Shown here one piece after another: positions 1-64,000 of a stretch of 64,000 bases of DNA (positions are counted from its first letter, which is position 1; the number at the start of each line of letters is the position of its first letter). The notes beneath the pieces were generated by a model that worked only from the letters and a program-made list of their open reading frames with translations, had not been told where the DNA came from and ran no database searches. Source of the DNA: Escherichia coli. Its GTDB lineage: Bacteria; Pseudomonadota; Gammaproteobacteria; Enterobacterales; Enterobacteriaceae. The stretch lies in NCBI RefSeq assembly GCF_003334765.1, contig NZ_QOWT01000023.1, one strand, 5' to 3'. Made by a program: the position numbers and the translations under genes.

Positions 1-9748: not shown

Positions 9749-10861
9749 ATGACCGCCTTAAATAAAAAATGGCTATCGGGTCTGGTTGCGGGTGCTCTGA
9801 TGGCCGTCTCTGTCGGCACGCTCGCGGCTGAACAAAAAACACTCCACATTTATAACTGGTCTGATTATATCGCCCCGGACACGGTGGCCAATTTTGAAAA
9901 AGAAACCGGTATTAAAGTCGTCTACGATGTTTTCGACTCTAACGAAGTACTGGAAGGCAAATTAATGGCCGGGAGTACCGGCTTTGATCTGGTGGTTCCA
10001 TCTGCCAGCTTTCTGGAGCGCCAGTTGACTGCGGGAGTTTTCCAGCCGCTGGACAAAAGCAAATTGCCGGAGTGGAAGAATCTCGACCCGGAACTGCTGA
10101 AGCTGGTCGCCAAACACGATCCCGACAATAAATTTGCTATGCCCTATATGTGGGCGACGACCGGGATTGGCTATAACGTTGATAAAGTTAAAGCGGTGCT
10201 GGGCGAAAACGCGCCCGTCGATAGCTGGGACTTGATCCTCAAACCTGAAAATCTGGAAAAACTGAAAAGCTGCGGTGTCTCTTTCCTGGATGCGCCAGAA
10301 GAAGTTTTTGCTACCGTGTTGAATTATCTCGGCAAAGATCCCAACAGCACTAAAGCGGATGATTACACCGGACCGGCAACAGATCTGCTGTTAAAGCTGC
10401 GCCCGAACATTCGTTATTTCCATTCATCTCAATACATTAACGACCTGGCAAACGGCGATATTTGCGTCGCTATCGGCTGGGCAGGTGATGTCTGGCAGGC
10501 GTCAAACCGCGCGAAGGAAGCGAAGAATGGCGTGAATGTCTCGTTCTCGATTCCAAAAGAAGGGGCGATGGCGTTCTTTGATGTATTCGCCATGCCTGCG
10601 GATGCCAAAAACAAAGACGAAGCCTATCAGTTCCTGAATTACCTGCTGCGCCCGGATGTAGTAGCGCATATTTCCGACCATGTGTTCTATGCCAACGCCA
10701 ATAAAGCAGCCACGCCGCTGGTGAGTGCGGAAGTCCGTGAGAACCCAGGTATTTATCCGCCTGCGGATGTTCGTGCGAAGCTGTTCACTCTGAAAGTGCA
10801 GGATCCGAAAATCGACCGTGTGCGCACCCGCGCGTGGACCAAAGTGAAGAGCGGAAAATAA
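9749..10861 (+). CDS. potF: Putrescine ABC transporter periplasmic binding protein PotF
   Basis: 370 aa from MTALNKKWLSGLVAGALMAVSVGTLAAEQ (signal peptide); the track ORF begins at an upstream TTG. Confidence 0.95.
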   Translation: MTALNKKWLSGLVAGALMAVSVGTLAAEQKTLHIYNWSDYIAPDTVANFEKETGIKVVYDVFDSNEVLEGKLMAGSTGFDLVVPSASFLERQLTAGVFQPLDKSKLPEWKNLDPELLKLVAKHDPDNKFAMPYMWATTGIGYNVDKVKAVLGENAPVDSWDLILKPENLEKLKSCGVSFLDAPEEVFATVLNYLGKDPNSTKADDYTGPATDLLLKLRPNIRYFHSSQYINDLANGDICVAIGWAGDVWQASNRAKEAKNGVNVSFSIPKEGAMAFFDVFAMPADAKNKDEAYQFLNYLLRPDVVAHISDHVFYANANKAATPLVSAEVRENPGIYPPADVRAKLFTLKVQDPKIDRVRTRAWTKVKSGK

Positions 10862-10955
10862 TCCGCAGTCGTAGATGCCGGAGGGGCGCACCACACCCGC
10901 CGGCAATTCGCACCATTATGGTGCGCTTGCACACATTCAATGCCGGAGAGCAGCC

Positions 10956-12089
10956 GTGAATGACGCTATCCCTCGCCCGCAGGCGAAAACCCGTAAGGCG
11001 CTGACGCCGCTATTAGAAATCCGCAACCTGACCAAATCCTACGATGGTCAACATGCGGTGGATGATGTCAGCCTGACCATCTACAAAGGTGAAATCTTCG
11101 CGCTGCTGGGCGCATCCGGCTGTGGCAAGTCCACGCTGCTGCGTATGCTGGCAGGTTTCGAACAACCTTCTGCCGGACAGATAATGCTTGATGGCGTCGA
11201 TTTGTCACAGGTTCCGCCTTACCTGCGCCCCATCAATATGATGTTTCAGTCTTACGCGCTGTTTCCGCATATGACCGTGGAACAGAACATCGCTTTTGGC
11301 CTGAAACAGGACAAACTACCGAAAGCGGAAATTGCCAGCCGGGTCAATGAGATGCTCGGCCTGGTGCATATGCAGGAGTTCGCCAAACGCAAACCGCATC
11401 AGCTTTCCGGTGGTCAGCGACAACGTGTGGCCCTGGCCCGAAGCCTTGCGAAGCGCCCGAAACTATTACTGCTCGATGAGCCGATGGGCGCGCTGGATAA
11501 AAAGCTGCGTGACCGGATGCAGCTTGAAGTGGTGGATATTCTGGAGCGCGTCGGTGTGACTTGTGTGATGGTCACCCACGATCAGGAAGAGGCGATGACC
11601 ATGGCGGGGCGCATCGCCATTATGAATCGTGGGAAATTTGTCCAGATTGGCGAACCGGAAGAGATCTACGAGCATCCGACTACCCGCTATAGCGCCGAAT
11701 TTATTGGCTCGGTAAACGTCTTTGAAGGCGTACTCAAAGAGCGTCAGGAAGATGGCCTGGTGCTTGATTCGCCGGGGCTGGTGCATCCACTGAAAGTCGA
11801 CGCGGATGCCTCGGTGGTCGATAACGTGCCGGTACATGTGGCGCTGCGCCCGGAAAAAATCATGCTTTGCGAAGAGCCGCCCGCCAATGGTTGTAACTTC
11901 GCGGTGGGGGAGGTGATACACATTGCCTATCTCGGCGATCTTTCGGTGTATCACGTTCGTCTGAAAAGTGGGCAGATGATTAGCGCCCAGCTACAAAACG
12001 CCCATCGTCATCGTAAAGGGTTACCGACCTGGGGCGACGAAGTGCGTTTGTGCTGGGAAGTGGACAGCTGTGTGGTGCTGACGGTTTAA
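10956..12089 (+). CDS. potG: Putrescine ABC transporter ATPase PotG
   Basis: Walker A GASGCGKST, signature LSGGQRQR, Walker B LLLLDEP; start placed at the GTG giving a 377-aa product (VNDAIPRPQ...). Confidence 0.9.
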   Translation: MNDAIPRPQAKTRKALTPLLEIRNLTKSYDGQHAVDDVSLTIYKGEIFALLGASGCGKSTLLRMLAGFEQPSAGQIMLDGVDLSQVPPYLRPINMMFQSYALFPHMTVEQNIAFGLKQDKLPKAEIASRVNEMLGLVHMQEFAKRKPHQLSGGQRQRVALARSLAKRPKLLLLDEPMGALDKKLRDRMQLEVVDILERVGVTCVMVTHDQEEAMTMAGRIAIMNRGKFVQIGEPEEIYEHPTTRYSAEFIGSVNVFEGVLKERQEDGLVLDSPGLVHPLKVDADASVVDNVPVHVALRPEKIMLCEEPPANGCNFAVGEVIHIAYLGDLSVYHVRLKSGQMISAQLQNAHRHRKGLPTWGDEVRLCWEVDSCVVLTV

Positions 12090-12098
12090 GGAGCAAAG

Positions 12099-13052
12099 AT
12101 GAGTACACTTGAACCTGCTGCCCAGTCGAAACCGCCGGGCGGATTTAAGCTGTGGTTGTCGCAGCTGCAAATGAAGCATGGGCGCAAACTGGTCATTGCG
12201 TTGCCATATATCTGGTTGATCTTGCTGTTTCTGCTGCCATTTCTGATTGTCTTTAAAATAAGCCTGGCGGAGATGGCGCGCGCTATTCCACCTTATACCG
12301 AACTGATGGAGTGGGCTGACGGGCAACTGTCCATCACTCTTAATCTCGGTAATTTTCTGCAACTGACCGACGATCCGCTCTATTTCGATGCTTATCTCCA
12401 GTCGCTACAGGTGGCTGCGATTTCGACATTTTGCTGTTTACTGATCGGCTATCCGCTGGCGTGGGCGGTGGCGCACAGTAAGCCTTCGACCCGTAATATT
12501 TTATTACTACTGGTGATCCTGCCGTCGTGGACCTCGTTTCTGATCCGCGTTTATGCCTGGATGGGAATATTAAAAAACAACGGTGTGCTGAATAATTTTC
12601 TGCTGTGGCTGGGGGTTATCGATCAACCGCTGACCATTCTGCATACCAATCTGGCCGTTTATATCGGCATTGTTTACGCTTACGTGCCGTTTATGGTACT
12701 GCCGATTTATACCGCGTTGATTCGTATTGATTATTCGCTGGTGGAAGCAGCGCTGGATCTCGGTGCACGACCGCTGAAAACGTTCTTTACTGTGATCGTG
12801 CCGCTGACTAAAGGTGGGATTATTGCCGGATCGATGCTGGTGTTTATCCCGGCTGTGGGCGAGTTTGTGATCCCGGAACTGCTCGGTGGCCCGGACAGCA
12901 TCATGATCGGGCGCGTGCTATGGCAAGAGTTTTTCAATAACCGCGACTGGCCGGTGGCCTCGGCGGTAGCGATCATCATGTTGCTGCTGCTAATTGTGCC
13001 GATAATGTGGTTCCACAAACACCAGCAAAAAAGCGTGGGAGAACACGGATGA
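12099..13052 (+). CDS. potH: Putrescine ABC transporter permease PotH
   Basis: 317-aa multi-pass membrane ORF following potG. Confidence 0.9.
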   Translation: MSTLEPAAQSKPPGGFKLWLSQLQMKHGRKLVIALPYIWLILLFLLPFLIVFKISLAEMARAIPPYTELMEWADGQLSITLNLGNFLQLTDDPLYFDAYLQSLQVAAISTFCCLLIGYPLAWAVAHSKPSTRNILLLLVILPSWTSFLIRVYAWMGILKNNGVLNNFLLWLGVIDQPLTILHTNLAVYIGIVYAYVPFMVLPIYTALIRIDYSLVEAALDLGARPLKTFFTVIVPLTKGGIIAGSMLVFIPAVGEFVIPELLGGPDSIMIGRVLWQEFFNNRDWPVASAVAIIMLLLLIVPIMWFHKHQQKSVGEHG

Positions 13053-13894
13053 ATAATTTACCGGTAGTTCGTTCGCCCTGGCGGATTGTGATTTTGCTGC
13101 TGGGCTTTACCTTTCTCTACGCGCCAATGCTGATGCTGGTTATCTATTCGTTTAACAGCTCGAAGCTGGTGACGGTGTGGGCCGGCTGGTCAACGCGCTG
13201 GTATGGTGAGTTATTGCGCGATGACGCGATGATGAGTGCGGTTGGTTTAAGTCTGACAATTGCGGCCTGTGCGGCGACGGCGGCGGCGATCCTCGGAACT
13301 ATTGCGGCGGTGGTGCTGGTGCGCTTTGGCAGGTTTCGCGGATCAAATGGCTTTGCCTTTATGATCACCGCGCCGCTGGTAATGCCAGATGTCATCACGG
13401 GCTTGTCGCTGTTGTTATTATTCGTCGCGCTTGCTCATGCCATTGGCTGGCCTGCGGACCGCGGTATGCTCACCATCTGGCTGGCGCATGTCACTTTTTG
13501 TACGGCTTATGTGGCGGTCGTTATTTCTTCAAGATTGCGGGAACTGGATCGCTCGATAGAAGAAGCAGCGATGGATCTCGGTGCGACGCCGCTGAAAGTG
13601 TTTTTCGTCATTACGCTACCGATGATCATGCCCGCGATCATTTCTGGCTGGTTACTGGCTTTTACTTTGTCGCTTGATGATCTGGTGATCGCCAGCTTTG
13701 TTTCCGGGCCGGGAGCCACCACGTTACCGATGCTGGTCTTTTCCAGCGTGCGGATGGGGGTGAATCCGGAAATCAACGCCCTGGCAACATTGATCCTCGG
13801 CGCGGTCGGAATTGTCGGATTTATCGCCTGGTATCTGATGGCTCGCGCAGAAAAACAGCGGATACGCGACATCCAGCGTGCAAGACGTGGCTGA
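13049..13894 (+). CDS. potI: Putrescine ABC transporter permease PotI
   Basis: 281 aa from MNNLPVVRSPWRIVILLLGF...; 4-bp overlap with potH. Confidence 0.9.
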   Translation: MNNLPVVRSPWRIVILLLGFTFLYAPMLMLVIYSFNSSKLVTVWAGWSTRWYGELLRDDAMMSAVGLSLTIAACAATAAAILGTIAAVVLVRFGRFRGSNGFAFMITAPLVMPDVITGLSLLLLFVALAHAIGWPADRGMLTIWLAHVTFCTAYVAVVISSRLRELDRSIEEAAMDLGATPLKVFFVITLPMIMPAIISGWLLAFTLSLDDLVIASFVSGPGATTLPMLVFSSVRMGVNPEINALATLILGAVGIVGFIAWYLMARAEKQRIRDIQRARRG

Positions 13895-13953
13895 AGACAC
13901 TAAAATTTGCCAACCTGGCTACATAATGCCGCGCATGTCGCGGCATTGTTTTC

Positions 13954-14442
13954 ATGGAAGACGAAACGTTGGGATTTTTTAAGAAAACATCTTCATCTCA
14001 TGCTCGCCTGAATGTGCCTGCGCTGGTGCAGGTGGCGGCGCTCGCCATTATTATGATCCGTGGCCTCGACGTGCTGATGATTTTCAATACGCTGGGCGTG
14101 CGCGGTATTGGCGAGTTCATTCATCGCAGCGTACAAACCTGGAGTTTAACGCTGGTCTTTTTAAGCAGTCTGGTGCTGGTTTTCATTGAGATCTGGTGTG
14201 CGTTTTCACTGGTGAAAGGGCGTCGCTGGGCGCGCTGGCTATATCTGCTGACACAAATCACCGCCGCAAGTTACTTGTGGGCGGCTTCGCTGGGGTACGG
14301 TTATCCGGAGCTGTTCAGCATTCCCGGTGAATCAAAACGTGAAATCTTCCATAGCCTGATGCTGCAGAAGCTGCCGGATATGCTCATCCTGATGCTGCTG
14401 TTCGTTCCCTCGACCAGTCGGCGGTTCTTCCAGTTGCAATAA
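13954..14442 (+). CDS. ybjO: Inner membrane protein YbjO
   Basis: 162-aa hydrophobic ORF between potI and rlmC, as in K-12. Confidence 0.8.
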   Translation: MEDETLGFFKKTSSSHARLNVPALVQVAALAIIMIRGLDVLMIFNTLGVRGIGEFIHRSVQTWSLTLVFLSSLVLVFIEIWCAFSLVKGRRWARWLYLLTQITAASYLWAASLGYGYPELFSIPGESKREIFHSLMLQKLPDMLILMLLFVPSTSRRFFQLQ

Positions 14443-14482
14443 TGTGTATAATCGTCGCCCCTGATGATGTGAAGGTCAATGT

Positions 14483-15610
14483 ATGCAGTGCGCACTTTAC
14501 GACGCGGGTCGCTGTCGTTCCTGTCAGTGGATAATGCAGCCGATTCCAGAGCAACTCTCCGCTAAAACCGCCGATCTTAAAAATCTGCTCGCCGACTTTC
14601 CGGTTGAGGAATGGTGCGCGCCGGTGTCAGGCCCGGAACAAGGGTTTCGTAATAAAGCCAAAATGGTGGTGAGTGGTAGCGTTGAAAAACCACTGCTCGG
14701 TATGCTGCATCGCGATGGCACACCAGAAGACCTTTGTGACTGCCCGCTTTATCCTGCCTCATTTGCGCCCGTTTTTGCGGCGCTAAAACCGTTTATCGCC
14801 CGAGCGGGGTTAACGCCCTACAACGTGGCGCGTAAGCGTGGCGAACTGAAATACATTCTGCTGACTGAAAGCCAGAGTGATGGAGGCATGATGCTGCGCT
14901 TTGTACTGCGTTCTGATACCAAGCTGGCGCAACTGCGTAAGGCGCTGCCGTGGTTACACGAACAACTACCGCAGCTGAAAGTTATTACCGTCAATATTCA
15001 GCCGGTACATATGGCGATTATGGAAGGGGAGACGGAGATCTACCTGACCGAACAACAGGCACTGGCGGAGCGTTTTAATGACGTACCGCTGTGGATCCGT
15101 CCGCAAAGTTTCTTCCAGACTAATCCGGCGGTCGCCAGCCAGTTGTACGCCACCGCGCGCGACTGGGTACGACAGCTGCCGGTTAAACATATGTGGGATC
15201 TGTTCTGCGGTGTGGGGGGCTTTGGTTTACACTGCGCGACGCCTGACATGCAGTTAACCGGGATCGAAATTGCATCAGAGGCCATTGCCTGTGCAAAGCA
15301 GTCAGCCGCTGAACTGGGCTTAACGCGTTTGCAATTTCAGGCGCTGGACTCCACTCAGTTTGCCACCGCTCAGGGGGATGTGCCGGAGCTGGTGCTGGTT
15401 AACCCGCCGCGCCGCGGCATTGGTAAACCGCTGTGTGATTATCTCTCAACGATGGCACCGCGTTTTATCATCTACTCCAGCTGTAACGCCCAAACTATGG
15501 CGAAAGATATCCGCGAACTGCCTGGGTTTCGTATTGAACGGGTGCAGCTTTTCGATATGTTCCCGCATACCGCGCACTATGAAGTGCTGACGCTGCTGGT
15601 GAAGCAATAA
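14483..15610 (+). CDS. rlmC: 23S rRNA (uracil747-C5)-methyltransferase RlmC (RumB)
   Basis: 375-aa ORF with an N-terminal Cys cluster ([16 protein letters not shown]) and a SAM-MTase fold region. Confidence 0.9.
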
Positions 15611-15660
15611 AAAAGCCGCATGTGCGGCTTCAGATTGCTGACAAAGTGCGCGTTGTTTAT

Positions 15661-15758
<98 letters not shown>

Positions 15759-15808
15759 AATTTTACCTTTGTCATCAGTCTCAAGCCGCGGTTGCGGCTT
15801 TCTGAATC

Positions 15809-16540
15809 TTACTGTGGGAACCACTGGTCACTGATTTTTTGATAAGTACCGTCAGCTTTAATTGCTGCCAGCGCGTTATTCAGTTTTTCCAGCAGGGCTT
15901 TGTTATCCGGACGTACAGCGATGCCCAGGCCGGTGCCAAAATATTGCGGATCGGTCACTTTCTCAGTAGCAACACCAAGTTGTGGATTGGTTTTCAGCCA
16001 TTCGTTTACCACCGCTGTGTCACCAAATACCCCATCAATACGACCATTTTTCAGATCGATAAAGGCATTCTGATAACTGTCATAAGAGACAGTTTTCACT
16101 TCCGGGTGCTGATCCTGAATATATTTCTGGTGCGTAGTACCGTTTTCCATCCCAATACGTTTGCCTTTCAGATCGGCAAACGTTTTGTAGGTATCTTTTT
16201 TGGCAATCACGACGGCTGAGTTTTCATAGTAGGGCGTGGTAAACGATACCTGTTTGCTACGCTCCGGGGTGATATCCATACCGGAGATTACGGCGTCATA
16301 TTTTCTGAATTTCAGGGACGGGATCAGGCTGTCGAACGCGTGATTAGTAAAAGTACATTCTGCCTGCATTTGTTTGCACAAGGCTTTTGCCAGATCGATA
16401 TCAAAGCCGACAATCTCATTATTAGCACCTATAGATTCAAAGGGTGGATAGGTGGCTGAAACGCCAAAATTGATTTTCTCTGCGGCAGAAGCACCGAAAG
16501 TAAAGGAAGCAAGTAAAGCGGCAAGAACTAACTTTTTCAT
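15809..16540 (-). CDS. artJ: Arginine ABC transporter periplasmic binding protein ArtJ
   Basis: 243 aa from MKKLVLAALLASFTFGASAAEKINFGVS...; recognised as ArtJ. Confidence 0.9.
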   Translation of the reverse strand: MKKLVLAALLASFTFGASAAEKINFGVSATYPPFESIGANNEIVGFDIDLAKALCKQMQAECTFTNHAFDSLIPSLKFRKYDAVISGMDITPERSKQVSFTTPYYENSAVVIAKKDTYKTFADLKGKRIGMENGTTHQKYIQDQHPEVKTVSYDSYQNAFIDLKNGRIDGVFGDTAVVNEWLKTNPQLGVATEKVTDPQYFGTGLGIAVRPDNKALLEKLNNALAAIKADGTYQKISDQWFPQ

Positions 16541-16654
16541 GATGGAACTCCCGTCTGTCAATCTTATGATTTTTGGCCGTGTCTGCGGCATGGGATAACA
16601 ATGCCATCAAGTGAATTTATATGCAATAAACATGATTAAATAATTTAAATGAAA

Positions 16655-16690
16655 TAAAAAAGACGGACAACTTAGTGGGTTGTCCGTCTT
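16655..16690 (-). terminator. Rho-independent terminator downstream of artM (art operon end)
   Basis: Minus strand: hairpin AGACGGACAA...TTGTCCGTCT followed by a T-run. Confidence 0.5.
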
Positions 16691-16713
16691 CATTATAAGA
16701 ATTTATGCACTAT

Positions 16714-16800
16714 GTAGGCCGGATAAGGCGTCCCCGCCGCATCCGGCACAGGCACCGTGCTGATGTCTGATGCGACGCTGGCGCGTCTTATCAGACCTAC
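16714..16800. repeat. REP/BIME palindromic units
   Basis: GTAGGCCGGATAAGGCGTCCCCGCCGCATCCGGCAC and GTCTGATGCGACGCTGGCGCGTCTTATCAGACCTAC. Confidence 0.7.
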
Positions 16801-16830
16801 AAAACCCCCCGGCGAATGTACGCAGCCACA

Positions 16831-17499
16831 TTAATTTCGCCGTTCGAATGCCAGCGCTTTGCGCTCGATCAGACGCATCATCAGCGTCAGCAGGCCGTTA
16901 ACGACCAGGTAAATAATCCCTGCCGCACCGAACACCATTACATCGTAGGTGCGTCCGTACAACAACTGGCTGTATCCCATCACTTCCATCAGCGTAATGG
17001 TGTATGCCAGAGAGGTACTTTTGAATACCAGCACCACTTCGTTGGAATAAGAAGAGAGCGAGCGTTTAAAGGCATACGGCAGCAGGATCGCCAGCGTATC
17101 TTTTTTGCTCATTCCCAGGGCGCTACAGGACTGCCACTGACCTTCCGGGATCGCACGAATTGCACCGTAAAACAGCTGCGTGGTATACGCCGCACTATTC
17201 AGCGACAACGCAATCAGCGCACATAACCACGGTTCTGACAACAAATGCCACAGTGCCGGATACTCCTGCAAAGTCGGAAACTGGCCCGGCCCGTAATAAA
17301 TCAGGAAGATCTGCACCAGCAGCGGCGTACCGGTAAACAGCGTGATATAACCCCGCACCAGCCACACCAGCACCGGCGTTTTCAGCGTCAGGATGATGGT
17401 AAAAATCAATGCCAGAATCAGTGCCACAATCAGCGAGGCAACGGTTAGCGTCAGGCTGGTGTGTAGCCCTTTCATCAGTTCGGGTAAATACTCAAACAT
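16831..17499 (-). CDS. artM: Arginine ABC transporter permease ArtM
   Basis: 222-aa membrane ORF in the artPIQM order. Confidence 0.9.
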   Translation of the reverse strand: MFEYLPELMKGLHTSLTLTVASLIVALILALIFTIILTLKTPVLVWLVRGYITLFTGTPLLVQIFLIYYGPGQFPTLQEYPALWHLLSEPWLCALIALSLNSAAYTTQLFYGAIRAIPEGQWQSCSALGMSKKDTLAILLPYAFKRSLSSYSNEVVLVFKSTSLAYTITLMEVMGYSQLLYGRTYDVMVFGAAGIIYLVVNGLLTLMMRLIERKALAFERRN

Positions 17500-18215
17500 T
17501 AGCTGGGCCTCCGCTCAAAACGTGTCGCGCGCAGGTCAATGCGTTTGAGAATGTACTGACTGAGCAGGGTGATCACCAGGTAAATCGCCGCCGCCACAAT
17601 GTACCAGGTAAATGGTTCCTGGGTACGAGTAGCGATGCTTTTTGTTTGCAGCATTAAATCATTCACACTAATCAAACTGACCAGCGCGGTATCTTTCAGC
17701 AGCACCAGCCACTGGTTACCGAGGCCAGGCAGCGCATGACGCCACATCTGCGGCATCACCAGACGGAAAAAGATAGCCGATTTCGACAGCCCCAGCGCCT
17801 GACCAGACTCCCACTGACCCACCGGCACCGCTTTCAACGCGCCCCGAAGCGTTTGCGAGGCATAGGCGGCATACAGCAGTGACAGAGCGATGACACCACA
17901 AAGGAACGGGCTAACGTCGAAGTTCTCAATGTCCATCTGCACTGGGATCTGCACGAACCCAAGATTGATAGTGAAGCCATCCGAAAGCGTCAGCAGCAGC
18001 TGCGAGGAGCCAAAATAGATAAACAGCACCACCAGAATTTCTGGCAGGCCACGCAGAATGGTTACCAGCGCTGAACCTGCCCACGCGACAGGACGCCATT
18101 TTGCCGACTCCCATACCGCAAAGAACATCGCCAGCGCCAGCCCGACAATCAATGCACAAACGGCAAGGCCGACGGTCATCCCGGCGGCGCTTGCTAAAGG
18201 AAAAAATTCATTCAT
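17499..18215 (-). CDS. artQ: Arginine ABC transporter permease ArtQ
   Basis: 238-aa membrane ORF. Confidence 0.9.
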
Positions 18216-18221
18216 CAGGAA

Positions 18222-18953
18222 TTACTTCTGGAACCATTTGTTGTAGATGGTTTCGTAAGTGCCATCTTTCTTCACTTTTTCCAGCGCAGTGTTGAGTTTC
18301 TGCTGCAGCTCAGTGTTGCCCTGACGTACCGCGATGCCGAGGCCAGTGCCGAAGTAATCTTTATCGGTCACTTTGTCGCCCACCGCCGCCAGTTTCGGGT
18401 TATCTTTCAGCCACTCAGTGACCACTGCGGTGTCACCGAAGACGCCGTCGATACGCCCGTTTTGCAGATCCAGTTTTGCGTTCTGGTAGCTGTCATACGG
18501 AACGGTAGTGATTTCCGGGTGCTTATCCATAATGAATTTCTGGTGTGTCGTCCCGTTCTGTACGCCGACTTTTTTGCCTTTCAGCTGATCAACACTGGTG
18601 TATTTGCCTTGCTGACCCACAAACAGGGCAGAGTTGTCATAGTACGGGGTGGTAAACAGCACCTGCTTTTCACGCTCCGGAGTGATATCCATGCCCGCCA
18701 TCACGGCTTCTACGCGACGGAATTTCAGGCTTGGGATCAGGCTGTCAAACGCCTGGTTAGAGAAAGTGCAGGTTGCATCAATCTCTTTACACAGCGCTTG
18801 TGCCAGGTCGACGTCAAAACCAACGATCTGGTTGTTTGCATCAATCGATTCAAACGGAGGATAGGAGGCTTCGGTAGCAAAACGAATGGTTTCGGCAGCT
18901 GTGGCGGAAAGACTAAAACCTGCAATTAACGCGGCAATCAGAACTTTTTTCAT
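18222..18953 (-). CDS. artI: Arginine ABC transporter periplasmic binding protein ArtI
   Basis: 243-aa ORF, paralogous to ArtJ (MKKVLIAALIAGFSLSATAAETIRFATEASYPPFES). Confidence 0.9.
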   Translation of the reverse strand: MKKVLIAALIAGFSLSATAAETIRFATEASYPPFESIDANNQIVGFDVDLAQALCKEIDATCTFSNQAFDSLIPSLKFRRVEAVMAGMDITPEREKQVLFTTPYYDNSALFVGQQGKYTSVDQLKGKKVGVQNGTTHQKFIMDKHPEITTVPYDSYQNAKLDLQNGRIDGVFGDTAVVTEWLKDNPKLAAVGDKVTDKDYFGTGLGIAVRQGNTELQQKLNTALEKVKKDGTYETIYNKWFQK

Positions 18954-18970
18954 TGTTGTTATCCCGAATC

Positions 18971-19699
18971 TTAGTGAGAGAGATAGTTTTTAAATGCTTC
19001 GGTTTGCGGCTCGGTAAAGCAGCTCGCGTCGCCTTGTTCTACGATATGACCATTTTCCATATACACCACTCGGCTGGCGGTTTTACGCGCCACTTCAACT
19101 TCGTGGGTGACGATCACCTGGGTAATATTCGTTTCTGCCAGCTCACGAATGATGCTGACGATTTGTGCCGTAATTTCCGGGTCCAGTGCGGCGGTCGGTT
19201 CATCGAACAGCAGTACCTGCGGTTCCATCATCAACGCACGGGCAATAGCAACACGCTGCTGCTGACCACCAGAAAGATGCAGCGGGTAACGATCGCTATA
19301 AGGTTTGAGACGCAGACGTTCCAGCAGTTTTTCTGCACGGGCCAGCGCCTGATCTTTACTCAACCCCAGTACACGGCAGGGCGCTTCAATCAGGTTTTGC
19401 TGCACGGTCAGATGCGGCCACAGGTTGTATTGCTGAAACACCATGCCAACGTTACGACGCAAATCGCGAATCGCTTTGTCAGAGGGTGTTTTGGTGAAAT
19501 CGAAATGGTTGCCTGCAATGTTGAGCGTACCGGAGCGCGGCATCTCAAGCAGATTGAGTACACGCAGCAGCGAGCTTTTACCCGCGCCGCTGGGGCCAAG
19601 TAACACCAGCGTTTCGCCCTGTGGGCAATCCAGCGTGATATCGAACAGCGCCTGATGCGCGCCGTAGAAGCAATTAATGCCGTTTAATTGAATACTCAT
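18971..19699 (-). CDS. artP: Arginine ABC transporter ATPase ArtP
   Basis: 242 aa from [23 protein letters not shown]...; Walker [10 protein letters not shown], signature LSGGQQQR. Confidence 0.9.
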
Positions 19700-19916
19700 T
19701 GACACTCGTATACTGGCAGTCTGATAGCTATTGAGGTCGAAGATAGTACCTTTGACAGAATAATTATGCAATATTTCTGCTTTAAAAGTTAAAAGCAAAG
19801 CGCATTATTCAATAAACATAGCACAAAATAACGGGGGCGGTGGTCGGCGAGCATAAATGTCGGCATTCCTCACGAAATGCCGGACAATTTACGGGGTTTA
19901 TTGGTTGATCAAGGCG

Positions 19917-20432
19917 TTAGCGATTCTCGATGGACTGACGGAGCGTACCCGCCGTGGCATGAACGCTACCGCCTAAGTAACGCACATCGTCGATGACCCA
20001 ACACTGGCCTTCCTGAATCATTAACACTTCATCCTGCCAACCCTGGTCACCCTGTTTGAGATCCACGCGCAATGGAATGTTACGGGCATCACGATTAGGG
20101 ATAGTCGATGCACTGGCAACGTGGGCGCTATCTGGCAAGGTGGTTCGACTGGAGAATGGATCGTTGGTCAGTAGTTCCCGATGGTTATTATCCCGGGAGG
20201 CATCGCTAAGCAGTGTCGCCAGTTTGTCGCTCAGATAAGGGCGCAAGGCGGTGATGTCGTTGCTGCGGTGCAAAATGCGGTAGTCATAAAATTGCTGGGC
20301 CACGTTATCCGGGCCTCCTTCAACGCAAGGACCACTGCGTGTGCCGTTATCTTTATAAGCTGGAGTGACTGTGGTGCAGGCACTGAGGAGCAGTGCGCAG
20401 GGGATAAGCATTGTCAATTTGCTGTAGCGCAT
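19917..20432 (-). CDS. ybjP: Putative lipoprotein YbjP
   Basis: 171-aa ORF with a lipoprotein signal (MRYSKLTMLIPCALLLSACTT). Confidence 0.85.
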   Translation of the reverse strand: MRYSKLTMLIPCALLLSACTTVTPAYKDNGTRSGPCVEGGPDNVAQQFYDYRILHRSNDITALRPYLSDKLATLLSDASRDNNHRELLTNDPFSSRTTLPDSAHVASASTIPNRDARNIPLRVDLKQGDQGWQDEVLMIQEGQCWVIDDVRYLGGSVHATAGTLRQSIENR

Positions 20433-20557
20433 AATGATTTCCTTATAAGCGATCGCTCTGAAAGCGTTCTACGATAATAATGATATCCTTTCAATAATAG
20501 CGTATCAGTCTGATAATGCTTTTGAGATCGAAGGCTTAGCAAACAAGGAGATCGATC

Positions 20558-20881
20558 ATGCAATTTTCTACAACCCCAACTCTGGAAGGCCAGACCATCG
20601 TTGAATATTGCGGTGTGGTGACCGGCGAAGCGATTTTAGGTGCCAATATTTTCCGTGATTTCTTTGCCGGTATCCGCGATATCGTTGGCGGACGTTCCGG
20701 TGCGTATGAAAAAGAACTGCGTAAAGCACGGGAGATCGCCTTTGAGGAATTAGGCTCCCAGGCGCGGGCGCTGGGGGCCGATGCCGTCGTCGGTATTGAT
20801 ATCGACTACGAAACGGTCGGGCAAAACGGCAGTATGCTGATGGTTAGCGTCAGCGGTACGGCGGTGAAAACGCGTCGATGA
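20558..20881 (+). CDS. ybjQ: UPF0145 protein YbjQ
   Basis: 107-aa ORF upstream of and overlapping amiD. Confidence 0.85.
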
Positions 20882-21708
20882 GAAGATTCTTCTGGCTGGT
20901 CGCTGCCGCTCTGTTATTGGCAGGGTGTGCAGGCGAAAAAGGCATTGTCGAGAAAGAGGGATATCAGCTTGATACCCGACGCCAGGCGCAGGCGGCGTAT
21001 CCGCGCATTAAAGTGCTGGTGATCCACTACACCGCAGATGATTTTGATAGCTCGCTGGCGACACTGACCGATAAGCAGGTCAGCTCGCATTATCTGGTCC
21101 CTGCGGTACCACCGCGATACAACGGTAAACCGCGCATCTGGCAACTGGTGCCGGAACAAGAACTGGCCTGGCATGCGGGGATTAGCGCCTGGCGCGGGGC
21201 AACGCGCCTTAACGACACCTCTATTGGCATTGAGCTGGAAAACCGTGGCTGGCAAAAATCGGCCGGAGTGAAATATTTTGCCCCGTTTGAACCGGCACAG
21301 ATTCAGGCGCTTATTCCACTGGCGAAAGATATTATTGCCCGTTATCACATCAAGCCGGAAAACGTAGTGGCACATGCGGATATCGCACCGCAGCGCAAAG
21401 ACGATCCGGGGCCATTATTTCCCTGGCAGCAACTGGCGCAGCAGGGGATTGGTGCCTGGCCGGATGCGCAGCGGGTTAACTTTTACCTTGCCGGGCGCGC
21501 GCCGCACACACCGGTAGATACCGCGTCATTGCTGGAGCTTTTGGCGCGCTACGGTTATGACGTTAAACCTGATATGACACCGCGCGAGCAGCGGCGCGTG
21601 ATTATGGCATTCCAGATGCATTTCCGCCCGACGTTATATAACGGCGAAGCGGATGCAGAAACTCAGGCGATTGCCGAAGCATTGCTGGAGAAATACGGGC
21701 AGGATTAG
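20878..21708 (+). CDS. amiD: N-acetylmuramoyl-L-alanine amidase AmiD (lipoprotein)
   Basis: 276-aa ORF with lipobox (LLLAGCAG) and an amidase_2-type sequence. Confidence 0.9.
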
Positions 21709-22718
21709 CGCGGCAGTTTTCCGTGGTCGCGTAGCCAGGCGGCAGTTTTCTCGATACCTTCATCCAGGGTGATGACCGGCTGATAACCTAACTCTTCCTG
21801 CGCACGCGTAATATCCAGCGTAAAGTCAAAATTCAACTTGGAGACGCCGTAGTGGGTCAGCGGCGGCTCTTTTGCTGACTTGCGGCCTAAACGCTCCATG
21901 CTGCGGGCGATCATATCCAGCATCGGGTAGGGGACGGAACGAATACGACAGTCAATATTCAACTCGTCGATCAGCTTCTGCACGATGCTGCGCAGTGTGC
22001 GATGCTCGCCGTTGGTGATGTTGTACACACGCCCGGAAGGTAGCTTATCGCAGGCTTCCTGGCTTGCCAGCCACATTGCGTGCACGGCATTTTCATAGTA
22101 GGTCATATCGACCAGCGCACTGCCGCCATGCGGTAACAGAATACTGCCGTAGTGGTGCATCATATGCGCCAGACGGGGAATAAAGACTTTATCGTGCGGT
22201 CCGAACAGACTTTGTGGGCGCAGAATAGTAAAGCGCGTTTGTGGATTCGCCTGCGAAAGCATATTGATCACTTCTTCGCTGGCTGCTTTGCTGCGGGCAA
22301 ACTCGTTGGCGAAGCGGTGAGGGCGAAAATCTTCTTTAATATCGCGATGGTGGTGATAATCGAAGTACAGGGAGGGGGAAGAGATATGAATAAAGTTACG
22401 CACACCCCAGGCGACAGCCCATTCACCCAGGCGGCGAGTGGCGCGAACGTTAGCCAGATCGAAAGCCTGTTGTGTCCCCCAGGGTGAGGTAAAGCTGGAG
22501 CAGTGCCACAGCGTATCAATGCCCGCGAGCATCACTTTAGCTTGTGATGAAACCAGCTCGGTCAGATCCGCCGGAACAAACTCTGCGCCCATTTTTTCCA
22601 GCAATTTGCCCATTGCCTCGTTGCGACCGGTCGCTCGCACGCTGATGCCTTTCTGGCATAAAAACTCTACCGCGTTTCGACCTAAGCCGCTGGTGGCGCC
22701 GGTAACCAGTACCTTCAT
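21705..22718 (-). CDS. ybjS: NAD-dependent epimerase/dehydratase family protein YbjS
   Basis: 337 aa from [20 protein letters not shown] (Rossmann GxxGxxG). Confidence 0.85.
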
Positions 22719-22816
22719 ATCAATCCACTGTTGTTGAGAAAATAACGTGCGCATTCTTCCGTGATTTCCCCCATGATGCAATGGGAAACATGAAAGAATA
22801 ACGCAGGTTTTGTCGA

Positions 22817-24247
22817 TTAATCTGTGCTTTGTTCTGCCAGTCTGGCGATTTGTTTTGCCATTCCGCGAAAAATAAACAGATGCGCGGGGATCATCAATAA
22901 CCAGTAAAACAGCCCCGGCATACCGTGCGGATGCCAGAAAGCGCGGACATCGATAGTACGATAGTCGCCTTTATCTTCCAGGCTAAAACACAGTCGTCCC
23001 AGCCCCGGCGCTTTCATGCCAAATAACAACGTAAGTTGTTTTTCCGGTTCAACGACAATCACTTTCCAGCTATCCACCGCATCGCCAGTCTGTAAATATT
23101 CGCGCTCCGGGCGGCCTTTCGCCAGCTTATGACCGATCGCGCGGTCCATCAACGCCCGTGTCTGCCACAAAATATTGCCAAAGAAATAACGCTCTTTACC
23201 GCCGATTTGGTTCACTACCTGCCATAAAGCAGCAAGGCTGGCGGACGTTTTAACGGTAAACCCCGCCTGTTTGGCAAAATAACCGTACTCCGGTCGCCAG
23301 CGGGCAAAGGCCTGAGCGTCGTAGCCCCAGTCGCTGGAGTTGACCAGTTTTTCCTCCTCTTTCAACGTGCTACGTACCGCGTCATCGAAAGCGATCAGCC
23401 GTTGTGGGATGAGTGCACGTAGCGCGGTATCATCCGCCAGCAGATCGTGTTTCAGCCCCTGAATCAACGCCCTGGCGGTGGTGGGCGGTACGGAAGTAAT
23501 CACATTGAGAAACCACACCGAAATCCAGCGGGTGGGGAGGGGGATGGGGATCAACCAGCGGCGCTTACCGCTCACCGCCATAAAATGTTCAAACTGTTGC
23601 TGATAACTGAGCACCTCTGGTCCGGCGGCTTCGAAGATGCGGTGTTCGCTGGCCGGATGATCTAACAACGCAACCAGATAGTGCAGCAAGTTTTCCAGCG
23701 CAATGGGCGTGGTGCGTGAACGAACCCAGCGCGGAGGCGTTAAGACTGGCAGGTTGTAGACCATATCGCGCATGACTTCGAACGCCGCGGAACCTGCGCC
23801 AACGATAATTCCGGCCCGCAGTTCGGTCACGGGTACATTCGCTTCACGCAGAATGTCCGCCGTAGCCTGACGAGCACGCAGATGATCCGACTGCTCATGT
23901 GGCGGGGCCTGCAACGAACTAAGAAAGATTAATTGCTTAACTGGTACTTCACGTAGCGCATCGCGGACGTTGAGAGCCACCTGGCGCTCCTGAGCGATAA
24001 AATCGCCGCCTTCGCCCATGCTGTGCACCAGAAAATAGACCGTATCGATATCCTGCAACAGGGCCGGTAGGTTATCCGGCCAGCTGAGATCGACTTTATG
24101 GCAACTGACGTTTGCCAGTTGCAGCTTTGCAAGCCTGTCGACATGACGTGCCGCCGCCAGGATCTGATGCCCTTGCTGGCTGAGTGTGCGCACCAGATGC
24201 TGACCAATGTAGCCACTGGCACCGAGAACTAAAATGCGTTGCGGCAC
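22817..24247 (-). CDS. ybjT: NAD(P)-binding protein YbjT
   Basis: 476 aa from a GTG start ([19 protein letters not shown]...); that start also removes the overlap with ltaE. Confidence 0.8.
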
Positions 24248-24257
24248 GTCTCTCTCC

Positions 24258-25259
24258 TTAACGCGCCAGGAATGCACGCCAGTGGGCGGCGACTTCCGCC
24301 AGTTGTTCGCGCGAGACGTCAAGATGCGTCACCAGGCGGACAATCGGCGAGGCGTTAATCAGCACGTTTCTCGCTTTCATGTATTCGCCTAACGCGGCAG
24401 CATTTTCTTCCCCGACGCGAACAAACAGCATATTGGTGTCCTGACGCATCACATCCGCGCCTGCTTCACGCAGCTGCTCCGCCATCCAGGCAGCGTTGTC
24501 GTGGTCTTCCTGCAAGCGCGCAACGTTATTTTTCAGGGCATATATCCCGGCGGCAGCCAGAATGCCGGACTGGCGCATCCCGCCACCTGTCATTTTCCGC
24601 CAGCGAATGGCACGTTTAATGTAATCACGATTACCGACGAGTAATGAACCGACTGGCGTCCCAAGACCTTTCGACAGGCAAATGGTGAACGAATCACAAT
24701 ATTGCGTGATCTCTTTCAGTTCGCAGCCGTAAGCCACCACGGCATTAAAGATGCGCGCACCGTCAACATGCAGCGCCAGATTGCGCTCGCGGGTAAATTC
24801 CCATGCTTCTTTCAGGTATTCCCGCGGCAACACTTTGCCGTTGTGGGTGTTTTCCAGACTGAGTAATTTGGTGCGGGCGAAATGGATATCGTCGGGTTTG
24901 ATTTTCATCGCCACTTTATCCAGCGGTAGCGTGCCGTCGGCAGCCGCGTCTATGGGTTGCGGTTGAATACTGCCCAGCACCGCCGCGCCACCGGCTTCAA
25001 ACAGATAGTTATGCGCGGCCTGACCGACAATATACTCTTCGCCGCGTTCGCAGTGACTGAGCAGAGCGACCAGGTTGGCCTGAGTGCCGGTAGGCAGAAA
25101 AATGGCGGCTTCTTTACCGGAAAGCTCTGCTGCGTAGTCCTGCAGAGCATTAACGGTAGGGTCGTCTCCGTAAACGTCGTCCCCAACCGGGGCGGCCATC
25201 ATCGCTTCGAGCATGGCGCGGCTTGGTCGGGTAACGGTATCACTGCGTAAATCAATCAT
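24258..25259 (-). CDS. ltaE: Low-specificity L-threonine aldolase LtaE
   Basis: 333-aa [43 protein letters not shown]...; PLP-dependent aldolase. Confidence 0.9.
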
Positions 25260-25295
25260 GGCATGTCCTTATTATGACGGGAAATGCCACCCTTT

Positions 25296-27014
25296 TTACC
25301 TTAGCCAGTTTGTTTTCGCCAGTTCGATCACTTCATCACCGCGTCCGCTGATGATTGCGCGCAGCATATACAGGCTGAAACCTTTGGCCTGTTCGAGTTT
25401 GATCTGCGGTGGAATGGCTAACTCTTCTTTGGCGACCACCACATCCACCAACACCGGACCGTCGATGGAGAAGGCGCGTTGCAGGGCTTCATCAACTTCA
25501 GACGCTTTTTCTACACGGATACCCGTAATGCCGCACGCTTCGGCAATGCGGGCAAAGTTTGTGTCGTGTAGTTCGGTGCCGTCAGTCAAATAGCCACCAG
25601 CTTTCATCTCCATCGCCACAAAGCCCAGCACGCTGTTGTTAAAGACGACAATTTTCACTGGCAGTTTCATCTGCACTACTGAGAGGAAATCGCCCATCAA
25701 CATGCTAAAACCGCCATCGCCGCACATGGCGACCACCTGACGTTCTGGCTCTGTCGCCTGCGCACCCAGCGCCTGCGGCATGGCGTTAGCCATCGAACCG
25801 TGGTTAAACGAACCTAACAGGCGACGCTTGCCGTTCATTTTTAGATAACGTGCCGCCCACACCGTTGGCGTACCAACGTCACAGGTGAAAATAGCGTCAT
25901 CGGCGGCAAAATGACTAATTTGCTGCGCCAGATATTGCGGGTGAATGGCTTTCTCGCTCGGTTTAGCTAAATCGTCCAGCCCTTTGCGGGCGTCGCGGTA
26001 ATCTTCCAGCGCTTTATCCAGAAACTTGCGATCGGCTTTTTCTTCCACCAATGGAAGCAATGCACGCAGAGTCGACTTGATATCGCCGACCAGTGCCATA
26101 TCCACCTTGCTGTGAGCGCCGATGCTGGCTGGGTTGATATCAATCTGAATGATTTTGGCATCGGTCGGGTAGAAGGCGCGGTAGGGAAATTGCGTGCCGA
26201 GTAGCACTAACGTGTCGGCGTTCATCATGGTATGGAAACCTGACGAGAAGCCGATTAACCCGGTCATTCCAACATCATACGGATTATCGTATTCGACATG
26301 TTCTTTACCGCGCAGGGCATGAACAATAGGCGCTTTAATTTTCCCGGCAAACTCAACTAACTCTTTATGCGCCCCCGCGCAGCCGCTGCCACACATCAGG
26401 GCGATATTGCTGGAATAACGCAGCAGTTGCGCCAGTTTGCGTAACTCTTCTTCTTCCGGCGTCACGACTGGTTGTGGCGCATGATACCAGTGCATGGTTG
26501 CCCCTTCTGGCGCAGGTTTTAACGCCACGTCGCCTGGTAACACGACAACCGAAACGCCACGGTTAAGCACCGCTTTGCGCATGGCAATCGCCAGTACTTG
26601 TGGGATCTGCTCCGGGCTGGAAACCAGCTCGCAATAGTGACTACATTCGCGGAATAGCTCTTGTGGGTGGGTTTCCTGGAAATAGCCGCTGCCAATTTCG
26701 CTGGAGGGAATATGAGCGGCAATCGCCAGTACCGGAACGTGATTGCGGTGGCAATCGAACAGGCCGTTGATTAAGTGCAGGTTGCCGGGGCCGCACGATC
26801 CGGCGCAGACCGCCAGTTCTCCGCTAAGTTGTGCTTCAGCGCCAGCGGCAAAGGCCGCCACTTCTTCGTGGCGGGTGGACATCCACTCGATGGTGCCCAT
26901 GCGATTAAGACTGTCACTAAGACCGTTCAGAGAGTCGCCTGTGACTCCCCAGATGCGTTTCACCCCTGCCGATTCGAGTGTTTTGGCGATATAAGCTGCA
27001 ACCGTTTGTTTCAT
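25296..27014 (-). CDS. poxB: Pyruvate oxidase (ubiquinone-dependent pyruvate dehydrogenase) PoxB
   Basis: 572-aa ThDP/FAD enzyme ([32 protein letters not shown]...). Confidence 0.95.
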
Positions 27015-27146
27015 GGTTCTCCATCTCCTGAATGTGATAACGGTAACAAGTTTAGTTCATCTGACGGAGGGGGAAGGGATGGGAGAGAAAGGAGGCACTA
27101 ACGGTTAAATAGCCCGATGAAAGGAATATCATCGGGCATAAGGCGA

Positions 27147-28115
27147 TTATGCGAGAACCAAATCCCCCTGCGGATGGCAGGAGCAGGCCAGTACGTAACC
27201 TTCAGCGATTTCGGCGTCGGTCAGCGTCATTGTGCTGCTCACCGTATATTCACCGGAAACCACTTTTGTCTTACAGCAGCCGCAAACACCCGCACGGCAG
27301 GCAGCGACAACCGGAACGTTATTGCTTTCCAGCGCCTCCAGTAGCGTGGTGCCAACCGGGGCGTAAAATTCTCGTGCCGGTTGCAGTTTGGTGAATTTCA
27401 GACCGCTGGTCGCCGCTTCTGCTACTGGGGTGAAGAATTTCTCTTTAAAGAAACGCGTCACGCCGAGCGCTTTCACTTCCTGCTCTACCCAATCCATATA
27501 CGGAGCCGGGCCGCAGGTCATCACGGTACGTGAAGCTAAGTCAGGTACACCTGCCAGCAGTTCGCGAGTGAGACGACCAGCGATAAAGCCTTCGGTAACG
27601 TTATTTTCTGCCACCAGCGTTACCGGATAGTTACGCCACTCATCGGCGAAAATAACATCCTGCGGCGTACGCACGTTGTAGATCACCCGCACATCGGCCT
27701 GTGGACGGTTCTTCGCAAGCCAGCGACGCATCGACATAATCGGCGTGACGCCGCAGCCTGCCGCCAGCAACAGGAATTTATCTTCTGCTTTATCGTCGCA
27801 GGTAAATTCCCCCATCGCGTCCGAAAGCCAGAGATAATCACCGCGTTTTACATCGCGCGTCAGCCACTGGGAGCCGACACCGTCATCAATCCGCCGCACG
27901 GTCAGGGTGATATATTCACTCACGCCTGGCGTGGAGGAAATGGTGTAAGCACGCAGCGTTTCCGCTGAGTTTCGCACGCTGACCAGTGCATATTGCCCGG
28001 CGCGATATGGGTAGTAATCGTGGCAAATCAGGGAAATCGTCCACACATCCGGCGTTTCTTGCGTAATGTGATGAACCTGCATCCGCCACGGGCATTGATT
28101 CGTTGGCATCGTCAT
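27147..28115 (-). CDS. hcr: NADH oxidoreductase Hcr (Hcp reductase)
   Basis: 322 aa from MTMPTNQCPW...; C-terminal 2Fe-2S Cys cluster (CRAGVCGCCKTK). Confidence 0.9.
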   Translation of the reverse strand: MTMPTNQCPWRMQVHHITQETPDVWTISLICHDYYPYRAGQYALVSVRNSAETLRAYTISSTPGVSEYITLTVRRIDDGVGSQWLTRDVKRGDYLWLSDAMGEFTCDDKAEDKFLLLAAGCGVTPIMSMRRWLAKNRPQADVRVIYNVRTPQDVIFADEWRNYPVTLVAENNVTEGFIAGRLTRELLAGVPDLASRTVMTCGPAPYMDWVEQEVKALGVTRFFKEKFFTPVAEAATSGLKFTKLQPAREFYAPVGTTLLEALESNNVPVVAACRAGVCGCCKTKVVSGEYTVSSTMTLTDAEIAEGYVLACSCHPQGDLVLA

Positions 28116-28126
28116 CGACAAACTCC

Positions 28127-29779
28127 TTACGCGCTCAACAGTTGCTTCATGTCTTCTTCAACAGTGGTGATAGAACGCAGGCCGAATTTCTCGTTCAGCA
28201 CCGCCAGCAGGTCTGGTGTCAGGAAACCAGGTGCAGTCGGGCCGGTGACGATATTTTTCACGCCCAGAGAAAGCAGCGTCAGCAGAATGACGATCGCTTT
28301 CTGTTCAAACCAGGAGAGCACCAGCGACAGCGGCAGATCGTTGACACCGCAGCCCAGTTTCTCTGCCAGAGTGACAGCCAGAATAATCGCTGAGTAAGCA
28401 TCGTTACATTGACCTGCATCTACCAGACGCGGCAGACCTTCGATATCGCCAAACTCAAGTTTGTTAAAGCGATATTTACCACAGGCGAGGGTCAGGATCA
28501 GGCAGTCATCCGGCACGCTGGTGGCGAAATCGGTGAAGTAGTGGCGCTCGCCGCGTGCGCCGTCACAGCCACCAAGCAGGAAGATATGACGCAGTTTTTC
28601 ACGGCTCACCAGATCAATCAGCGTATCAGCAGCGCCAAGCAGCGTCTGGCGACCAAAACCCACGGTGATAAGGTGCGGAATTTCGCTGTACGGGAAGCCT
28701 GCCATCTGTTGCGCCTGGGTGATAACCGCAGAGAAATCATCACCGTCCAGATGACGCACGCCAGGCCAGCCAACAATGCTGCGGGTCCAGATACGATCGT
28801 CATAAGCGCCTACGGTTGGGTCGATGATGCAGTTCGAGGTCATCACGATGGGGCCAGGGAAACGAGCGAACTCCACTTGCTGATTCTGCCAGCCGCTGCC
28901 GTAGTTACCGACCAGATGCTTGAATTTACGCAGCTCCGGGTAGCCATGCGCAGGCAGCATTTCGCCGTGGGTGTAGACATTAACGCCCGTGCCTTCGGTC
29001 TGTTCCAGCAGGTTGTAGAGATCTTTGAGATCGTGACCGGAAATCAGAATGCATTTACCCGCCGTCGCTTTGACGTTGACCTGGGTTGGCGTCGGGTGAC
29101 CGTATTTACCGGTTTCGCCTGCATCCAGAATGCTCATCACTTTGAAGTTCATCTGGCCGATTTCCATTGAACACTCAAGAAGCGCGTTCATATCGGCAGG
29201 CCAGGTCCCCAGCCACGCCATGATTTTATGGTACTGGGCATAAATATCGTTGTCGTATTGACCGAGAACATGCGCGTGTTCCATATAGGCCGCCGCACCT
29301 TTCAGGCCATACAGGCACAGCAGACGCAGGCCGAGAATGTTTTCGCCAATCGCCGCTTTATCTTTGTTAGGGGTAAATTCTGCTGCCTGACGTTGCAGCT
29401 CGCCGAGATCGTCGCTCACCAGTTGCAGGTCAGCCATCGGGTTATCGACGCGCGCGTTGGCATCTACAGCCAGGCATTGCGCTTTCAGCGCCTCGCGCAG
29501 GGCAATCGCTTCACGAGCGTAGCCGACAATACGCGGAGAATCGAAGTTAACGTTGGTCAGGGTTGAGAAAAAGGCACGTGGCGCGAAGCTGTCAACATCG
29601 TGGTTGATGATGCCGTATTCACGCGCTTTTACCGCCCAGGCAGAAAGCCCTTGCAGCGCCGCGATGAGTAAATCCTGAAGGTCAGAAGTTTCCGCCGTTT
29701 TACCACACATCCCCTGCGCGTATGAGCAGCCGTTTCCTGCCGGAGTACGGATAGTTTGTTCACATTGCACACAAAACAT
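28127..29779 (-). CDS. hcp: Hybrid-cluster protein (hydroxylamine reductase) Hcp
   Basis: 550 aa from [27 protein letters not shown] (N-terminal Cys cluster). Confidence 0.95.
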
Positions 29780-29922
29780 GATCACACCTTTTAAAGTTAT
29801 ATTTAATATACATGTTTAAGGTTAAGACGCTTAACGCGGGGATAAAAGGGATTTTTCATGCAACTTTAAGGGAGATTGATTTAGCGCAATTTTGGCGGCA
29901 GGGATCTACCGCCAGAGAGGTA

Positions 29923-30822
29923 TTACGCAGAGAAAAAGGCGATGAGGATCGGCACTAACAGGCTAAGAATAAAACCGTGAACAATTGCCGCCGGGACCAT
30001 ATCCAGCCCGCCAGTACGTTGAAGAACGGGCAGGGTGAAATCCATTGATGTGGCACCGCATAAGCCCAGTGCAGTAGAGCGGCTGCGGCGAATCAGCCCA
30101 GGGATCAACATAATAGCAATCAGTTCACGGGCCAGATCATTAAAAAACGCCGCGCTCCCGATTACCGGACCAAAAGATTCGGTCAATAAAATACCGGAAA
30201 GAGAATACCAGCCGAAACCGGAGGCCATTGCCAGCGCGGTATTGATGGGGAGATCAAGAATAAAGGCGTTAATTAAACCACCAATTAATGAACTGACAAC
30301 CACCACCACGGCGACAATCATTCCCCGGCGATTAAGGACAATCTGCTTTAAGGTCATGCCATTATTGCGCAACTGAATACCAACGAGGAAAAGTAGCAAA
30401 ATTAACGTGTATTCACTGGCTTCGGTTGCGTGTTGTAAGAAAGCCAGTCCACTTAGACCAATGGCAAAACCAATCACTACTACGCCGCACAGTTTTAGCG
30501 ACTCCAGCGCCATCGCAATACGCGACGGGAGTTTTTCTTGCTGATGGTGGTTGCGCCACGGCAGGCCTCGCTCCAGCCACATCAGGGCGGCAATATTACA
30601 CAGTAAAATAACGGTAATACTGACGGCAGAATAATGCAGAATCGCCAACAGGTTACTGGCGAGGTTATCGAGAAACGCCAGACTGATACCCATAAAAAAG
30701 AGAATAAGGTAAACCATCCAGCTTAATAGCTGATTAATAACTTTTAACGCAGCTTGTTGGCGAAGCGGAATGAGGTAACCCACAATCAGGGGAACCAGAA
30801 TGATTAACAGCCCAGAAAACAT
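29923..30822 (-). CDS. lysO: Lysine exporter LysO (YbjE)
   Basis: 299 aa from MFSGLLIILVPLIVGYLIPL...; multi-pass membrane protein. Confidence 0.85.
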   Translation of the reverse strand: MFSGLLIILVPLIVGYLIPLRQQAALKVINQLLSWMVYLILFFMGISLAFLDNLASNLLAILHYSAVSITVILLCNIAALMWLERGLPWRNHHQQEKLPSRIAMALESLKLCGVVVIGFAIGLSGLAFLQHATEASEYTLILLLFLVGIQLRNNGMTLKQIVLNRRGMIVAVVVVVSSLIGGLINAFILDLPINTALAMASGFGWYSLSGILLTESFGPVIGSAAFFNDLARELIAIMLIPGLIRRSRSTALGLCGATSMDFTLPVLQRTGGLDMVPAAIVHGFILSLLVPILIAFFSA

Positions 30823-30999
30823 GAAAACCCAGTCCTTGCAAAGATGAAGTCGAAATGCGCGATGACACACTACTGAAAGCGGAAGGACGAGTAAAGTTGC
30901 AATTAAAAGGAAATGTTATGCATAAGGAGCAGTAGAGTATTCGTTTTCATTTAAAGATATTCTTGCGCTTTAATTACAAACTGCACCGATGTTGGTGGC

Positions 31000-31200
31000 G
31001 TCAAAATCGCCGAGGCGTTCCCTGAAGGCCGGGGCAGCCCACATGGATGTGGGCTGAGGGCGCGTTTTACAGGGATGTTACCTCGCGCCCGACCCGGTAG
31101 CCGTAAGGGATAAGTCGAGGGCACCGCGCAGCGGCGATTTTGTTCGCCAGAGCCCGGGGGTGCAGGGGGCGGCGGCGATTGGCCGCCCCCTGCGCGCTCC
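31000..31200. repeat. GC-rich structured intergenic element with two strong palindromes; family not recognised
   Basis: GCCCACATGGATGTGGGC and GCAGGGGGCGGC-ggcgattg-GCCGCCCCCTGC hairpins in a non-coding ~200-bp stretch between lysO and aqpZ. Confidence 0.35.
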
Positions 31201-31276
31201 TTGCGCCAGTGGCAATATGTTGCTTAGCTCATGAAAGGAGCGCAACAAGATGATGAATCAACATATAACAACATCT

Positions 31277-31307
31277 TAAAAAAAGGCCTGACATTACGCC
31301 AGGCCTT
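31277..31307 (-). terminator. Rho-independent terminator of aqpZ
   Basis: Minus strand: hairpin AAGGCCTG...CAGGCCTT followed by a T7 run immediately downstream of the aqpZ stop. Confidence 0.55.
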
Positions 31308-31316
31308 CTGCGTTAA

Positions 31317-32012
31317 TTAATCACGCTTTTCCAGCAGGGTCCGGTAAATCAGACCACCGATAATGCCGCCGACAATTGGCACCACCCAGAAGAACCACAG
31401 TTGTTCTAATGCCCAGCCGCCCTGGAAGATAGCAACCGCGGTGCTGCGCGCCGGGTTAACAGAAGTGTTAGTCACCGGAATACTAATTAAGTGAATCAGG
31501 GTTAAGGCCAGACCAATAGCGATCGGCGCAAAACCTGCCGGCGCGAATTTGTCGGTTGCGCCGTGGATCACCAACAGGAAACCTGCACTCAATACCAGTT
31601 CAACTACCAGCGCGGAAAGCATGGAATAACCGCCTGGTGAATGCTCGCCATAACCGTTAGAAGCAAAACCGCTGGCTGCCGCGTCAAAACCCGTTTTACC
31701 ACTGGCAATTAAATACAGCAGCGCCGCTGCAACAATACCGCCGACAACCTGGGCAATTACGTAGCCAACGACTTCTTTTGCCGGAAAACGTCCGCCAGCC
31801 CATAAACCAATAGTGACCGCCGGGTTAAAATGACCACCAGAAATATGACCAACAGCAAAGGCCATCGTCAGAACGGTCAGACCGAACGCCAACGCCACGC
31901 CGGCAAAACCAATGCCTAATTCCGGGAAGCCTGCGGCCAGTACAGCACTACCACAGCCACCAAAAACAAGCCAGAAAGTACCAAAACATTCAGCTGCTAA
32001 TTTTCTGAACAT
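31317..32012 (-). CDS. aqpZ: Aquaporin Z
   Basis: 231 aa from [21 protein letters not shown]...; two NPA motifs ([14 protein letters not shown]). Confidence 0.95.
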
Positions 32013-32437
32013 ATCCACCTCAATTAAAAATTGACCCTGTGAAAAATATGGTCGTTTTATAGGGTCGTCGTAAAAAAGTGACGACGGAAATAATGCGCGG
32101 CTATTTTAAAAACGAAGGCGAGTCATTCACCAGATAAATAAATCCAGTAAATTTGATTTAGGGCAACAGCGGGTTGCCCCATATAGTCATTTGTCTGATT
32201 GACAGTGTAGTGCACGCAAAAGATTTAATCCTTTAGGCGTAATAAAAAATAATTTATCATGCTAATTATTTGATTTTGTTGTTTTTGCAGACTTATCAGC
32301 AAGAGGGAGTATAACGCGATTATTCGCTCATTTTTCAGACATTTGCCATGCTTAAATGTGATGTCATCACGTATTAGCAAGGCCTTTCCCGTTATACTGC
32401 CAGCGTAAAGGATAAGTCACATATTTCTGGAGGGGAT

Positions 32438-34096
32438 ATGATTCTTGAGCGCGTTGAAATTGTGGGTTTTCGCGGTATCAACCGTTTGTCGTTGATGCTG
32501 GAACAAAACAACGTCCTGATTGGGGAGAACGCGTGGGGTAAATCCAGCTTGCTGGACGCCTTAACTCTGCTGCTATCGCCAGAATCAGATCTCTACCATT
32601 TTGAGCGCGACGATTTCTGGTTCCCGCCGGGAGATATCAACGGGCGAGAACATCATCTGCATATTATTTTGACCTTCCGCGAATCGCTGCCAGGCCGACA
32701 TCGGGTTCGCCGTTATCGGCCGCTGGAAGCGTGCTGGACGCCATGCACCGATGGCTATCACCGTATTTTTTATCGTCTGGAAGGGGAGAGTGCGGAAGAC
32801 GGCAGCGTGATGACACTGCGCAGTTTTCTCGATAAAGACGGACATCCGATTGATGTCGAGGATATTAACGATCAGGCACGCCATCTGGTGCGTTTAATGC
32901 CGGTGCTGCGCTTGCGTGATGCCCGTTTTATGCGCCGTATTCGTAACGGCACGGTGCCAAATGTCCCTAATGTGGAAGTCACCGCGCGCCAGCTCGATTT
33001 CCTCGCCCGTGAGTTATCCTCACATCCGCAAAATCTCTCTGATGGGCAGATTCGTCAGGGACTTTCCGCAATGGTACAGCTGCTTGAGCATTATTTCTCT
33101 GAGCAGGGGGCCGGACAGGCGCGATATCGTTTAATGCGGCGGCGAGCCAGCAATGAGCAACGAAGCTGGCGCTATCTGGATATCATCAACCGGATGATTG
33201 ACCGACCTGGTGGGCGCTCGTATCGGGTTATTTTGCTCGGCCTATTTGCTACTTTGTTGCAGGCAAAAGGCACATTGCGACTGGATAAAGACGCCCGTCC
33301 ATTGTTGCTGATCGAAGATCCAGAAACCCGTTTACACCCCATTATGCTTTCAGTTGCCTGGCATCTGTTGAATCTTCTGCCATTGCAGCGCATTGCCACC
33401 ACCAACTCGGGTGAGTTGCTTTCGTTAACGCCGGTAGAGCATGTTTGCCGACTGGTACGTGAGTCCTCGCGCGTTGCCGCCTGGCGTCTGGGGCCGAGTG
33501 GCTTGAGTACCGAAGATAGCCGACGCATATCCTTTCACATTCGTTTTAACCGTCCGTCATCGCTGTTTGCACGCTGCTGGTTGCTGGTGGAAGGGGAAAC
33601 GGAAACCTGGGTTATCAATGAACTGGCGCGTCAGTGCGGACATCATTTTGATGCCGAAGGGATCAAGGTCATTGAGTTTGCCCAGTCCGGGCTAAAGCCA
33701 CTGGTTAAATTTGCCCGCCGAATGGGGATTGAATGGCATGTACTGGTCGATGGCGATGAAGCAGGGAAGAAATATGCCGCTACGGTACGCAGCCTGTTGA
33801 ATAACGATCGGGAAGCCGAACGAGAACATTTAACGGCGTTACCGGCGCTGGATATGGAACATTTTATGTATCGCCAGGGATTTTCCGATGTGTTCCACCG
33901 CATGGCGCAAATCCCGGAAAATGTACCGATGAATCTACGCAAAATTATCTCGAAAGCGATCCATCGCTCTTCCAAACCCGATCTTGCCATTGAAGTGGCA
34001 ATGGAGGCAGGACGTCGTGGTGTGGACTCCGTACCGACGCTGCTGAAAAAAATGTTCTCACGCGTGCTGTGGCTGGCGCGCGGTCGCGCGGATTAA
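32438..34096 (+). CDS. ybjD: YbjD, putative OLD-family ATP-dependent endonuclease (AAA ATPase plus Toprim-like)
   Basis: 552-aa ORF with a P-loop near the N-terminus (GENAWGKSS); position and length match K-12 ybjD. Confidence 0.85.
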   Translation: MILERVEIVGFRGINRLSLMLEQNNVLIGENAWGKSSLLDALTLLLSPESDLYHFERDDFWFPPGDINGREHHLHIILTFRESLPGRHRVRRYRPLEACWTPCTDGYHRIFYRLEGESAEDGSVMTLRSFLDKDGHPIDVEDINDQARHLVRLMPVLRLRDARFMRRIRNGTVPNVPNVEVTARQLDFLARELSSHPQNLSDGQIRQGLSAMVQLLEHYFSEQGAGQARYRLMRRRASNEQRSWRYLDIINRMIDRPGGRSYRVILLGLFATLLQAKGTLRLDKDARPLLLIEDPETRLHPIMLSVAWHLLNLLPLQRIATTNSGELLSLTPVEHVCRLVRESSRVAAWRLGPSGLSTEDSRRISFHIRFNRPSSLFARCWLLVEGETETWVINELARQCGHHFDAEGIKVIEFAQSGLKPLVKFARRMGIEWHVLVDGDEAGKKYAATVRSLLNNDREAEREHLTALPALDMEHFMYRQGFSDVFHRMAQIPENVPMNLRKIISKAIHRSSKPDLAIEVAMEAGRRGVDSVPTLLKKMFSRVLWLARGRAD

Positions 34097-35085
34097 CCGC
34101 GAAACATCGTGGCCATTTGTGGCTGAATAGCGTCGAGCATCTCATAGCGCCGACGGTATTCAGCCCGTTTTTTACTGGCGATTTCGGCAATCTCTTTTCG
34201 TGCTATCTGTGCTGGAAGGCGGTAATGGCGTTCAGCATCACATACGCCGCCAACCGATTCCCAGAAAGCGTTGTAATCAGCGTGGATCTTGCCTTCTTTA
34301 TCGCGATAACGCAGGCTGCGGTAAATATGCGTTTCATTGCTGACGGCAATAATCTGCTCTACCTGCAAACGTTGGGCAAACAGACAGGCCGCTTCCATCA
34401 CGAGGCGTTTGGGAAATAGCCCGTGGCAGGCTTTCGTCGCATTCTGGATTTCCTGATGTGGAATTTCCCATTTTGCGCCTTGCAGTCCGCCAATAAACAT
34501 CGTTCTTTTCCCCTGATATTCACACAGGGTAAACGTGATCTCTGCCAGAGGAATACCTTCGCTGTTGCGGAACAGGATTGTGCTGTCACCTTCTTTATCC
34601 ATTGAGATCATCATGGTCAGCTCAAGCGTGAACTGCTCGCCGTTTTTGCCTTCCAGCTTCGCCAGTTGCAGCCCGGGGGTATTCAAATATAAGCTGAATT
34701 CTTCCGCCGACATACATTCGCGGAGTAACGCATAATGGTAACGTAACGCCTCCAGCAATTGCTTACGGCTAAGATTCGCCGCAAGGTAAGGGCGATGCAG
34801 ACGCACAGGCAGTCGCGGCTGGCGCGTTAACAATACATTGAGATTAGGCCAGTGGGAAAGTTCGTTCATCCACTCAACGCTTAAACGCGGCATAATCAAC
34901 GAGCGCAGCAAAAATTTCTGGCGAAAACTACGGCGATGCCAGAATTTACCCGGCCGACACTGTCCACGTGCCAGACTAAGAAAAAGTGACAGGCTGCTGA
35001 GAGATTCAGATGGCGTAAAGGTCCGTTCAGTTAGCTGCGACATATTCATGAAATCAATGGTTATACATGGCGTCGATTTCACCAT
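34093..35085 (-). CDS. ybjX: YbjX (VirK/DUF535 family)
   Basis: 330-aa ORF convergent with ybjD (4-bp tail-to-tail overlap), upstream of macA. Confidence 0.85.
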   Translation of the reverse strand: MVKSTPCITIDFMNMSQLTERTFTPSESLSSLSLFLSLARGQCRPGKFWHRRSFRQKFLLRSLIMPRLSVEWMNELSHWPNLNVLLTRQPRLPVRLHRPYLAANLSRKQLLEALRYHYALLRECMSAEEFSLYLNTPGLQLAKLEGKNGEQFTLELTMMISMDKEGDSTILFRNSEGIPLAEITFTLCEYQGKRTMFIGGLQGAKWEIPHQEIQNATKACHGLFPKRLVMEAACLFAQRLQVEQIIAVSNETHIYRSLRYRDKEGKIHADYNAFWESVGGVCDAERHYRLPAQIARKEIAEIASKKRAEYRRRYEMLDAIQPQMATMFRG

Positions 35086-35199
35086 TGCGTATCTTAACCA
35101 AACATCAATAGTGTGATTACTAACGTAAATTTTAGGGTTTTGTTGATATTTCGTTGAAGTTAATGACCCGGATTGGCATATGGAGTATTCAGAAAATTT

Positions 35200-36315
35200 A
35201 TGAAAAAGCGGAAAACCGTGAAGAAGCGTTACGTTATTGCGCTGGTGATAGTCATCGCCGGACTGATTACGTTATGGAGAATTCTTAACGCACCCGTGCC
35301 GACTTATCAGACGCTGATTGTGCGCCCCGGTGATTTACAGCAAAGCGTGCTGGCGACCGGAAAGCTGGACGCGCTGCGTAAGGTTGATGTGGGCGCGCAG
35401 GTCAGCGGTCAGTTGAAAACTCTGTCGGTGGCGATTGGCGATAAAGTAAAAAAAGACCAGCTTTTAGGGGTTATTGATCCTGAACAGGCTGAAAACCAGA
35501 TTAAGGAGGTCGAAGCAACGCTGATGGAGCTACGTGCGCAGCGGCAGCAGGCGGAAGCGGAGCTGAAACTGGCGCGGGTGACGTATTCCCGTCAGCAACG
35601 TCTGGCACAAACGAAGGCTGTTTCACAGCAGGATCTCGACACCGCCGCGACGGAGATGGCTGTGAAACAGGCGCAAATTGGCACCATTGACGCGCAAATC
35701 AAGCGCAATCAGGCTTCTCTCGATACGGCTAAAACCAATCTCGATTACACTCGCATCGTTGCCCCGATGGCCGGGGAAGTCACGCAAATCACCACTCTGC
35801 AAGGCCAGACGGTGATTGCCGCACAACAAGCACCGAACATTCTGACGCTGGCAGATATGAGCACCATGCTGGTAAAAGCGCAGGTTTCTGAAGCGGATGT
35901 AATCCACCTGAAGCCGGGGCAAAAAGCCTGGTTTACGGTGCTTGGCGATCCACTGACGCGCTACGAGGGGCAAATCAAGGATGTACTACCGACGCCGGAA
36001 AAGGTTAACGACGCTATTTTCTATTACGCCCGTTTTGAAGTCCCCAACCCCAATGGTTTGCTGCGGCTGGATATGACTGCGCAAGTGCATATTCAGCTCA
36101 CCGATGTGAAAAATGTGCTGACGATCCCTCTGTCGGCGTTAGGCGATCCGGTTGGCGATAATCGTTATAAAGTCAAATTGTTGCGTAATGGTGAAACACG
36201 CGAGCGTGAAGTGACGATTGGCGCACGTAACGATACCGATGTTGAGATTGTCAAAGGGCTTGAAGCGGGCGATGAAGTGGTGATTGGTGAGGCCAAACCA
36301 GGAGCTGCACAATGA
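35200..36315 (+). CDS. macA: Macrolide efflux periplasmic adaptor MacA
   Basis: 371 aa from [21 protein letters not shown]...; membrane-fusion protein. Confidence 0.9.
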
Positions 36316-38258
36316 CGCCTTTGCTCGAATTAAAGGATATTCGTCGCAGCTATCCTGCCGGTGATGAGCAGGTTGAGGTGCTGAAGGGCATCAGCCTCGA
36401 TATTTATGCGGGTGAGATGGTCGCGATTGTTGGCGCTTCGGGTTCCGGTAAATCGACCCTGATGAATATTCTCGGCTGTCTGGATAAGGCCACCAGCGGC
36501 ACCTATCGCGTCGCCGGTCAGGATGTTGCCACGCTGGACGCCGATGCGCTGGCGCAACTGCGCCGCGAGCATTTCGGCTTTATTTTCCAGCGTTACCATT
36601 TGCTTTCGCATTTAACCGCCGAGCAGAACGTTGAAGTACCCGCCGTCTATGCTGGTCTTGAGCGGAAACAGCGACTGCTTCGTGCCCAGGAGTTGCTGCA
36701 ACGGCTGGGGCTGGAAGACCGTACAGAGTATTATCCGGCACAGCTTTCGGGTGGTCAGCAACAGCGCGTCAGCATCGCGCGGGCATTGATGAACGGTGGT
36801 CAGGTAATTCTTGCCGATGAACCAACCGGCGCACTGGACAGCCATTCTGGCGAAGAGGTGATGGCGATCCTGCATCAGCTGCGCGATCGTGGGCATACGG
36901 TGATTATCGTCACCCACGATCCGCAGGTCGCTGCTCAGGCCGAGCGGGTGATCGAAATTCGCGACGGCGAAATTGTGCGCAATCCTCCCGCCATTGAAAA
37001 AGTGAATGTTACTGGCGGGACGGAACCTGTTGTCAACACGGTGTCTGGCTGGCGGCAGTTTGTCAGCGGTTTTAACGAGGCGCTGACGATGGCATGGCGG
37101 GCGCTGGCAGCGAATAAAATGCGTACTTTACTGACCATGCTGGGGATTATTATCGGTATTGCGTCGGTGGTTTCCATTGTCGTGGTGGGTGACGCCGCCA
37201 AACAAATGGTGCTGGCGGATATTCGTTCTATTGGTACGAATACTATTGATGTCTATCCCGGGAAAGATTTTGGCGATGACGATCCGCAATATCAGCAGGC
37301 GCTGAAGTACGACGACTTAATCGCCATCCAAAAACAACCGTGGGTCGCCTCAGCCACACCTGCCGTCTCGCAAAACCTGCGCCTGCGTTATAACAATGTT
37401 GATGTTGCTGCCAGTGCCAATGGCGTGAGCGGCGATTATTTTAATGTCTATGGCATGACCTTCAGTGAAGGAAACACCTTTAATCAGGAGCAGCTGAACG
37501 GTCGTGCGCAGGTCGTGGTTCTCGACAGTAATACTCGCCGCCAGCTTTTCCCCCATAAAGCAGATGTGGTTGGCGAGGTGATTCTGGTCGGCAATATGCC
37601 CGCCAGAGTCATTGGTGTGGCGGAAGAAAAACAGTCGATGTTTGGTAGCAGTAAAGTGCTGCGTGTCTGGCTACCTTACAGCACGATGTCCGGGCGAGTT
37701 ATGGGCCAGTCGTGGCTTAACTCCATTACTGTCAGGGTGAAAGAAGGATTTGACAGCGCCGAGGCGGAACAGCAACTCACGCGTTTACTTTCACTGCGCC
37801 ACGGAAAGAAGGATTTCTTTACCTGGAACATGGACGGCGTCTTGAAAACTGTTGAAAAGACCACACGTACTTTACAACTGTTTCTGACGCTGGTGGCGGT
37901 GATTTCGCTGGTGGTGGGCGGTATTGGTGTAATGAATATTATGCTGGTGTCAGTGACCGAGCGGACGCGGGAAATTGGCATTCGCATGGCTGTAGGTGCG
38001 CGAGCAAGCGATGTTTTGCAACAGTTCCTGATCGAAGCCGTACTGGTTTGCCTGGTCGGTGGCGCGTTGGGAATAACACTGTCACTGTTAATTGCTTTCA
38101 CCTTGCAGCTTTTCTTACCCGGCTGGGAGATTGGTTTTTCACCGTTGGCGCTGCTGCTGGCGTTTCTCTGCTCGACGGTCACCGGGATTTTATTTGGCTG
38201 GTTACCCGCACGAAATGCGGCACGACTGGATCCAGTAGATGCTCTGGCACGAGAGTAA
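36312..38258 (+). CDS. macB: Macrolide export ATP-binding/permease protein MacB
   Basis: 648-aa ORF: N-terminal ABC ATPase ([17 protein letters not shown]) fused to a FtsX-like permease. Confidence 0.95.
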
Positions 38259-38330
38259 TTTTTGAGATAAAAATGCCAGCCGATCGGGCTGGCATTTTGC
38301 CTTTAGGATGTACACAATGAGACAGAAGAG

Positions 38331-38555
38331 CTATGCGACTGCCGCTTCTACTTCGACGGGCACAATAACACTGGCGTGATTGCCTTTTGGCCCCTGGTGG
38401 ACATCAAACTGAACGGATTGTCCAGCTTTTAGCGTTCTGTAACCATCCATCTGAATGGTGGAATAATGAGCGAAAATATCTTCGCCGCCGCCTTCAGGGC
38501 AGATGAAACCAAACCCTTTGGCATTGTTGAACCACTTAACAGTACCCTTTTCCAT
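38331..38555 (-). CDS. cspD: Cold-shock-domain protein CspD
   Basis: 74 aa from MEKGTVKWFNNAKGFGFICPEGGGEDIFAHY... Confidence 0.95.
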   Translation of the reverse strand: MEKGTVKWFNNAKGFGFICPEGGGEDIFAHYSTIQMDGYRTLKAGQSVQFDVHQGPKGNHASVIVPVEVEAAVA

Positions 38556-38877
38556 GCTTCGACATCCTTCGCAAATCTTATACAAGTAAGATGGAATAAA
38601 CCGGGGTCAGAGAGGGGGCTGTTCAAAACCTCGCCAACTCTAGAAATACAATTTAGAGAATTAGGGCGAGCCGTCAAGCATTTGACAGGGGACAAGGGGC
38701 AGGTATGAATCAAAAATTTGAAGCAGTTAACGCTATTGACAGGAATGTGACAGATGTCGCTGATGCCAACGATAGATGATAGTTATCTATCATGTGGAGT
38801 AGATTGGTCAGGCAAATAAGCTCTTGTCAGCGGCAGGGCGTTCTGCCGATAACCGTAACCGAAGATGATAACTGACA

Positions 38878-39198
38878 ATGGGTAAAACGAACGACTGGCT
38901 GGACTTTGATCAACTGGCGGAAGAAAAAGTTCGCGACGCGCTAAAACCGCCATCTATGTATAAAGTGATATTAGTCAATGATGATTACACTCCGATGGAG
39001 TTTGTTATTGACGTGTTACAAAAATTCTTTTCTTATGATGTAGAACGTGCAACGCAATTGATGCTCGCTGTTCACTACCAGGGGAAGGCCATTTGCGGAG
39101 TCTTTACCGCCGAGGTTGCAGAAACCAAAGTGGCGATGGTGAACAAGTACGCGAGGGAGAATGAGCATCCATTGCTGTGTACGCTAGAAAAAGCCTGA
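38878..39198 (+). CDS. clpS: ClpA adaptor protein ClpS
   Basis: 106-aa [46 protein letters not shown]... Confidence 0.95.
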
Positions 39199-39228
39199 AT
39201 GCAGGCATAAAAATTGGGGGAGGTGCCT

Positions 39229-41505
39229 ATGCTCAATCAAGAACTGGAACTCAGTTTAAATATGGCTTTCGCCAGAGCGCGCGAGCACCGTCATGAGTTT
39301 ATGACCGTCGAGCACTTGTTACTGGCGCTGCTCAGTAACCCATCTGCCCGGGAGGCGCTGGAAGCGTGTTCTGTGGATTTGGTTGCGCTCCGTCAGGAAC
39401 TGGAAGCCTTTATTGAACAAACCACACCCGTTCTGCCTGCCAGTGAAGAGGAGCGCGACACACAGCCGACGCTGAGTTTTCAGCGTGTACTGCAACGTGC
39501 GGTCTTCCATGTCCAGTCCTCCGGTCGCAATGAGGTTACCGGTGCAAACGTTCTGGTCGCTATCTTTAGCGAACAGGAGTCGCAGGCGGCATATCTGTTG
39601 CGTAAACATGAAGTCAGCCGTCTCGATGTGGTGAACTTTATCTCTCATGGCACGCGTAAAGACGAGCCGACACAGTCTTCTGATCCTGGCAGCCAGCCAA
39701 ACAGCGAAGAACAAGCTGGTGGGGAGGAACGTATGGAGAATTTCACGACGAACCTGAATCAGCTTGCGCGCGTGGGCGGAATCGACCCACTGATTGGTCG
39801 TGAGAAGGAGCTGGAGCGTGCTATTCAGGTTCTCTGCCGTCGCCGTAAAAACAACCCGCTGCTGGTGGGGGAATCTGGTGTCGGTAAAACCGCGATTGCG
39901 GAAGGTCTTGCCTGGCGAATTGTTCAGGGCGATGTGCCGGAAGTGATGGCTGACTGTACGATTTACTCTCTCGATATCGGTTCTCTGTTAGCGGGCACAA
40001 AATATCGCGGCGACTTTGAAAAACGTTTTAAAGCGTTGCTCAAGCAGCTGGAGCAGGACACTAACAGCATCCTGTTTATTGATGAGATCCACACCATTAT
40101 CGGTGCGGGTGCAGCGTCTGGTGGTCAGGTCGATGCGGCTAACCTAATCAAACCGTTGCTCTCCAGCGGTAAAATTCGTGTAATTGGTTCGACAACCTAT
40201 CAGGAGTTCAGCAACATTTTCGAGAAAGACCGTGCTCTGGCGCGTCGCTTCCAGAAAATTGATATTACTGAACCGTCGATCGAAGAAACTGTTCAAATCA
40301 TCAATGGCCTGAAACCGAAGTATGAAGCGCACCACGACGTGCGTTATACCGCAAAAGCGGTGCGTGCGGCGGTAGAGCTGGCGGTGAAATACATTAACGA
40401 TCGTCATCTGCCGGATAAAGCCATTGATGTTATCGACGAAGCGGGCGCTCGCGCACGCCTGATGCCGGTAAGCAAACGCAAGAAAACCGTTAATGTGGCG
40501 GATATTGAGTCCGTGGTGGCCCGTATTGCACGCATTCCAGAGAAGAGTGTTTCTCAGAGTGATCGTGATACCCTGAAAAACCTCGGCGATCGCTTGAAAA
40601 TGCTGGTCTTCGGTCAGGATAAAGCCATTGAGGCGCTGACTGAAGCCATTAAGATGGCGCGTGCAGGTTTAGGTCACGAACATAAACCGGTTGGTTCGTT
40701 CCTGTTTGCCGGCCCTACCGGGGTCGGGAAAACAGAGGTGACGGTACAGCTTTCGAAAGCTTTGGGCATTGAGCTTCTGCGCTTTGATATGTCCGAGTAT
40801 ATGGAACGCCATACCGTCAGCCGTCTTATTGGTGCGCCTCCGGGATACGTTGGTTTTGATCAGGGCGGTTTGCTGACTGATGCGGTCATCAAGCATCCAC
40901 ATGCGGTGCTGCTGCTGGACGAAATCGAGAAAGCGCACCCGGACGTGTTCAATATTCTGTTGCAGGTGATGGATAACGGTACGCTGACCGATAACAACGG
41001 ACGCAAAGCAGACTTCCGTAACGTGGTGCTGGTGATGACCACCAACGCCGGGGTACGGGAAACTGAGCGCAAATCCATTGGTCTTATCCACCAGGATAAC
41101 AGCACCGATGCGATGGAAGAGATCAAGAAGATCTTTACACCGGAATTCCGTAACCGTCTCGACAACATTATCTGGTTTGATCATCTGTCAACCGACGTGA
41201 TCCATCAGGTGGTGGATAAATTCATCGTCGAGTTGCAGGTTCAGCTGGATCAGAAAGGTGTTTCTCTGGAAGTGAGCCAGGAAGCGCGTAACTGGCTGGC
41301 CGAGAAAGGTTACGACCGGGCAATGGGCGCTCGTCCGATGGCGCGTGTCATCCAGGACAACCTGAAAAAACCGCTCGCCAACGAACTGCTGTTTGGTTCG
41401 CTGGTGGACGGCGGTCAGGTCACCGTCGCGCTGGATAAAGAGAAAAATGAGCTGACTTACGGATTCCAGAGTGCACAAAAGCACAAGGCGGAAGCAGCGC
41501 ATTAA
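39229..41505 (+). CDS. clpA: ATP-dependent Clp protease ATP-binding subunit ClpA
   Basis: 758 aa from [20 protein letters not shown]...; two AAA+ modules ([16 protein letters not shown]). Confidence 0.95.
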
Positions 41506-41530
41506 TCTGATTGTTAGGTAGGTTGGTCAA

Positions 41531-41564
41531 GTCCGTAATCTCGAAAGAGGTTACGGACTTTTTG
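41531..41564 (+). terminator. Rho-independent terminator of clpA
   Basis: Hairpin GTCCGTAA-tctcgaaagagg-TTACGGAC followed by TTTTT. Confidence 0.7.
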
Positions 41565-41717
41565 TTTATGGGGTGGAGGAGGTTCAGACCCTTTTTTTAA
41601 TGATGATGGTAAGTTGTTGATAATTAGTGCTGCGGGAAGGTAAGGATAAAAAAGGGTGCTGCAGGAGAATGGGATGGTTTTGCTTTATTAACAACGGGCT
41701 AAACGTGTAGTATTTGA

Positions 41718-41805
41718 GTTCACTGCCGTACAGGCAGCTTAGAAATTCACAGGTAACATACTCCACCCGCCCACCATGTTCACTGCCGTACAGACAGATA
41801 AAATG
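41718..41805 (+). CRISPR. Orphan type I-F CRISPR mini-array (2 repeats, 1 spacer; CRISPR4-like)
   Basis: Repeat 1 (41718-41745) GTTCACTGCCGTACAGGCAGCTTAGAAA is the I-F repeat; 32-bp spacer TTCACAGGTAACATACTCCACCCGCCCACCAT (41746-41777); degenerate repeat 2 (41778-41805) GTTCACTGCCGTACAGACAGATAAAATG. No cas genes in the window. Confidence 0.8.
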
Positions 41806-41806
41806 C

Positions 41807-41837
41807 GAAAAAAAAGCTCGCACTTTCGTACGAGCTC
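41807..41837 (-). terminator. Rho-independent terminator downstream of the serW position
   Basis: Minus strand: hairpin AGCTCG-tacgaaagtg-CGAGCT followed by T8, immediately 3' of the tRNA remnant. Confidence 0.55.
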
Positions 41838-41848
41838 TTCTTTAAATA

Positions 41849-41868
41849 TGGCGGTGAGGGGGACCGCC
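41849..41868 (-). pseudogene. serW: tRNA-Ser (serW) 3'-terminal remnant / probable att core at the island boundary
   Basis: Minus strand reads GGCGGTCCCCCTCACCGCCA; the last ~14 nt (CCCCCTCACCGCCA) match the acceptor-stem 3' strand, discriminator and CCA of tRNA-Ser, but no T-arm or body follows. Confidence 0.6.
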
Positions 41869-42022
41869 TGAAATAAATCTGACTTAATCCGGGGGTGTTA
41901 TATAATTTCATTATAAACAATGTATTATACTTTTTTCTGTCCGATATTATCTAATGTATTCTTAGTGAAGCGAGAGACTAATGGCATACTGGATGGCATA
42001 CTAGAGTAACAGGAATTAGCGT

Positions 42023-43240
42023 ATGGCAGTTTTGACGGATACTAAAGCAAGGCATATCAAACCTGATGACAAACCATTGCCCCATGGGGGAATTACAGGA
42101 CTGACTCTTCATCCTTCTTCAGTAAAAGGGCGGGGTAAATGGGTTTTTCGTTATGTAAGTCCGGTGACACAAAAAAGGCGTAATGCTGGATTGGGAACTT
42201 ATCCTGAGGTCAGTATTGCTGAAGCTGCACGTGCTGCCCGGATAATGCGAGAGCAACTTGCTGCAGGTGATGACCCACTGGAGATTAAAAAGGCTGAAGC
42301 TGAAAAAGTTGTTATCCCAACATTTGCCGATGCAGCCAGGCGTGTACATGCTGAATTGTCACCGGGATGGGAAAATCCAAAGCATGTCAGGCAGTGGTTA
42401 TCGACGCTTGAAAATTACGCGTTTCCTCAACTGGGAGCAAAAACGCTGGATTCGATTACGGCTGCGGACGTGGCAGAAACACTGCGTCCAGTCTGGTTAA
42501 CCTTGTCAGAAACGGCAAGCCGGGTTAAACAGCGCATTCATGTTGTTATGCAGTGGGGATGGGCGCACGGTTTTTGTGTGGCAAACCCTGTTGATGTGGT
42601 TGGCCATTTGCTTCCTCAGCAGACAAGAGGACGTGATGAACACCAACCCGCAATGCCCTGGAGGCAGTTACCGCTTTTTGTGGCGACCAGTGTGTATACA
42701 GATGAACCTTATAATGTTACCCGGGCACTGTTATTAATGGTGATACTTACAGCAACCCGCTCGGGCGAAGCCAGGGGAATGCGCTGGGCTGAAATTGATT
42801 TTCATAAGCGGATATGGACTATACCCGCAGAAAGAATGAAAGCCAGGATACAGCATCGTGTTCCTTTATCCCGGCAGGCCATTCACATTCTGGAAAATAT
42901 ACGTGGTTTGCATGATGAACTAGTGTTTCCTTCTCCCAGAAAGCAGCAGATCCTTTCAGATATGGTGTTGACGAGTTTTCTGCGTAAAAAGAAAGCCATC
43001 AGTGATATACCGGGGCGAGTTGCCACGGCACATGGTTTTCGCTCAACATTCAGGGACTGGTGTAGTGAACAGGGGTATTCGCGGGATCTGGCGGAAAGGG
43101 CGCTCGCTCATACGCTGAAAAATAAGGTTGAGGCGGCATATCATCGTACTGATCTACTGGAGCAGCGTGTACCGATGATGCAGGCATGGGCGGATTATGT
43201 GATGTCTCAACTTGCTAAAAACACTAAGGAATTCGCTTAG
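42023..43240 (+). CDS. int: Tyrosine recombinase, P4/CP4-57-type integrase
   Basis: 405-aa ORF with the P4-integrase-like N-terminus MAVLTDTKARHIKP... and C-terminal catalytic residues (R...HGFRSTF...Y). Confidence 0.9.
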   Translation: MAVLTDTKARHIKPDDKPLPHGGITGLTLHPSSVKGRGKWVFRYVSPVTQKRRNAGLGTYPEVSIAEAARAARIMREQLAAGDDPLEIKKAEAEKVVIPTFADAARRVHAELSPGWENPKHVRQWLSTLENYAFPQLGAKTLDSITAADVAETLRPVWLTLSETASRVKQRIHVVMQWGWAHGFCVANPVDVVGHLLPQQTRGRDEHQPAMPWRQLPLFVATSVYTDEPYNVTRALLLMVILTATRSGEARGMRWAEIDFHKRIWTIPAERMKARIQHRVPLSRQAIHILENIRGLHDELVFPSPRKQQILSDMVLTSFLRKKKAISDIPGRVATAHGFRSTFRDWCSEQGYSRDLAERALAHTLKNKVEAAYHRTDLLEQRVPMMQAWADYVMSQLAKNTKEFA

Positions 43241-43409
43241 TTTCATGGACTGGCATACTCAGAGTAGCCAAATGGTTACTGCTTTCTTTTTTGAAAAATA
43301 AATGCAATGCCAGTTCGTAATGAAAACCTGGCATTGCACTCAGCTAACGATTATTCATTATTATAACGAATAATACACTTGTGATAATTTATTTTTTGTC
43401 CGATAGTAT

Positions 43410-64000: not shown

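Follow-up and report, generated by a model that had tools for sequence, protein, structure and literature searches.

The GC-rich palindromic element between lysO and aqpZ of Escherichia coli: very probably TRIP1a, a dispersed repeat with a conserved predicted fold and loops resembling CsrA sites

This locus raises the question of what kind of element lies in the non-coding, 494-bp spacer between lysO and aqpZ in E. coli, where a GC-rich stretch carries two strong palindromes. A preliminary description of the window (the whole 64-kb stretch of DNA analyzed here) had reported these palindromes, had found no match to the REP consensus, and had suggested that the stretch might be a further class of intergenic repeat or else a structured RNA. 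Both palindromes are present, and their arms are 100% complementary. When the spacer was compared with K-12, the element stretch was 100% identical in K-12 derivatives, and judging by its sequence and position (30960 in the window equals MG1655 914995, an offset of 884035) it is almost certainly TRIP1a, a known E. coli repeat (Table 1). TRIP1 repeats have already been published (Rudd 1999, Res Microbiol; Li et al. 2024, Genes 15:236, PMC10888264) with their function left open, and the recent paper goes only as far as stating that they “may be transcribed” (PMC10888264). TRIP1a was described as 266 bp long with 62–65% G+C, lying 70 bp past the aqpZ stop codon and 158 bp ahead of lysO; E. coli paralogs, both orientations, and a predicted fold called “double-Y” were reported as well (PMC10888264). 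The published features, i.e., the paralogs, the deletion at putP/efeU, the fold and the two orientations, were recovered independently in our analysis, and TRIP1a itself does not differ from the published element and is already known. Published TRIP1 work covers E. coli only (PMC10888264), and what goes beyond it here are the relatives in Klebsiella and Citrobacter, the covariation, the strand bias, the resemblance to the TwoAYGGAY motif, and the CsrA-type loops. A provisional identification as an “RSA” repeat found no support in a literature search and was dropped. The window as a whole is not K-12.

Table 1. Features of the lysO–aqpZ spacer, domains of the element, and the TRIP1 copies of K-12 (window coordinates).
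Feature	Position	Strand	Basis or remarks
lysO	29923-30822	minus	
aqpZ	31317-32012	minus	
TRIP1a as delimited in the literature	30981..31246	+	MG1655 915016-915281 (PMC10888264)
Widest homology to other E. coli copies, ~290 bp	30968..31257	+	BLAST of window 30960-31280 against the loci
Domain I	30996..31149	+	Long closing stem, GA/GA 2x2 internal loop, two enclosed hairpins; fold and RNAalifold helices 1-5
Hairpin 1 (first palindrome)	31035..31056	+	CAGCCCACAT 31035-31044 / ATGTGGGCTG 31047-31056; inverted repeat
Hairpin 2, inside the outer stem	31058..31090	+	Helices 7-8; additional to the palindromes first noted
Domain II (second palindrome)	31162..31193	+	GCAGGGGGCGGC 31162-31173 / GCCGCCCCCTGC 31182-31193; helix 11
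Domain III	31194..31243	+	Stem GCGCUCCUU/AAGGAGCGC, 31194-31202/31235-31243; inverted repeat; additional to the palindromes first noted
SELEX-assigned sigma-70 “constitutive promoter” of ybjE (lysO), TTGACG-19-TGTAAT	30973..31004	-	PMC3946193; context, outside the repeat's fold
aqpZ terminator hairpin, AAGGCCTG...CAGGCCTT, then U run	31283..31307	-	Inverted repeat; ~30 nt past the right end of TRIP1a
TRIP1a	between aqpZ and lysO		K-12
TRIP1b	between putP and efeU		K-12; short form, internal deletion
TRIP1c	between dusC and yohP		K-12

The preliminary description had named a single-copy sequence as grounds for giving up the repeat; instead, all of 5426 complete E. coli genomes contained matches, at a median of three places per genome. 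TRIP1 occurs as three copies in K-12 and at five locus types across E. coli, with 0–5 copies per genome (PMC10888264). Both published paralog loci were confirmed. The putP/efeU copy (locus L017, 3845-3998) gave two separate BLAST pieces between which the core is absent, in line with the 146-bp TRIP1b, which carries a 125-bp internal deletion and was found in 52% of E. coli genomes (PMC10888264), and the copy between dusC and yohP (L018, 7116-7387) is 94% identical along 272 nt; no description of the latter spacer is given in the YohP paper. Two further dusC-locus copies (L007 and L008) aligned over query positions 9-298 with 94–95% identity. At one and the same locus, different strains can carry the element in opposite orientations, both here and in the published survey (PMC10888264), and copies occur in tandem in L021 and as an inverted pair in L019. 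Microhomology deletions have removed Domain I at least four times independently (in TRIP1b, L002, L003, and L009). Citrobacter and Klebsiella also contain relatives, with as many as 13 BLAST places in a single K. pneumoniae chromosome; this range was inferred from PLSDB entries that are pieces of chromosome wrongly labelled as plasmids. The Klebsiella copies follow genes for an ABC-F ATPase, a nitroreductase, rimO, sitD, and a mechanosensitive channel. A scan of species-representative genomes with a 24-mer from the left arm gave six matches, all in Escherichia, and this probe is too specific to define the range.

The alternative offered by the preliminary description, a structured RNA, is plausible and rests on the predicted fold and its conservation; the repeat half of the proposal stood, as a family distinct from REP. 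The element has the traits of the TRIP1 family, being GC-rich (G+C 0.64 over 31001-31140) with a very stable, multi-branch predicted fold. The minimum free energy of the 276-nt element is -144.1 kcal/mol, compared with -116.5 +/- 5.2 for dinucleotide shuffles (z = -5.3), and 0 of 200 shuffles were as stable; the ensemble free energy is -148.51 kcal/mol for the slightly longer stretch used here versus -143.99 for TRIP1a in PMC10888264. Three domains are predicted. In Domain I, 29 pairs in helices 1-5 close the two hairpins; the outer stem of 16 nt (31002-31017/31127-31142) had not been among the noted palindromes, and the tandem GA is invariant (alignment columns G28 A29 and G133 A134). Hairpin 1 has a nine-pair stem and the loop context ACAUGGAUGU, and hairpin 2 consists of a GGGCGCG/CGCGCCC lower stem, an internal loop, an AC/GU upper stem, and the loop context UUACAGGGAUGU. 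Domain II, a GC-rich hairpin, has a perfect stem of 12 pairs and a loop of 8 nt; it was rejected as an intrinsic terminator because it lacks a U tract, with CGCGCUCCUU following after 31193. The Domain III stem sequesters a Shine-Dalgarno-like AAGGAG in pairs.

Compensatory substitutions maintain this fold across Klebsiella, Citrobacter, and E. coli, and the three-domain single-strand fold is therefore very likely under selection. In an alignment of 16 distinct long copies from E. coli, Klebsiella pneumoniae, K. aerogenes, and Citrobacter freundii, 97.3% of the cells are paired. Both sides have changed in 27 of the 73 pairs, against a mean of 9.6 in shuffles, none of which (0 of 500) reached 27, and sliding the 3' partners as a control left only 3–8 doubly changed pairs. 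Both of the original palindromes are kept in Klebsiella and Citrobacter through such changes, so that the conservation in other enterobacteria that the preliminary description had thought decisive is present: five of the nine pairs of hairpin 1 (helix 6) have changed on both sides with 98.6% of cells paired, and Domain II shows compensatory changes in K. aerogenes and Citrobacter. Domain III helices 12-13 covary too, reading GCGCUCC/GGAGCGC in E. coli and Klebsiella versus CGUUCAC/GUGAACG in Citrobacter. The + strand, which is antisense to both aqpZ and lysO, is probably the relevant one, as suggested by 33 G.U cells on this strand versus eight A.C cells (A.C being G.U on the other strand). 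Moreover, the + strand RNA is predicted to fold better in 16 of 16 copies (mean -140.7 vs -130.3 kcal/mol), and all Rfam matches to TwoAYGGAY are on this GGA-bearing strand.

TwoAYGGAY (RF01731, clan CL00106; Weinberg et al. 2010) was the best result of the Rfam scan that the preliminary description had proposed, although at a score below the cutoff of the family. TRIP1a matches it at 31001-31140 on the + strand with 30.6 bits (E = 0.01), compared with a gathering score of 43. It is also the best match for the other E. coli copies scored (33.1 and 30.9 bits, giving a range of 30.6–33.1) and for one Citrobacter copy (25.6 bits); every scored copy stays below the gathering threshold of 43 bits, the motif does not appear in the window scan at that threshold, and it is absent for the K. 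pneumoniae copy L012 searched up to E = 10. In this motif a large P1 stem is combined with two loops of the form AYGGAY, and several Psychromonas copies carry the loops ACAUGGAUGU and UACAGGGACGUA, some also ACAGGGACGU (Weinberg et al. 2010). It has been proposed independently to bind CsrA, with mention of tandem GAs in the stem (PMC4333381).

CsrA selects RUACARGGAUGU by SELEX, displayed in a loop of six nucleotides with AC/GU closing pairs, and two sites 10–63 nt apart can be bridged by one CsrA dimer (PMC7652899). The two invariant Domain I loops, ACAUGGAUGU at 31041 and ACAGGGAUGU at 31069, fit this consensus at 9 of 12 positions in hairpin 1 and 11 of 12 in hairpin 2, with their GGA motifs 28 nt apart. 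Across the 16 copies and three genera the columns C58 A59 G61 G62 A63 T64 G65 and C86 A87 G89 G90 A91 G93 are invariant, giving a constant pattern CA-N-GGA-Y-G. Within the 64-kb window ACANGGAYGT occurs only at 31041 and 31069, where 0.89 occurrences would be expected over 64 kb. Loop 1 reads AUGGAU in 15 of the 16 copies and so fits AYGGAY; loop 2 reads AGGGAU, AGGGAC, ACGGAC, or AAGGAC, its second position being mostly a purine and not always Y.

The best explanation overall, which we put forward tentatively, is that TRIP1 is a putative RNA module holding one CsrA dimer. The active form would be the RNA copied from the + strand; its two Domain I loops together could occupy both faces of one dimer, and CsrA would be tethered or titrated, or recruited to whichever transcript carries the repeat. 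By analogy with known sites, CsrA or a CsrA-like factor is a candidate binding partner, and such binding, taken by itself, is rather unlikely. Seven observations count against the CsrA model. A fixed cis role on a host mRNA does not fit the placement of the element, which lies in both orientations and has its GGA strand antisense to both neighbors at lysO/aqpZ and at putP/efeU. Selection on the hairpins is weak at some loci, because Domain I has been deleted repeatedly and TRIP1b is common. A consensus scan of 30700-31450 found neither a sigma-70-like promoter nor an intrinsic terminator in or near the element on either strand. In the CsrA CLIP/omics tables (PMC5694010), ybjE and dusC are listed without peaks or effects; these tables are gene-based rather than at coordinate level, and multi-mapping reads from repeats may have been dropped. 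The remaining points are the sub-threshold Rfam scores, the very stable stems, which according to a review on CsrA may be disadvantageous to its binding (PMC7652899), and the capacity of only two sites.

As a close rival to the CsrA module, TRIP1 could be a DNA repeat of the REP/BIME or Box C kind, selfish or spread passively, which settles in spacers after gene ends and keeps its hairpins for spreading (as single-stranded or cruciform DNA, or through a loop-recognizing protein) or as a generic stable 3' structure; it would have no specific RNA partner, and the likeness to CsrA sites would be coincidental. This reading, which we consider possible and on balance somewhat doubtful, is consistent with the dispersal of the family to loci that differ between genera (five E. 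coli locus types, other sites in Klebsiella), its varying copy number, its occurrence in both orientations at one locus and as tandem and inverted pairs, its recurrent internal deletions, and the negative promoter and terminator scan of TRIP1a. All seven Klebsiella copies begin right after a REP unit, some being followed by a Box C-like unit; the alx/sstT spacer contains a Box C-like repeat in K-12 where other strains have TRIP1d, and TRIP1 copies serve as substrates of large, megabase inversions (PMC10888264). However, neither terminal inverted repeats (other than the internal stems) nor a target-site duplication nor a cleanly empty site was found, and no transposase or other gene consistently adjoins the copies. 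Among 50,697 records of a phage collection there was no TRIP1 match. Plasmid matches all lie on chromosomal gene segments, with 34 of 34 records typed as non-mobilizable, and the sole conjugative plasmid with a match (IncHI1) carries it on an IS26-flanked segment of Citrobacter chromosome. The multi-helix junction, the invariant loops and tandem GA, and the G.U bias toward one strand exceed the needs of a simple palindromic repeat.

Several more specific forms of a DNA repeat were rejected. The finding of the preliminary description that the element is unlike REP held up: the REP consensus palindrome (GCCGGATGCGGCG...CGCCTTATCCGGCCTAC) is absent, BLAST of the element against the window returned only the self-match, and the units at 15661-15758 and 16714-16800, which are ordinary REP with naRNA4 and ES036 Rfam matches, share nothing with 30981-31246, so that membership in REP/BIME was dismissed. 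A MITE or other non-autonomous transposon does not fit, since CTGCACCGATGTTGG and CATGAAAGGAGCGCAACAAG, the two ends of the element, do not form an inverted repeat. The plasmid matches yielded no mobile parent element, every one being a chromosomal segment. Alleles with, without, or with an inverted TRIP1 differ throughout the surrounding spacer DNA too; an inversion in situ via the 13-nt inverted repeat at 30957-30969/31239-31251 was likewise rejected, because the spacer outside the element also differs between the orientations.

Alternatively, TRIP1a might serve the lysO/aqpZ spacer locally, as a cis-regulatory part that supplies or insulates the lysO promoter or acts as a barrier or terminator after aqpZ, with no function shared by the family. 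The genomic-SELEX sigma-70 promoter of ybjE (PMC3946193) takes its -35 hexamer TTGACG, which is 30999-31004 read in reverse complement, from the left arm of TRIP1a, and it reads away from the element to lysO; in TRIP1b the same TTGACG faces efeU with TATTAT ~19 nt downstream, and TRIP1a sits just past the aqpZ terminator. The hexamers of the ybjE promoter are 19–20 nt apart (by our own count 20 nt to TGTAAT or 19 nt to TTGTAA), a long spacer for sigma-70, and the site is missing from the output of the consensus scan. Furthermore, the TTGACG arm faces the 3' end of a gene in the inverted allele (L002), at dusC and at alx, while the Klebsiella copies have TTGAGG at this position and lie between convergent genes. 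By eye, no convincing sigma-70 or sigma-54 boxes were seen in the conserved stretch of ~60 nt that extends the Klebsiella copies to the left or upstream of the E. coli copies. The local reading leaves both the conservation of the fold and that of the loops unexplained, and we regard it as improbable.

Finally, that the region encodes a small protein, either a 9-codon ORF (31250-31279, +) preceded by AAGGAG 8 nt ahead of ATG ATG or minus-strand ORFs of 56–57 aa (30951-31124 and 31078-31248), is highly improbable: one K. aerogenes record has an “uncharacterised protein” annotated over its TRIP1-like copy, but the short ORF reads MMNQHITTS* here and MRD* at dusC and is absent in Klebsiella, AAGGAG is paired inside the covarying Domain III stem, the copies differ by 1–2 nt indels and paired compensatory changes in a pattern that is not codon-like, and RefSeq has no annotation under the element among the matches listed from the 5426 genomes; coding potential was rejected on these grounds.

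As a sequence feature, TRIP1a is ordinary: a named repeat of E. coli K-12 whose function has been open since 1999. Its fold conserved in three genera, its one favored strand, and its two CsrA-type loops in a TwoAYGGAY-like layout make the function directly testable. If the putative CsrA module exists, it would tie a repeat and an Rfam motif, both of them orphans, to the best-studied post-transcriptional regulator of enterobacteria. The megabase inversions for which TRIP1 copies provide the substrate (PMC10888264) give the repeat practical interest as well.

Compared with known systems, TRIP1 resembles REP/BIME and Box C in being GC-rich, palindromic, and multi-copy, and in lying just after gene ends in either orientation. 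REP, however, is a 35–40 bp hairpin, whereas TRIP1 is a multi-helix junction of ~270–290 bp with far fewer copies. Like known CsrA-binding RNAs, the TRIP1 sequence presents a consensus-like GGA in a short hairpin loop, with two sites within bridging range, and the loops are built as in glgC-type sites, where AC/GU pairs close a six-nucleotide loop that contains GGA. The decoy RNA CsrB (cf. CsrC/RsmY/RsmZ) contains many repeated CAGGA(U/A/C)G elements versus two sites per TRIP1 (PMC7652899). Next to CsrB, two sites per element are a small CsrA capacity. The closest likeness is to TwoAYGGAY: both have a long, large closing stem of P1 type around two adjacent hairpins, terminal loops of the form A-Y/N-GGA-Y, an internal loop in the second hairpin, and a tandem GA in the stem, and TwoAYGGAY is present in multiple copies per genome in the gamma-proteobacterium Psychromonas, as TRIP1 is in its hosts. 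TRIP1 is far richer in GC, and its two further domains (31162-31243) lie outside the TwoAYGGAY model. We infer from this likeness that Domain I may be an enterobacterial, GC-rich counterpart of TwoAYGGAY in architecture; convergence of the two on a shared protein-binding design is possible. Unlikely, yet worth stating, is that TRIP1 represents an enterobacterial branch of the TwoAYGGAY class, i.e., dispersed, structured RNA modules with two GGA loops of high-affinity type each that would hold one CsrA dimer, so that copy number, orientation, and the frequent loss of Domain I would tune a small, strain-variable buffering or local recruitment of CsrA; this reading would provide a function for both the 25-year-old orphan repeat of K-12 and the orphan Rfam motif.

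The GC-rich stretch in which the preliminary description had noted two strong palindromes lies in the 494-bp lysO-aqpZ spacer, in a window whose gene content also includes hcp and ybjD. Both are borne out as perfect inverted repeats, and they form part of a larger nested set (see table). The + strand RNA of 30985-31260 folds at -144.1 kcal/mol, against -116.5 +/- 5.2 for shuffled sequences (z = -5.3; reached by 0 of 200 shuffles), and the z-score of the minus strand is similar, which is expected because the DNA is palindromic. The double-palindrome structure is confirmed as real, and chance is excluded.

Features of the lysO-aqpZ spacer and of the REP units in the window
Feature	Position	Strand	Remark
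lysO	29923-30822	minus	
aqpZ	31317-32012	minus	
Outer stem	31002-31017 / 31127-31142		inverted repeat
Palindrome 1	31035-31044 / 31047-31056		perfect inverted repeat
Second hairpin	31058-31090		inverted repeat, within outer stem
Palindrome 2	31162-31173 / 31182-31193		perfect inverted repeat
Further stem	31194-31202 / 31235-31243		inverted repeat
Domain I	30996-31149		closing stem and two hairpins
Domain II	31162-31193		
Domain III	31194-31243		
Hairpin 1 loop context	31041-31050	+	ACAUGGAUGU
Hairpin 2 loop context	31069-31078	+	ACAGGGAUGU
ES036 (Rfam)	15695-15737		in REP unit 15661-15758
naRNA4 (Rfam)	16717-16797		in REP unit 16714-16800

The element is a previously known repeat, TRIP1a, as the suggestion of another class of intergenic repeat had anticipated. 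TRIP1 repeats were described by Li et al. (2024; PMC10888264), extending Rudd (1999), with G+C contents of 62–65% and a predicted 'double-Y' fold. The K-12 copy TRIP1a occupies 915016-915281 (PMC10888264), and the coordinate offset to MG1655 places it at 30981-31246 of the window; the palindromes therefore fall entirely within it. By BLAST the element was matched in all 5426 complete E. coli genomes (median three places per genome, maximum 10), homology among copies covering about 30968-31257, while the 63-nt two-hairpin core alone occurs at a median of two places, the second being 100% identical in many genomes. This second locus is the dusC-yohP spacer (TRIP1c, at yohI/yohG in K-12). The third, between putP and efeU, holds in K-12 a short form that lacks both hairpins (TRIP1b, at putP/ycdN; 146 bp, internal deletion of 125 bp) and in other strains a long form; two more locus types, TRIP1d (alx/sstT) and TRIP1e (copA/ybaP), are known from non-K-12 strains, and recombination between copies gives rise to inversions of up to 1.3 Mb (PMC10888264). 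A literature search returned no further paper dealing with the TRIP1 repeat.

Some records contain unusual arrangements. Two E. coli 'plasmid' records, pMTY11352_3 and pZ1323HEC0475-2 (L003, 3951-4192, and L002, 2985-3124), carry the chromosomal segment poxB-hcr-hcp-lysO-aqpZ-ybjD-ybjX. One has lost both TRIP1a hairpins through an 80-bp deletion, and in the other the element is short and inverted; these records may be chromosomal fragments that were wrongly assembled. A 2.8-kb metagenome-assembled contig of E. coli-like DNA, labelled 'Proteobacteria bacterium' (L005), holds a partial inverted TRIP1 copy (5-116), just the final 19 codons of dusC and a full TRIP1c (422-690), which may mark the junction of a rearrangement or result from misassembly at the repeat.

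A scan of species genomes, using an overly specific pattern, gave matches from Escherichia alone, and relatives outside E. coli were taken from PLSDB chromosome pieces labelled as plasmids. Three Klebsiella species, K. pneumoniae, K. variicola and K. aerogenes, have copies with 82–86% identity, a single 5.37-Mb K. pneumoniae record being matched at 13 places, and Citrobacter freundii copies share about 70–75%. The Klebsiella loci all lie between convergent genes, and none is the same as an E. coli locus. All seven Klebsiella copies (L011, L012, L013, L020, L021, L022) start directly after a REP unit and carry a conserved left extension of ~60 nt (GTTCGTGCGRCCTGYCGTTAATTTATTCACC...TGAAACTGCCGGTG) that E. 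coli copies lack, and after several of them comes a Box C-like unit (CTCCCGGAGGGAGAGGG); TRIP1-like, REP and Box C-like repeats in Klebsiella are combined into mosaics in the fashion of BIMEs. Two tandem copies share one K. pneumoniae spacer (L021, 2005-2343 and 2444-2780), and in C. freundii two copies in inverted arrangement sit between yeiP and torD (L019, 2212-2391 minus and 2498-2677 plus). The phage collection yielded zero matches, and no transposase or other gene consistently adjoins TRIP1 in the neighbourhoods compared.

The window contains other repeats and RNA genes. Its two REP units noted earlier are genuine REP/BIME sequences according to Rfam, and a RybB sRNA gene lies at 3941-4019 (minus; 105.3 bits). 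The window departs from K-12 in places: 54600-58600 is an insertion-sequence cluster with IS1 and IS3 transposases, an IS200/IS605 tnpA with IS200-linked STnc100 and STnc490 RNA matches (54682-55026) and a group II intron D1-D4 fragment (55732-55902), an arrangement found whole in only seven of the 5426 complete E. coli genomes, including NCTC9082 and an O55:H7 strain. One CRISPR-DR4 repeat match (41718-41745; 50.1 bits) exceeds the Rfam gathering threshold. Strains of E. coli that lack type I-F cas genes retain a remnant CRISPR repeat near clpA/infA.

For 16 distinct long copies, the RNAalifold consensus comprises 73 pairs in three domains. Paired cells amount to 97.3%, compared with 40–44% in a slide control that shifts the 3' partners by 1–3 columns, and every helix of at least four pairs has at least 96% of its cells paired. 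Two-sided changes affect 27 of the 73 pairs (none in helices 4 and 5), against 9.6 +/- 1.7 after shuffling, where none of 500 attains 27. The shuffle figures overstate independence, given that the copies are related to one another and themselves supplied the structure; sturdier evidence comes from the slide control, with 3–8 such pairs, and from the number of distinct pair types. The hairpin 1 stem is compensatory among E. coli (CAGCCCAC/GUGGGCUG), Klebsiella (CAGCCCGC/GCGGGCUG), Citrobacter (GAGCCAGC/GCUGGCUC) and TRIP1d (CGACGCGC/GCGCGGCG), as is Domain III between E. coli and Klebsiella (GCGCUCC/GGAGCGC) and Citrobacter (CGUUCAC/GUGAACG). Judged by this covariation, the three-domain fold is under selection. 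A preference for the + strand, here antisense to aqpZ and lysO, is suggested by 33 G.U cells over 12 pairs versus eight A.C cells (G.U on the minus strand) over five, although many G.U cells stem from few events, by the greater stability of + strand RNA in 16/16 copies (mean -140.7 vs -130.3 kcal/mol), to which base composition contributes, and by the + strand position of every Rfam match to the TwoAYGGAY motif.

While the stems vary, every one of the 16 copies has C-A-N-G-G-A-Y-G at each of the two hairpins, and ACANGGAYGT occurs in the 64 kb, both strands searched, at these two sites only (0.89 expected per whole window). We tentatively predict that TRIP1 acts as a + strand RNA-level protein-binding module, a reading that falls somewhat short of an even chance.

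The main rival, to which we give an only slightly smaller probability, holds that TRIP1 is a DNA-level spacer repeat, either selfish or exchanged passively, like REP or Box C. A search of both strands found neither a sigma-70-like promoter nor an intrinsic terminator. TRIP1 occurs in either orientation at the a and c loci (PMC10888264). Among the loci compared here, L002 is opposite to K-12 at lysO/aqpZ, and at dusC/yohP, L007 and L008 differ from L004, L009 and K-12. The unique spacer DNA on both sides also differs, which rules out a simple inversion as well as a clean insertion for these alleles. In the alx/sstT spacer, the position held by TRIP1d and unrelated DNA in L014 (2910-3337) is occupied in K-12 by a Box C-like repeat (L023, 3049-3259); the alleles differ over the whole spacer, as though spacer cassettes had been swapped rather than an element inserted. 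Four independent short-direct-repeat deletions (TRIP1b, L002, L003, L009) removed one or both hairpins, and TRIP1b, which carries such a deletion, is reported in 52% of genomes (PMC10888264). Omics tables for the RNA-binding regulator CsrA are negative for ybjE and dusC, but these are gene-based and easily lose multi-mapping reads from near-identical repeats. All these observations, from the promoter and terminator search to the omics negatives, speak against a specific RNA role and fit such a repeat.

A genomic-SELEX study assigned to this spacer a sigma-70 promoter for ybjE (lysO), TTGACG-19-TGTAAT (PMC3946193), whose -35 box corresponds to 30999-31004 read on the minus strand, in the left arm of TRIP1a. 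Its hexamers are widely spaced, and at other TRIP1 loci this arm faces the 3' ends of genes. A promoter role would be at most a local side effect. At 31236-31279 (+), AAGGAG lies 8 nt upstream of ATGATG, and the nine-codon ORF (31250-31279; MMNQHITTS, then stop) ends at the aqpZ terminator; at the L007 dusC locus the same start opens a longer ORF running antisense into dusC. A small protein was rejected, since the copies do not conserve the ORF and the bases of AAGGAG pair within a covarying stem.

The predicted RNA module can be compared with two known systems. In a permissive Rfam scan of the spacer the single notable match was TwoAYGGAY (RF01731), at 31001-31140 on the + strand (30.6 bits, E = 0.01). 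Other E. coli copies score 30.9 and 33.1 bits and a Citrobacter copy 25.6 bits (core only), always on the + strand, and K. pneumoniae L012 gives nothing up to E = 10. These scores lie below the gathering score of 43, Rfam's membership criterion, and the likeness is one of architecture. Weinberg's notes describe two AYGGAY loops within a large closing P1 stem, and his alignment includes several Psychromonas ingrahamii copies with loops ACAUGGAUGU and UACAGGGACGUA; Gardner and Eldai (PMC4333381) proposed TwoAYGGAY as a CsrA binder and mentioned tandem GAs in a stem. In the closing stem of TRIP1, GA faces GA without variation, and with the two loops the architecture is therefore shared. The CsrA SELEX consensus is RUACARGGAUGU, and CsrA sites present GGA in a loop of six nucleotides with AC/GU closing pairs, two sites 10–63 nt apart being bridgeable by one dimer (PMC7652899). 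TRIP1a hairpin 2 (UUACAGGGAUGU) agrees with this consensus at 11 of 12 positions and hairpin 1 at nine; both have the AC/GU closure, and their GGAs are 28 nt apart. On these resemblances CsrA specifically is a candidate partner, though a doubtful one. The earlier account (PMC10888264) covers E. coli only and says of function just 'potential to be transcribed'; to it the present analysis adds a broader taxonomic range, covariation support for a three-domain fold, a strand bias and a TwoAYGGAY-like domain with two invariant CsrA-consensus loops.

Follow-up and report, generated by a model that had tools for sequence, protein, structure and literature searches.

A resident orphan type I-F CRISPR array with a cas1f-matching spacer between clpA and serW in Escherichia coli

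Residual CRISPR arrays in strains of E. coli devoid of the type I-F cas genes, then named 'Ypest', were described by Touchon and Rocha (2010; PMC2886076), who found in them only spacers matching Cas1, Cas3, and Csy2, remarked that the terminal repeat is conserved, and suggested that the locus serves as an 'anti-CRISPR'. It is the CRISPR3 of that study, and the single array has been named CRISPR4.1-2 by the Mojica laboratory (PMC3903273). The same laboratory later reported that native orphan arrays act against plasmids bearing I-F cas genes, through both interference and primed adaptation (Almendros et al. 2016, Nat Microbiol 1:16081, as related in PMC8616872), and the expression of these arrays is stated to be constitutive (PMC8616872). 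Here, we analyzed a stretch of 64,000 nucleotides of E. coli DNA (contig NZ_QOWT01000023.1), hereafter the window, in which a small array of this kind lies between clpA and what is left of the tRNA gene serW. The features of the locus are the following:

39229-41505, plus strand: clpA coding sequence (stop codon TAA at 41503-41505), mapped from the annotation of the near-identical EC2 record; the conserved left flank.
41529-41560, plus strand: intrinsic terminator of clpA found by the terminator scan, an inverted repeat forming a hairpin with a 14-pair stem, plus a T-run (TTTGTTTATG).
41561-41717, plus strand: A+T-rich CRISPR leader, with a homologue ahead of the clpA-proximal I-F array in cas-positive strains.
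41718-41745, plus strand: repeat 1, with a 5-bp stem-loop (CUGCC/GGCAG), identified by consensus and Rfam match.
41746-41777, plus strand: the single 32-nt spacer, TTCACAGGTAACATACTCCACCCGCCCACCAT.
41778-41805, plus strand: degenerate terminal repeat (repeat 2), with the first 20 nt kept except for G17A and the last 8 nt (ATAAAATG) diverged.
41808-41843, minus strand: intrinsic terminator of serW (terminator scan), beginning 2 nt past repeat 2.
41849-41862, minus strand: 14-nt remnant of the 3' end of the tRNA-Ser gene serW (TGGCGGTGAGGGGG), an att-type duplication marking the junction of chromosome and island.
42023-43240, plus strand: P4-type tyrosine integrase of the serW island (NCBIfam integrase domain, 2.5e-55; annotated in EC2 as tyrosine-type recombinase/integrase); it lies outside the CRISPR element.

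The array thus runs in the order leader, one intact repeat, one spacer, and degenerate terminal repeat. Repeat 1 (GTTCACTGCCGTACAGGCAGCTTAGAAA) is an exact 28-nt type I-F repeat, with no mismatch to the consensus, and is the sole match to that consensus at three or fewer mismatches in the 64-kb window, while 100 shuffles gave none. It scores 50.1 bits (E = 2e-10) against the Rfam family CRISPR-DR4, whose gathering score is 35, and its predicted fold of -8.6 kcal/mol contains the expected stem, its last 8 nt (CUUAGAAA) being those that would form the 5' handle of a crRNA. Repeat 2 (GTTCACTGCCGTACAGACAGATAAAATG) starts 60 nt from the start of repeat 1, from which it is separated by the unique 32-nt spacer, and agrees with it at 19 of the first 20 nt and at three of the last eight; its CRISPR-DR4 score of 20 bits is below the gathering score. 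The G17A change in this terminal repeat places a C-A mismatch in the Cas6f hairpin, with a predicted fold of -1.4 kcal/mol as compared with -8.6 kcal/mol for repeat 1. A preliminary description of this DNA, made from its sequence, had proposed two I-F repeats, the second degenerate, around a single 32-bp spacer; the exact first repeat bears this out, and the assignment to type I-F held against the database family.

The 157-nt leader is approximately 93% identical to the clpA-proximal leader of APEC O18, and the 42 nt that adjoin the repeat are identical. Since both arrays of APEC O18 follow the direction of clpA, the array in the window is read on the plus strand with its leader at the clpA side, and its degenerate repeat lies at the leader-distal end, as expected. 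A strict scan of the leader for σ-70 promoters found none, and a relaxed one returned a sole, weak candidate (8/12; TTAATG-16 nt-GATAAT, ending at 41624). On the other side, the serW terminator, which is kept beside serW in both K-12 and APEC O18, may also stop the CRISPR transcript as it arrives from the opposite direction. The alignment to K-12 breaks exactly past the 14-nt serW remnant, island DNA starting at 41863, so that 57 nt lie between the end of the array and the junction. The distance of about 45 bp to the serW terminator and island boundary given in the preliminary description is therefore roughly right for the junction, with the terminator itself only 2 nt away. A scan of the 64-kb window detected no tRNA gene, and the intact serW must consequently sit at the far end of the island.

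Between the clpA stop codon and the serW remnant, the window agrees at every base (100%) with E. coli K-12 MG1655, where serW is intact and no island is present at the locus. This identity of the intergenic region marks the array of the window as the orphan array resident in the chromosome. The corresponding 401-nt region was found in 5,424 of 5,426 complete E. coli genomes, most of which match up to the serW junction only. The cas-less junction, counted as coverage of at least 80% of a 71-nt query comprising the terminal repeat and trailer, occurs in 5,178 of these genomes (approximately 95%), and the 71 nt are 100% identical in 2,845. The cas1f gene, always chromosomal, is present in 241/5,426, and the sampled I-F-positive genomes match the 71-nt query in its terminator part only. 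Together the two groups make up 5,419 of the 5,426 genomes, and this comparison of group totals, as distinct from co-occurrence genome by genome, is consistent with the cas-less junction and cas1f being mutually exclusive. The proposal that the mini-array is the residual clpA-infA CRISPR locus of strains lacking the I-F cas genes is, in this way, well sustained.

Absence of cas genes from the window had also been claimed, and it withstood a tblastn search of the 64 kb with six I-F Cas proteins, in which the best E-value was 0.24 and the top match was the spacer itself. The window matches strain EC2 at 99.9% over 3928-43758, diverging in the island and at the left end, and the annotation of that near-identical record holds only core genes from ybjL to clpA. 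The genes that adjoin the array in a complete type I-F system (cas1f, cas2/3f, csy1-3, and cas6f) are not found here. As no cas match exists in the window and the array runs straight into the serW terminator, we regard it as an orphan array and not as a complete system.

One protein of the island required closer consideration, as its product (49150-51588, 812 aa) matches the PADLOC model for 'CAS-associated' PrimPol at 1e-143. By Pfam, it is an archaeo-eukaryotic primase of the TOTE conflict system joined to a superfamily 2 helicase, and it reaches 84 bits against the NCBIfam CRISPR-associated PrimPol equivalog, for which the cut-off is 200. This PrimPol-helicase was accordingly rejected as a cas gene, given its TOTE-type domains and a score far below the equivalog cut-off. 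We might speculate that the PADLOC label itself derives in part from islands such as this one that adjoin the orphan array. This match, together with the 57 nt that separate the end of the array from the junction, could be taken to mean that the array was brought by the serW island or works with it through the PrimPol-helicase. However, the serW remnant separates the array from the island and places it with the chromosome; the array recurs base for base in K-12 beside an intact serW without any island, about 95% of E. coli genomes have it, and the domains and equivalog score of the PrimPol do not fit a Cas partner. An island-borne array was rejected on the K-12 comparison, and we put the probability of any such link next to nil: the serW island is unrelated to the array. 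Nor did the position beside the island, which had been singled out as notable, prove to have meaning, for the array occupies the same site in K-12 and in the 5,178 genomes with the cas-less junction, almost all of which lack the island seen here. The closeness of the two is a by-product of the integration of the island into the nearby tRNA gene serW, and it should not be over-read.

The insertions themselves deserve a brief account. The large serW island (41849-64000) runs off the window and, at this end, keeps the 14-nt serW 3' remnant only. Beyond its integrase, it carries a P4-alpha/DUF3987-like gene (43410-44939, minus strand), an inovirus Gp2-like gene, fragments of IS3, IS200, and IS2, the IS200-associated sRNAs STnc100 and STnc490 (54682-55026), followed by a match to domains D1-D4 of a group II intron (55732-55902), and the SPATE autotransporter gene espI (58826-62917), which is 100% identical to annotated espI. 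In the related strain EC2, the DNA past this serW junction includes iha, microcin H47, and ter genes. The opposite end of the window (1-4019) is the end of a P2-like prophage, an insertion absent from EC2, that abuts the gene for the RybB sRNA (3941-4019, minus strand) and ybjL. Its open reading frames are:

497-1975: tape-measure-like protein.
1972-2457: gpU-like protein.
2454-3554: gpD-like protein.
3612-3863: Ogr-like zinc-finger protein.

The best match of the spacer is a cas gene of the I-F system itself. The spacer has the same sense as the antisense strand of cas1f, where its protospacer covers nt 98-129 of the gene and directly follows a 5'-CC, the published PAM of E. coli CRISPR-4 spacers (CC at the leader-proximal end, equal to GG on the other strand; PMC3506596). 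A search of the complete E. coli genomes returned matches in 2,579 of them: 1,433 at 32/32 and 888 at 31/32, where every sampled match was the array itself, and 258 at 90-95%, where the sampled full-length matches fell in genes annotated as cas1f, 11 shorter and weaker matches among those sampled having been set aside. The cas1f allele of strain E69 (TTCACTGG...) differs from the spacer at position 6 only (31/32), the common B2 allele, represented by APEC O18, at positions 4 and 6 (30/32), and the allele of 503440 and CEA224S at positions 4, 6, and 10 (29/32); the CC flank precedes the protospacer in all three alleles. When the conserved 26 nt of the spacer were sought as an exact match among species-representative genomes, two loci emerged, which are the E69 cas1f and a contig of a metagenome-assembled 'Proteobacteria' genome carrying the same E. 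coli orphan array. The latter (Proteobacteria bacterium B43T3L14, JADFJT010000085.1, positions 1080-1260) reproduces the array and its flanks identically, indicating that the contig is E. coli-like DNA.

At positions 4 and 10, where the cas1f alleles differ from one another, the encoded residue stays the same (Ser, AGT/AGC; Val, GTT/GTC), whereas the A of the spacer at position 6 would replace Ser by Cys and occurs in none of the cas1f alleles. The orphan spacer of O157:H7 has a T at position 6 and matches the E69 cas1f at 32/32. From both facts, it follows that the change at position 6 arose in the spacer after its capture. E69 (CP089930.1) was itself found to carry a third, divergent cas1f allele, with approximately 92% nucleotide identity to the two common ones of E. 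coli, which is preceded by an I-F array of 37 repeats and is the allele perfectly matched by the O157-type orphan spacer.

The default expectation for a CRISPR spacer is the memory of a phage or plasmid encounter, and the preliminary description had suggested that this spacer may record a past encounter and could be searched for in phage and plasmid collections. Those searches gave no credible target: among phages, only a 17-nt chance match (E = 3), and among plasmids, only a match of 22/25 (E = 9) that is itself in the cas1f of a Vitreoscilla plasmid, while the full-length, PAM-flanked matches, found in E. coli genomes, are in cas1f. The notion of an encounter stands, with cas1f beside a CC PAM as what was encountered; that it was with a phage or an ordinary plasmid target is highly improbable. 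Alternatively, the sequence could be a scrap of cas1f that stayed behind between the repeats on deletion of the cas operon, as this gene lies directly downstream of the array in cas-positive strains. Against this origin, the spacer runs opposite to the chromosomal cas1f of those strains, has exactly 32 nt directly after a CC PAM in the source gene, and comes from nt 98-129, where there is no deletion edge; besides, other orphan arrays hold spacers from cas3f, in either orientation, with CC on the best-matching allele. The orientation, the length, and the PAM led us to reject the deletion scrap as extremely improbable. Being inverted, exactly 32 nt long, and adjacent to a PAM, the sequence is a captured spacer, and since it was taken from I-F cas1, on the antisense strand and beside a canonical CC PAM, we consider the array an 'anti-cas' array.

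Comparison of array content, which had been proposed as a check, was extended to six further cas-less strains (O157:H7, Nissle 1917, M70, D6, LH13-b, and Res13-Sevr) and showed the same locus with cas1f or cas3f spacers throughout. All six have the ATAAAATG tail of the terminal repeat, also present in K-12, and run directly into the serW terminator. The spacers are not the same from strain to strain, yet all of them match one of two genes of the E. coli I-F operon, cas1f or cas3f, with 0-2 mismatches in the best case except for a 28-nt copy of the window spacer that bears a deletion; a CC flank accompanies each spacer in the allele that fits it best. Six orphan spacers from five further strains all match cas3f. 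The orphan array of Res13-Sevr (PER06-05-b-A; positions 351-555 of the locus examined) holds three spacers, of which the oldest is this 28-nt copy, shortened by a 4-nt deletion; the two newer ones match cas3f and are common to Nissle and, with one mismatch, to LH13-b. Such a pattern of spacers could reflect either the differential loss of spacers from a multi-spacer ancestor or their repeated acquisition after the loss of cas genes.

Taken as a whole, these data are very probably best explained by a resident orphan I-F array, identical to that of K-12, whose spacer was captured from cas1f at a CC PAM and which would act as an anti-cas element barring incoming I-F systems. Its anatomy, the identity to K-12, the PAM-flanked match to cas1f, and the way in which cas-less and cas-positive genomes complement each other almost perfectly were observed here; expression and interference are taken from the literature. 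In the working that we propose, the leader would drive a short pre-crRNA transcript, as reported for such arrays, and, in a cell lacking Cas proteins, the process would end there. Should an I-F operon enter, its Cas6f would cut after G20 of each repeat hairpin and release a 60-nt crRNA made of CUUAGAAA, the spacer, and GUUCACUGCCGUACAGACAG. The incoming Csy complex would load this crRNA and bind the cas1f protospacer beside the PAM on the incoming DNA, which Cas2/3 would then degrade or, where the seed mismatches, use for primed spacer uptake, and the I-F system could not establish itself. That the array might still matter if I-F Cas proteins arrive in trans had been anticipated in the preliminary description, and this is the published anti-cas mechanism (PMC2886076; PMC8616872).

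Some details of the copy in the window bear on how well this would work. In type I complexes, position 6 is not base-paired with the target, so an allele of the E69 type should be fully targetable. A mismatch in the I-F seed, such as that at position 4, should weaken direct interference, and with the common B2 allele of cas1f, it would favor priming over direct cleavage. The diverged 8-nt tail of the terminal repeat should not matter because Cas6f cleaves upstream of it. Three points speak against the working of this copy, namely the seed mismatch at position 4 with the commonest cas1f allele, the weakening of the predicted Cas6f hairpin by G17A, and the failure of the leader scans to find a strong σ-70 promoter.

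The same points are the core of a different explanation, according to which the locus is an inert relic, a true remnant of a lost I-F system that, in its K-12-type form, yields no usable crRNA and is kept by inertia. According to the fold prediction, G17A would disrupt the hairpin that forms the 3' end of the only crRNA; in addition, the spacer carries a derived substitution, it mismatches the commonest cas1f allele at seed position 4, the leader has no convincing promoter, and with I-F in only 241/5,426 genomes, encounters may be rare. Nevertheless, the 71 nt of terminal repeat and trailer are kept exactly in 2,845 genomes and the spacer in 1,433, the only change of the spacer falls at the unpaired position 6, and each orphan array sampled retains at least one cas-matching spacer. 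Moreover, native orphan arrays are reported to interfere with plasmids carrying I-F cas genes (PMC8616872). We consequently see an inert relic as an unlikely explanation, though one with a tangible share of the probability. Equally doubtful, judging from the predicted folds, is that the K-12-type G17A prevents Cas6f from making the only crRNA. If it did, around half of E. coli (2,845/5,426) would already have lost the anti-cas barrier, and the persistence of the array would not come from selection, weakening the accepted explanation of a selected 'anti-CRISPR'.

The array is, therefore, real, was correctly read, and is already known: its locus, cas-targeting spacer, and proposed role were described in 2010 and tested in 2016, the latter as related in PMC8616872. 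What is added to the earlier reading of this DNA is that the spacer targets cas1f and that the position at the side of the island is without meaning. For annotation purposes, the locus is better labeled as an orphan I-F (anti-cas1) array than as an active CRISPR system or as phage immunity. Laboratory strains of K-12 and B carry this I-F-type guide, which could be loaded by heterologously expressed I-F proteins able to recognize the repeat.

Among the relatives, the closest is the orphan array of K-12 MG1655, whose leader, two repeats, spacer, and trailer are all identical to those of the window; the only difference is that serW in the window is cut after 14 nt by the island, which left the array itself intact. 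O157:H7 (strain 7.1_Anguil) has the same locus and architecture, the same cas1f-derived spacer, and the ATAAAATG tail, but with T at position 6 of the spacer and an intact terminal stem, whereas the window copy has A6 and G17A, which are both derived point changes relative to O157:H7. The clpA-proximal array of I-F-positive strains (CRISPR4.1; APEC O18, 503440, E69, and LF82) shares the repeat, the orientation, and a homologous leader. However, it holds 8 to 36 spacers and ends in TATTCACA, in contrast to the one spacer and the ATAAAATG tail of the window, and it is followed by cas1f-cas3f-csy1-csy2-csy3-cas6f, which the window array lacks. In APEC O18, csy2 (4359-5282 of the locus examined) is annotated as a pseudogene with an internal stop, and for that reason the I-F system of this strain may be non-functional. 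The I-F-positive strains also possess a second array, between serW and infA, that is missing in K-12; together with its leader (1740-2700 of the APEC O18 locus), it is cleanly absent from the K-12 locus (480-870). A fusion of the two arrays by repeat-to-repeat recombination was rejected as the source of the orphan form, since it would have removed the intervening serW, yet serW is kept. When aligned, serW reads ...GAGGGGGGGATTCGAACCCCCGAT in K-12 and ...GAGGCGGGGATTCGAACCCCGGAT in APEC O18, a difference that looks like a compensatory swap of G-C to C-G in a stem. Finally, at the level of sequence, the array of the window shares with the anti-cas arrays of Almendros et al. (2016), reported to block the uptake of I-F systems, the cas-less clpA-infA locus, here between clpA and serW/infA without any I-F cas gene, the I-F repeats, and a PAM-flanked spacer directed at a cas gene.
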